Shown: positions 1 through 64,000 of the stretch, one piece after another
Layout of the letters: each line of letters begins with the position of its first letter
How positions within the stretch are numbered: the stretch's first letter is position 1
Assembly: GCF_000143415.4 (NCBI RefSeq)
Contig: NW_003314286.1
Location: 1,673,718 to 1,737,717, forward strand
Length of the DNA stretch: 64,000 bases
Origin: Selaginella moellendorffii
Lineage: Eukaryota > Plantae > Lycopodiophyta
Direction: 5' to 3'
Notes under the pieces: generated by a model
What the model was told of the DNA's origin: nothing
Database searches by the model: none
Seen by the model: the letters and a program-made list of their open reading frames with translations, nothing else
Translations under genes and position numbers: made by a program

Positions 1-381
1 AATAGAAGATATTTATGGTTATGGTGAACATATTAATATAGTCATGCTCATGCTTCTGCCTTGTGTTTATATAATTGCTATAGTTTATGGAAGAAAGGGC
101 AAGCTTATGTTACTCACTTGATTTATATCATAGAATATATATATATTCAGTGTGCATTGACAATGACCATTGGAAACATATGGTATTTACCAAAGACCTC
201 TATACCTCTAGAAAAAAAAAGAAATACATTCTCATTCAAGATTTCGAAGAATTTTGTTATGGGTGTTGTGGTATAACAAATGCACATACATGAAGTTTTT
301 CAACACATAACTTTATCTATTAAATTTTTTCTCCTTGACATTAAGCAAGATTAATTAATTTCCAACACACTTATATATGTG

Positions 382-1380
382 CTAGGTTGACCAAATCTCT
401 TTCCCCAAGTCCGTCATATAAAGCCTGGCATGACCATCGTTCTCCATAGACAGAACATACGAATACTTGGATCCATAACTCGTTTTCGTCTTCCAGCTGA
501 CCCCCTGCGATCCAGTGACCATGAGCACCCCATTCTTCCAGAGAGACAAAACACACGCTTGATCCCTCCCACGGAAAATCCTCCTCACGATCTCCCCGCT
601 GTGACTACTTCTCACCACCAGATCACAGCCGGCCTCCATAGACAGCCTAAACTCCGTGCTCGGAGAGATTAAGCTGTTTCCCTCGGGTAGCGTCGATCCC
701 TGGGGATGACTCCCGCCAACTAGAGAGGTAGAAAAGATCCAGCAATTCCCGACGTCAAGGTCAACTGCCTGGGCGACCGAGTCAACGACTGTGCTGACTT
801 GGTCAACTACCACAGCGTGGACGATACTGCCGCTGCCTGATCCACCTTCTTCAGGCCTATCGCCAGGATTACGGTCGAATGGGGTTTGCTGGAACTCATA
901 CTCAATCCCATAGTAGCCGAGCACTATGTTGACGAGGCCATACCAGTTCTGTGTTGGACCCGGGTCTAGCAGCTCTTGTCGGATGGTTGCAATCATCCGC
1001 TCAACGTTGTCCAGAAGGTCGCTCCCTGGTAGGCTCGCACGACTCGGCGAGACAGAGCAAATACCTGCATTCTCGGTGTAAGGTTGGTTATAGAGCCACA
1101 CTCTCACGCGGACGTAGGCATTGTTTGCGTACTGCACCACGAATCCCACGCTCCTCCCTGCAAAGTAGCCAAATTGGGCTCTAAATCTCATCCCCATGAA
1201 GTTCTCGAGGCGAACCATGAGGTCTTCGACACGCTCCACTGCAAGCAGCGCATAACCAAGCCGAAACCTGAAGATCCCACCAAAACGGTGATCCGCTGGG
1301 GGCTGTCCATAAGAGAGGAGATTTGAGCTCATGAGCAAAACAAGAATTAGAGCTGCAACAATGAACACCATGTTTTTCAT
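382..1380 (-). CDS. Secreted protein: signal peptide + unrecognised N-terminal domain + C-terminal bulb-type (B-type/GNA-like) lectin domain; intronless
   Basis: 332-aa ORF with hydrophobic N-terminus (MKNMVFIVAALILVLLMSS). The C-terminal ~110 aa (GSTLPEGNSLISPSTEFRLSME...CVLSLWKNGVLMV...YVLSMENDGHARLY...IWST) follow the three-repeat B-lectin pattern with degenerate QxDxNxVxY motifs. TATAAATA lies on the - strand at 1418-1425. Confidence 0.75.
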   Translation of the reverse strand: MKNMVFIVAALILVLLMSSNLLSYGQPPADHRFGGIFRFRLGYALLAVERVEDLMVRLENFMGMRFRAQFGYFAGRSVGFVVQYANNAYVRVRVWLYNQPYTENAGICSVSPSRASLPGSDLLDNVERMIATIRQELLDPGPTQNWYGLVNIVLGYYGIEYEFQQTPFDRNPGDRPEEGGSGSGSIVHAVVVDQVSTVVDSVAQAVDLDVGNCWIFSTSLVGGSHPQGSTLPEGNSLISPSTEFRLSMEAGCDLVVRSSHSGEIVRRIFRGRDQACVLSLWKNGVLMVTGSQGVSWKTKTSYGSKYSYVLSMENDGHARLYMTDLGKEIWST

Positions 1381-2863
1381 TCTCGCTCGCTTCTTAGTGC
1401 TGTGAGCAAATATCTCTTATTTATATCAATGTAAGTGATACAAATGTCTTCAGTTAGAACGTAGCTACTTTTTGTTTTTGGCATATTAGCTGAGTGATCA
1501 AGGAGAGATTGTGTAAAAATGTGTTTTAAAATTTTATATTGTGTATTAAAATGTTTAGTTTACTTCGAACTTAAGGAGTTTTGGGGATTTTCGTGTTTTT
1601 ATTGGTCTATCTATTTATTATATATTTATTTTCATATTTTTCCACATATTATTTATGGCAATAAATATGTGATTAGCATTATATATTTACACATGTACTT
1701 TTTTATTTTTTGTTTTGAGTTGTGCAAAAATATTATGCATACTATCACTTTTCAATTGTTATATAAACAATCAAACATGAATGCCTATATAATATTTTTG
1801 TCATGAGGTATGCCATATATGTGTGGGGCATGACACATTAGACTATTACAGAAGATTAATGCCATGTTATTTCAAACAATATTATATTACCACAAATTTA
1901 GCGAGGGTATTTTTTTCTATTCTTGTGTTATTAAACATAGATTTGTGATTTCTGATCATCTTTCTTATCTCATTTCGCTTAATGACTCAATTCTCATGTC
2001 TTGGAGGTGTATTTTAATTGCAATATATGATGGAAAAAATCACATGCAATTGATTGGAGCATAGAGGTAAGAACAAAACATTTCTTTAGGTATTTGGGGC
2101 ATTGAATGTAATGGTTTTTCTGTGAGCAAGTGGATTTTATTATAATTATGATATAATGTTAGTTTTATTGATTTTTTATTATCTTAATCATGCACTAAAA
2201 TTTTTGGTATTGTAATGGTTTGTTTAGGCTTGTTGTGCAAAAGGTTTTTTATTACCTTATCAAGGAGACAGTCTTGAGTACTTAGCAATGGTGAGTTTAG
2301 CTCACAACATCCAAAAGGAATTCAAAATTCAACTCAAAAATGTCATATTTAAAAGCCTTAAGTTTAAATTCTAATGAATCAAAAAATTTGATTAAGAATT
2401 AAATTTTTCGTAATGCAAAAAAATCACATATATTGCACTCATTTGACATTGCCATGCATACATGGTAAGTATTAATGCATGCCTATGTGTAAAACTAAAG
2501 TTGTGTTCAAAATATTATTTTGTGGGCTATATATATGTGTCACAAAAATTTAAGCACATGTGTGATTTTATTTTTCATATATTTTGTAAGCTTTTAAATC
2601 TTTTACCAGACCACCCACCCAAGTACACCTCCTTTCTTGGGAGGTATATATCCCCCTAAACCTGCTATTATAAACTATATGCCATATATTATTATATAAT
2701 GTTTTTGATGTTCTTCTATTCTTTGAGCCTTCTAGGCCCTTATATTTATTCTTATTTACTGTTATGATTTCTAGATAAATAGAAAATATCTAGTTATCAA
2801 ACCAACAGATAATATAGTAGTGTTTAAGCCTATTATATTGTTTTATAAAATTATATCCTCACA

Positions 2864-2974
<111 letters not shown>

Positions 2975-3761
2975 AGTGCTAAAATTCTTAATTAGTATAA
3001 TAACCTTTAACTATATTTCAAAAGGAATATAAACTGTTTACTAATCAAAAAATTGTCTACAAAGGATAAGGCAGAGATTTATGACTTGCTACCTATGGCT
3101 TATCCATGTGTTTCTAGAGAGGCAGCAAATGGCTTCCTAGATTGCCCAGATGCTTGAGATCTGTCCTCTCAAGCTCTAAAACCTAGCTTTTATCCTCGCT
3201 CTCTCTCTGCAAAAGCACATTCCAAGTATATTCTTTACACCCTTAAACCAAATTGAAAAATCACTGCTTAATCAAGGTACAAAATTAGTTTAACTATTAA
3301 ATTTTTATTAATTTTTTGGAAAAAAGAAAATGTAGATTAATATTAAGGTTAAGATTAAGGTTAAGATGGTATTTCTTTTTAAAGATTTTTCAAATGTTAA
3401 CAATTTTCTTAAAGGTTTGAAATGAAAATTGGTTTTTGCTGCTAATGTGACTGGGGTGGTAGAGAATCTAAACCTAGATTATGCTTGAATATTCTAGAAT
3501 ATTCTACCTTCTTATTCATTTATATTAATCTTGTATTTATAATTTATAAATATGTTTATAATTTATAAACTTTCCTAAACGCTTTTTAGTATATTCTAGT
3601 TTATTCTACCATCTAATGGTTGATATGCAATAAGATTAATCTTATATTTATTAATTATAAACATGTTTATAATTAAACTTCAATTTGATTGATTAAATTA
3701 ATAAATAAGAATAACACTAAGAAAACAAGTGCTAATAGCATAAAAAAATCCTTAGTACTCT

Positions 3762-3834
3762 TGGTCCCGCTGAGTTTCGAACTCAGGATCTTTTGCGTGT
3801 AAAGCAAACGTGTTAACCACTTCACTACAGGACC
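3762..3834 (-). tRNA. tRNA-Val(TAC)
   Basis: 73 nt GGTCCTGTAGTGAAGTGGTTAACACGTTTGCTTTACACGCAAAAGATCCTGAGTTCGAAACTCAGCGGGACCA. It has a 7-bp acceptor stem, anticodon arm TTTGC-TTTACAC-GCAAA, T arm CTGAG-TTCGAAA-CTCAG, and an oligo-T terminator (A7 on +) at about 3742-3748. Confidence 0.93.
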
Positions 3835-3939
3835 CATCCAATGAGAGAGAGAGCAGCAAAATTTCCCTCCGCCAAAAAGCCCACTCAAGTGTGCAGCTAC
3901 AAAAGTAAAAGCTCATAAAAGTATGTTTTGACTTTGAGG

Positions 3940-4012
3940 TGGTTCCACTGAGTCTCGAACTCAGGACCTTTTGCGTGTGAAGCAAACGTGATAGCCACTA
4001 CACTATGGAACC
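3940..4012 (-). tRNA. tRNA-Val(CAC)
   Basis: 73 nt GGTTCCATAGTGTAGTGGCTATCACGTTTGCTTCACACGCAAAAGGTCCTGAGTTCGAGACTCAGTGGAACCA; complete cloverleaf, anticodon CAC. Confidence 0.95.
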
Positions 4013-4143
4013 TAGTTGACACCCAACTGAAATATTCCTTTCTGCGACGTGAAATCCCAGCACTGGACGGCCAAATCTCTTCTTAATTCCATTTAGAGAG
4101 ATTTAGTTTGGGAAAATCTTGCGTGAGGGTTGTGTCATCATCT

Positions 4144-4216
4144 GGTTCTATAGTGTAGTGGTTATCACATTTGCTTAACACGCAAAAGGTCCTGAGATCG
4201 ATGCTCAGTGGAACCA
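4144..4216 (+). tRNA. tRNA-Val(AAC), with A instead of T at T-loop position 54
   Basis: 73 nt GGTTCTATAGTGTAGTGGTTATCACATTTGCTTAACACGCAAAAGGTCCTGAGATCGATGCTCAGTGGAACCA; cloverleaf, anticodon AAC, T-run terminator at about 4235-4242. Confidence 0.9.
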
Positions 4217-4278
4217 AATCCCCAGTTGCTCAAATTTTTTTTCTTTCCTCGTTACGCCACCGCACCACTTCACCGCCA

Positions 4279-5540
4279 ATGGATTTGGACTACGTGAAGG
4301 TCGGCGATGGAAGATTGGTAGCGTTTCGGGAGCTGGGCTGCCCGCGCGAGGCGGCGTCGCGATCGCTCCTGGTTCTCCACGGGCTTGGATCGTCCCGGAT
4401 CGCGGCGATTCCTGGTAGGATTTCTCCTCTCTTTTTACCTCTTGTTGAGCTCCAAGAAGAACCAAGAATGTAGGTGTTCGCCAGGAGCTCCTGGAGGAAT
4501 TTGGCGTGCGGCTGGTCGCGATTGACAGGGCAGGATATGGCAAGAGCGATCCCGACCCCAACCAGACCCTGCGCTCGTCGGCGGTGGATTTGGAGGCCAT
4601 CATCGACAAGCTGGAGCTGGGGCGCAGGGTGTGGCTCCTCGGATACTCGGGTGGCGCTGGCTACTGCTGGGCTGCCGCGCGGTACATTCCTCACAAGATC
4701 CACGGCATTGCTCTCTGGGCGCCCGTTGGAAACTACTGGTGGAAGGTAAGCAAACTCTTTCCTTGAAAAGGATCACTCTCTCGTGTTCTTGTGATCTTTC
4801 CACTTCGAGCAGGGAATTTCGGATGCTCAGCGCAAGTCCATGATCTCGGCTCTCACGCCAAACACCAAGCTTCTCTTCTCGTATATGAAATATGTTCCAC
4901 CTTCGATCCTCCGGCTCTATGCGCGATTTGTGCTCGCTCGCCGAGCGGGGCAGCGATGGGTGGATCACTGCAAGGCGACGCTTTCTCCCCCGGATCAAAA
5001 GCACCTCGCGCAGCACGAATTCGCCGGACTCCTGCTCAAGTAAGTCACTCGCTAGATTCTTGTCTCTCGCTCGCGCCAACTTTGCGGAAGCAGGGACAAC
5101 CTTGAGTCGATCACTTTCAACCAAGGCGCTGGGCTGGCCAAGGACTTGGAGCTGCTTTGCTCCTGCGACTGGGGATTCGAGCTTGACGAGGTTGGGCGGT
5201 GCTTCGAGGGGCCGATCCACATCTGGCAGGGAAGCGACGACCGGCTGGTGTCGCTGGAGCTGCAGCGCTGGATCAAGTCGACGCTGCCGCAGACGGTGGA
5301 GCTCCATGAACTCGACGGCNNNNNNNNNNNNNNNNNNNNNNNNNNNNNNNNNNNNNNNNNNNNNNNNNNNNNNNNNNNNNNNNNNNNNNNNNNNNNNNNN
5401 NNNNNNNNNNNNNNNNNNNGTTTTGCTTCAACGACGACTCGCATCGCCGTGTGTTTGAGATGCTCTTCGCCCAATCCCCTGCGTCGGAGATGTCATATCG
5501 ATCAAGCGATCGCTCCTATTCTACGAGAAGAGAAAACTAG
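4279..5540 (+). CDS. Alpha/beta-fold hydrolase (at least 4 exons, assembly gap at 5320-5419)
   Basis: Spliced protein MDLDYVKVGDGRLVAFRELG...LHGLGSSR...AIDRAGYGKSD...LLGYSGGA (GxSxG nucleophile)...IWQGSDDRLV...; GT-AG introns at about 4415-4473, 4746-4812 and 5040-5093. Confidence 0.9.
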
Positions 5541-5630
5541 AGAACGCGAACCTGGTTTAAGCAAGCTCGCCATCGACCGTTTTCGCTTGATTGTAAACGA
5601 GCTAACGAACACTTATCGCAACTTGAGTTT

Positions 5631-8600
5631 TCATCCAAATCTGCCATTGTTGAAAACGTCAGGCGGTCTATACGGCCGAGGCCCAGCCACAGCTCTTGTC
5701 GTCGTCGAAATGGTGGTGGTGTTCACAGGAGCCGGGCGTGGAGTAGCAGCATAGTATCCAGTCCCAGGATAGCTTGTCGATGGCAGCGACCGTGAAATCC
5801 CAAACCTTTCCAGTCCAGACGTGGCACAGGAGACCTGCTGGTTGCTAATAGCTGGAGAGAATTGCTGCTGCTGGCTGCTGCTAATAACCGGAACGCATTG
5901 CTGCTGGCTGCTGCTAATGATCGAACAGGATTGCTGCTGGCTGCTGCTAATGACTGGAGAGAATTGCTGCTGGCTGCTAGCGGTGAGAAAGTGCTGGCTG
6001 CTAACCGGAGGACTGTCACAGCTGAGGGAGATGGTCTGGAACAGATCTGACGGCAAAAGATCGCTTGCAGACGGATACACAGTCGGACTCTTGCATGACG
6101 AGGAAACTTGCGATGAACTTGTAGTAGCTGCTGTGGAAGACTCCACCTTGATCACCTGGCGGATTGGCATCGCGCATACCGGGCACGAACTCCTGGAGTA
6201 TGCACAGGAGAGACAGCAGCACATATGCGAACAATCCAGAAACACCTGCAATACATTTGCATACCCATTAGATAAAACGTAGAAAAACGAAGACAACCCT
6301 TACTGTGCTGGCATTCCGACTCGAGCAGACGACGCAGCTTGATCGCGCAAGAGAATTTTCTCGTTGGCTCCCAATAGCTCCCAGGCTACTACCACCTGTG
6401 GGAGGAGTTCCTGTTCTAGAGACTGGTTGATCTATCGCTGATGCTACTCGACAAGATGTATTCGCTAGTGCTAATGCCTGGCGAACGTGAGGAGGCGCAT
6501 ACGTACCGGGCTTCACCGTTGGAAGAGAAGGAAGCGGTAGAAGCGGCTCATCAGTACGATGACTAAAATTCTCGGCTTGGTATGTTTTCATAGATGGTGA
6601 AGGAACTCTGGGCTGAACCGCAACTCCCTGACAAGGCGAAGGTGAAGAAGAATCGGAAGTTACGCTCTCGGCCTGTTCCTGCTCCTCATAATCCCCGTCC
6701 ACGTCCATAGAAACTGCACATACTGAGTCTTCTGAAAGACCCTGGCTGATCCGTGGTGATGTCTCATCGTCTGTTGCTTCTGACTCAAACAAGGACCATC
6801 TCATGCCTTCCACACCGTCGTATAGGCTCTCGAACTTTCTGGAGTAAACTCTTGATTTGAGAACTTGAAGACGATCCTCCAAAGAGCTGAAACACACGCA
6901 TACGCCATGAGTAATATCGAAATAGAAAAACCTATCAAGGTCCAGACCTTTGAGTCAAAGTTGCCAATCCAAATACCAAAACCTTACAGCCATGATGCGT
7001 ATCAGTAATCTCGGAAGCGCTGTCAAGAGAATCTAAAAGTTCGTCAATGATTAATAGACGGCTGCTCTCGTCAACTGCGATAGAAAATGTTAGAGACATT
7101 CAATGCTACAAGTCACATACCGCAACGAGTAGCTAGGCACGCTTGAACTAATTTCCATGATATAGAATCCATTAACATATCAGGGTATTTTCCTTCCAGA
7201 TTCTTGATTAGTTCTTCTGCTACTTCTTTAACTTCTACGCTGTTCAACACATCAAACAAGGTTAGCATCACAGACGAACGATGCGATGCATACTGAACAT
7301 ACCTTAATATGCCTTGAAGGATTCTATGACCATTTTCTAAACCTGTAAGTTTTTTAGCATGACGGGCTACAATCACAGCCGCTTTCATTGATCGATCGTC
7401 GGGTAATGACCACCGAATAATTTCAACAAGGAGTGGTCCAGTTACCTGCCAAAAGATGTGAACCCGCAGGTATCCAGCAAACGAGATCGTACCGGATGGA
7501 CTCCAATGTTTAAAATATCAGCATTCGTTGTCATCTCGATAGCTAAATGCGCTAAACTTTTCACAGCTTCATCTTCAGGAAAACGAGGTTGTGGACCAGG
7601 ACACCTAAGCGATGATATCAATCTCTCAGCCTGGAACATAAGTTGAGCAAGTAGAAATGTCGATAATAGTATACAGTCTATACTGACCAACCATTGGATG
7701 ACATATGCTCCAGATTGGTGTAGAGACATAGCCGCCTACAACTTGGAGTTAAGGTCAAGATCGGGGACCACTGTTCCACTTACCACTGATCCAGTGATGC
7801 CCTTCATTACTAACCTAAGCTCTTCAGAACCTTGCACTAACGAAAGCTGGAAGAGAGTCAGGCCAAGGAAACATTAAGAACAAAACATACCATTTTCTGT
7901 ACAGAGAAAGTCCCACGGGGATCATGAGCAGCTTTAACAAATCCATTCTTCCGGCATAGCGACCGAACAAGTGCAGTAAAAAATGATTCTCCATTTGTCG
8001 CGTCGTCACGAAATGCTGCTGCATAATCTAGCATGCCCTGAAGCACATAATTTGCTGATCCTGGATACCAAAAACGAAGTGAGATTTCCATAAGAGCAGC
8101 AAAAGAAACAAACCATGCAGTGCTAGCCTCAAAGCAAAAGGAGTAAGCACATCCCGACAAGTCTTTGCCACTTTATGCCGTTTAGAATAGTCTTCCCGCA
8201 GCATAAAAACTAGATTGATAGCTCTCTGGGCATCGTTCGTTGGTTAGCAGCATGCACAAAGAAAGGAGAAATCAGAAGAGCTCTCACCTTATCAAACGCC
8301 ATAGCATGGATGTCTGCGTCTGGCCGGAGAGGAGGTATCACATACCCAGGAGGAACTTCGGCAACTTTAAACACCATCTTCAGCCCACCAGTCGCGGCTC
8401 GGCAAGGAATGTAGTCATTTCCTCTGCCGATCGACATGTTTCCCCTCCTCCCAAAAATATTTTCTTCGGGTAAAGGTCTACACTCTACCTTTGTTGGAAA
8501 ATTTACTGTTTCATTCTTTGTTGGTGGAGCGTCGAGGTACCCTTCGATCGTTTGCCGGCAAAATGGACACTTAACACCCTTATCAGCCTGCCAAGGAAGA

Positions 8601-8771
8601 ACTTTAGCAAGGAACCACAAGCCAAGCGCCAAGGAAACAACGAACCTTATATACATTTGCTATTCGAATCCTTTGTACGCAGTCCTTGCAAGCCCGATGC
8701 GAGCAGGGACTGAAATACACATCGCATTTGGCCGCGTCGCAGATTACGCAGCACGAATCCTCCTGCGCCAT
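5631..8771 (-). CDS. Multi-exon protein with N-terminal C3HC4 RING, central Pumilio/Nop9-like helical repeats and C-terminal C3HC4 RING (putative RNA-binding E3 ligase)
   Basis: N-terminal CVICDAAKCDVYFSPCSHRACKDC...KCPFCRQTI. Repeat motifs GSANYVLQ, RGTFSVQK, SGAYVIQ, NGHRILQ, SISWKLVQ. C-terminal CVVCSSRNAST|VFLDCSHMCCCLSCAYSRSSCPVCAMPI. Exon boundaries are approximate. Confidence 0.7.
5836..6004 (-). repeat. ~33-bp coding tandem repeat (ISSSQQQxxPV) in the RING protein tail
   Basis: About 5 units of ...ctgctggctgctgctaat... are visible. Confidence 0.85.
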
Positions 8772-9005
8772 CGCCCCGGCGATTCCCACAGCCAGAAATG
8801 CCCCGCCTGCCAAAGCCGCGGCGAAAGCCCTCGCCTTGGATCGATTGATCGATTGATCAAGGGAAGGCAAGAAACTGACCTCGGCAGCTCCAAAATCTCG
8901 CCAGCGCCGCCGATCCAGGCGACCGACGGGAAGAATGGAACTCAAAAATCGAGGCGCTCGCTCTTCGCCCGGCCCAGAAATATGCGTGAGGGGTTTTAGG
9001 GGTGA

Positions 9006-9015
9006 CGCGCCAAAA
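9006..9015 (-). promoter_or_regulatory. E2F-like site (TTTTGGCGCG) upstream of the RING-PUF-RING gene
   Basis: Matches the TTTSSCGS consensus about 235 bp upstream of the ATG; motif match only. Confidence 0.35.
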
Positions 9016-9105
9016 GACTGTGGAGTACGGCCACTACGGTACGACAGTGATACACAACGGTCATGGGTTCGATTCCATTCCTAAAATCATGCCATAGACG
9101 ACTCA

Positions 9106-10696
9106 TCATCTCAATCTCCGGTTTAGTAGCTTCCACGCTCTCAAGGCCGAGTGCTTGAGCGACGCCGCGAGGCTGCGTTTCTTCGTGGACTCTCGATCCA
9201 AGGTCTTGTATGCTGCTGCTAGGATGAAGATCGCGGGGTTTAATCTGGAAGATCCGAAGGAGTGAGGATCCGGAAGAACAACAAAGCTAGCCATCGCTTA
9301 CTTCGAAGGCGAAGGGATTTTCCTCTTGGGCTTAAACGTCTCGATGTACCAGCCGCCGATGTTGTGAGTGAGTGATCTGGGCTGGAACAACCAGTATCTA
9401 AAACATTCCTTTCGTCGGTCATTCCTTCCTCTGGAAAAACAAGAAAAGGAAGAAAAAAGAAAACGTGTGATTCACCTGCTAGGCAACAGCCACGCTCGCC
9501 TACACCGGCAATCACAGTGCATTCTCTCGTCTCCAATTCTATACCAGTGAAGATGCCTCACCTGTAAGTCTGGTCAGGTCATGCCGCTTTCATAGAGAAA
9601 CTAAACTCCAACTAGAAATTCAAGTCCTCGTGTACGTACCATGGGTGTCCTGTGCTGTAAAACAGTGTGAGTAACGACGCCCTCTCGGTCGAAAACAACG
9701 CCTTGGAGCCCCGCGTCCATGGCGGCCAGTCCCTGTATTCTTCCCAGGAGCTCGCCACCACCGGCGTCATCGTCCGAGTAAACCGAGATAGAGTCGACGA
9801 TAAAAGGCTCTTCCCGGATGTCTCCAGCGTACAAGGGCCTTCTTAGCGCGTAAGCTGCGACTCTTCCGTTGATCTTGAGCTCTAGCTTGTCATAAGCTGC
9901 TGCGTCGACCATCCGCCATAGCTTTTGCTCGTCGTCCCACGCTTGTCTCTCCCTGGGGAAGTTTTTAAGCTGGACCCGCGACACCGAGACGGTGGCGAAG
10001 AGAAACCGGCCGTAAACGAGCTGGAGTATGTCACCGACGAGAGTGCTGGCCCTTTCCTCGGCCTCGAAAGCATCCGGTATACCGCGGAGACCTCGACACT
10101 CTGGGCCATGGTAGATGTTTTTCAGCGCTGCCGCCAAGTCCGTGAGGAATGCCTGGTAGAGGTTGGTGGTGTGTCCCAGCTCCGGCCTTTGATGGACAAT
10201 CCTGGTAACTTTGGATCGGTACTTCCTCAACCATTCCACCACCTCCGAGTCATCAGCAGCGTCTGCGTAGGAAAAGCCACAGTTGGAGCTCTCCCAGTTT
10301 CTAGACGGCTTTGCTTTTCTTGAGGGCGGTGCTTGGGATGAAGACGATGGTGATGACACTGATCCAAACGATGAAAAAAACTCGCTGTCATAGATGGCAC
10401 GCTTATGTGGGTCGGACAAGATCTGTGCAAGGAAGACAGTAAGCTCCACTCGAAAGAATGTAATCCCTTGCAGCCTACAAGCACCCCAAGCTACGCTAAG
10501 CTCACGAATAGCAAAACTAAAGCCAGACCTGGTACGCAGCTAGAACGCGGATGAAGCGGGCAGCGCTGTCTCCCCCGCCGCCAGCGCCTTGCAAATCCGG
10601 ATGCGTCGCCTTGGCCAGCTGCTGGAACGCCTTCTTGATGTCGGCATTGGAGCAGTCACGCTGAAGCCCTAGGACCTGGTAGGCACTCTCCACCAT
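9106..10696 (-). CDS. DnaJ (J-domain) protein
   Basis: MVESAYQVLGLQRDCSNADIKKAFQQLAKATHPD...ARFIRVLAAYQ|ILSDPHKRAIYD; HPD motif; several GT-AG introns. Confidence 0.88.
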
Positions 10697-10848
10697 CAGT
10701 TTGACGAAGCCCAAAAGTTTAGAAAACGGCCAAAGGAAAAATGTAGCTACTGAAATTTTGGTCTGCCAATCGACATCACTGTTCACATGAACCCCCACGT
10801 TAAGAATCGCAGAGAAAAAAAAAAAAGAACGAAAGAAAGAGCGAACTC

Positions 10849-12306
10849 CTATGGCGCGGAGCTACGATCCGGTTGAGCTATCAGTTGCTGGAGCGTCATC
10901 TCGTGGCAGAGTTGGAACGAATCGCCGGACCAAATGGACTTCGCCAAGAACTCGTTGGCACGGTCAGTCGGATGAAACTCGTCCCACCATACGTGGGTGC
11001 TTGCGTTGTGACAGGCCATTTCTGGGAGCAAGCACATCAGCCACCCTCCGAATCGTCCCATACCACAGCACGCGACGGTTGCAGTCTGGAAACCTGAGAT
11101 TTGCTAAGGTGATCAGATTTTCACAAGCAAGAATTTTAGAATGGTGCATACGTACCAAAGCTCGAAGGATTCTGGACGATCGGGAACAAACCGTCGTATA
11201 TGTCGCAGTAGATAACGTCCAGATCTGTGTGGCTTTCATACATCTTCTCCACTTCGACTCGTAAAGCGTTGTTGTATTCCTCCACCATGAAGTTGATCTC
11301 GGAGATACAGCTACCCGTTTTGCTGCCGTCTTCGTATAGAAAGTAAGGTGTGCATCCGAGAGGACCAATACCCACGACGACCATTTTACGAACGCCGACA
11401 TCATACAAGATCTGGAGAGAACGCGTCAGCAAAGCATAAACGCTGTCTAGACCAGTACCTTGAGCTGTGAAACCAGCGTTGCTACGAGCAAGTTGTTGAA
11501 GTCCAGTGGCGAGATGTCAGATTCTACACCGGAGACGTTCCTCAAGTAGTAGTGAATGAAGTCGTTGCTTCCGATGGAGATGTAGTGCAGAGATCTGGAC
11601 ATCAACTTGCGAGCAGCTTCTCGTCCGTGATTAAACACCAGTTGGTCTTTGAAATCAGACACTTGCTGGATCTGTTCGACCAGAGGAATGTGTTGGCCCT
11701 GTATGGTAAAACACCCGAAGCCTCAATGACTTGTATTCGAAGAACAAAGAGAAAGAAAAATTACCAGGTCGCCACCACTTTCACTGAGAATTCCAGCCCC
11801 AGCAGAAGCGAAGTTGGCACCGTGTCGCATGGTAGTGATGTTAAGTCCGCTCAGGAAAGGAGCCGGGAAAGGAAGCCCGATGAACTTTGCTGGAAAAAAA
11901 AAACACAAAAAAACCAGGCTATCAGATAATGCTTAAACCAAACGTTACCAAGGTAGTCGATGCTCAAGCGGCCATTGCTAAATCGTCCAGTTGGCTCGTG
12001 AGTGTCGAAATCCTTGCCATACGGAGGAATATCGGCTCTGGCCAGCGTCCTGAGGAAATTGTTGTTGCCGACATCGACAGTGGAGTCGCCGTAGACGAAA
12101 TACGCTGGAACGAGCGGTACTGCGGCATTCTCCTGAACCAGCGGCTGATCTTGAGCACGAAAGAGCTGCGCGAGTGCAAGAATGCAAGCTAGTGCGAGAA
12201 ATCGAGCTGCATTTTCAGGAATTTGCCTCAGATATCCAAGAAACCGCCACGGCGCATAGCAAAACCAGAATCTTGAGCGATCGCACGAACCTGGGCCTGG
12301 CGCCAT
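10849..12306 (-). CDS. GDSL esterase/lipase
   Basis: [46 protein letters not shown] blocks; signal-anchor-like N-terminus; 5 exons. Confidence 0.95.
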
Positions 12307-12632
12307 GATCAATCCCTCGCGCTCGTCCGCAAAACCCTACTACATAGGCGCGAAATACAAAAGCCCTTTTACTTATATACAATATTCTTGCATCTTTTAA
12401 CATTAAGCTCTCGTTTTATCTTTAATTGGTACAATGGTTTTCTATACACTGGGATATTGGATTTGTCCCAAACAAATCAACACGAAACTCTCGATCGACT
12501 TGCGTCTATACGAACGATTCTTCTATCCTCTTTTATCATCGTGCTAGCTGGTCGTGAAAATCCTGGCACAAAAATACCAAGCACAAAAGAAACCAAGCAT
12601 TGTTAGAGCTCGACCTATCGAGAAGACAACTT

Positions 12633-14906
12633 TCACAGTACCTTGAGCAAAGAGACATCGTCGTTCGCTTCCTTCGAAGAAGAGCTGCTTCTCGAGCTCA
12701 AGCTTCCGCTGGACGAGTGTTCCCGAGTCAGGTAAAGAGATCCCCTCGTCAGAGTGGAAAAGTCTGGAGGAAATGGATCTCTGATCTCGCTGGCGCTGCT
12801 CTGAGAAGAATCGGACGTGACTGGAGGACCAACACGGAGCTTGTTGATGCGCTCGAGCCGGTCTTGGACTTCCATGGAAAGATGGCCAAAGCACGTCACG
12901 CAGACGCAAGTGCTGTCGAGGCCGCACCTCCCAACGGGACCATGAGGAGAAATCCGAGTGTGCTTGACGCAAAACACTCGCTGACACTCCCGGCAGTAGT
13001 GCTTGCTAAATCTCATTCGCCAGTCCGTCGGGTTGTACCACCGATCAAAGCGATGCTTACAGCCATCGTAGTTGCAACTGCAGAGTCACACGGCTTCGGT
13101 TAAGTCCGCTGGTGAAAAAACGACCGAACTCAAGGCTTACCGGTGCCGCCTTCTTTGCTTGAGAGCGGAGGCTTCCAGCTCTCTCAAGGAACCGCCGGCG
13201 CTTCGTTCGCTTTCATTTAGATTCGCAGGCGAGGAAAGAGACCGAGCTTCCACCGTTTGTCCCGAGTCCGCACTGTCCTCTAAAGCATCCAGTTCCATCG
13301 CGCTGGACGACTTGCCCAGTTTGGTGAGGGTGCTGGCCATGCTGACAAATGTTCTCGCTATGTCCAGCTTCTTGCTCTCGTTTAACTGGGCGTTTTGAAT
13401 AGCGGCGAGCATCTCATCTATGGTGCAGTCTGGAGTCGAGTATCCTATAGCGTCACGGAAGCTGTCGCTGGGACTGAGAACTTTTTCCTCCATGCATTCC
13501 GTCGACCTTAGTTGCGGGCAAGCTTGCTTCGACAAGATAAAAACCTTCCGCTGTACTGACAGCCATCCCCGGCATAGCGACACGAAACCACGAGCCAATG
13601 TTCTCAGCCAAAAGCTTTCACTGTCCCGAGCCGCATAAACTGTCAAAGTCGCACGCTTGAAGAACTTTCTCAGCACAACCACTGCGGCCAGCGTCATGCG
13701 GAAAAAGAAGCTCTGCCTTGAAAGAACTCCCAAGAGAAAAAGGCCGCCATTGACAGACCATATCCATCCCCAAGGAGTAGTGCTCGTCTCGACCGATTCT
13801 TGCTGCTTGAGGTTCACCACCTTCGCACCATGAACTAGTGACGCAGGAACGAAGTCCGAATTCTTTGCAACCGGATTCAATGTAACGGAGCGAGGTGACG
13901 CTGTGCAGTTGGTGATAGTAACCCTCTCGGACGGACCATGACCACCCCAAGATTGCATCCTGTAAGAATAAGCCTTTCCCAGGAACAACTCGTCGCTGTC
14001 AAAAAATGAAGTCTCTTTCGTATCGGCCAGTGGCAACCACGCCGATGCTGCCCCGGACCACCTATAGAGCCGATACTTATGAAACGGTGGATATCCAGCA
14101 GTCGCCGGAGGCTCCCAGTTGATCTGAATGCCACCACAACTCGAAGGTTGGCAACGCATTCCCTGAGGAGCACCGGGAGTGGTTCCAAACCCGAAGATCA
14201 GACGGACAATGGCACCTGTTATCTTCCTCCGGTGCAACGAGCTCGACACTCCAAGTTCTTCCGCAAGAGCACGGCCGTCGTTCTCAATGAGCGAAAGGAA
14301 GTCAAGCCCGTTGATGGCGTTTCGTTGGAAGGCATCCGCATACTGTGGAAGCTGCAAGCCGTGTGAGACCCAGTTCACAACCGTATCAGCTGTGAGCATA
14401 TTTTGCAAGTGATCCTGTTATAGTTTGACACGGTAAGTGTTACGTAAAGCCAAAAAAGAAAAATTCAACGATTCACCTTCATCTCCTCGGAAGAAATTGT
14501 TTTTCCTCCATAGCTAAACTCAAAGTTTGGCCCAACAGGAGGAGCATCCCTTGACGAACCCCCGGCCTCTTCTTTAACATCAGACGAAGCGTCCAGTTCG
14601 GAAAGAAACTGGACCACAAATAAAAAGAGTGGTGTTGAAAAATCTTCCAAACAAGTGGCGCATACCTTAGTCGCTTCATGACGCTCGATCTGTCCATCCC
14701 CGTCTCGATCGACCGAGCAAAAGAATTTGTGTAGATTGTAAATCGTGCCTGTCTCACACACACACACGAAATCCCTGAATGAGAACGCGAATCACTGCTC
14801 ATTTCGGACAGAATGCACCTCTGGCGGAATGGCAAGTAGAAATCCTGGCGAGCAGCGCAAGAACTAGAAGAATCCAGAAAATCTTGGGGCAGCCCCAGCG
14901 GCTCAT
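12633..14906 (-). CDS. STIM-like EF-hand/SAM membrane protein with FN3 domain and C-terminal FYVE/AN1-like zinc finger
   Basis: Exons 14906-14819, 14748-14666, 14608-14477, 14414-13141 and 13077-12633 are joined by GT-AG introns of 70, 57, 62 and 63 nt that keep frame. Elements: signal peptide, EF loop DRDGDGQIERHE, SAM (VVNWVSHGLQLPQYADAF...HRRKI...LIFG), FN3 (PGAPQG...INWEPP...YRLYRW...YSYRMQSW), hydrophobic segment, and CNYDGC...KHYCRECQRVFCVKH...CVCVTC. Confidence 0.8.
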
Positions 14907-15549
14907 CGGCCGAACCATCTGATCAATTCAGGCCAAAGAGACAGCCACATTCACCCCCACGCGATCGCCACAGCGGCGCCAGGAGCGCGTACCTGGAGCG
15001 TCCGGAGGAGGATCGCTGCCCGTGACGAAGCCGATCATCGAGCCGGCCCTCGGCACCTATATACAAGCCTCCATTAGGGAAAGCTATTGGCTAAGTGACG
15101 AAAAAGTAAAAGATCGCAGCCGTCCAGCCAGGCATCACGGGCCGTCGATTGGGTCCCTCTTGCCGGGGTTTTAGCCTGGGGGAGCTGACTCTCAATGGTA
15201 CATGTGTGCAACGTGAGATCGATTCTTTTCGCTACCTACGTATCCAGCATGGTGGAAGCAATCACCTCTTGACAGCTCTGATGTTTACATTGTTCACGAA
15301 AATGATTTGGTCAATCTTATCGAACAGATCCAGAAAATGCCTGGAACTCAAACGATAAAAAAGCTTTGATAAAATCTCTTTCGGTGATGCTATGTGATCA
15401 CCACCATCGCTACTAGCCGCCTGTACTACACGAAGATCTCGTCCGAAAGGAACGGCTGTGATTGGGCAGCGAACGGTTGTGGCCCCTTTTCCGCGCCAAC
15501 AGAGTTTTTAGATCTTTAGGTCAGCCAATCCCGGGAGAAGGATCGATCA

Positions 15550-16366
15550 ATGGCGTCCGCGAATGCGCCCTACGCGACGCTGTACAACCAGCCCAAGTAC
15601 GAGTCTCGCAAGCAGGCGGACTTACCGCCGTGGGAGAAGGAGCAGTGGGCGTGGAAGAAGAGCAAGACATGTAACAGCGGCGGACCCAATGTGGGCGCGA
15701 CGCCCGACTTGATCACGCCCGAGCCGCTACCGCCCGCGGTACCGCCGGCGGTAAGCCCGGTGCCGTGCGCCCAGTCGGCCCCCTTTGGGACCGAGGAGAA
15801 CATGGCCAACCACACGGACAAGGTACGCTCGCGACACGTGTTAGGTTTGAAGTAGGGATGTGTTGAGATATCCCACATGCACTGGCGTGGAACCAGGGCA
15901 GGGTGTGGGTATAAAGAGCGAGGGTTCAGTCGGGAGATATTATAGAGCCGTGTGGTCAGCGCAAAGCGAACTATTCTTTCGCCTTTTACTAAAGAATACC
16001 GTGTGCTGGCCACATTAAAGCGGCATATCAAAATTTTTGGGCCGCCTCTGCAAAGGGGCACCAACAAATCTAAATCACTAAGAAGGAAAGCCAGTTCTTG
16101 GGAGATAGTTCTTGTTCTTAAGATCTGTTTCTTTGGATCTTACTTTGATGGTTTGTCTTGCAGCCTGATGCCGATACCATTGCGGAGAACAACAGGGCTC
16201 CGTGGGAGCGAGAAGAGAGCCCCTACTTCTCCAAAGTGGTCAGTGGATCAATCGAAACCCAATCTAAACAAAAAATCAAGACCAACGGTGATGACCCTTT
16301 ATCGTGTAGTTTATGAGCTCTGCGACGCCCCCGCCGTCTTACCTCCACACTGCGCGTTGGAGGTGA
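15550..16366 (+). CDS. Small (~134 aa) Pro-rich protein of unknown function; 3 exons; intron 1 hosts a U5 snRNA gene
   Basis: Exon 1 MASANAPYATLYNQPKY...NHTDK (donor gtacgc at 15823); exon 2 PDADTIAENNRAPWEREESPYFSKV; exon 3 FMSSATPPPSYLHTARWR-stop. Splice phases are consistent. Confidence 0.6.
15870..15917 (+). promoter_or_regulatory. Plant snRNA promoter: USE (ATCCCACATGC) + TATA box (TATAAAGA)
   Basis: USE close to the RTCCCACATCG consensus at 15870-15880 and TATA at 15910. The ~30-bp spacing is Pol II type, and both lie directly upstream of U5. Confidence 0.85.
15942..16062 (+). ncRNA. U5: U5 spliceosomal snRNA
   Basis: Invariant loop I context GAACTATTCTTTCGCCTTTTACTAAAGAATACCGTG, Sm site AATTTTTG at about 16032, 3' hairpin (CCTCT..GCAA..AGGGG), and USE/TATA upstream; ends approximate. 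Confidence 0.95.
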
Positions 16367-16641
16367 TCAAAGGAAGAAGAAATCGAAGCTCGGCATTGTA
16401 CGGATATAAACATTCCGTACAGTTGCCGCTAAGCTGGCATTATTTACCTAGCTTTCTTCGTGCGTGCGCTGGGACAAGTAAATAGCCGAGGTGATCCAGA
16501 AGCAGCGGTAGAAGACCAATGACGATAAATGGAATAGATCGCGAGAATTTGATTTCCCTGTTGATCAATGCCAGGTTTTGTTCGCTTATATTTGTGTTGT
16601 GGTAACAACGGGACGAGTGGGGTAGGGTTTTTGGCGATGCA

Positions 16642-17912
16642 ATGCTGCGCGTCCCGGGGGTGAGTCTCGTCCCCATCGCCACGATCCAGGGTGGAAAGTC
16701 GAGGCACAAAACGCGAGATTTCGCTGCGCGATCCTCCTGTCTGGTTTGTGGATCTGTCGCGAGAGAGAAGCAATTGCGAGGTTTGCTAACGCTTGCTTAT
16801 GTAGGGAAATGAGAATGGTGGTTCCGCTTCCTCAGGGGGTGGTAAATCTTTCTTCGTGGCTCGATCGATTCGAGAATTTTGCTCTAAAGGTCCAATCTTC
16901 CTTGCAGGACGCGACGGAGTGACGAGGGTGAAGTTCGTGCTACAGAGACAATGCATGTTTGGCGAGCATTTCAAAGTGATTGGCGGCCATCCAGCGCTGG
17001 GCGAGTGGGATCCCAGGGCAGCGATACCTCTAGAGTGGTCTGATGGTCACAATTGGACGACAGAACTAGTAAGCACCACTCTAGGACGTAAGTGTGGAGT
17101 GGATTTCTTCGTTTCTCTTCGTCACCCTGATTGCGTGTTTCTTGCTCAGGACGTGCCACAGGGGAGCGTCTTCGAGTATAAGTTCGTATTGCAATGTCAG
17201 AATGGATGGATTCACTGGCAGCCCGGCCCCAACCGCGTCTTCTCGACGCCGGAAAAGAAGCCGTCGCTGGTTGTCTCCCAGACTTGGGATTTTGATGCCA
17301 AGGGTATGGAAGACGGCGACGCCACTGAAGCTCGAGAGGAAAGTTTATCAGGTGCTGAAGCAGCTCGTGGAAAGAACATGCTGGAAACTGAAGCTCCACA
17401 GGAAACCATGCCAGATACAAGAGCTCGAGAGGAAAGTTTATCAGGTGCTGAAGAAGCTCGTGAAAAGAGCATGCTAGAAACTGAAGCTCCACAGGAAACC
17501 ATGCCAGATACAGAAGCTCGAGAGGAAGGCACGGCCTTGGCTAGCGAGGGTGGAGATCAAGCAGCCATTTCTTCCCTGGAATCAAGACAGCTTGGTGAGC
17601 AAGCAGGATCAGACAGTGAACAAGAAGAACAAGAAGAACAAGAACAAGCTTTTGAGGCCTTGACGCAGTGCATCGAACTCCCTGGTGGTCGTCCTGATAC
17701 TCTTCCCAATTTCGACAGCGCGAAAGTATGTTGCTTCTTTCTTTTCCTTTGCTTTTGGTGGCATGAGCTTTGCATTCCAGGAGAGGAATGTGATCGAGCT
17801 GCAAGTTTCAGAGGTTCGTGTGGAGCCTCAGCTCCAGCCTACAAAACTCACCGTGTGGCAGAGGGATCGTGCCTGGTTTTCAAAAGTGCTTTCATTCGTT
17901 TTTAAAAGATGA
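16642..17912 (+). CDS. CBM20 starch-binding domain protein with acidic repeat region (probable plastid transit peptide; 5' exons uncertain)
   Basis: VKFVLQRQCMFGEHFKVIGGHPALGEWDPRAAIPLEWSDGHNWTTEL|DVPQGSVFEYKFVL...HWQPGPNR fits the CBM20 pattern; last exon ends ...SFVFKR-stop at 17912. Confidence 0.85.
17327..17530 (+). repeat. 93-bp coding tandem repeat (~2.2 copies; 31 aa)
   Basis: Units start at 17327, 17420 and 17513 (EAREESLSGAEAARGKNMLETEAPQETMPDT). Confidence 0.95.
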
Positions 17913-18959
17913 CAAGGTCTCGTGGTTTACTTCTGTGTTTGCGAGATCGTTATTCGCATGAAGTCGATGAGCGCACAGAGGCGGCCAAAGAATTTAGTGT
18001 CGAATGCCGCATAGGAGTGTAATACATGTTTGCAGCAAATACGCCGAGAGATTTAAATATCTATAATAATGATTTTTTTAACCACGTCTTGATGTTTGCT
18101 CTCAAGGTTGTTAATTGCAGTGTGAAGCGAAGAGTGTGTTATGAATGTCTAGATCTGGGCAAAAAAAAGTTTAAAAGACAAAGGAAATCCAATCAATGGT
18201 ATTCTAGTATTACTAAAGCATCAAAGAGGCTTCAAACTAAATTGGATACTAAACTGTGTAGGGAGTTGGGAGTTTCATTAGGACTTACAAACATCTCACT
18301 ATCATTTTCTTGGGATTGTATACACGAAAAATAAAATTTATTTGGCCATATTCTAAAAGTTTCAAGAAAGATGAATCTTATAAGCCTTGGAATGTACTTC
18401 AAGCATGAATTCGAACTATAAACTACAAATTCCACTAAAGAAAAACATTGTGGACCCAATCACACTCCAGTGACCTTGAGGCTAAGAAGAACAGTTAGTG
18501 AGCCACTCCTCTTGCTGCCTCCCTATTGCTCCCTATTGGACAACGGTCAGTTGAGTGTCAATGCTAGTTAACACATTGCATGTATAGTCCAAAGGTAAAT
18601 GTTTTGTTTATGTGTATTTTGTAGCTATATATACCTAATTATTATGCTTATAATTATTTCTTCAATTCTTCTTTAGATCTGGTTAAAGTGGAATATAACA
18701 ATTGTTGTGATACTATTCCAATTTAGTTTTCAATATAACAAAACTGGCAGTGTATACTGGGCAATTGCTAGTTACTATATGAGTGAACTATCATTTAAGT
18801 AGTAGTAAACAAAGTTTACATAAATAATTTATGAATGAATAAAATTCATAAACATATGTGTCCTCGATTCAAGGAGGAGAATAATGAGATGGTCACCAAG
18901 AATAGTCTTATAGTCTGCTCTACTTATCCATAGTGAGTCCAAATATCTCTATAACTGTT

Positions 18960-19410
18960 ATCTCTGTGAGCCAATACATGCTAGATCTAGGCCCAAGCAT
19001 GTTCAAACACTAACTAGTTTTTTATTCCTGTCATTTGGATCTCCAAGATAATCTGCATCTGCAAATCAAATGAGTTGAGAGCTCCCCTTGTCACCTGTGT
19101 TGCCGAGTACAAAAGACCCCAAGTGCTTGTCTCTTCAAGGTAGTGAAACATTTTCATTGGTGCAATTAGCTGGACAAACAAGAAGTAGTCCATGGTGGCA
19201 ACCTCAACAACATGAATCATGCATCAACCATCAAGCAAGTTATCTGGCTCAGTAAATTATTTCAGGACTTGGGAGTTGCACACACCTCTACATTGACTCA
19301 GCTCTACAATGACAATTCCTCAGCTGTGCTCACAATCTTGTACTTCATGGCAGCACAAAACACATTGAGGCCAGATTTCACATTATGTGGGATCATGTCT
19401 CCTGCCAGCA
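18960..19410 (+). mobile_element. Degenerate Ty1/Copia retrotransposon remnant (RT end / RNase H)
   Basis: Broken frames give VSQYM.., GAISWTNKK*SMVATSTT, KQVIWLSKLFQDLG..LYNDNSSA and H..TKHIEARFH, which are Copia RNase H signatures with stops and frameshifts. Confidence 0.8.
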
Positions 19411-19982
19411 AATATCTCTCAACCACAGGCACCACAAACTCTTGGAATGAGGAAAACACTTGGCTGGGCAGCCAAGTGTGTTTTACGCTTCTTTGTTTTC
19501 AGACAGCATATTCTCAGAAACTGCCTTTTGCATTACATATCCATCGAACTTTTTCCTGCGCTTATGAATGGGACAGATCCTGGTCGCAGGCTTCTTCAGC
19601 ACTACTCGCGTTTCATGATCAGCAGCACGGGACTTCGACACAGAAACGATTCTAGCAGGGTCCGCCGAATGCAACTGGAAAGGTAACTGCTCGGTTTTTA
19701 ACATGATGTTGGAAATGATTCTTCTTCTGTCAAGTGCAGCCAGACAATCTCCCAGTTTTCGAACTCAGCCCGGAAGTTAAAAGCGGGAGCGAACAGCTGA
19801 ATGTTTACGCCACCTAGGCTAGATGGAGATGAGAAACGAAGAAAGGAGACATCAGTTGCAATTGATCCAGTAAACCAACTCTCGGCTGTTGATGACGACG
19901 CTGTTCTCATAGAGGGGCATCACACGAGCTAGAGCAATGAGAAAACAAAATCCAAGGGATAATTTACAGGAAAACTTCCATG

Positions 19983-21944
19983 CTATGCCCTGGCGTGGAC
20001 GTTGGAGAGCAAAACGAAGGGGCCACCATCCTGGTTTTCCAGATTGTGAAGCTCCGTGGCTGCCAAAGATGCCTTTTGGACGTTCCCTTGCAATCCACAG
20101 GCGCTCAACACCGATCTCCACGATACAGTGCCAGGCTCAAAAGGCATCTCTAGAACAATCTCCTGCGCATCCGCAATCCTGCCCAGCCTCCCCAGCAGAT
20201 CGATCACGCAGTTAAAGTGGTCGACCACGGGAGCAATCTCAAAGTCGCCAACCATGGACGAAAACTCACAGCACGCGGTGGCCAGCATCCCGGCATGGCT
20301 GCATACGGATAGAACACACACGAAGCTAACCTCGTCCACTTCGATCCCTTCCAGCTCCATCTCCTTGAACAGCTGCAGCGTCTCCGCCCCTCGCTCGTTC
20401 TGCGCATACGCAGCCAGCATCGAGTTCCAAGCCACTCGCCCGCGATCCTCCATTCGATCAAAGATCTCCCTGGCGGCCTCGGGACACCCGCATTTCGCAA
20501 ACATGCTCACGAGCTTGGTGTCGATACCGGCGTCCGGCGGATGGACGAGTTCTTCCACGATCATGTGAATAATCTTGGCCTTCGTAGTGCAGGCGAGCCC
20601 GGAAGACGCATCTATGACTCCCATCAGTGCGGACTTGTCCGGATCGACGCCCTCCATCGCCATGCATTGGAAAACTTCGAATGCATCTCTGCTATGCCCG
20701 TTCTGGGCATACGCCCAAAGCATGGCCGACCATGTCAGCGTGTTTCGAATCGGCATGGATTGGAAGATGGAATGCGCTCGCCCCGGCAAGCCGGCCGATC
20801 CGTAAGCTGCGATTGCCGCCGTTGAGGATGCGACGTCCCAGTTCGGCATCCGGCAGTAGACAGCCTCAGCGTGAGCAAACTCCCCGTTCTCGGCATCTGC
20901 TGCAAGCATAGCGCTCCAAGAGACCAAGTTCCTCTCCGGCATGCTCGTGAAGAGGTATCTAGATTCCTTCAGATGCTCGCCCTTTCCTAGGGCCGTGACC
21001 ATTGCTGTGCTAGAAACCACATTGCTATGTGGGATCTTGGCGTAGATCTCTTTTACTCGATCCAAATCGCCCGCCTCAGCAAATGCCGTAAGAAGCGCGT
21101 TCCAAAATGGAAGATCTCTCCCGGTCGCCTGATTGAACAGCGCCATGGCCCGATCCAAATCGAGATTCCGAGCAAACCCCAGCATCATCGTGGTGCACGA
21201 CACGGCGTCACTTTCATCCATCGCCTCGAAAATCACCAACGCGCTGGCAAAATCCCCGTGCTCCACAAACGCGCTCATCATCGCGTTGCAGCTGGGCACA
21301 TTCCACTGCGGCATCCGGTGAAAGATCTCCTCCGCTTCTCTGAGATTCCCATTCTCGGCGTTCGCGACGATCATCGCCGTGCAAGGCACGACAGTGCGCT
21401 CGGGCATGGCATCAAACAAGATTCCCGCCTCTAAAAGATTCCCTGCCTGGGCATATGCTGTCACAACGATGCTCCACGAAACGACGTTGGCGACGGGCAT
21501 CCGTGCGAATAAACCGCGCGCTTCATCCACATAACCGCGCGCGCCATACGCCGTGATAACCACGTTCCAGACGACGATGCTGTGCCCGGGCATCTTAGCC
21601 AGTATATGCTTAGAATTAGCAAGATGCCCATTATGGGTATATGCCGTGACAAGGATTGTCCACGAGTAAACGTTTCTCTGGTGGATCGCATCAAATGCTT
21701 CGCGCGCTTCGATGACGCTGCCACAGCTGCCGTACATCTGGACGAGAAGATTCCCCACGAATCTTTCTCGATCCCGGCGGCCGTGGCGGGCGAGGAGGGA
21801 GTGGAGTTGCCTGCCCCTGGAGAGCGATCGCGCGCTGCCAAATTGCCTCAGCAGCTCGGCGCAGCGCTTCAGTTCTAGCTGGGGATCCGGTTCCTGAAGC
21901 TCGATTTTGGCTGCGATTGTAGCAATCGATCTCCGGAGTCCCAT
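19983..21944 (-). CDS. PLS-class PPR protein with E domain, no DYW (organellar RNA-editing specificity factor type)
   Basis: 653-aa intronless ORF with ~31-35-aa repeats (…NVVSW…M…AYAQ…G). It ends with CSHAG...HFNCVIDLLGRLG...MPFEPG..SWRSVLSAC...FVLLSN. Confidence 0.93.
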   Translation of the reverse strand: MGLRRSIATIAAKIELQEPDPQLELKRCAELLRQFGSARSLSRGRQLHSLLARHGRRDRERFVGNLLVQMYGSCGSVIEAREAFDAIHQRNVYSWTILVTAYTHNGHLANSKHILAKMPGHSIVVWNVVITAYGARGYVDEARGLFARMPVANVVSWSIVVTAYAQAGNLLEAGILFDAMPERTVVPCTAMIVANAENGNLREAEEIFHRMPQWNVPSCNAMMSAFVEHGDFASALVIFEAMDESDAVSCTTMMLGFARNLDLDRAMALFNQATGRDLPFWNALLTAFAEAGDLDRVKEIYAKIPHSNVVSSTAMVTALGKGEHLKESRYLFTSMPERNLVSWSAMLAADAENGEFAHAEAVYCRMPNWDVASSTAAIAAYGSAGLPGRAHSIFQSMPIRNTLTWSAMLWAYAQNGHSRDAFEVFQCMAMEGVDPDKSALMGVIDASSGLACTTKAKIIHMIVEELVHPPDAGIDTKLVSMFAKCGCPEAAREIFDRMEDRGRVAWNSMLAAYAQNERGAETLQLFKEMELEGIEVDEVSFVCVLSVCSHAGMLATACCEFSSMVGDFEIAPVVDHFNCVIDLLGRLGRIADAQEIVLEMPFEPGTVSWRSVLSACGLQGNVQKASLAATELHNLENQDGGPFVLLSNVHARA

Positions 21945-23335
21945 TCACTCCATGGTTGAGATCTAGGGTTCTCTCGTCGTGATCCAGTGGCGGCATTGGC
22001 AACTACCAGGCTCTGGACGAAGAAATCTCTTTGGGATCCAGTGGTAGCGAGGAAGATCCTCCATTCCAAGCTCCCAGCAGCAAAGGGCATAGTGGCAATG
22101 AGCTCGGCGGCATCTCGCGGGCGTCCTCCTCGGCACAGCGCATCGATCACACAGCAGTAGTGGCTCCTCCAAGGTGCGATTCCAAAATCCGTGCTCATGG
22201 ACGCGAAGCAATGCCGCGCCGCCGAGAATCTGCCCTCCCGGGCCAGCGCCGCGAGAACAGACACGAAGCATCCAGCGTCGGGAAGAACCTCCGCCATGAG
22301 CTTCATCCCATCGAAAATCTGGAGCACTCTTTTGGAATCTCCACTCTGGGCATTTGCTGCCAGCGCGGTGTTCCACGCGATTTCATCCTTTTGGTCCGGC
22401 ATTGCGGAGAAGAGCCGATTCATCGATCGGGTGTGTCCAGCCATGGCAAGCGCCACAAGCATCGCGCTCCAGGAGAAGAGATCCCGGGCAGGCATCGCCG
22501 CGAAGAACGAGCTTGCCTCTTCCAGATGCCCCGTTTGGGCAAATGCCGAGATCATGGAGTTCCAGGAGACAAGATCGTGAAACTCCATCGAATCAAAGAT
22601 GTGCTTCGAAGATTCTATTTGACCGTTTCGCGAGTACGCAACAAGCATTGCATTTTGTAGTGCTAGATCGTGTTCGTGTGATGAATCATAGATCGCCTTA
22701 GAGATCTCCAAATCCCCGCTCTGGGCAATTGCACTAAGGATTGCCGTCGAGGAGATCAAGTCCCACTCGGGCATGGAAGCGAAAACCTCCTTCGCCATCT
22801 CGCAGATGCCAGATTTTTCGCACGCTTGTAACAATGCTGTCCAGGAGATCAAACTTCGCATCGGCATCGCCAAGAACAGCGCCTCCGTTTCCTCCAGATG
22901 CCCCGCCTTGGCAAAAGCGCACGTCATTGCGTTCCAGGAGATCAAGCTCCGGTCCTCCATCTGATCAAACACCCTCTTCGCGGCGTCGAGATCGCCGTGC
23001 TGTGCGTGCGCGCAGAGCATCGCAGTGGCGGATATGAGATTCAGGAGCGGCATCCGGTGGAAGAATTCGGCGGTGTCGTGGTAGCAGTCGTTTGAGACGT
23101 AGGCGACGAACATAAAGTCCCAGGAGAAGGAATCGCGAGCGCCCATGGAGTCGAATATCCTCCTCGCGTTCCTAGCGCTCCCACAGCGCCCATACATTGC
23201 TATCAGATGGTTGCAAAGGAAGACATCGCAATGCTTGAGCTGGATCTCTTGCTCGATCCTCTGGGCTTGGCTCAAGTGTGAGCATCTCATCACCAATCTA
23301 ATGCATTCCTCTCTATCCATATTAAGTAGTTCCAT
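21875..23335 (-). CDS. PLS-class PPR protein with degenerate E domain; 3' end overlaps the next PPR ORF
   Basis: 486-aa intronless ORF with repeats such as DLVSWNSMISAFAQTGH; HYCCVIDALCRGG...MPF then a divergent tail. Confidence 0.85.
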   Translation of the reverse strand: MELLNMDREECIRLVMRCSHLSQAQRIEQEIQLKHCDVFLCNHLIAMYGRCGSARNARRIFDSMGARDSFSWDFMFVAYVSNDCYHDTAEFFHRMPLLNLISATAMLCAHAQHGDLDAAKRVFDQMEDRSLISWNAMTCAFAKAGHLEETEALFLAMPMRSLISWTALLQACEKSGICEMAKEVFASMPEWDLISSTAILSAIAQSGDLEISKAIYDSSHEHDLALQNAMLVAYSRNGQIESSKHIFDSMEFHDLVSWNSMISAFAQTGHLEEASSFFAAMPARDLFSWSAMLVALAMAGHTRSMNRLFSAMPDQKDEIAWNTALAANAQSGDSKRVLQIFDGMKLMAEVLPDAGCFVSVLAALAREGRFSAARHCFASMSTDFGIAPWRSHYCCVIDALCRGGRPRDAAELIATMPFAAGSLEWRIFLATTGSQRDFFVQSLVVANAATGSRRENPRSQPWSEWDSGDRLLQSQPKSSFRNRIPS

Positions 23336-23393
23336 GGCAAATCAGCAAGAAGTTCTTTCTTCTTCCTTCCTCTCCTTTCATTTCTTCAACACT

Positions 23394-23915
23394 CTACACT
23401 CTTGCTCTGCAAATTGGACAAGAGGTGCTCAGCGAGAGCCACTTTTGGATGCACGGCGAGTGGAAGCTGTGCGAGCATTTGAGAAACATCCGCTCGCCCA
23501 CCATTCGATGAGCAGGATCACCCTCCTCTTGCAATTCACCTAGGCATATAGCGCAGCGCTCGTCACCAATGATTCTTCTTGATCCCGCGGCGATGGAGAG
23601 CTGGATGGAACAATCAAGCATTTCCAAGAATGGCCTTTCTGTCCCGTGGCGAGCGGGAAGAACACCAGTGATCCTGTGCTCCTCCTCTCCGATGAAAAAG
23701 CTGTGCTCCAAATCGAGCTCAATCTCTTCTTCGCCACGGCAATTGAGAACTCCTGCCAGAGCTGCTAAGCTGAGCAACACGTAGGCAATAAGCATCGATC
23801 CCAGCGCTGCTACTCCAATTTGGATAAGAATGTAGCCCTTGGCAAACGGCAACAGCGCCATTGCCAGCAGTAAGCACACAAGGCTGGCGCCCATATCTTG
23901 CAGCATTTCAACCAT
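23394..23915 (-). CDS. Transmembrane RING-H2 E3 ligase (ATL-like)
   Basis: Two hydrophobic N-terminal segments followed by CAICLGEL...LKCSHSFHSPCIQKWLSLSTSCPICR; first in-frame ATG at 23915. Confidence 0.88.
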   Translation of the reverse strand: MVEMLQDMGASLVCLLLAMALLPFAKGYILIQIGVAALGSMLIAYVLLSLAALAGVLNCRGEEEIELDLEHSFFIGEEEHRITGVLPARHGTERPFLEMLDCSIQLSIAAGSRRIIGDERCAICLGELQEEGDPAHRMVGERMFLKCSHSFHSPCIQKWLSLSTSCPICRARV

Positions 23916-24342
23916 CTTCTTCTTCTTCTTGAATCTCCTTCTTTGCAAGCTAGTTATTTTGGAGGACAAGAAGCTTCAAATGCAGCCATTGAGTTCTCCT
24001 TCTTCTTTGATTCTGTCACTGGATAAATGGGATTCGTTGTAGCCAGGCGACCAGGATCACTGATCCTGATCTTTCCCCAGCGATTCTTCATTCACTCGCA
24101 ATTTGGCAGGATTATACAAGACTTTCAAAGATCGCGAGTGTCGCCAGTACTCTATACACTGTATCTGATATGTTTTCTATGAGTGTAATTTCACGCTGCA
24201 TTTATTTATGGACATCGTTTTAAAGAACCGATTTCAACCATGAACACTAAAGAAACATGCTAGTGTCAACGCTTTGATTTCTCAGGTGTTGAGAAGATCA
24301 TGTAAGTAAAAACTCTGTAATTTGCTACATGCCATAGTACAA

Positions 24343-26141
24343 TCAAAATGTTGGAAGAGGTTTTCCAGCTAGAAAGCTTTGGAACATTGCGAGCGCTGGG
24401 CCTGGTCGATCCGTGGGAACCATGTGGCCAGCTCCTCGAATCGTCGCAAACGTGAGACCTTCGTATACCTGAGTCCATCCTCCAACCTTTCAAACACACC
24501 CCCCATGTTATAATCGACCAATTGAAGTTAGAAACCAACCTCATCTTCGTAGTCCCACGTATACCAGGGCGTGTGTACGGTGAGATTGAGAGCATCGATC
24601 CAGCTTCGGCTTGATAGTGTGGACACAACGGAATCCCAATCTCCACTGGAAAGTAAAACCAGTGCTTAGCAGCACAAGACAAGTTAAACAGGTACCTGTA
24701 AATCCAGATCCTTATGCCGCTTGTAAGAAGTTTTTTGTACACAGGAAGCATAGAACCATCAAAATCTGACCTCGAATACGCAAAGTTGATAGTGTCGCTG
24801 CACAAAAACACGTTAAAAACTTGGACATTTCTTTGAGCGAATATTGATTTACCTGCACATACTCCAATCCACAGGACGCCTCGCGACATGCAGGGCTTCC
24901 TGAACGTCGTGCGAGTTCAGGAACGACGCTATCCAATCTTCGCAAGTATCGTACACTCTCCGCAGCAGATTCTTGTGAAGGTCGACGTCACGTCGACGGT
25001 TTCTCACCTGGATGGTGCAGTCGTCCCTGTACACGTTGTACGGGTTGATGAACTGCGTGAGCCTGTTGATGCCTTGGTTTGCGGCGCTGCACTTGGCGGC
25101 GTCACCTTTCGGCGAGAAACAGTTCTCCATAGCCTCGCTGTATATGTCGTCGGAGATGATCGAGTGTGTGTGCAGGAACTCGACGTTCCCGGGCAGCTCA
25201 AACTTACTGTCCGTCCAGGCATTGCCAATCTGTGGCATTTGGATCGATAGTGTGATCGAACTGACTTCAAGTAAGATTAGATCTAGCATACCGCGATTCC
25301 TTTGAAGTTTATGGAGCCGCCTTGAGAGTTGTAGCTCAGGATCTTTGATGCCAATGTTGGAATGTAATGCCCTGTGTCGCGTTTTTCAACACCACAGCTC
25401 TAAAGCATGATCCACTCTCGAGCTTACCTGCATAGCTCTCCCCAGTCACGTAGAAATCGTTCTTGGAATACTCTGGGAAAATTTTTAGCCACTCTATAAG
25501 AAACTGTAAATTCTGGTCGGCTGTAGAAACAAATTATCAAGTGTTAAGAGAATAACTGAAAAGAGGTTAACAAAACAAACCAGTGTTATCATCTGTATAT
25601 GAATCATCAGAAGAATTCGAGTATGAGAAGCCCACACCGGCAGGGGACTCTAGAAAAATGATATTTGCATCTGCAAGTAGAGATTGGCAATCTTGTTTGC
25701 CAGCAATCTATTAAATTTTGTATGATCTTACTCTTGTTCCATGAGTATGCGTTGAGCTTGAGACCATTCTGCGACGGCCGGAAAGGTCCGAGCTCGCCAA
25801 GAGCACCCGATCCGACCGAAGAACAACCGGGACCTATACAAGCAAAAGCTCTAGAGATTCTTAGCAAAAACGAACCACGTTTTCGTTCTTTCTTTACCTC
25901 CATTGAGCCACAAGACGAGAGGTAACGAAGATGGAGAGTTGCTAGTAGTGTCTGCCTCGAAAAACCAATAGAAGAGTGCCTTGCCTGACTTGATTGGAAC
26001 GTTTCCAGCGTAGTGTTTGAATCCAACTTGTGGCTGTCCCGGAAGCTTGGTGACAAGCTGAGATGGATCTGCTGCTAGAGAGAGTGAGATTGCCAGGATC
26101 GCAATTGTGGAAGCTGCAAGCAAAGAGCTTTGAGCTGCCAT
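24343..26141 (-). CDS. Serine carboxypeptidase-like protein (S10 family)
   Basis: Signal peptide, LPGQP, WLNGGPGCSS, GESYAGHY, IGN, GDWDSVV and GAGHMVP motifs over about 9 exons. Confidence 0.95.
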
Positions 26142-26588
26142 GATTTGTTACCTCTCTGATTGGTCTTAGTGACTTTATATATACATTTTAGTATGAAAGA
26201 TTCAGTACTCAAGAACACCTTACGAATCCATTCTCAATAATTTGTCGCCAGATGTTACAAGATTTATCCGTGGATGTTTATAAAGTAAGATTGATTCTTT
26301 CTTTGCTTGATTCTCCATTTGGAGAGATTACGCCAGCAAGATGGTCAAACTGGAATGTTTGACAACGCGACAAATCGGTGATTTGCAAATTTTAGTGATG
26401 CTTTGGCAAAGTTTTCCTCCATCACTTAGTAGATTTGCTCCGGCATTTCATCGAAGAGTCCCTTTGGCCTCTCTTTGCGGCGACAGATTATGCGCGTTCT
26501 GTGCGTAGAGCTCGTTCCACCCATCGCATCTAAGGCATAGCTTATCCGTTTTAAGCATTACGTATGGAAGCATATTCTCCTTCTTCCA

Positions 26589-28376
26589 ATGCCGGAAGCG
26601 CAGCACGACATCGCGCAGCTCATCAGGTCTTGCGGGAATTCCAGAAATCTCTTGAGGGCACAGGAGCTCCATCGCCGGATCCTTGCGGAAAACCCACGCG
26701 ACAGGTTTCTGGCCAATTTGGCGATCGAGATGTTTGGGCGATGCGGCAGCCCGGAGGACGCTCGTCGGGTGTTCGATCGGATTGAGAGCCCCAATACGTT
26801 CTCCTGGAACATCATGATCTCGGCATATGCCCACAATGGATACGCCACCGAGGCGGGAGAGTTCTTTGCCCGAATTCCCCGCCCGGACGTGATCTCGTGG
26901 ACGGCCATGATGAATGCATACGTGGAAGCCGGTGATCTAGCCCGAGCTAGAGTAATATTCGATCAAATCCCTGAGAAGAATCTTGTGTCGTGGAACGCAA
27001 TAGTCGCAGCATATGCCATAAACGGGCATTTGCAAGATGCTAAGAAACTCTTTGATAAGATGCCCGTGACAACGGTGAAGGCATGCACAGCGATGGTGGA
27101 GGCTTACGGATCCAACGGTGAGCTACATAAGGCACTCCACGTGTTCGAATCTGCGCCGGACAAGGACACCATCCTGTGGAACGCAATGATCCAGGCATTC
27201 ATCCACAACCAGAATATTCCCCAAGCCAGGAGGATCTTCGAATCGATGCCCAGGAGAGATTCCTCATCCTGGAACACGATGCTGGCCGGCTACGCGGGGG
27301 CGGGCGATCTGGGGCAGGCCAAGTGGATGTTCGATGCCAATCCGACCAAGACCGTTGTTTCGTGGACGGCCATGATCACGGCGTACGCCTTGTACGGACT
27401 CATGGAAGCCGCCGTACGCATGTTCCGCGCGATGCCGTACAAGGACGTGGTCGCCTGGAATGCGATGCTCCAGGCGTTCGCGGACAATGGGGATCTCCAA
27501 AGCGCGCAGACGATCTTCCACCAGATCGATCGCCCGGATCCGGCGTCCTGGAGCGCGATGATCGCGGCGTATGCCCAGCACGGGCATCTCGACGACGCGC
27601 GGCGTGTCTTCGATTCCATCCCGGCCAGATTGCTGCGCCGCAGCGTCGTGCCGTGGAACGCGATGCTGGCGGCCATCGCGCAGCTCGGCACCGCAGCTGC
27701 GGCCGTGGAGTTCTTCTCCCAAATGCCCACCAAGGACGTGGTCTCGCACACGCTCGCCATCGTCGCGCTCGCGCGCAATGGCGATTTAAACGATGCCAGG
27801 AGAGTTTTCGATGCGATGGAGAGGCGAGATCTCGTCGCTTGGGCCGCGATGCTCGCGGGCTACGCTGGAAATGGGCGATTGGACGAGGCCGAGGCGCTGT
27901 TCCAGAGAATGCCACAGAGCAGCGTTGGATCGTGGAGCGCTGTGATCCAGGCGTGTGCGCAAAACGGGCAAGGGGAGGCGGCGCTGGATTTCTTCCGGAG
28001 GATGGAGCAAAGAGGAGTGGAAGCTGACGCGCTGGCGATCATGGGAGTTCTCGCGGCGTGTAGCCATGTTGGATCGGTGGAGGAAGCCTGGTACTATTTC
28101 ACGTCCATGGAGATTGACAGGGGGATCCTTCCCAAGTTGGAGCACTACCACAGCATGGTTGACGCGCTGGGACGGTCTGGCAGGATGAGAGAGGCCGAGG
28201 AACTTATCCACACCATGCCGTTCCTTCCAACTTCTATATCGTGGACGACGCTTCTGGGAGCTTGCAAGATCCACAAAAACGTCGAGCTTGCGGAGCTTGC
28301 TGCGGAGAACGCTCGCCGGCTCCAGCCACAGAACATTGCGTCCTACGTGCTGCTCTCGAATTTGATTACTGCATGA
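26589..28376 (+). CDS. PLS-class PPR protein with E domain, no DYW
   Basis: 595-aa intronless ORF, PPR repeats, ACSHVG...HYHSMVDALGRSG...MPFLP..SWTTLLGAC...SYVLLSN. Confidence 0.93.
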   Translation: MPEAQHDIAQLIRSCGNSRNLLRAQELHRRILAENPRDRFLANLAIEMFGRCGSPEDARRVFDRIESPNTFSWNIMISAYAHNGYATEAGEFFARIPRPDVISWTAMMNAYVEAGDLARARVIFDQIPEKNLVSWNAIVAAYAINGHLQDAKKLFDKMPVTTVKACTAMVEAYGSNGELHKALHVFESAPDKDTILWNAMIQAFIHNQNIPQARRIFESMPRRDSSSWNTMLAGYAGAGDLGQAKWMFDANPTKTVVSWTAMITAYALYGLMEAAVRMFRAMPYKDVVAWNAMLQAFADNGDLQSAQTIFHQIDRPDPASWSAMIAAYAQHGHLDDARRVFDSIPARLLRRSVVPWNAMLAAIAQLGTAAAAVEFFSQMPTKDVVSHTLAIVALARNGDLNDARRVFDAMERRDLVAWAAMLAGYAGNGRLDEAEALFQRMPQSSVGSWSAVIQACAQNGQGEAALDFFRRMEQRGVEADALAIMGVLAACSHVGSVEEAWYYFTSMEIDRGILPKLEHYHSMVDALGRSGRMREAEELIHTMPFLPTSISWTTLLGACKIHKNVELAELAAENARRLQPQNIASYVLLSNLITA

Positions 28377-28437
28377 TACGAGATCGAAACTTTGAAACGG
28401 TGCAGAACCACACGAGAACGAACCTGTTTGTGTAGTT

Positions 28438-30916
28438 TCACTTTGGAGTGGCACAGATCTGGCGGGTGATCGTTCCGTTGAATAATGCACACGCCTGAAA
28501 AAAGAAAGCTTTTACTTCTGCCTGGAACAAAGTCTCAACATACCAGCTTCGCACTAAGTCCGATCTTATGAAGGTCCTGGAGCTGAGAGTTTACACGTAT
28601 ACCACCGTGAGTTAGTATGTGACATTTGCTAGCAAGTCTAACCTCCTTGATTGGCGATTTCTCATTTTCCCGTAACTGTAGTATGTAGTCCGCTCTCTTT
28701 TCTCCAATACCCTGTGAGGTGCTACTGCTTAGAAAGTGTTACAATTTGTTAAAACTCGAGCACACCTTAAGCGCCAGCAATTCCTCTCTATAAACCGAAA
28801 GATCAGCGAGTTAAAGCTCATGCAAGAGCGAGTCAATACAAAAATGAGTACCTCTTTCCTCTGTTTAAGACTTGGATGTATTCCTTCATTAATGTATCCT
28901 GTCCAGTTTTTGTATGGTTAGAAAGACCGAGGAAGGGTAAGCGGCAGTTTTATTACCTGGACAAGCTGGCTTCGCATGTTAAGCTTTTCCAATGGTGTCT
29001 GGCTCGAGGACGAGTCAGGCAGGCACTGGAAAATGGGACTTAGGTCGAAACTTTTTTCGTGATTGGATGGAAGAGGAGAAAGCGCCTCACGCATGGAAGT
29101 TCCTAGACAACGAAGCTTTGCACTGAGCGGAGGAGATTTCGGGCTCCCGAGGTTGAAAGGAGAAGTTGGAGCCACGTTTTCTTTCTCGATTTCTTCTGCA
29201 TCACAGTGGAGTTTCGGTGGCGAAAGCATTACAATTTTTGTACCTGTAAGTGCTCCAGTCTGAAACGTAGGCAGTTCTTTAAAAACTTGGAATTTCAAGC
29301 CCGTGTCTGTCCGGAACCGGCTGCAAAAAATCGAAAGAGTCAAACCATAACCCGGTACAATTCTTCACTGCTGAACCTGACTTCTGATTCCTCTTTGCAA
29401 GATTTTTGCAGCGATGACTTTCCCTTCAGACTCGCTGGGGTGGATCTTTGCAATGGGGAGAATAACCTGGCTGGAGATTTTGCGCAGTTCTTACTTCTTT
29501 CCTCTCGCCAAGCTTTAAGTTTTACTTCCATGTCAACTTTCTCGTGTGGATTGTCTTCAGCGAACTTATTCACTATCTGTCTTGACTTTGCGGCAAGATT
29601 TAAGGTATGTATAGCTTCTTGATACGAGCCCGGGTTCTACTGAATATAAGGTTTAGTACGAAAGCATTTTGTAAAATTGCCAGCAAAACTTACCAGGCAT
29701 GCAATCATAATGGCACAGCTTGTTCCTCCCAGAGAGTCTTGCAAGATTCGTGTCAGCTTGCTGTCCCTGTATGGTATCCTAGTTTCTTTCGAGTTCAGCG
29801 CACAAATCACGTTTGAAAGAGCAAACAATGATTGATTGATACGACTGCTTTCGGCCAAACGGACACCTTCATTTCCAGACCGACGATTGTCCTCGTTTCC
29901 TGAGACATAAGGCAAATGCATTGAAAAACTTAAAACATAGAGATCGTTAGAAGCGATGCCGTACCTGCAAGATCAATAAGGTTGAGCTTCCCGACTGCCA
30001 TCTTCTCGATGTTATCCAGGTTTCCAGTTGTTACTGACACAGTCAATATGGCATGACTTCGACTAGAAACGTCATTTAGTTCAGTCTGGCCCGTCTTACG
30101 GCCGGAACAGCCTTTTAAATACACCGCTTGAAACTCCTCGATATCTTTAACAAGAACCTGTTTGAGAATTGAAGCTTTGAACAAACGACGAAAGGGACAA
30201 GGAACTATGCCTTACCTGGGATAAACCGCGAAGCTGAATATGTCCGTGGATATCATCCATCACAGAAACTTCCATTCGTTTTGGTTCCAAAAGGTCATAG
30301 CAGCGATCCATATATATCTCACAGTATGATACATTTACGGTGGCCTCCACCGCATTTGCTATGGAGAGGATTGCTGCCATAGTTAAGGGAATGAGCCCAT
30401 CTTTTCCCACTCCCTGGAGAGGAAAAAAAAGAAGAAGAAAAACTTGATTCATTCACAAGGAAGAAACAAGAGAAACCTCACCTGCATTGTGTGGGTTTTG
30501 CCACTGCCAGTAGCTCCATACACAAAAACCGTAGCGTTGCAACCACGGAAAAGTATCGGAACGATTGGTTCCATCTCCATCTTAAATATGTAGCTGATAT
30601 GGTCCTCGGCTCCATAGCAAAAGTCGAGCTTGTAAGTCTCTCTCCTACTGTTAGACAAAGAGCACACAAAGTTGCCAAGAAAATGGAAGTTTATCCTCTT
30701 TCCTTACCCAGTGATCTCGTTCTTTATGTGAAGACTACTCGATTCCGTGTCATTGTCCCTGCTAATGCCAAGACAGGAATTCTCGCCTTCTTCCGCGGAC
30801 AGGAACGGCCGGATCCGGCAAATCACGCGAATCCTCGAGCTGGGCGCGTTCCTGGCGACCCTCGCAGGAGTCCCCACTAGGGATTTGCCGGGCGTCCGGA
30901 CCCTAGGGCTCAACAT
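28438..30916 (-). CDS. Kinesin-10 family (KID/KIF22-like) motor with C-terminal helix-hairpin-helix
   Basis: IRVICRIRP, YGATGSGKTHT (P-loop), NDVSSRSH, LIDLAGNEDNRR, IPYRDSKLTRILQDSLGG; C-terminal GIGEKRADYILQLRE HhH motif; about 10 exons. Confidence 0.92.
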
Positions 30917-31075
30917 CCTGGAAGATCTTTGAAACAAGAGGAGAGATCCAGCGCTAGAAATCGCTTACCAGCTTGAGTAATTGAAAGAGTAGCGATCGAG
31001 CGCCTCTTGGTCAGCGTCCTCGCCGATCTCTGCTCACTCACAGCGATTTGAATTCCAAGGCGCCATCGCAACGAG

Positions 31076-31085
31076 GGCCGTTGGA
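31076..31085 (-). promoter_or_regulatory. MSA (mitosis-specific activator) element TCCAACGGCC upstream of the kinesin
   Basis: Exact match to YCYAACGGYY, 160 bp upstream of the kinesin ATG; consistent with G2/M genes; motif match only. Confidence 0.45.
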
Positions 31086-31267
31086 TGGAAACCGGCATAT
31101 TCCAGCGATCGAGAGCCGCGACTAATTATAAGATTAGCATAAAAGTAACCCTTTCCTACGGTATAAAAGCGAGAGGGGGTTGCCATTGGCTAGGCTATCG
31201 GCTATTCGGCAATAGGTTTTTGAGAGGAGAGAAAGAAGAGAGAAGAGAAGGGAAGAGATCAAGAGAG

Positions 31268-31668
31268 ATGGCACGCACTGAGGGATGTGGCTGCGCTACT
31301 CCATGCCCTTGCGGCGACGCTTGCAAGTAATCTCTCTCGCCCCCTCTCCCTTTTGCCCAAGCTTTAGACACTAATCGCTGCGTGTGCTTTCATCTATAGG
31401 TGTGGGATGGACAAGGAGAAATCGTCCGCTCCAGGCGCTGAGACCTCATCGTAAGTTTGGATCGTGCTCGAATTCGCGGCCCTTTTCAACCTTTTGATTG
31501 ATGGCTTTGGCTTTGCGCAGATCGTTTTGCAGCTGCGGCGAGAAGTGCAGCTGCGACCCTTGCTCGTGCTCCAAGGTGAGCGCCTCGGGCGACGGCTTCT
31601 GCAAGTGTGGCAGCGAGTGCAAGTGTGACAAGTGCTCCTGCGCCAAGTCGGTGGTGGCGAGGGCGTGA
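31268..31668 (+). CDS. Metallothionein, type-4 (Ec)-like, 85 aa, 18 Cys, 3 exons
   Basis: Spliced: MARTEGCGCATPCPCGDACK|CGMDKEKSSAPGAETS|SSFCSCGEKCSCDPCSCSKVSASGDGFCKCGSECKCDKCSCAKSVVARA; TATAAAA at 31162; only exon 1 appears in the ORF track. Confidence 0.92.
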
Positions 31669-32004
31669 ACCAAGTGTCCTGAGCGTACTCCATGTAAGAG
31701 GAAACATGTGTTCCCTGTTGTCTAGAGGACAGTTTATAAAAGCTTGTACTTTCTAGCTTCTTATGAATCAAACAAAAGTTCCATCGTTTTCCTTATCACT
31801 TTTCCTTAAGTACATTACATGTTTTAAGCCCACATCAAACTCATCATAAAATTAAAAGATCAAACATGCATATCACACAGCCAAAACATTTCACTCTCAT
31901 AGTCAACGGTCAAACCCAAAATGTCAACGGTCAGTTCTAATATTAGGGCTCTTAAAATCTAGGATCCCTAAAACGCGCGGGTTTCTTGAATCTAGGGCTG
32001 GTGT

Positions 32005-33408
32005 ATGGAAGAGAGGCATGGCGCACGGCCGCAGCACCAGGTGAGTAGTAGCTCCGGGGGATCCTACGCGCATCCGCCGGAATGCCGCATCATCGACCTC
32101 CCCCCGGTGGTAATCCTCGAGATTTTCCGGCATTTGGACCCGCGGGAGCTGTCCGTGGTGGCGTGCGTGTGCCCGCTCTTCCGCATCCTCGCCTCGGACA
32201 GCCACGGCTGGAAGGAGTACTACTGCGAGCGATGGGGGCTGCCCGGCGCCGTCGCCCCGGCGCACGAATGGAAGCAGCTCTATGTCGCCAGGGAGACGCG
32301 CTGCAAGGCGCTGCTGGGGCGGTTCAAGCTGGATCTTCTGTGCGGCCACACCGAGACCGTGAGGGCGGTGAGGTTGGTCCCGGCCAGGAACTTGGTGGTG
32401 TCTGCCGGATACGACTCCTCGGTGAGGATCTGGGATGTGGGCGATGGCCTCCCGGCGGCGTGGTCGCAGCCGCTGGGCGAGACCATTCGGGCTGTGGCGG
32501 TGGACGGTGAGCTCCTGGCTGTTGGTGGGAGCTCCGTGGTGAGAGTCTGGCACGCCAGCCCGGGTTGCTCCCACCTGTTTGATCTGGCGAGGAACTCGAG
32601 CGGGCGGTTCCTGCGGGGACACTCGGGTCCCGTGACGTGCCTGGGCTTAGACGCTAGAGCTCTATACAGTGGTTCCTGGGACATGACCGTGAAGATCTGG
32701 AAGAGGCACCGGCTGGAGAAGTTCTCGCAGAGCTTGCACCACTCGGACTGGGTCTGGGGGCTGGTTGCTCGCGGGGAGTGTGTGCTGAGCACCTCCGGCA
32801 GTGATGCTTACTCCTGGGACGTGGAAACCGGGGCTTTGCTGAGGTTCCGGCCTTGCGTCCATCGAGGCAATGCTCTTGCCGTGGAAGGCAGCCGGACTGG
32901 AAGCTTTCTCATCACTGGCGGAGAGGATGGGGCTGTGCGGGTGTTCGACAACAGGATTCCACCGTCGGTGACTCTGGCAGGAGAATGCAGCGAGAATGAC
33001 GCGGTGGCGGCATGGCTTCCCCACTCGGCCGCGGTGAATTCTCTAGCTTTTGACGATCCTTCGCTCGTCTCGGCCTCGGCGGATGGCTCCATAGCTCTCA
33101 TGGACCTGAGGCACGTCATGAGGAAAGGAAGCATCAAGTCGAGAGCGGCGGCCACGGTGAAGCGCCCCTACACTTGCGTGGTGAAAGGAGACACGGTGCA
33201 AAGGATGCTGTCCAGCGGTGGCTCTTGCGCTTACTCGGTGGACATTGGCTCGGACAGGATTGTGAGTGCCGGGGAGGGGACGGCGATCAAGGTCTGGGAC
33301 TTCTCCCAGGCTCTCGAGTTTGAGAAGAAAACACAGGCGCTTCGAAGCGTCCGGAGAGAGCAGAGAGCTCAGCGGAAGCTCGCGATTAAGAACAGGAGAA
33401 AGGAATGA
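32005..33408 (+). CDS. F-box / WD40-repeat protein (intronless)
   Basis: IIDLPPVVILEIFRHLDPRELSVVACVCPLFR F-box; GH...SAGYDSSVRIWD and GHSGPVTCL...SGSWDMTVKIW WD repeats. Confidence 0.93.
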   Translation: MEERHGARPQHQVSSSSGGSYAHPPECRIIDLPPVVILEIFRHLDPRELSVVACVCPLFRILASDSHGWKEYYCERWGLPGAVAPAHEWKQLYVARETRCKALLGRFKLDLLCGHTETVRAVRLVPARNLVVSAGYDSSVRIWDVGDGLPAAWSQPLGETIRAVAVDGELLAVGGSSVVRVWHASPGCSHLFDLARNSSGRFLRGHSGPVTCLGLDARALYSGSWDMTVKIWKRHRLEKFSQSLHHSDWVWGLVARGECVLSTSGSDAYSWDVETGALLRFRPCVHRGNALAVEGSRTGSFLITGGEDGAVRVFDNRIPPSVTLAGECSENDAVAAWLPHSAAVNSLAFDDPSLVSASADGSIALMDLRHVMRKGSIKSRAAATVKRPYTCVVKGDTVQRMLSSGGSCAYSVDIGSDRIVSAGEGTAIKVWDFSQALEFEKKTQALRSVRREQRAQRKLAIKNRRKE

Positions 33409-33691
33409 CTAGTAGGTGGTGCCAGGAACTTTGGTTCAGCGATAAAGGGGATCGACTACACAAAGTTGGTAACGCTCGAGATCGATCTCAACTCACGGAC
33501 ATTATTTCAAAACAAAATGGTCTTGAAGATCATGCTTCTGGAGATCAGTCTCCATTAAAAAAACAAATTTTCTCAATTCTTACCGAAGATGTAACTCGAA
33601 GATCATGCCTCTGGGAATAAGGCTTCCAACAAAAAACCAAAATTTTCAATATCTTAGAAGTATCAAAGCGAAAGAACACCTTGTACGTGAG

Positions 33692-35692
33692 TCAATCACG
33701 AAGAACCCCGGAAAGAAGGTTGCGAACCTGTCGCATTGTTGGCCTGTTTCCCGGATTGCTATCTACGCAGCGCAGCGCCGTGACAAGCACAGTGGTGGCC
33801 TCCTCCGCGTTGAAAATTCCCTTGAGCCTTGGATCCACGACACCCAAGAGCTTCCCGGCCGCGTACTCCTCCTCCACCCATGGCAGCAGCAGCCATGCTT
33901 TGTGATCCTTCTCCTCCTTGGAGCTCCCAATCACGCGCCTCCCAGTCACAACCTCGAGCGCCACCACGCCATAGCTGTAGACATCCGACGCGGGCGTGAA
34001 CTTGTACGTGACCCCGACCTCGGGCGCGATGTATCCCAGCGTCCCCGCGAGCGTGGTGACGCGTGCGCTCACGTCATGGCTGGCTGTGCGCGCGAGGCCA
34101 AAGTCGCCCAGCCTCGCGCGAAACTCGTCGTCCAGCATCACGTTGCTGCATTTCACGTCGCGGTGGATGATCTGCTGCTCCCAGTCCTCGTGGAGGTAGA
34201 TGAGCGCGGCGGCGAGGCCCGAGAGGATCCGGAGCCGCGCGTCCCAGAGGAGGAGCAGCGCGTCACATTTGTGGAAGAGCGCCGACTCGACACTCCCCTG
34301 GGGCATGTAGTCGTAGACGAGGACGAGCTCGCGGTGGTCGCGCGCGCAGTGCCAGCCGCGGAGAGGGACAAGGTTGCGGTGGCTGAGCTTGCTGATGATC
34401 TGGAGCTCCGCCAGGAACTCGCGCTCGCCCTGGTGCGAGTCCCGCGCCATCTTCTTGATGGCCACCGGGGAGTTCTCGCCGGGGAGGATGCCACGGTAGA
34501 CGCTGCCAAAGCCGCCTGTGCCCAGGAGGTTGTGCTCGCTAAACTCTTGGGTGGCGGCGGCGAGCTGCGCGTAGGGGATCTCGTGTGGCAGCGGCACAAG
34601 GTCCTTGGACGAGCTCTTCTTCTTCTTCTTCTCGGATGGGAAGCCAAGTTTGCTCCAGGGATTTTTGACAAGCCAGCTGACGACCGCGAGGAGCAGCAAC
34701 GCGGCGAGGAGCGCCAGGAGTGATGCAGTGACGATGAAGTAAACCTTGAATCGATCTTTCTTCTTTCCACCATCGACCACTGTCACTGGTGATGGAGGAG
34801 GAATCCTCTCCAATCTGCTCGAGAAGTTCCAGGACAGGATTCGGTGGAAGTCGAGGTTGGCGGTGCCAGAGCCGGCAGAGAAGCCCACGTACGAGACATC
34901 GCTGACATAGGCGCACAAATTCAGGCTGTGCTCCAGCACCGGGTCGCCCAAGTTCCGGAACGATGGGTCGGAGGAGACGAACACTCGCAGCCCCTGCACG
35001 GCGGCATCGTAGTCGATCCTCGCCGCGACGGTACCGATGCCAAGAGAGATCCCCCGCGGATTGAGGGAGCTCGAGTTCACGGACAGGATCCCGTTGATGT
35101 CGAGGCCGACGTGGTTGCCATCGATGTCCTGGAACTCGGGATAGTCTGGTGGAAAGTTCCTGAAAGTGTCGAATTCCACCGCGACGATGCGGTTGCTCGC
35201 GCGGCCATTCGCGGCGGGATCGAACAAGCCCAGCCAGCGGCCATAGCCCTCAGCGGAGGTGGCGGTGAGGTTAGGGGCGATAGTGAACGCCAGGCCATCG
35301 GCATTGACCTGTGTGGAGTCGTTCTTGGTGATGGCGAAGACGAACTCGGTGGAGAAGGAGGCGGCGGCGCTGGCGGATGCGTTGCAAAGCTGGATCTCCT
35401 GCTGCTTCATGATCCTGCCATAGCTCGACAGGCGATTGCCGGTGAGCCGGAGCTCGTCATTGTTGATGGTCGCGTCACCAGTGGCCACAAAATCGTTGCG
35501 TGCCAGGCCCGAGAAGCTGCTGTATGTGAAACTTACATGATCATCAAGCGCTGCTATTGCGTCTAGTGCCACGATCGAAAACACGATCGCCAGAGCTTTG
35601 GCCATGGGACCAACCAGCGCTAGAAGAGCTAGACCGATCAACCCTGCAGCTTTTAACCAGTGAGCCACGGCTTGTCCAAGTCCATTTTCCAT
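33692..35692 (-). CDS. L-type (legume) lectin receptor kinase, intact copy
   Basis: 666 aa: signal peptide, legume lectin (ADGLAF, VAVEFDT, NHVGLD, YVGFSA, ILSWNF), TM, kinase GTGGFG...VAIK...HRDVK..N...DFG...GTLGYIAPE. Confidence 0.95.
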   Translation of the reverse strand: MENGLGQAVAHWLKAAGLIGLALLALVGPMAKALAIVFSIVALDAIAALDDHVSFTYSSFSGLARNDFVATGDATINNDELRLTGNRLSSYGRIMKQQEIQLCNASASAAASFSTEFVFAITKNDSTQVNADGLAFTIAPNLTATSAEGYGRWLGLFDPAANGRASNRIVAVEFDTFRNFPPDYPEFQDIDGNHVGLDINGILSVNSSSLNPRGISLGIGTVAARIDYDAAVQGLRVFVSSDPSFRNLGDPVLEHSLNLCAYVSDVSYVGFSAGSGTANLDFHRILSWNFSSRLERIPPPSPVTVVDGGKKKDRFKVYFIVTASLLALLAALLLLAVVSWLVKNPWSKLGFPSEKKKKKSSSKDLVPLPHEIPYAQLAAATQEFSEHNLLGTGGFGSVYRGILPGENSPVAIKKMARDSHQGEREFLAELQIISKLSHRNLVPLRGWHCARDHRELVLVYDYMPQGSVESALFHKCDALLLLWDARLRILSGLAAALIYLHEDWEQQIIHRDVKCSNVMLDDEFRARLGDFGLARTASHDVSARVTTLAGTLGYIAPEVGVTYKFTPASDVYSYGVVALEVVTGRRVIGSSKEEKDHKAWLLLPWVEEEYAAGKLLGVVDPRLKGIFNAEEATTVLVTALRCVDSNPGNRPTMRQVRNLLSGVLRD

Positions 35693-36061
35693 CTTCTATT
35701 ATCTTGATAGGATAGTTTCCAACGCGGAGGAGGCTGCCACAGCACGGCGCTGTGATGGTTTGATAGCACTGGGTCCCAGGATCCTCCAGACCGCGTACTC
35801 CGCCGCCAACAGCCACGCAGATGTGGACTTCAAGTATGTTTGGGTAAAGGCTGAAACATTCATTGTTTCAGGAGCTGGAAAATCTTCTAAACTAAGGCTA
35901 ACCTTCTAATTATATTGGGTACTTTAACAATTTGCTATGACTACCCAACACTATCAAGAAATCCGTCAGCGGCGACGATCGAGTACGACGCTTGGATCCC
36001 GCTGCCACATGAAATCCCATACGGGCAAGACTCGAGCCTTTTTGAGTTAGTGAGCAATCTG

Positions 36062-37702
36062 TTAGTAACACTTTCGGTGGACGATGTTTGGCCCATACTC
36101 ATCGTAGTCTCCCTTGGTGAGATGCTGGTTTTGAGGGAACACCACCTTGGCGAGGATGGCGCCGCCAATCCATGCCGAGTATTGCAGCGTCCGCTCTGGC
36201 ATGTACTCCGGAGGCTGCGAAAGCGGAAGAGAATGAGAAAGACGAAAGCCAGAAAAGTTTCACTGCTTTTTTGCCTTCACTACGGAGGGCCGCAAGGAGG
36301 GAGTTCCGTGAAGAGACACCTCCTTCTGAAAGCGAGCTTCAAAACCTGGGAAGTGCTTAGAAGGTGAGCTAGAAAAGAACAAAGATCAAATCTTGCCTTT
36401 CATCGTTGAAGTGCCTCCACACAGCACAATGTTCTCGATCAGAGGCTTCTGGCATTCGGCAGGAGAGCAGAGCGAAAGGCTTCTCACAAGCTGCTCCGTG
36501 ATCCCGTATTCCTGGATTTCCACAAGTGATGGCTGATAGAGCACCTCACCAAGTGTGTATCTTTCACTTCCAACAGACCTGTCTCCACAAACACGAGCTA
36601 TGAAAACATACACAGCAGCAAAAGCTTACGCGACCGTCAGGTAGCGTGTGTTCTATGACAGATCCCTCAGCCACCTTCTTCTCGTAATCCACAGAATCGT
36701 CCAGACTCACTGCTACTGCTTCTTTGATCTGCTCCAGCGCAAAACCATCCAGCTTCGTGTGAGGATTGGACTTGGCCAGCTTAGTCCCGAGGAGCTCTGT
36801 CAAGTCCTGTCCAGCGTACTCGAACCGCTTGACGGCGTTGTGCTGGATTCCACCCTCCCACACGGGCGCAATATCTGCAGCGAAAACAAGTCTTGTGCAC
36901 CATTCGTTACATTGTTACACAACGTTACCAGAGCCACTGTGAATGAGTACCTATTTTCCCATGTCCGACGTCCACTGCACAGCCAGAGATGCGTCCCACA
37001 GCATACACGGACAGCACTGGTTGCTCCACGGCATAGAAGCCATTCACATTGAAAGTTTCAAACATAAGTTGGACGGTCTTCTCCCTTGCAATCTGTCACA
37101 GAAAATCAAGCATGAGTTTCAAACAGTTCGCAGATGCCATGACGATGACAAGGAGTCACTGCTCACACGAAAGGCAAGCCTCTTTCTTTTGTCCTTTCTT
37201 TGTTCCCTCGTTCTTCTTTCTTTCATTTTGTATGACTGACTTCTTTGTGTTCACTCGTAGCTAGGGAGACATGGTTTTCGGTATCCTTGTTCTTCTATCT
37301 TTTTGTCTTTGTATCAAGTCATAGACATGGTTTTCGCTTTTTTTTTTTTTGGAAGTCGGCAATTAAAATTTGGCCCTCGTTTCCAACCTCCCAGCCCAGG
37401 CCTGTGTAGAAAACATACCTCCACAGGTCTTCCATGGCTTCCCAGTCATGGATAGCTCCTCTCTCGATGGGATTCACGGCATTCTCCTTCCAATCGTCTC
37501 CATTCAAGTCGATCTTGTCGATGTCGCCCTCGTCCGCCTTGGTCATTGCCGTTTGCATCACCTACAGGCGGAGCGCAAGCATCTAAACCCAATGTCGATG
37601 GATTCCTAGAGTGATTACCAGCTGAGGATCTTGCTCGGGGATCGCGAAGCCGGCCTTGAGCAGCCTGGAGCCGGCGTCGATCACTATCGCCTCTGCTGCC
37701 AT
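36062..37702 (-). pseudogene. ARP7: ARP7 copy 1, disrupted by a ~198-bp inversion and a 5-nt frameshift deletion
   Basis: Matches copy 2 except that 37156-37353 is inverted (removing the exon-2 end and its donor) and the VIS codons are partly deleted at about 36575. Confidence 0.8.
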
Positions 37703-37790
37703 AGCGGACAAGAACCCTAAAATCTCTCGGTTTGCTTTATATCTCGCGTTCGATTCTCCTGGCTAACAAAAAGCTAACGAAACTTCGTCG

Positions 37791-39743
37791 TTAGGCGGCC
37801 ATAACTAGAACTTTGATGGTTCCCTGGCTATTGGCGGCTAACAAAGTTGGACTGTCGCTCTTCCAACACACGGCGCTGATGAAATGCAATGAGTCGTCTA
37901 AGCTTCCAAATCGGTGTCGAGTTGCTGGTCTAGAAATCGCCTGAAAAAAAAAGAGAAAAGTATAAGAAACACTTCCGAAGATGAGAAGAAAAATTCGCAT
38001 TTTTACCTTGTGATACACGAACACTTCGTTGGTTTCACTTCCACAGGTTACGTAGTCACTGTTACCGCTCAAACCAACGAAGTTCCTCTCGTTTATATGC
38101 CCAGTTAGCGTTCTAATCTGCATAGAAGCTAGAAGTTTAAAACAAGAGCTTCAAAACAAGAGCGAGCTTACCGGAGTGTTAGTTCTGACATTCCAGATCC
38201 GCAAGGTGCTATCAGTCGATGCGGACACGAGCTCCTCCGGCGTGATGAACTTCACGTACGAGACGGTCTTTTGGTGGCCGCTAAAGGTGTGGACTGGCGA
38301 AGCAGGAGAGCGCAAATCGTAGTAATGTATGCGGTGATCGGCCGATCCAACCTGCAAATGCTTGGAAATGAATAAAACACCACTGTACCAAACCGATAAC
38401 TCACAAGAGATAGAAAAAGAGTACCGCTACAAAATTGCTGGAGCTGGGATTGAACTTGACGCAGCAGATGTTGGCTTTCATGTCGATTCCCATGACGCTG
38501 CTCTCCTGTCGAGTAGACCACACTTTGAGCTGCAAGTTTTTCTCAAAGTTAGATGGAAACAAAGAATTTTCAAAAAGATACGTTCTAACCTTGCCATCGT
38601 CACTGCCAGAAACAAGTAAATTGGGATCGGTTCTAGCAAAATCGACACTCCACGCTCGCTTGGCATGCTCTTCGTACTCCATGATACTCTGAAATCAAGA
38701 TAGGAACGGAAGCTCTCGCCCGTCTCACTAGGATCTTGTGATTGCTTTCGCTTTTGCAAATAACAATCTTGCAGGTCTTCAAAATGTGCACCACACACAG
38801 AGGAAGTTGGCCGACTGTTACAATCAAGAAATCCAAGGAGCATACCTGAGAAAGCACTCGCCTCTTTTTCGAAAGAACCTCACTTTCTCTCACTCCAGAC
38901 GTTCCCTCGTCATCAGTTTGCGCTCGCTTAAGACGAGCTTTTTCTCCATCCGGGGAGCTCCCTTCCGCTTCGGACGCCTTGACACGACAGCGAGAGCTAG
39001 GAAGCTTTTGGTGAACAGGCGACGCATGACGTTCTTTGGATTTCTTCAAACTAGTCGCCTGCTTTTCAACAGCAGCAATGTCTTCCTTGAGCCATTGCAG
39101 GTCTGTTTGTATCTGAACGAAGAAAACGTCGTGAGTAAGATCACAGGTCCGGAGTTCTCACCTCGTTTAACTCTTGCTGCTTCTGTTGCCTCGACCGCTG
39201 CAAGAAATCATGCAAGACCTCCAAATTTGTTTCAGTCAACAAACTCAAAAGTGTATCGATGTCTTTCATCGAGATGTCTGCTCCCTGAGAATCACAAACA
39301 AAACATCAGCACTATAACTAAAAACCAAACTTTTCGACAAAAAAGACCTGTTTGAGAGCAAGCCGCAGGTGCTCTCCCGGTGACGTAGAGCTGGCAACTT
39401 GGCACACACTCGCCTTCCTCAAATCTCCAACAGAGGAAACCATGGAACATCAAACTTCCGAGCAAGATGGCAAAACAAATCGAAGGTACCTTGTTGAGAA
39501 GGAAATTCGGGTAGAGCTGGCCGCTGGTCAAGTAAGCTCCACAGCAGGGACAGTTGCTCTTGATGTTTAGATGCGTCATGATGCACAGCTGTGGCCGCAG
39601 CTCGTCAAAAACGCGTCTTTGATCGTCTGGATGCATATCGGGCACAGGAAATCCCTGTCGAGCTCGAGATTGTAGCTGGAGGCCTCGGTTCTCGTCCCAC
39701 ACACGGATGGAACTTGGGCAGCGTCAGAGGAGCGAGCTTGCAT
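37791..39743 (-). pseudogene. COP1: COP1-like RING/coiled-coil/WD40 gene, copy 1, disrupted
   Basis: LDRDFLCPICIQTIKDAFLTSCGHS then a frameshift (FCYM codons missing) before CIMTHL..CPCC...LYPNFLL. WD exons [36 protein letters not shown] and FISAVCWKSDSPTLLAANSQGTIKVL are present, but the first WD exons are absent (junction at ~38718). Confidence 0.85.
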
Positions 39744-40068
39744 CTCCGTGAGCCTCTATCATTCTCTCGCCTTAATAGGACGAACTTACAAGACCCCGCG
39801 CTTCTTCTTTTCTGCCTTCTTCGTCTTCTCGCCCGTCCCGCTCTAGGGATTATTGTTGTGTGAGAGAGCGAGGAATGTCGGGCATATTCTAAGGGTGATT
39901 ACGTGGCCGGCCGTGATTGGAGGACATCTCAGGTCGGTAAGAAGCCACGATAAGGGCCATCCCGCCGTCCAGGCCCACGTGGTGTCTACCAGCTTCAACT
40001 TCGTCAAACCAACCAAGAGTCAAGTCAATGCGTAGAGATGATGGTGTGAAATGTGCTCCGGAATATGC

Positions 40069-40422
40069 TCTCTAGCTTTTGACGATCGTCTCGGCCTCGG
40101 CGGATGGCTCCATAGCTCTCATGGACCTGAGGCACGTCATGAGGAAAGGAAGCATCAAGTCGAGAGCAGCGGCCACGGTGAAGCGCCCCTACAAAATGAA
40201 AGGAGACACTGCGCAAAGGATGCTGTCCAGCGGTGGCTCTTGCGCTTACTCAGTGGACTTGGCTCGGACAGGATTGTGAGTGCCGGGGAGGGGACGGCGA
40301 TCAAGGTCTGGGACTTCTCCCAGGCTCTCGAGTTTGAGAAGAAAACACAGGCGCTTCGAAGCGTCCGGAGAGAGCAGAGAGCTCAGCGGAAGCTCGCGAT
40401 TAAGAACAGGAGAAAGGAATGA
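40069..40422 (+). pseudogene. 3' fragment of the F-box/WD40 gene
   Basis: Copy of about 33040-33408 with small indels and no 5' part. Confidence 0.9.
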
Positions 40423-40777
40423 CTGCCAGGAACTTCGGTTCAGGGATAAAGGGGATCGACTACACAAAGTTGGTAACGCTCGATATCGATCTCAACTCAC
40501 CGACATTATTTCAAAACAAAATGGTCTTGAAGATCATGCTTCTGGAGATTAGTCTCCAGTAAAAAACCTCAATTATTTCCAAATATCTAACACGAAGATC
40601 ATGCCAAAAAACCAAAGTTTTCAATATCTTAAAAGTATCAAAGAAAGATCAATCACGAAGAACCACGGAAAGAAGGTTGCGAACCTGTCGCATCGTTGGC
40701 CTGTTTCCCGGATTGCTATCTATGCATCGCAGCGCCGTGACAAGCACTCTGGTGGCCTCCTCCGCGTTGAAAACTCC

Positions 40778-42613
40778 CTACAGCCTTGGATCCACGACAC
40801 CCAAGAGCTTCCCGGCCGCGTACTGCTCCTCCACCCATGGCACCAGCAGCCATGCGTTGTGATCCTTCTCCTTGGAGCTCCCAATCACCCGCCTCCCAGT
40901 CACAACCTCGAGCGTCACCACGCCATAGCTGTAGACATCCGACGCGGGCGTGAACTTGTATGTGACCCCGACCTCGGGCGCGATGTATCCCAGCGTCCCC
41001 GCGAGCGTGGTGGTGCGTGAGCTCACGTCATGGCTGGCTGTGCGCGCGAGGCCAACGTCGCCCAGCCTCGCGCGAAACTCTTCGTCCAGCATCACGTTGC
41101 TGCATTTCACGTCGCGGTGGATGACCTGCTGCTCCCAGTCCTCGTGGAGGTAGATGAGTGCGGCGGCGNNNNNNNNNNNNNNNNNNNNNNNNNNNNNNNN
41201 NNNNNNNNNNNNNNNNNNNNNNNNNNNNNNNNNNNNNNNNNNNNNNNNNNNNNNNNNNNNNNNNNNNNGTCGTAGACGAGGACGAGCTCGCGGTGGTCGC
41301 GCGCGCAGTGCCAGCCGCGGAGAGGGACAAGGTTACGGTGGCTGCGCTTGCTGATGATCTGGAGCTCCGCCAGGAACTCGCGCTCGCCCTGGTGCGAGTC
41401 CCGCACCATCTTCTTGATGGCCACCGGGGAGTTCTCGCCGGGGAGGATGCCACGGTAGACCTTGCCGAAGCCGCCTGTGCCCAGGAGGTTGTGCTCGGGT
41501 GCCGGAGGTGAGCTGCGCTTAGGGAATCTCGTGTGGCAGCGGCACAAGGTCCTTGGACGAGCTCTTCTTCTTCTTCTTCTCGGATGGGAAGCCAAGTTTG
41601 CTCCAGGGATTTTTGACAAGCCAGCTGACGACCGCGAGGAGCAGCAACGCGGCCAGGAACGCCAGGAGTGATGCAGTGACGATGAAGTAAACCTTGAATC
41701 GATCTTTCTACTTTCCACCATCGACCACTGTCACTGGTGATGGAGGAGGAATCCTCTCCAATCTGCTCGAGAAGTTCCAGGACAGGATCCGGTGGAAGTC
41801 GAGGTTGGCGGTGCCAGAGCCGGCAGAGAAGCCCACGTACGAGACATCGCTGACATAGGCGCACAAATTCACGCTGTGCTCCAGCACCGGGTCGCCCAAG
41901 TTCCGGAACGATGGGTCGGAGGAGACGAACACTCGCAGCCTCTGCACGGCGGCATCGTAATCGATTCTCGCCGCGACGGTACCGATGCCAAGAGAGATCC
42001 TCCGCGGATAGAGCGAGCTCGAGTTCACGGACAGGATCCCGTTGATGTCGAGGCCGACGTGGTTGTCATCGATGTCCTGGAACTCGGGATAGACTGGTGG
42101 AAAGTTCATGAAAGTGTCGAATTCCACCGCGACGATGCGGTTGCTCGCGCGGCCATTCGCGGCGGGATCGAACAAGCCCAGCCAGCGGCCATAGCCAGCG
42201 GAGGAGGTGGGGACGAGGTTAGGGGCGATAGTGAACGCGAGGCCATCGGCATTGACCAGTGTGGAGTCGTTCTTGGTGATGGCGAAGACGAACTCGGTGG
42301 AGAAGGAGGCGCCGGCGCCGGCGGATGCGTTGCAAAGCTGGATCTCCTGCTGCTTCATGATCCTGCCATAGCTCGACAGGCGATTGCCGGTGAGCCGGAG
42401 CTCGTCATTGTTGAAGGTCGCGTCACCAGTGGCCACAAAATCGTTGCGTGCCTGGGGCGAGAAGTTGCTGTATGTGAAACTTACGTGATCATCAAGCGCT
42501 GCTGTTGCGCCTAGTGCCACGATCGAAAGCACGATCGCCAGAGCTTTGGCCATTGGACCAACCAACGCTAGAAGAGCAAACTCGTGCGTGGTCGACACGG
42601 CTAGACCGATCAT
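40778..42613 (-). pseudogene. LecRK copy 2: intact lectin ectodomain ORF (41708-42613) ending in a premature TAG; kinase part frameshifted and truncated
   Basis: AAG>TAG after VVDGGK, deletion near 41500, TAG after VVDPRL; 100-N gap inside. Confidence 0.85.
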
Positions 42614-42783
42614 TTTAACCAGTGAGGCAGCGAGAGCTGTTGAAGCATGATTTAATACTTTGAAGGAGGTCCGGGTTCAATCCTCGGCCTGTTCAAGTCC
42701 ATTTTCCATCGTCTCTTTTGTTATCGGTACCTTGACAGGATAGTTCCCGGAACTCGAGCCTTTTTTAATTAGTGAGCAATCTG

Positions 42784-44437
42784 TTAGTAACACTTTCGGT
42801 GGACGATGTTTGGCCCATACTCATCGTAGTCTCCCTTGGTGAGATGCTGGTTTTGAGGGAACACCACCTTGGCGAGGATGGCGCCGCCAATCCATGCCGA
42901 GTATTGCAGCGTCCGCTCTGGCATGTACTCCGGAGGCTGCGAAAGCGGAGAGAATGAGAAAGACGAAAGCCAGAAAAGTTTCACTGCTTCTTCTTTACCT
43001 TCACTACGGAGGGCCGCAAGGAGGGAGTTCCGTGAAGAGACACCTCCTTCTGAAAGCGAGCTTCAAAACCTGGGAAGTGCTTGGAAGGTGAGCTAGGAAA
43101 AAACGAGGATGGATTCTTGCCTTTCATCGTTGAAGTGCCTCCACACAGCACAATGTTCTCGATCAGAGGCTTCTGGCATTCGGCAGGAGAGCAGAGCGAA
43201 AGGCTTCTCACAAGCTGCTCCGTGATCCCGTATTCCTGGATTTCCACAAGTGATGGCTGATAGAGCACCTCACCAAGTGTGTATCTTTCACTTCCAACAG
43301 AAATGACCTGTCCCCACAAACACGAGCTAAGAAAACATACACAGCAGCAAAAGCTTACCCGACCGTCAGGTAGCGTGTGTTCTATGACAGATCCCTCAGC
43401 CACCTTCTTCTCGTAATCCACAGAATCGTCCAGACTCACTGCTACTGCTTCTTTGATCTGCTCCAGCGCAAAACCATCCAGCTTCGTGTGAGGATTGGAC
43501 TTGGCCAGCTTAGTCCCGAGGAGCTCTGTCAAGTCCTGTCCAGCGTACTCGAACCGCTTGACGGCGTTGTGCTGGATTCCACCCTCCCACACGGGCGCAA
43601 TATCTGCAGCGAAAACAAGTCTTGTGCACCATTCGTTACATTGTTACACAACGTTACCAGAGCCACTGTGAATGAGTACCTATTTTCCCATGTCCGACGT
43701 CCACTGCACAGCCAGAGATGCGTCCCACAGCATACACGGACAGCACTGGTTGCTCCACGGCATAGAAGCCATTCACATTGAAAGTTTCAAACATAAGTTG
43801 GACGGTCTTCTCCCTTGCAATCTGTCACAGAAAATCAAGCATGAGTTTCAAACAGTTCACAGATGCCATGACGATGACAAGGAGTCCAAAAAAAAAGCGA
43901 AAACCATGTCCATGACTTGATACAAAGAAGAAGTCATGCAAAAAGATAGAAGAACAAGGATACCGAAAACCATGTCTCCCTAGCTACGAGTGAACACAAA
44001 GAAGTCAGTCATACAAAATGAAAGAAAGAAGAACGAAGGAAACAAAGAAAGGACAAAAGAAAGAGGCTTGCCTTTCGTGTGAGCAGTGAGTCGGCAATTA
44101 AAATTTGGCCCTCGTTTCCAACCTCCCAGCCCAGGCCTGTGTAGAAAACATACCTCCACAGGTCTTCCATGGCTTCCCAGTCATGGATAGCTCCTCTCTC
44201 GATGGGATTCACGGCATTCTCCTTCCAATCGTCTCCATTCAAGTCGATCTTGTCGATGTCGCCCTCGTCCGCCTTGGTCATTGCCGTTTGCATCACCTAC
44301 AGGCGGAGCGCAAGCATCTAAACCCAATGTCGATGGATTCCTAGAGTGATTACCAGCTGAGGATCTTGCTCGGGGATCGCGAAGCCGGCCTTGAGCAGCC
44401 TGGAGCCGGCGTCGATCACTATCGCCTCTGCTGCCAT
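42784..44437 (-). CDS. ARP7: Actin-related protein 7, apparently intact copy
   Basis: [18 protein letters not shown]...[18 protein letters not shown]...QLMFETFN...DVGHG...[10 protein letters not shown]|FEARFQKE...[38 protein letters not shown]; the C-terminus is characteristic of plant ARP7. Confidence 0.88.
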
Positions 44438-44525
44438 AGCGGACAAGAACCCTAAAATCTCTCGGTTTGCTTTATATCTCGCGTTCGATTCTCCTGGCTA
44501 ACAAAAAGCTAACGAAACTTCGTCG

Positions 44526-45765
44526 TTAGGCGGCCATAACTAGAACTTTGATGGTTCCCTGGCTATTGGCGGCTAACAAAGTTGGACTGTCGCTCTTCCA
44601 ACACACGGCGCTGATGAAATGCAATGAGTCGTCTAAGCTTCCAAATCGGTGTCGAGTTGCTGGTCTAGAAATCGCCTGAAAAAAAAAGAGAAAAGTATAA
44701 GAAACACTTCCGAAGATGAGAAGAAAAATTCGCATTTTTACCTTGTGATACACGAACACTTCGTTGGTTTCACTTCCACAGGTTACGTAGTCACTGTTAC
44801 CGCTCAAACCAACGAAGTTCCTCTCGTTTATATGCCCAGTTAGCGTTCTAATCTGCATAGAAGCTAGAAGTTTAAAACAAGAGCTTCAAAACAAGAGCGA
44901 GCTTACCGGAGTGTTAGTTCTGACATTCCAGATCCGCAAGGTGCTATCAGTCGATGCGGACACGAGCTCCTCCGGCGTGATGAACTTCACGTACGAGACG
45001 GTCTTTTGGTGGCCGCTAAAGGTGTGGACTGGCGAAGCAGGAGAGCGCAAATCGTAGTAATGTATGCGGTGATCGGCCGATCCAACCTGCAAATGCTTGG
45101 AAATGAATAAAACACCACTGTACCAAACCGATAACTCACAAGAGATAGAAAAAGAGTACCGCTACAAAATTGCTGGAGCTGGGATTGAACTTGACGCAGC
45201 AGATGTTGGCTTTCATGTCGATTCCCATGACGCTGCTCTCCTGTCGAGTAGACCACACTTTGAGCTGCAAGTTTTTCTCAAAGTTAGATGGAAACAAAGA
45301 ATTTTCAAAAAGATACGTTCTAACCTTGCCATCGTCACTGCCAGAAACAAGTAAATTGGGATCGGTTCTAGCAAAATCGACACTCCACGCTCGCTTGGCA
45401 TGCTCTTCGTACTCCATGATACTCTGAAATCAAGATAGGAACGAATGATAAGATTCAAGCTCTTTAACATTCATTACCTGCGCATTATTCACGTCCCAAA
45501 TTGTGACATGCCCATCGTAGTCGCTGCTCGCAATGTGGTGTTTGATGCATTTGTTCCAGCTGAGGCAGCTGAGCTTCGCACGCGAAGGAATCTCCATCGC
45601 CGGGTAATGCACGTCCGCGCTGCTATTAACAACCTGTAACCACAACTTCGATCAGGAGTGACTTAAGAAAACAAGGGTAAACTCTGTACTTACGGCAGAG
45701 TACTCGAACACTTTTATCCTACGGGATACTCCCGCAGTAGCGAAGAAGCTTTTGGTGAACAGGCG
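44526..45765 (-). pseudogene. COP1: COP1-like copy 2: WD40 half, fused out of frame to coiled-coil sequence next to an assembly gap
   Basis: Has the FATAGVSRRIKVF and SRAKLSCLSWNK exons missing from copy 1, but at ~45750 it jumps to sequence matching 39001-39021. Confidence 0.7.
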
Positions 45766-46837
45766 NNNNNNNNNNNNNNNNNNNNNNNNNNNNNNNNNNN
45801 NNNNNNNNNNNNNNNNNNNNNNNNNNNNNNNNNNNNNNNNNNNNNNNNNNNNNNNNNNNNNNNNNNNNNNNNNNNNNNNNNNNNNNNNNNNNNNNNNNNN
45901 NNNNNNNNNNNNNNNNNNNNNNNNNNNNNNNNNNNNNNNNNNNNNNNNNNNNNNNNNNNNNNNNNNNNNNNNNNNNNNNNNNNNNNNNNNNNNNNNNNNN
46001 NNNNNNNNNNNNNNNNNNNNNNNNNNNNNNNNNNNNNNNNNNNNNNNNNNNNNNNNNNNNNNNNNNNNNNNNNNNNNNNNNNNNNNNNNNNNNNNNNNNN
46101 NNNNNNNNNNNNNNNNNNNNNNNNNNNNNNNNNNNNNNNNNNNNNNNNNNNNNNNNNNNNNNNNNNNNNNNNNNNNNNNNNNNNNNNNNNNNNNNNNNNN
46201 NNNNNNNNNNNNNNNNNNNNNNNNNNNNNNNNNNNNNNNNNNNNNNNNNNNNNNNNNNNNNNNNNNNNNNNNNNNNNNNNNNNNNNNNNNNNNNNNNNNN
46301 NNNNNNNNNNNNNNNNNNNNNNNNNNNNNNNNNNNNNNNNNNNNNNNNNNNNNNNNNNNNNNNNNNNNNNNNNNNNNNNNNNNNNNNNNNNNNNNNNNNN
46401 NNNNNNNNNNNNNNNNNNNNNNNNNNNNNNNNNNNNNNNNNNNNNNNNNNNNNNNNNNNNNNNNNNNNNNNNNNNNNNNNNNNNNNNNNNNNNNNNNNNN
46501 NNNNNNNNNNNNNNNNNNNNNNNNNNNNNNNNNNNNNNNNNNNNNNNNNNNNNNNNNNNNNNNNNNNNNNNNNNNNNNNNNNNNNNNNNNNNNNNNNNNN
46601 NNNNNNNNNNNNNNNNNNNNNNNNNNNNNNNNNNNNNNNNNCTTCCAGCAAAAAACCAAAGTTTTCAGTATCTAAGAAGTATCAAAGAAAGAACACCTTG
46701 TACGTGAGTCAATCACGAAGAACCACGGAAAGAAGGTTGCGAACCTGTCGCATCGTTGGCCTGTTTCCCGGATTGCTATCTATGCATCGCAGCGCCGTGA
46801 CAAGCACTCTGGTGGCCTCCTCCGCGTTGAAAACTCC

Positions 46838-48704
46838 CTACAGCCTTGGATCCACGACACCCAAGAGCTTCCCGGCCGCGTACTGCTCCTCCACCCATGG
46901 CACCAGCAGCCATGCGTTGTGATCCTTCTCCTTGGAGCTCCCAATCACCCGCCTCCCAGTCACAACCTCGAGCGTCACCACGCCATAGCTGTAGACATCC
47001 GACGCGGGCGTGAACTTGTATGTGACCCCGACCTCGGGCGCGATGTATCCCAGCGTCCCCGCGAGCGTGGTGGTGCGTGAGCTCACGTCATGGCTGGCTG
47101 TGCGCGCGAGGCCAAAGTCGCCCAGCCTCGCGCGAAACTCTTCGTCCAGCATCACGTTGCTGCATTTCACGTCGCGGTGGATGACCTGCTGCTCCCAGTC
47201 CTCGTGGAGGTAGATGAGTGCGGCGGCGAGGCCCGAGAGGATCCGGAGCCGCGCGTCCCAGAGGAGGAGCAGCGCGTCACCTTTGTGGAAGAGCGCCGAC
47301 TCGACGCTCCCCTGGGGCATGTAGTCGTAGACGAGGACGAGCTCGCGGTGGTCGCGCGCGCAGTGCCAGCCGCGGAGAGGGACAAGGTTGCGGTGGCTGC
47401 GCTTGCTGATGATCTGGAGCTCCGCCAGGAACTCGCGCTCGCCCTGGTGCGAGTCCCGCACCATCTTCTTGATGGCCACCGGGGAGTTCTCGCCGGGGAG
47501 GATGCCACGGTAGACCTTGCCGAAGCCGCCTGTGCCCAGGAGGTTGTGCTCGGGTGGCGGAGGTGAGCTGCGCTTAGGGAATCTCGTGTGGCAGCGGCAC
47601 AAGGTCCTTGGACGAGCTCTTCTTCTTCTTCTTCTCGGATGGGAAGCCAAGTTTGCTCCAGGGATTTTTGACAAGCCAGCTGACGACCGCGAGGAGCAGC
47701 AACGCGGCCAGGAACGCCAGGAGTGATGCAGTGACGATGAAGTAAACCTTGAATCGATCTTTCTACTTTCCACCATCGACCACTGTCACTGGTGATGGAG
47801 GAGGAATCCTCTCCAATCTGCTCGAGAAGTTCCAGGACAGGATCCGGTGGAAGTCGAGGTTGGCGGTGCCAGAGCCGGCAGAGAAGCCCACGTACGAGAC
47901 ATCGCTGACATAGGCGCACAAATTCACGCTGTGCTCCAGCACCGGGTCGCCCAAGTTCCGGAACGATGGGTCGGAGGAGACGAACACTCGCAGCCTCTGC
48001 ACGGCGGCATCGTAATCGATTCTCGCCGCGACGGTACCGATGCCAAGAGAGATCCTCCGCGGATAGAGCGAGCTCGAGTTCACGGACAGGATCCCGTTGA
48101 TGTCGAGGCCGACGTGGTTGTCATCGATGTCCTGGAACTCGGGATAGACTGGTGGAAAGTTCATGAAAGTGTCGAATTCCACCGCGACGATGCGGTTGCT
48201 CGCGCGGCCATTCGCGGCGGGATCGAACAAGCCCAGCCAGCGGCCATAGCCAGCGGAGGAGGTGGGGACGAGGTTAGGGGCGATAGTGAACGCGAGGCCA
48301 TCGGCATTGACCAGTGTGGAGTCGTTCTTGGTGATGGCGAAGACGAACTCGGTGGAGAAGGAGGCGCCGGCGCCGGCGGATGCGTTGCAAAGCTGGATCT
48401 CCTGCTGCTTCATGATCCTGCCATAGCTCGACAGGCGATTGCCGGTGAGCCGGAGCTCGTCATTGTTGAAGGTCGCGTCACCAGTGGCCACAAAATCGTT
48501 GCGTGCCAGGCCCGAGAAGTTGCTGTATGTGAAACTTACATGATCATCAAGCGCTGCTATTGCGTCTAGTGCCACGATCGAAAACGCGATCGCCAGAGCT
48601 TTGGCCATGGGACCAACCAACGCTAGAAGAGCTAGACCGATCAACCCTGGAGCTTTTGACCAGTGAGCCAGCATGGGTTCAATCCTCGGCTTGTCCGAGT
48701 CCAT
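46838..48704 (-). pseudogene. LecRK copy 3: lectin ectodomain ORF (47763-48704) with the same premature TAG; kinase frameshifted and truncated
   Basis: Same lesions as copy 2. Confidence 0.85.
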
Positions 48705-49082
48705 TTTCCATCTTCTAGGCTGGTTATCTTGACAGGATAGTTTCCAACGCGGAGGAGGCTGCCACAGCACGGCGCTGCGATGCTTTGATAGCACTGGGTC
48801 CCAGGATCCTCCAGACCGCGTACTCCACCCACAGCCACGCAGATGAGGACTTAAAGTATGTTTGGATGTGCTTTGCGTAAAGGCTGAAACATTCATTGTT
48901 TCAGGTCAGGAGCTGGAAAATCTTCTAACTAACCTTCTAATTATATTAGGCAGACTTAGTACTTATGAATACTATCAAGAAATCCGTCAGCGGCGAGGAT
49001 CGAGTACGACGCTTGGATCCCGCTGCCACATGAAATCCCATACGGGCAAGACTCGAGCCTTTTTGAGTTAGTGAGCAATCTG

Positions 49083-49510
49083 TTAGTAACACTTTCGGTG
49101 GACGATGTTTGGCCCGTACTCATCGTAGTCTCCCTTGGTGAGATGCTGGTTCTGAGGGAACACCACCTTGGCGAGGATGGCACCGCCAATCCATGCCGAG
49201 TATTGCAGCGTCCGCTTTGGCATGTACTCCGGAGGCTGCGAAAGCGGAAGAGAATGAGAAATACGAAAGCCAGAAAAGTTTCACTGCTTCTTCTTTACCT
49301 TCACTATGGAGGGCCGCAAGGAGGGAGTTCCGTGAAGAGAAACCTCCTTCTGAAAGCGAGCTTCAAAACCTGGGAAGTGCTTGGAAGGTGAGCTAGGAAA
49401 AAACGAAGATCAAATCTTGCCTTACCGAGCTTGCATCTCCGTGAGCCTCTATCATTCTCTCGCCTTAATAGGACGAACTTACAAGACCCCGCGCTTCTTC
49501 TTTTCTGCCT
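49083..49510 (-). pseudogene. ARP7 3' fragment fused by deletion to the COP1-like 5' end
   Basis: 49083-49423 matches the last ARP7 exons; from about 49425 the sequence matches 39733 onwards (COP1 ATG region). Confidence 0.85.
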
Positions 49511-50379
49511 GAGAGCGAGGAATGTTGGGCATATTCTAAGGGTGATTTCGTGGCCGGCCGTGATTGGAGGATCCCGCCGCCAGGTCCACGTGGTGTCTAG
49601 CAGCTCCAACTTCGTCAAACCAACCAAGAGTCAAGTCAATGCGTAGAAACAGTAGTATCACAAGAGATGATGTGAAAAGTGCTCCGGGAGTTACAATCGC
49701 CAAAGAAAAGGCAACGAGAAGAGGATCTAGGCAAGAAGGTAAACATACATAAAAAAGGTGGCCAGGAATCAAGCTCACATTGGCATACCTCCTAGGATTG
49801 TTGGCAAGAACTTTTCTATGGAGAGATTTATTTGCAGGTGCTCGATGTCAAGCATCAGTTTGCAAACTCGTATCGCGTGGAACAGAAGTTCGGCTGGACG
49901 TGAAAGGCAGAGCCGCCGTGTTCTTGTTCCTTCCTTAGACTTGAGGCAACACTAGTGAATCCTGTTTCAGAACGCTCTGTAAGATTAGCCGTCATACCTT
50001 AAGAGCTCACAATTCCCAGCCTTGTCTACAGAGAAGAATCACACAAACATTTAGTCATTCATATACTGTTTTCCCGCAATGCCCACCATGAAGCATGAGA
50101 TTAAAAGATTTAGAAATGCCGATTTAAAGAAGATTGTCGTTACAATGCTCCCAAACATCAGTGTCATATGTTCACCTGAGTCATGTCTTCCTGCTCTTCA
50201 ATCAAATGCCGTCAATGCACGCTACCGAAGTCAAGGGCAACAGATCTCGAGTTTAAATTGATAATAGCTGAAGACACGAAATAGTAAAGGTTCATAGATC
50301 AATGTCAAGGCAGAAACGAGCACTATAGCGGGCTTCCAAGCTAGCAAGCTTTATCTGGAAATCTCACTCCAGCTCGAAC

Positions 50380-51342
50380 CTACGCTGCGCGCGCTGGGGA
50401 TCCAATCCTTCCCTTGGCGCGGCGCTCGAACCCACGAGCTTTAACAACGAGCTTTAACAATGGGCACCGCTTCATCAACTCTTCGATCACATTTATGATA
50501 GCGCTGCCATTTTTCTGCTGGATCCCAAGGATCTTCATCTCGAGCACGCCAAGCTTCTTTAGGTGATGGCAGTTGGAGTAAACACCATTCTGGAACAGAA
50601 AAGCAGCAAAATCTCCAGTGCCAAGTATACGAGAGCTTCGTACCTTGGGGAGTCCTTGAAAACAGGACACCGGAGTCTCGTAAATCTCTCCATGAGAGAA
50701 AAGGAGAGCCACTCTCCCTCAACATCTGCTCGATCAAATCCAGATATGCAACAAAACTGGGTGAACATATGGACACGCTCCAACGCTGTCGTCGGAGCTA
50801 CGAACATATGGACACGCTCCAACTCTGTCGGAGCTACGGCCGCAATGACTTCCATGTAAGCGCTTGAGACTGGGCGCATCCAAATGGATGCGTGGGAGAG
50901 GGCCTCTGGTTATGTCGAAAAGCAGCTGTAGATCCTTCGTGGTATCCCCAAAGCTCAGGCTTGAGTAGATATCCATCACCCTTGAGCTTGCAAGGATCTC
51001 AGCCAAGTCTCTTGAAATGGTATGAAATTTGCAGTGATACGAATCACCGTCAAGTTGCACGCACTCGCGCAGATCACCCACGCAGTGGTAGCAACCCCAA
51101 GCTTTCGAGCGATAGCAGAGCGGCACACAAGAAAAGGCGCATCAATGTTGCTAGTACGCAACACAGTGAGTAGGTTTTCGCCCTGGATAGCTGCTGCGAC
51201 AGTGCCTCTTGAGTCTTGACAGATCCTGGATGATAATCGACGCTACCTGGAACTGGCTCGATGTTGCGACCATGCGGTGGAGAAAGCTGACCACCACATC
51301 GTCCGGGAGGAGCGCGAAAGGATCCGGCACGGGCACCGCCAT
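50380..51342 (-). pseudogene. Probable F-box-like pseudogene
   Basis: N-terminal DPFALLPDDVVVSFL F-box-like start followed by in-frame stops and frame switches; internal ~39-bp duplication at 50763-50837. Confidence 0.5.
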
Positions 51343-51422
51343 AGATGATCTCCTTCTGCGATATCTTTGATCTTTGGACACCTACTTGAACACTTTGAAT
51401 GCGAGAGCATAAACCCTAAACC

Positions 51423-52050
51423 CTAAACTTTCAAAATCAAAGATGGATCTTCCTCGTTGGAATCCTTTACGTGATTCGCACTGCCGCTGCTCTTGCTGCT
51501 CTTGCTGTTGCCCGATCGAGGCCTTCGTTGCTGCCCGGCATTCGAAACGTTCTTGTTCGCCGCGGCTCGCGTCCTCCGGCCCTGTGAAATCAAGAGAGCG
51601 CGAACCAAACTATCATCACAAGCACGAATGCGCGATCGCCGACAGTACCTTGCCCAGGCACTTCTCGAGATGAGGAGCAAATCGCCCAGCGGCGACGGAG
51701 CGGCCGCAATTCATGCACTGGAGCTGCTGGCTCGCGATCGCGGGATGCGATTGCCCAAACACATCCACCACATATTTCTCTCCTCCTCCTCTCTCGCTCC
51801 CACCACTGCCACTCTCCGCCAAGCTCCTGGCCTGCGACGACAGCCGGAGCTCCTCCTCCTCGCCCATCTCAATCCTCGGATCAAATCCCAGCCGCGCGGC
51901 CCGGTGCGCCTCGGCAGCCACATCCACGATGAGCGAATCCAGAATTTCCGCAAAGATCGCGGCCTCCTGCAACGATTTCAATCAAAGCTTCCACGATCGA
52001 GACGCGCCTACCTGAGCTGGAAATCTGGAAGACGAAGAATCACTGTCCAT
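51423..52050 (-). CDS. SGF11: SAGA-associated factor 11 (deubiquitination module zinc finger)
   Basis: MDSDSSSSRFPAQ|EAAIFAEILDSLIVDVAAEAHRAARLG...DVFGQSHP...CMNCGRSVAAGRFAPHLEKCLGK|GRR... Confidence 0.92.
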
Positions 52051-52081
52051 GGAAGTCCATCACGAGCCCTAAAATCTTGCT

Positions 52082-53764
52082 TTAAGCTCCCGTCAAAACA
52101 TGAGGAGGATGATCGATCATCCTCAACGCCCGCTTGAGCCCGCGGTACGTCCGCGCGTCCGGCACGAATCCACACTCGCTCATCTCGCGAAACATCCCAT
52201 ACGCCTCCTCGTTCCGGTCGACCATCGACAGCCCCCAGATCATGGTGTTGTAAGTGACAACGTTTGGCCGGCACGCCATCTCCCTCATCACCTTGCCTCC
52301 CTCGTCCACTCGGCTCGCCCGGCAGTAGCCCCCGATGAGCGCGCTGTAAGTCACCACATTCGGCGAGCACTTGTTCGCAACCAGCTCGCGGAAGATCTCG
52401 TGCGCGTCGTCCACCCGGCCCACCTTGCACAGCTTGTCGATCACCACCGTGTACGTGACCACGTCCGGGATGCATCCCTGCGAAACCATCCTCCGGAGCA
52501 GTCCCAGCGCCGAGTCGAGGCGGCCGGCGGCCGAGAAGCCGAGGACGAGCGGAGTGTAGGCGACGAGGTCCGGGCGGCATCCCTCCGAGACCATCCTGTC
52601 CAGGAGCTGCTGCGCCTCGTCGAGCTGGTCCGACTTGCACAGCCCGTCGATGACGACGCTGTAGGTGACGAGGTTGGGGTGGAAGTCGCGGTCGATCATC
52701 TCGTTGAACACCTCGAGCGCGTCGGCGAGGCGGCGCGCGCGGCACAGCCCGGTGATGATGGCGTTGAAGCTCACCAGCGTGGGGACGTAGCCCTCCTCGG
52801 TCATCTGCGTGAAGGTGGCGAGCGCCTCGTCGACGCGGCCGAGCTGGAAGAGCGCCGCCATGAGCGTGTTGTACGTGACCACGTCCGGCGCGAAGTCGCG
52901 CTTGCGGGCCTCGGCGATGACGGCCCGCGCGGCGTCCAGCCGATCCTGCTTGCACAGCCCGTCCACCAGCGCGTTGTACGTGAATGCGTTTGGGCGGCAC
53001 CCCCCCGCGGCCACCATCTTCCGGAAGAGATCGAAGGCGGCGTCGACGCGGCCGAGCTTGCACAGCCCGTTGATGAGCGTGGTGTAGGAGACTACGTCCG
53101 GCTGCGCGTGCGCGAGCTCCAGGGAGGCGTCGAAGTGCTCCAGCGCCTGGGCGACGCGGCCGCAGCGGCACAGCCCCTGGAGGATGATGCTGGTGGTGCG
53201 ATCGTTGCACTGCATGCCCTCCACGTCCATCTCCCGGAGCAGCGAGAAGGCGGCGTCCAGGTCGCTGGCGTTGCAGAAGCCGCGGATGAGGACGTTGTAG
53301 GTGACGCTCGAGGCCGGGAGCTGGCATGGGTTCTCGCGGAAGAGCTGCAGCGCCCGGTTGTGGCTGCCGGCGCGGACCATCGCGGCCAGGAGCGTGTTCC
53401 AGGTGAAGGTGTTGTGGAGGAAGCGCGGCTGTTGCTGCGACCACCGGAAGAAGCGCAGCGCGAGGGACGAGGAGGTGAGCTCGCGTAGGACTCTGGTGAC
53501 CGTGCGTGGCGTGAGGTTCGTGGAGGACTCGCCCAGAGCTGCGTAGTTGCCCGCCACCTGGGATTCCTCCATGAGCTTCACGAGGGCCTCTTCCTCGCCG
53601 CTTCTGCCGTTTCTGCTGCCACCATTGTTGCCACCATTGCCATTGCTGCCGTTCTTGCCGTTCTTGTGAGCGCCATTTGCTGCTGTTCTTCTGATCACTT
53701 CCACCACTCCGCCGCTGCCACCGTTGCCGCCGCCGCCGCTGCTGCTGCTGAACCTCCTCCGCAT
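52082..53764 (-). CDS. P-class PPR protein, probably organelle (mitochondrion) targeted
   Basis: 560-aa intronless ORF with about 11 canonical 35-aa repeats (PDVVSYTTLINGLCKLGRVDAA...); MRRRFSSS N-terminus. Confidence 0.95.
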   Translation of the reverse strand: MRRRFSSSSGGGGNGGSGGVVEVIRRTAANGAHKNGKNGSNGNGGNNGGSRNGRSGEEEALVKLMEESQVAGNYAALGESSTNLTPRTVTRVLRELTSSSLALRFFRWSQQQPRFLHNTFTWNTLLAAMVRAGSHNRALQLFRENPCQLPASSVTYNVLIRGFCNASDLDAAFSLLREMDVEGMQCNDRTTSIILQGLCRCGRVAQALEHFDASLELAHAQPDVVSYTTLINGLCKLGRVDAAFDLFRKMVAAGGCRPNAFTYNALVDGLCKQDRLDAARAVIAEARKRDFAPDVVTYNTLMAALFQLGRVDEALATFTQMTEEGYVPTLVSFNAIITGLCRARRLADALEVFNEMIDRDFHPNLVTYSVVIDGLCKSDQLDEAQQLLDRMVSEGCRPDLVAYTPLVLGFSAAGRLDSALGLLRRMVSQGCIPDVVTYTVVIDKLCKVGRVDDAHEIFRELVANKCSPNVVTYSALIGGYCRASRVDEGGKVMREMACRPNVVTYNTMIWGLSMVDRNEEAYGMFREMSECGFVPDARTYRGLKRALRMIDHPPHVLTGA

Positions 53765-53798
53765 TTCGACCTAGTCCTTTGCTTCCAAAGTCGATAAT

Positions 53799-56700
53799 TC
53801 ACTGCTTGTTGAGCTCGCTTCTTCTTAGCGACCTCGTTGTGATTGTAGCTTTCGCCTCGATCTTGAAGCGAGCTCTGTAATGTCTAGGAAGAACGGACCT
53901 TTTGCTCTTGGGCCACTTTGTGATCCACAGCGCTCCCAGATCCTTTTGCGCTGTATCCTCGCTAGATCCTGGGCAAACAAAACAAGTACGGGAATTTAGA
54001 CCCAAAAAAACTAATGAGAACCTGTTACCTTGAATTTGTAGCAATGTGTTATGTACATGGTTGTCCCTCTCGTGAAGCTGGGGACGAGGACGTCTCGAGA
54101 ATGTACGTGGAGGTGATTTAACCGCAGCGTCTCTACTGCTTTGAGCCGCCTGTTGTTCAATCCAATCCATCTCTTCGTCTTGCACGCTCCGACCATTCCT
54201 CTTTGGCTGCTCTCGTTTGTCTTGAAGACAACTCGAGCTCTCCAAAGGCTTGTTGCTTTTCATCTCAGGCTTCCGAAGTGACTTCAAGCCATGAGCTATC
54301 CACGAGGAAGATTTCACCTGTAGCAATTAAGCGAGTGAAATGGAGCTGAGAGAGTTCCAAACTTGAGCTTACCAGCCGATTGGATCTTGTTTTTGCAACT
54401 ACGACTGGCTTTGTTATCTCCACACTGAAAACACAAACGTGGATATATAAAAAAATGTTGTTGCAAGGCATAAAAATTTACGTACACTTGGTGATCCTCA
54501 CTCGATTCGGGAGAGCTGGCTGGAGCTCGCCTTGTGTGCAAGACTTTCGGAGCCGAGAACGATTTGCTAGCAGAAAACCGACTAGGTAACTTTGCAGGCT
54601 GTCGATTTGTTTCCAATGCTTTCTCAGGTTGTAGACCAGGCACCTTTGCAGGCTGTCGATTTGCTTCCAATGCTTTCTCAGCTTGTACACCAGGCTGTCG
54701 ATTTATTTCCAACGCTTTCTCTGGTTGTAATTTCCGTTCCGAACGGTGGTGAGCCCTTCTTGACATTGGTTTTGCCAACACTTTTTCGTCATCGGTTTTC
54801 TCCGCACTCGATTCTTCACCTAAGAGAGACTGGTAGGCCAACTCCTCTGCAAGCATAGAAAGATTATAAGAAGAGACAGAGGGTACTGACTATTACCTGC
54901 AACAGGTGTCAATTTTCGCCCGCATTCTAGCCAAGTGAGAGGCTTTTGCAAGACACTTGAACCCGGAAAAGTCACGATGTTCAGCTCCATAAGTTGGATT
55001 CCCTGAGCAGCAGTCAGTTTTTGGAACCCGAAAGCGCTTGTCCATGTTTCTATAAACTCTGCGATCGCCGGAAGGACTAGTGTTTGAACTTCCAAGGTAT
55101 GGAGAACCTTTCACATTATTTAGCACAGTAAGCTACTAAGACACCTAAGCACTGAAGCAGGCTTACTTGTTGAATGACATTTATGAGGCGCCGACACATT
55201 CCCTGTTTTCGATATTGAGACCGGGTTCCAATGAAAGGTATTTCCGCAGCGTGAGATCCATGGACTCTGGTCACTCAAATTGTCACTCTTAACCCCTTCA
55301 AATTTGACTTGACTCACCTCATGGACGCAACGGAGATCAACTCCTGCTCTTTCTCTAATACCACAGTATAAAAGCCACGAAAATCCATACGCTTGTCTTC
55401 ACCTCTGTACAAAGAGCGGCGAGTTAAAGGACCGACCAGAAAAGAGGATTTCAGTCACCTTCGGTTATAAAGGATGTGAGAAACCATGTCTATATTTGAT
55501 CGAGGGTCAATCATCGGTCGAAAGCACTCTTGAATGACGGTGAGAGCAAGCGCCAGGCGTGTATTTAAATCTGCAACACTTTCCAACTTGGAGTTCTCTG
55601 CGGATTGATCATAATGTTCTGAGCGTAACAGCGTCCAGGAGTACATGTCATCCACTTTGTTTACCCTCCCAACCAGTTTCCTCAAGCCTCGAAAAATCTG
55701 TTACTCAAACCATGAAATGAAACGATAAATATTTTTTAGAAAGAGCATACCTTGAAGCACTTTCGACTGCAGAACTGGTTATCACTAGATTCGTACTTCA
55801 TTGCACAGCCAGGAACACAGTTGGAATGATCTGAAAAACACTAACGGGTTAGCTATCGACACAAACTTTTTCAATTCTACTCGCATTCGCGCTCGCACTG
55901 ATCACAGTACAGGATCTCGGTTTGGATGGTCGGATCGTATAAGCTGCGGCCACAGCTGGCACAGCAACACCTGGGACAGAACCAATCGCCTTCGGGAACA
56001 TTCTGTCACAAACAAAACAGTTGGAGCAACTGGCGAGTGACTGATTGCGTACCTCTAGACGAAGACATTTCAGGTGAAATGTTGATGGACAGTGATCACA
56101 ACAGACGAGTTGACCACCATCTCCACACACCGCGCAAGTGTCGTCGTTCTCATCCATTTCAACGTCATCAACCACGAGCTCTGACTCTTTTAATTCCATC
56201 GCCTTCAGAGCCGCTAACTGGCAGTCTAGGATAGACCTCCCGTCAGGCAAACGCATTTGGGAGGCTCCTCCTGTGGCGCCAGCATGCGCCTGAAAGCTAG
56301 AAACTGAAAAGTTCTTCTTGCAACAGTTGCACAGTATTCCGTCGCTCGTAACAATTCCACTGTGTATGAGGTTTGTGTCCGAGTTCACTAACTGGATCTT
56401 CTCACCCTCATTGAGAACTGCCATGTCGATCAACCAGGAGAAAAGTGTCATGCGTTTGATGAAGCTTACTTCAGCGTCCTCTTCTTGCCTCGGCCTTGTA
56501 GGTGTAGATAAAACAGCCTCCAGTCGACAACCTGTTCTTGACCTCCCATTCCTGTTGTCATTATTCCCTTTTTTTGTTAGCTTTTTCTGCTTCGCGGTCT
56601 CTTCTACACTGTCCTCTCTAATATTCCGAGTCCTGTGCCAAGATACGATCTGACTACCCTCATTCCCAGAGCGAGGAAGAAAACCATAATCACCTCTGGC

Positions 56701-58641
56701 AATGAGCTGAAGATGAGAAAGCTTCACACGGTCCTTTGCAGGCTTAGCGTGCTTGTTCCGGCGCAACCATTCTCTGCATGCGGTCGCTAGTGACATGTAC
56801 GGCTTCCCCTCCGGGGAGATATAAAACGGCTCCTTTGCTGTTCTGCTAAATCGTTCTCTCAGTCTGTGGCAAACTGTCCAGCCTGATTCGAAGAGGAGTT
56901 TTCTGGCTTTATCTCGTGCCACTGCCAATACTGTACCCTTGGAAGAAATAGATGAATCTTGACTCGCCCAGTGCCTCGAGTTTTTAGTACTGCGGGTGCA
57001 TGCCTCGTCGTCCTTGGCTTGTGCCTCCTCAATCAGCTCGGTAGCGTCTACTAGCTTGCGATAGGAACGACGACGGGTTACCTCGATTGAAACTGGCTCA
57101 CACAACATTTTCCTGGCAGAGTGATTCTTGTTCCCTTCTGTTTCTTCTCCCTCAGACAAGATTTCCCTCGCAGAGCGACTCTTGTTGCCTACTGTTTCTT
57201 CTCCCCCACACAAGATTTTCCTGGCAGAGTGACTCTTGTTCCCAACTGCTTCTTCTCCCTCACATAAGATTTTCCTGCCAGAGTGACTCTTGCTACCTAC
57301 TGCTTCTTCTCCTTTGGATCCCATCAACTCTAGACGCAGCATTTCAAGCTTGGTAGCGAGAGGGGTTAGGCCACTCCTCATTATCATCGCTTGTATATTA
57401 TCCACCTGATTATCTCCTCCAACATGGTTTCCCGCTTCTTCAGAAATTAAACCGGAACCTGCGACTTGGGAACCCCCCTGCAGCTTATCCCTTCCAGATT
57501 CTAGTTTACTCTGCTGTTTCTTCTGGCTTCCATTAGTCTGCTGTTCCTTCTGCTTTTCCCCCTCACGGCCAGCATTCGTTGAATCATCCGCATCGTTTCC
57601 ATTCCCTGGACAAATGCCATCATCCGCTTCTGGAAGCTTGACAATCCTGGAAGGCAGCTTTTTTCTGTGTCTCGTACACCACGCATAGATTGTCTCGTCA
57701 TCATCAGTATCCGACATACTCTCGTCCCTTTTCCGCTTTCCCATGTCGTTCACCACAAGAATTCCAGACGAAGTATCCCCGGACTGTTTGGGCTTGACTG
57801 CGAAAGTCCTCTTGACACGTATCTTCCTCCCCTCGATCAGAGCCAGATCTGTCCACTGTCCCTTCTGCCTCCAGGTTCCAGTAGTACTATCCCATTCTTG
57901 AGAAACCCGTAGATTTTGCCTGCCAAATCCCCTCCTGTCTCCTTCATCGGGGAAGAACACCTGCATGTCCTCGTCCGGAAGTTGGACATTGTCCATGAGC
58001 ACGCCTTCCCACCAAGCATCCCCGTAGAAGGCATCGACCCAAAGACCCCGTTGCCAGACTTCCTGTGTTTTCCCTGTAAGTGGAGGTGGCCGCGGCCTCA
58101 AGAGAACCTCCAAGCCTTCTCTAAATGGAACATACTCTTGAAAGTGTGGCGAGCCATCTCTAGCGAGCAACTTCTCATACTCAACCAGCCCACGACCAGA
58201 GTCGATCTTCACTACTTTGGCTGGATGCCACGATCCTCTATAGCCGGTGGCCCTGTGTCTCACCTGTTGTAGATCCCACTTGATAAGAAAGAAAAAAAGG
58301 AGGGAGAGAAGACATGAGTTCTACGAGCATACCTCTACAAGCGTGCCGAGTAACGATCCACCATCGCTGCTGCTACCGTTTTGTGAATCCAACTCCGCCA
58401 CTGCGTCAATCCAATCATCGCGATCAATCCAATGGATAACAAACCTAGCAAGGAAAAGAAAAGGAGCGTTACCTGGAGGAGTATCATTCACCATTTCATC
58501 GGGAGCTGGGACACCATCCCCGACGCTGTTACATTCTCCCAAGCCAGCCCAATCGCCCTTCACATTACTCGCGGATCCCGCTATCAGATTATCTACCTCT
58601 GCGAAGCCATTGCCACAGGCGCTGTGAGGCAAAGATCCCAT
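53799..58641 (-). CDS. IDM1/ROS4-like chromatin protein A: Agenet/Tudor - PHD - GNAT acetyltransferase
   Basis: [11 protein letters not shown] and [12 protein letters not shown] (Agenet); FSWLID...DGILCNCC...FQAHAG; [28 protein letters not shown] (PHD); [20 protein letters not shown]|VHG...[21 protein letters not shown] and LVLPA...TWTSAFGF (GNAT). Confidence 0.88.
54592..54728 (-). repeat. Coding tandem repeat (3 x [13 protein letters not shown])
   Basis: Three near-identical 42-54-bp units are visible. Confidence 0.85.
57094..57312 (-). repeat. 54-bp coding tandem repeat (4 x [18 protein letters not shown])
   Basis: Four 18-aa units in the 804-aa ORF. Confidence 0.9.
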
Positions 58642-59112
58642 CCCACTGCTAGCAGCCAAGATTCCCGCATTGCATCCCCTCCCACCGAGACCTAAAAATC
58701 AATCCCGCGATTTCTTCCCGCCGCGGATCAGGCCCTAGCTTCCCTCCTGCTGCTGCATTGCGACTGCTCTACCATCCAATCCCGAAATACCGATCGATCT
58801 TCCTCGCGCGCGCTATCCCCACGCACAGCTAAAATATCCAGCGCCTAACCCTGCGAGCTCCCACTGCGACCGAGCTCCAAGACCCAAGGGCGCGCCAATC
58901 CCCTCCCTCGCCCACGAAGTAACAATGGCTATGGAGTCCCAAGGGCACCTGTCCTTGGCCAAGTCCCAGTGTGAACACAAACGGAGTCTAGACCTTTCCG
59001 CTGACCGCAGGATGCATGGATCCAACGGTGCACAGCAAAATAAGCGATCTAACGGCCTTTTCTTTTTCTTTCTCTTTTTTTCTTCTTGTCCATTGAATGA
59101 AAAACTCCTGTA

Positions 59113-62100
59113 TCAACACTCACATTCTTCTTCGTACTCCCAAGTGAAATTCTCGGTTGAGTTTTGGTGCTGTTTCTTCTTCGATCGAATGCCGCAAGCA
59201 TTGCACAAGTGCTGAAACCACGAAAACAGTGAATGATCGAAAGGAGGAAGAAAAAACGAGATTTTGAGACTACCTTAATACCTCCTGGATCTTTTCTCCA
59301 CATCGGTGTCTCGCTGGTTCCACAGGTAACGCACGTCTTTCCCTTCATCCTGGAGAGAAAGACGAGCTCGTCGCTCTTGTTCTCCGGAGTAGCCTGCTGT
59401 TGCTCCAAAGTTTCTTTTGGATCCACCACCACGGCGTGGCTGTTCTCTTCTTCTCTCGTCTCGTTGTTTGAGGACGCGAGCTCTACGATCTCCGAGCCGC
59501 TGGCCGTGGGAGCAGCGCCGAGCTCCGCGCTGTCTAGAACGATATGTGACGATCCCAGCTTTAGAAACGATAACTCGCTGGTGTTCTCCACCTCCTCCGT
59601 TTCTTCCGCTGCGTCTTCCGGCGGCTGAAACTTCTTGTTTGTGAGCGTCTTCAAAGCCTCGGCCACTCTTTTCGATGTTTTCACCTGGAAGGACAGTCTC
59701 ATCGCCGTTAAACCAGATATAAAACACACGAGCTTACCAGCCGGTTCGATCTCGTTTTGGCAACAACTATCCTCGAGTCCTCTGTGGGTCCTTCCTTCAA
59801 GGCTGGAACTTCCTCTTGGAGAAGAGCCACTGCATTACCAGGCTCTGGCAAAACAGGCGTCGGAGTTCCAACTTCTTTGCTGATTTCTTCTGTTTTCGGT
59901 GCTGGATGTTTCTGTTGTTTAGGCTTCCTCCTCGGCTCCGGTTCAAGTCCCATATGCAACTTGCTGCCTGGCGCCCAGGGCTTCTCCGCTGTAACGCAAT
60001 ACTTTCGTGTCAGATCCATCTGAAAAAGAGAGATTTTCTACCTAGAGGTGGCGCAATCTTTCGGCACAAATTCAACCACGTCAGAGGTTTCTGCAAAACT
60101 TTCGTTCCCGGAAATCCAACAATGCTCAGCTCCAGGAGCCGGACTGATTGGAAAGGCGAGACTTTCTGAAAGCCGAAAGCACCGATCCAAGTGTCTAGAA
60201 GCTCGGGAACCGCCGGCAAAACCAATGTATGTACATTCAGTGATCTGAGCACCTAGGAAATATGTGTCACTATTAGCTCCAAGGAAACAAAGAAGAACAG
60301 AGTAACCATACCTGCTCGATCACCTCCAAAAGCCGCCGGCACATTCCTTGCCTACGATATTGAAGCCGCGTTCCAATCAGTGGCATCTCCGCAATACTGG
60401 TGCCATGAACTCTACCAAAATAACAGCAACAGTCGGCAAACAGAGCTCAAACAAACGACCAAACACAGACCTAACAGCAGCAACTGATATGAGCTCATCT
60501 TTGTTGTTTTCCAAGAGGATGGTGTAAAATCCACGAAAATCCAGCCTTTTCACATCGGCACTGCAACCATATCTCAGATTGATGAGAGTCATGTAAACCC
60601 AAGGAAAAAACACAGCTCAAACCTTCGATTCTTCAAAATATGAGCAATTATGTCGATTTTGCTCCGGGGATCAATCATGGGCGAGAAGCACTCTCGCATC
60701 ACGCTAAGAGCGAGGGCAATTTTACTACAGTGTGCGGTTACCGTTTCCATATCCGCATCCTCGTCAAGGTCCGCGGAACGGAGAAGGGTCCAACTAAATC
60801 CTCCGTCCATGGGGCTCGTTTTTCCGACGAGTTCTCTAAGGCCACAGAAGATCTGCACGCGTCCAAAGTGACAACAATGTTTCCCCAAGCATCACAAAAA
60901 CTTTTTGATCGTACCTTTCGACACGTTTGGCTACAGAAACGACTTGAAGCAAAAGACGCGCCTCCGTCGTTGAGACACTCGACATGATCTGCAGATAGAC
61001 AGCGTGATTTAGCTCACAGATTTTTCTTTTTATTCTACTCACAGTTACGTTCGCATTGGGTGCAATATAAAACTTCGCGCCCATCGAACTGACCAGCGCC
61101 ACAAACAGGACAGCGGCACCTCGGACAGAACCAATCTCCTTCCGGAAGGCTCTATAGAAGAGAAACAGCCGAGTTACTCGCTTCTGACAAGAGATATCCA
61201 CAAGAGGTAGATTACCTTTAGCAGAATACAATGGAGGTGGAACGTTGCTGGGCAGTGATCACAGCATATGAGCTGACCACCCTCTCCGCAGAGACCGCAA
61301 CATTCATCACTTTCATCCACGGTAAGCTGCCCGTTCGCAGGCTCATCGCACTTCGCTTGCTCTATCTTCTTGAGGGCCTGCTTCTGGCACTCAAGCACAG
61401 AGCGGCCATCTTCCAGAGTTAGCAGTGCGGCCGTCCTGTGAACTTCATCGCCTGCGTGAACCTGGAAGCTCGTCATGCTAAACACCTCGTTGCAGCACTT
61501 GCACAAGATTCCATCGCGACTGATCACCCCACTCGCAACTTGGTTTGAGTCCTTGTTCACGTATGAGACCGCAGCGCCCTCTGATAAGATTTCTCCGTCT
61601 ATAAGCCAGGAGAAAATCGACATGCGCTTGTTGGCCTTCTCGTCTCCGCCATCCTGCTTCCCCCTATCTGGAGCCAACAAAAGAGCGTTCAGCCTTGGCC
61701 GTTCGCTCTTCTTGGACTTCATTGACGGGTCCAGTTTCTTCGATGCCCTCAACCTCCTCTTTCCGCCATTTGAATCAGGTAGCAGCTCCCCAGGCTTCCT
61801 TCTCACGATTATTTGAAGCTGATACGAGTGCATGGCGTCCCTCACAGGCTTGGGGACGTTTTTGTTCTGCTGCATCCAAGCCTTGCATGCCGAAGTCAGC
61901 GAGTGATAGCTAGTCCCATCCGGTGAGATGTAGTAGGCCTCATTGGAAACTCGACTCTCTCGATGTCTCTCTCTGTAACCCTTCTTCCAGCCGGACTCCT
62001 CAAGGTTCTTGATCGCATTCTCGCGAGCGGCCTTGAGTGACTCCTCTCTCCGGCTGTAATCAATGGGAACCTTCTGCCTCTTGAGCATTCGCGAAAGAGC

Positions 62101-63104
62101 CAGTCTGTTCCGCTCGACATTCACGTCGTGAGCAGAATGAAAGCTCCCCTGGCTGCTGCTATCCATCGTGCACAAGGCACGCTCGCTACAACTCCCGTCA
62201 ACTTTGTCGTCCTCGCTAACCTTGTGCTCGTCTCCAAACAACGAATCCTCCGCCTGCGTGTTTATGCAGCACACAGGAATCGACAGCGTCCTTGTGAGGC
62301 AGTAACCTTCGCCGTCGCCGTCCGGCTGGAACGTACGTGAATTATCCGGCTTCAAATCACTGTCTTCCATCCACTCGGGCTCTAACGACTCGTTCTTGAC
62401 ATCCACCACCAAGTCTGAGGAAGCACCAGTCTGAAGAGCTTCCGGTTGAATCCCATCGAGTTCCTGCTTTACTTGAACTTCCTTCTTCGGTTTCTTGGCC
62501 TCGGGTTCCACGCTCTCCACTTCTTTCCGCTTCTTCTTCCGCTGAAAGGTCTTTTGAGGCTTCGAAAACCTGCTAATTCCAGCGTCAACCACGCCGTCCA
62601 AAGCCCCGCAACCCCTGCCACTCCACGCATTTGTTGAAGCATCCCATGCCTGGGATACCCTCAAACTATCCACACTAAACTCCTGCTTCTCCCCGTCATC
62701 CGGGAAGAACACCTGTACATGCGTCGAGAAGACCCCGGGAACGTCCAGCAGCAGGCCTTCTCGCCAAGAATCGTCGAATGCCTCTACGCGGAGCCCCCTC
62801 TGCCAGTCTCCACGACACATTTCCGAGCGATCCGGCGGTCTTGGTCTCACCCGACTGGATGCCTCGGAATTCCTGCCTAGAGAAATCGATTCTTTCCCAC
62901 CAGAATCGTACTCCACTATCCTAATTCTAGCTCGGGCCTCCACAACCTTTGCCGGGCACCAGCAAATTCGCGTTCCATTCTTCCTGACCTGTGCTTCGAA
63001 AATATTCCCCCGCTAGAACCTCGGAAGAAGAGAAGCAAGAAAGCGCTTACCTCGACAAGCTCCCCGGCAAGAAAGCGAGAATCGTCGCACACATCCACCT
63101 CCAT
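59113..63104 (-). CDS. IDM1/ROS4-like chromatin protein B: Agenet - PHD - GNAT plus C-terminal GATA-type zinc finger
   Basis: Same motif series as paralog A ([74 protein letters not shown]). Further exons give AEKPW...[10 protein letters not shown]|VKTSK...[22 protein letters not shown]|HLCNACGIR. The exact stop is uncertain. Confidence 0.8.
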
Positions 63105-63698
63105 CGCTCGCGCTCCTGCTGCCGCTGCATGCAATGCCGCATGCCCTAGCTCCGAAAACCCTGGAGATCTTTCGCCCGCCTCTCCAGCGGCCGGGCCTTC
63201 CAGCTGCACGCCGCGACGCGCTGGTCCCGCAGCGGCAGCACAATCGCTCGTCCCAGAGAAAGAAGATTTTAGGGTTTATCAAGTTATCCCAAGAACCCTA
63301 AATTTCCGAGGAGTTGGGATGATCTCCGTCATTTGCGGTTGGGAAGAACCCATCGATCGATGCGCCGGGTAAGCTGCGCTAGGGCGACGGGGAAATTCGC
63401 CGCCAGCAGCCACCTCCCCGTCAATGGCCGCTATCAAGCAATCAATCCATCGCGAGAGAGCTCCAGAAAATCATCGAGCTCACGCGATCCTCCGGATTAG
63501 CGCGTGCCAGAGCGACCCCACTGCGCTGCTCTCGCTAGCTCCACACGTGCTTGCTGGATCTATCAATCAATCCATCCATCCATCAATCTAAACGTATTTG
63601 CTTCTTCGTCTTCTTCTTCTCTTTCCCCCTCCTGGTCGTCGCCAGAAACCTCGCAACGGGATTTCCTCCATACCACATTCCCAGAAAACGAAGAAAGC

Positions 63699-63732
63699 GA
63701 GAGAGAGGAGAGAGAGAGAGAGAGAGAGAGAG
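63699..63732. repeat. (GA)n microsatellite / GAGA element
   Basis: Directly visible GA run upstream of the IDM1-like gene B. Confidence 0.9.
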
Positions 63733-64000
63733 GGAGGACAGGGAGGGACGCTTCTTCTTCCTCTCAGCTAGCTATTTAAGGCCGTATAGGTAGCTCTCCT
63801 CCTTCCCAGGTAAATCCGCCATAGCTCCAAGCTCAAACTCATAAGCTAATCAAATCAAGGAAGAGCACCACACCACCTTTGCTTTCTTTCCCGTTTCCTT
63901 CGAGTTTCTTTGCTTCCATCCGAGGAGATTTTGTCGCTTGAACGTGTCCCAAGTAAATGCCCGGCGAGAAGCTAGCGAAACCATTAACCTTAGACTGCTG

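What the first reader, a model, noticed from the sequence alone, without database searches (positions are those of the whole stretch)
12633..14906. A plant STIM-like luminal Ca2+ sensor: signal peptide-EF-hand-SAM-FN3-TM-FYVE/AN1-like protein
Seen: frame-consistent splicing gives a signal peptide and a perfect EF loop (D1-D3-D5-G6-I8-E12: DRDGDGQIERHE, then ATKFL). This is followed by FSYGGKTISSEEMK and a SAM domain TVVNWVSHGLQLPQYADAF...SSLHRRKITGAIVRLIFG. Established (from memory): animal STIM1 has the same luminal order and similar motifs (DDDANGDVDVEESDEFL; FHGEDKLISVEDL hidden EF-hand; EVVQWLITYVELPQYEETF...RSHRQKL...VLFG). Plants are generally described as lacking STIM, although Orai-like channels are reported in algae and non-flowering land plants. 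Unlike STIM, this protein has an FN3 domain before the membrane segment, and its cytosolic side has helical segments and a Cys/His finger (CNYDGC...KHYCRECQRVFCVKH..PH..C...CVCVTC) with no obvious CAD/SOAR or polybasic tail. Inference: it may be an ER/secretory Ca2+-store sensor that oligomerises via EF-SAM and tethers to phosphoinositide-marked membranes, i.e. a candidate missing partner for plant Orai or an ER-endosome contact system.
Basis: partly seen in the sequence, partly recalled or inferred. Interest (0 to 1): 0.92.

Follow-up and report, generated by a model that had tools for sequence, protein, structure and literature searches.

The report
Plant membrane protein with STIM-type calcium sensor
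This expressed Selaginella gene belongs to an undescribed family of green algae, non-flowering plants and stramenopiles whose outward-facing end closely resembles the calcium-sensing module of animal STIM, a protein that reviews say plants lack; its function is untested.

Summary
The locus is Selaginella moellendorffii LOC9637430, annotated "uncharacterized". Transcript contigs from four studies remove every intron.

The 683-aa protein reads: signal peptide, canonical EF-hand, non-canonical EF-hand, SAM, FN3, one membrane segment, variable linker, zinc finger.

A 49-sequence family profile matches STIM1 and STIM2 EF-SAM end to end (domain E about 1e-13). An AlphaFold model (pLDDT 86) has STIM EF-SAM as its only whole-module match in the PDB (Z 13.2 over 142 residues; TM 0.64).

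The family is vertically inherited from chlorophytes through charophytes, mosses and lycophytes to gymnosperms. No angiosperm member was found. That range parallels the published range of Orai. It also occurs in labyrinthulids and oomycetes, and oomycetes are reported to lack Orai.

It is not a STIM orthologue. It has no SOAR/CAD domain, an FN3 domain sits before the membrane, and the Pfam STIM EF-hand threshold is not met. The zinc finger is FYVE-derived, but in plants it lacks the canonical PI3P-binding signature.

Calcium binding, subcellular location and output remain untested. The scan had not found this on other DNA.

The parts
12413..15067 (-). Whole transcribed gene (S. moellendorffii LOC9637430), six exons
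   Evidence: One 2324-nt transcript contig spans 15067..12413 with all five introns removed. Three further studies show the same joints. The NCBI protein P0001 matches.
14819..14918 (-). Exon 1 coding part: start codon and signal peptide (aa 1-33)
   Evidence: Hydrophobic stretch aa 13-31, Kyte-Doolittle 1.83. An equivalent N-terminal stretch is present in all four orthologue models with a complete N-terminus. Translation.
14666..14748 (-). Exon 2: canonical EF-hand 1. The Ca2+ loop DRDGDGQIERHE (aa 47-58) lies at 14710-14675.
   Evidence: Pfam EF-hand_1 E=2e-4 on the exon alone. Loop positions 1, 3, 5, 6, 8 and 12 are conserved in 47-48 of 49 family members.
14477..14608 (-). Exon 3: exit helix of EF-hand 1, variable loop and non-canonical ('hidden') EF-hand 2 (FSYGGKTISSEE)
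   Evidence: Loop-2 position 8 is I/V/L and position 12 is E/D in 49/49 members. Positions 1, 3 and 5 are not acidic in land plants. In the model, strand 69-71 lies at the position expected to pair with strand 24-26 of EF-hand 1; the pairing itself was not checked.
14190..14396 (-). SAM domain (aa 112-180)
   Evidence: Pfam SAM_2 1e-8 and SAM_1 1.3e-7. In the SAM-only family profile, STIM2 is the best PDB hit at 1.7e-10.
13905..14177 (-). FN3 domain (aa 185-275) with conserved Cys193 and Cys275
   Evidence: Pfam fn3 0.018 here, 2e-6 in P0006, and 18/49 members match with best 1e-16. C193 and C275 are invariant in land plants.
13671..13772 (-). Membrane-spanning stretch (aa 320-353), followed by RKFFKR
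   Evidence: This is the only internal hydrophobic peak. It is conserved in orthologues and has basic residues on its C-terminal side.
13141..13670 (-). Cytosolic linker (aa 354-530), poorly conserved across the family
   Evidence: Low occupancy and information content in the 49-sequence alignment. No Pfam domain and no SOAR.
12831..13076 (-). FYVE-derived zinc finger plus following helix (aa 531-612; Cys/His core at 13076-12891)
   Evidence: Eleven Cys/His are invariant in 34 members. The profile's best PDB hits are FYVE domains: WDFY3 3e-4, Vps27, EEA1, Hrs. The ESM Atlas gives FYVE by both features and structure.
12536..12830 (-). Ser-rich C-terminal tail. Exon 5 ends at 12642, intron 5 is 12641-12563, and exon 6 codes 12562-12536 including the stop.
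   Evidence: The 12641/12561 joint is seen in all four runs. The P0001 C-terminus is DFHDQLAR.

Best explanation
This is an expressed six-exon gene encoding a type I membrane protein. It belongs to an old, vertically inherited and so far undescribed family found in chlorophytes, streptophyte algae, mosses, lycophytes and gymnosperms, and also in labyrinthulid and oomycete stramenopiles.

The extracytosolic part is a STIM-type EF-SAM module: one canonical Ca2+-binding EF-hand, a non-canonical partner EF-hand, and a SAM domain packed against them. An FN3 domain follows. The cytosolic part is a variable linker of about 170 residues ending in a FYVE-derived zinc finger.

The most likely mechanism is as follows. 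The module reports Ca2+ in the lumen of a store (ER, secretory or endosomal-vacuolar compartment) or in the apoplast. When Ca2+ leaves the EF-hand, the EF-SAM module loosens and self-associates, as it does in STIM. That clusters the cytosolic fingers and raises their avidity for a target membrane or protein.

Shown here: the gene, its splicing, the architecture, its conservation, and sequence and predicted-fold similarity to STIM EF-SAM. Inferred: Ca2+ binding, oligomerisation, subcellular location and the output.
For: - **Splicing and expression:** transcript contigs from four studies remove all introns.
- **Architecture:** Pfam and hydrophobicity analysis.
- **Sequence match to STIM EF-SAM:** it strengthens as the profile deepens. 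One sequence gives 1.3e-4, four sequences 1.9e-8, and 49 sequences 1.5e-14, with single stretches covering profile 3-141 against STIM2 18-149, C. elegans STIM 24-158 and STIM1 20-149. No other PDB chain is matched end to end.
- **Predicted fold:** the AlphaFold model built without STIM sequences has pLDDT 85.9. Foldseek's top three hits are the three STIM EF-SAM structures, at TM 0.64, 0.59 and 0.50, while SAM-only hits score 0.34. A Foldseek-independent scan of 48,161 chains gives STIM Z 13.2 over 142 residues, against about 10 over 68 residues for SAM-only chains. ESM Atlas STIM clusters score TM 0.66-0.67.
- **EF loop:** canonical in 47-48 of 49 members.
- **Topology:** a signal peptide, two conserved FN3 cysteines, and a cytosolic zinc finger.
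- **Inheritance:** the gene tree follows the species tree.
- **Taxa:**
Against: - The SAM-only profile does not separate STIM cleanly from other SAM domains: STIM2 1.7e-10, liprin-beta1 8.9e-10, Shank2 2.5e-8.
- The EF-only profile finds generic calmodulin-type proteins. Independent fusion of an EF pair to a SAM domain is therefore not excluded.
- Pfam EF-hand_STIM1 scores 14.7 bits against a cut-off of 32.2.
- AlphaFold was trained on STIM structures, which could bias the predicted packing.
- No ER-retention signal is evident, and FN3 domains are typical of cell-surface proteins.
- There is no coiled-coil or SOAR effector.
- The plant finger lacks the canonical FYVE R(R/K)HHCR and RVC motifs.
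- No biochemical data exist.
Confidence: 0.55

Rival explanations
1. It is the functional counterpart of STIM in the green lineage: an ER store sensor that gates plant and algal Orai channels (store-operated Ca2+ entry), using its cytosolic tail in place of CAD/SOAR.
For: - It has a STIM-type EF-SAM module.
- Reviews state that Orai persists in the green lineage up to gymnosperms, that STIM is missing, and that another sensor must exist.
- This family has the same range: chlorophytes to Ginkgo and gymnosperm-like transcripts, with no angiosperm hit in any of four searches.
- Orai-like genes were noted elsewhere in this genome by the scan. Those notes are unchecked.
Against: - No SOAR/CAD domain and no conserved coiled coil. 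The linker is the least conserved part of the protein.
- The family occurs in oomycetes, which are reported to have no Orai.
- Many genes share the pattern of loss in angiosperms.
- ER location is unknown.
Confidence: 0.2
2. The EF-SAM resemblance is convergent or purely modular. The protein is a cell-surface or endomembrane receptor or adhesion-type molecule in which Ca2+ is structural, and SAM and FN3 mediate constitutive assembly. The FYVE-like finger directs trafficking.
For: - The separate SAM-only and EF-only profiles do not single out STIM decisively.
- FN3 is common in extracellular receptors.
- The Pfam STIM EF-hand threshold is not met.
- Some stramenopile-type members carry two tandem EF-SAM-FN3 units, an arrangement that resembles repeat-type ectodomains.
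Against: - The whole-module match to STIM is collinear and gap-poor, and it grows stronger with profile depth.
- STIM2 is the best SAM hit and aligns over 68 profile positions to 69 residues. In the land-plant profile the STIM SAM alignments are gap-free, while SAMD5 needs a deletion.
- The predicted EF/SAM packing matches STIM uniquely among 48,161 chains.
- The Ca2+ ligand positions are under strong constraint.
Confidence: 0.2
3. The protein is an annotation or splicing artefact, and the domains are never joined in one protein.
For: None found.
Against: Full-length spliced transcript contigs come from four studies. The same architecture is seen in dozens of species.
Confidence: 0.01

Closest known systems
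Animal STIM1/STIM2 (stromal interaction molecules), luminal EF-SAM domain (PDB 2K60, 2L5Y, 6PW7)
   Same: - Both have a signal peptide and type I topology.
- Both have a canonical EF-hand followed by a non-canonical partner EF-hand and then a SAM domain of the same length.
- The match is collinear (domain E about 1e-13).
- The predicted packing of SAM on the EF pair is the same (Z 13.2, TM 0.64).
   Different: - An FN3 domain and a spacer lie between SAM and the membrane.
- There is no CC1 or CAD/SOAR and no polybasic tail. Instead there is a variable linker and a FYVE-derived zinc finger.
- Identity is only about 19-21%.
- The Pfam EF-hand_STIM1 threshold is not met.
- The helix between EF-hand 2 and SAM appears about one turn shorter than in STIM1. 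This rests on my recollection of the STIM1 sequence and was not tested.
FYVE zinc fingers (EEA1, Hrs/Vps27, WDFY3)
   Same: Both are cross-braced Cys-rich fingers. FYVE domains are the best PDB profile hits, and the ESM Atlas gives FYVE by features and by structure. Stramenopile-type family members keep the (K/R)RHHCRxC signature.
   Different: - Green-lineage members have Cx4C as the first ligand pair, KHYC(R/G)xCQ instead of R(R/K)HHCRxCG, and CxCxxC instead of RVCxxC.
- They carry extra invariant His/Cys (HT..SPHG, C581, C587), twelve conserved or near-invariant ligand-type residues in all.
- No Pfam family reaches threshold in the Selaginella protein.
Oomycete 'Calmodulin'-named SAM+FN3 proteins (ESM Atlas cluster of 70 members) and labyrinthulid proteins with tandem EF-SAM-FN3 units
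   Same: They share the same EF-SAM-FN3 module (TM 0.70 over 141 residues; HMM matches) and a C-terminal finger.
   Different: Some have two tandem modules, and their finger is closer to canonical FYVE. They belong to a different eukaryotic supergroup.

Membership tests
STIM (stromal interaction molecule) | N-terminal signal peptide and type I single-pass topology, with the sensor on the luminal side | tested here: met
   There is an N-terminal hydrophobic signal-like stretch, one internal hydrophobic stretch followed by basic residues, conserved FN3 cysteines, and a C-terminal zinc finger. This is a sequence-level inference only.
STIM (stromal interaction molecule) | A canonical EF-hand plus a non-canonical ('hidden') EF-hand, directly followed by a SAM domain that packs on the pair (EF-SAM) | tested here: met
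   The profile matches STIM1 and STIM2 end to end, with domain E 9.7e-14 for STIM2, 1.1e-13 for C. elegans STIM, and whole-sequence E 1.3e-12 for human STIM1. The model matches STIM EF-SAM as a whole.
STIM (stromal interaction molecule) | Pfam EF-hand_STIM1 (PF25578) at gathering threshold | tested here: not met
   14.7 bits against a cut-off of 32.2 in P0001. Only 4 of 49 family members reach E<=0.01, best 2.2e-5.
STIM (stromal interaction molecule) | Membrane segment directly after the SAM domain | tested here: not met
   An FN3 domain (aa 185-275) and a spacer of about 45 residues precede the membrane stretch at aa 320-353.
STIM (stromal interaction molecule) | Cytosolic CC1 plus CAD/SOAR (PF16533), the Orai-activating region | tested here: not met
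   No SOAR hit in any of 49 members at E<=0.01. The linker is the least conserved region.
STIM (stromal interaction molecule) | Ca2+ binding with depletion-induced oligomerisation, and gating of Orai | not testable with these tools
   This needs biochemistry and cell physiology.
FYVE domain (PF01363) | Pfam gathering threshold and an eight-Cys two-zinc scaffold | tested here: inconclusive
   P0001 scores E=0.049, below threshold. Two of 49 members reach 3.7e-6. The family profile's best PDB hits are FYVE domains, best E=3e-4.
FYVE domain (PF01363) | PI3P-binding motifs WxxD, R(R/K)HHCR and RVC | tested here: not met
   The Selaginella protein has SKHYCRECQ and CVCVTC. Only stramenopile-type members keep (K/R)RHHCR.
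SAM domain (PF07647/PF00536) | Pfam gathering threshold | tested here: met
   SAM_2 35.6 bits (cut-off 20.5) and SAM_1 32.2 bits (cut-off 23).
Fibronectin type III (PF00041) | Pfam gathering threshold | tested here: inconclusive
   P0001 scores 15.7 bits, below the cut-off of 25. Orthologue P0006 scores 28.2 bits, and 18 of 49 members match with best 1.2e-16. The domain is real at family level.

The most novel reading that the evidence does not exclude
STIM-type luminal EF-SAM Ca2+ sensors are not an animal/holozoan invention. They belong to an ancient eukaryotic family shared with Viridiplantae and stramenopiles. In the green lineage this family would be the long-sought store sensor that controls Orai, or another Ca2+ entry or contact-site pathway, and it would have been lost together with Orai in flowering plants.
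Probability: 0.2. Interest if true: 0.95.

Novelty: new variant of a known kind. Interest (0 to 1): 0.8.

Why it matters
Reviews from 2016 to 2025 state that STIM is absent from plants, green algae, diatoms and oomycetes. They treat Orai without a sensor in algae and early land plants as an open problem.

This family supplies a concrete candidate that can be tested directly. It has a conserved Ca2+ loop and a STIM-like EF-SAM fold, and its range in the green lineage parallels the range reported for Orai. It is present in genetically tractable species (Physcomitrium; the Chlamydomonas relative Gonium). It also bears on when EF-SAM sensing arose in eukaryotes.

Even if Orai is not the target, a Ca2+-sensing module coupled to a FYVE-type finger would be a new kind of link between luminal Ca2+ and membrane identity.

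Tried and rejected
- **Shallow AlphaFold alignment:** It was replaced after a deeper alignment was built.
- **Full-length profile search:** the exhaustive search was swamped by giant FN3-repeat proteins. Mid-size hits had to be picked out with a local HMM search.
- **Word-indexed search with the 49-sequence alignment:** it added nothing new apart from FN3 noise such as Dscam.
- **Species of the Logan transcript clusters:** P0008, P0010 and P0090 could not be named because only run accessions were returned. Their placement rests on the tree.
- **Collins and Meyer 2011:** not held in the library.
- **Prior description:** searches for 'EF-SAM' + plant, 'STIM-like', and STIM/Orai with Selaginella, Physcomitrella or oomycetes returned no paper describing this family.
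- **Flagellum or motile-sperm gene:** rejected, because Zygnematophyceae, which by general knowledge have no flagellate stage, have it. Many Selaginella RNA runs also hold the transcript.
- **AN1 or IBR finger:** Pfam E-values were only 0.1-0.2. FYVE is the better-supported relative.
Full report
**Observation**

The gene lies on the minus strand.

A protein search identified the locus as Selaginella moellendorffii LOC9637430, "uncharacterized protein", 683 aa (P0001). It is identical to my translation except at the C-terminus.

I laid transcript contigs from four independent studies on window 12400-15100. The introns are removed, all with GT..AG on the minus strand, and every joint is seen in at least three of the four runs:
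- 14818-14749
- 14665-14609
- 14476-14415
- 13140-13078
- 12641-12563

One 2324-nt contig runs from 15067 to 12413 with all five joints.

The stop at 12633 lies in intron 5, so the true C-terminus is ...LLKDFHDQLAR. The first in-frame ATG is at 14918.

**Anatomy**

| Element | Residues | Evidence |
|---|---|---|
| Signal-like hydrophobic stretch | 13-31 | also in all four orthologue models with a complete N-terminus |
| EF-hand 1, loop DRDGDGQIERHE | 47-58 | |
| EF-hand 2, non-canonical loop FSYGGKTISSEE | 92-103 | |
| SAM | 112-180 | Pfam 1e-8 |
| FN3 | 185-275 | below threshold here, above it in orthologues |
| Membrane stretch, then RKFFKR | 320-353 | |
| Variable linker | 354-530 | |
| Cys/His finger | 531-592 | |
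| Ser-rich tail | 613-683 | |

- In a 49-sequence family alignment, EF loop 1 is D at position 1 in 47/49, D/N at position 3 in 47/49, D/N at position 5 in 47/49, G at position 6 in 48/49, I/L/V at position 8 in 48/49 and E at position 12 in 48/49. That is the signature of a working Ca2+ site under selection.
- Loop 2 keeps positions 8 and 12 but lacks acidic ligands at positions 1, 3 and 5 in land plants. It resembles a pairing-only "hidden" EF-hand.
- Two cysteines flanking the FN3 domain (C193, C275) are invariant in land plants.
- A signal peptide, FN3 cysteines that could form a disulfide (not tested) and a C-terminal zinc finger all fit an N-out, C-in orientation. This is inference, not measurement.

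**The family**

Word-indexed and exhaustive HMMER searches, followed by cluster look-ups, gave orthologues with the same architecture in these groups:

| Group | Taxa |
|---|---|
| Lycophytes | Diphasiastrum |
| Mosses | Sphagnum species, Physcomitrium, Ceratodon |
| Gymnosperms | Ginkgo |
| Streptophyte algae | Spirogloea, Closterium, Chara, Chlorokybus |
| Chlorophytes | Pyramimonas, Picocystis, Tetraselmis, Gonium, a pedinophyte, Bryopsis |
| Labyrinthulid (stramenopile) | Mucochytrium |

Two transcript clusters are sister to Ginkgo on the tree. An ESM Atlas cluster of 70 oomycete proteins carrying SAM+FN3 matches the model at TM 0.70. Some stramenopile-type members carry two tandem EF-SAM-FN3 units.

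A quick maximum-likelihood tree follows the species tree: chlorophytes, then Chara, Zygnematophyceae, mosses and tracheophytes. This indicates vertical inheritance of a mostly single-copy gene.

No angiosperm protein appeared in any of four searches. One tracheophyte-clade transcript (P0090) remains unnamed. I did not identify fern, liverwort or hornwort members. That is a gap in naming, not evidence of absence.

Across the family the conserved blocks are EF1, EF2, SAM, FN3, the membrane stretch and the finger. The linker is variable.

**Is the sensor module STIM-like?**

Sequence evidence:
- With the Selaginella EF-SAM alone, phmmer aligned C. elegans STIM (E 1.3e-4) and human STIM2 (E 1e-3) in single stretches running from the EF loop to the end of SAM.
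- A four-sequence profile raised this to 1.9e-8.
- The 49-sequence profile gave single-stretch matches to all three STIM chains:

| PDB chain | Bits | E-value | Profile range | Chain range |
|---|---|---|---|---|
| STIM2 (2L5Y) | 54.8 | domain 9.7e-14 | 3-141 | 18-149 |
| C. elegans STIM (6PW7) | 54.6 | domain 1.1e-13 | 3-142 | 24-158 |
| STIM1 (2K60) | 51.1 | whole sequence 1.3e-12 | 5-141 | 20-149 |

- All other strong PDB hits are calmodulin-type proteins that score by repeated matches to the single EF-hand.

Structure evidence:
- An AlphaFold2 model built on that alignment, which contains no STIM sequences, reached pLDDT 85.9 and pTM 0.79.
- Foldseek's top three PDB matches are exactly the three STIM EF-SAM structures, at TM 0.64, 0.59 and 0.50. 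SAM-only hits follow at TMq 0.34.
- VIA-align gave 6PW7 Z 13.0 over 143 residues.
- A Foldseek-independent scan of 48,161 representative chains put 6PW7 first at Z 13.2 over 142 residues and rmsd 3.4 Å. SAM-only chains scored about 10 over 68 residues.
- ESM Atlas STIM clusters match at TM 0.66-0.67 over about 145 residues.

Caveats:
- Taken apart, the two halves are less specific. With a SAM-only profile STIM2 is the best PDB hit (1.7e-10), aligned over 68 profile positions to 69 residues. Liprin-beta1 (8.9e-10), STIM1 (4.5e-9) and Shank2 (2.5e-8) are close behind.
- With the land-plant SAM profile the order is C. elegans STIM, human STIM1, SAMD5, STIM2, all within two orders of magnitude. 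There the STIM alignments are gap-free, while SAMD5 needs a deletion.
- The EF-only profile finds generic EF-hand proteins.
- Pfam's EF-hand_STIM1 model scores only 14.7 bits against a cut-off of 32.2.
- Common descent of the composite module is the simplest reading, but independent assembly of an EF pair with a SAM domain is not excluded.
- AlphaFold has seen STIM structures in training.

**What it is not**

No member has SOAR/CAD. An FN3 domain separates SAM from the membrane, and there is no polybasic tail. It should not be filed as a STIM orthologue.

**The finger**

- Eleven Cys/His are invariant in 34 members, and H569 and T570 are nearly so.
- The family profile's best PDB hits are FYVE domains: WDFY3 3e-4, Vps27 0.009, EEA1 0.015, Hrs 0.024.
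- The ESM Atlas agrees by both features and structure.
- Stramenopile-type members keep CxxC and (K/R)RHHCRxC, close to the canonical PI3P-binding signature.
- Green-lineage members have Cx4C, KHYC(R/G)xCQ and CxCxxC, plus an added HT..SPHG block.

The finger is FYVE-derived. PI3P binding is plausible for the stramenopile-type forms and doubtful for the plant forms.

**Mechanism**

By analogy with STIM (established knowledge: Ca2+ loss destabilises EF-SAM and drives oligomerisation), I propose that the module reports extracytosolic Ca2+. Its self-association would cluster the cytosolic fingers at the end of long flexible linkers, raising their avidity for a membrane or partner.

This parallels the avidity-dependent membrane binding known for FYVE proteins and for the STIM polybasic tail. 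Every step after "architecture" is inference.

**Orai**

Reviews state that Orai is present in the green lineage up to gymnosperms and absent from angiosperms. They also state that STIM is absent and that another activator must exist (one search covers STIM absence only).

This family's range in the green lineage parallels that pattern. First-stage notes of this scan report Orai-like genes elsewhere in this genome; they are unchecked.

Against obligate coupling:
- The family is present in oomycetes, which are reported to lack Orai.
- No Orai-binding region is recognisable.
- Its presence in Zygnematophyceae, which by general knowledge lack flagella, argues against a role tied to motile cells.

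**Novelty**

I found no paper describing this family. Database names are "uncharacterized", "Calmodulin" or "EF-hand/FN3 domain-containing". The library searched is incomplete, and Collins and Meyer 2011 could not be read.

**Verdict**

- The STIM-like sensor reading is well supported at sequence and predicted-structure level.
- The store-operated-entry role is an attractive hypothesis, but it is untested and partly contradicted by the oomycete distribution.

Noticed in passing
window 11851-12312 (-): An ORF starting about 100 bp beyond the 3' end of the mRNA carries a GDSL-lipase-like N-terminal motif ([15 protein letters not shown]). Pfam gave no hit for this exon alone.
   Followed up: partly
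window 16856-17905 (+): An ORF with a CBM_20 starch-binding domain (Pfam E=4e-15).
   Followed up: partly
window 19983-21944 (-), 21875-23335 (-), 26589-28376 (+): Three pentatricopeptide-repeat ORFs, two of them with weak, below-threshold matches to the Pfam E motif. This fits the large PPR expansion known in Selaginella.
   Followed up: partly
window 12531-14277, run X9: One transcript assembly differs from the window at about 12 positions, while the others differ at 1-6. This is probably another haplotype or accession rather than RNA editing. No DNA run of the same individual was checked.
   Followed up: no
P0002 (Diphasiastrum), P0005 (Ginkgo): The deposited gene models look truncated. The Diphasiastrum model lacks the zinc finger. 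The Ginkgo model lacks the signal peptide and EF-hand 1, whereas gymnosperm-like transcripts (P0008, P0010) have the full architecture.
   Followed up: partly
P0142, P0153, P0167, P0172, P0177, P0187, P0191, P0198: Stramenopile-type relatives carry two tandem EF-SAM-FN3 units in one protein. Several keep a near-canonical FYVE signature ((K/R)RHHCRxC).
   Followed up: partly
P0003, P0113, P0136, P0236 (UniRef names): Several family members are named 'Calmodulin' in UniRef. This is an automatic name that hides the membrane-protein architecture.
   Followed up: no
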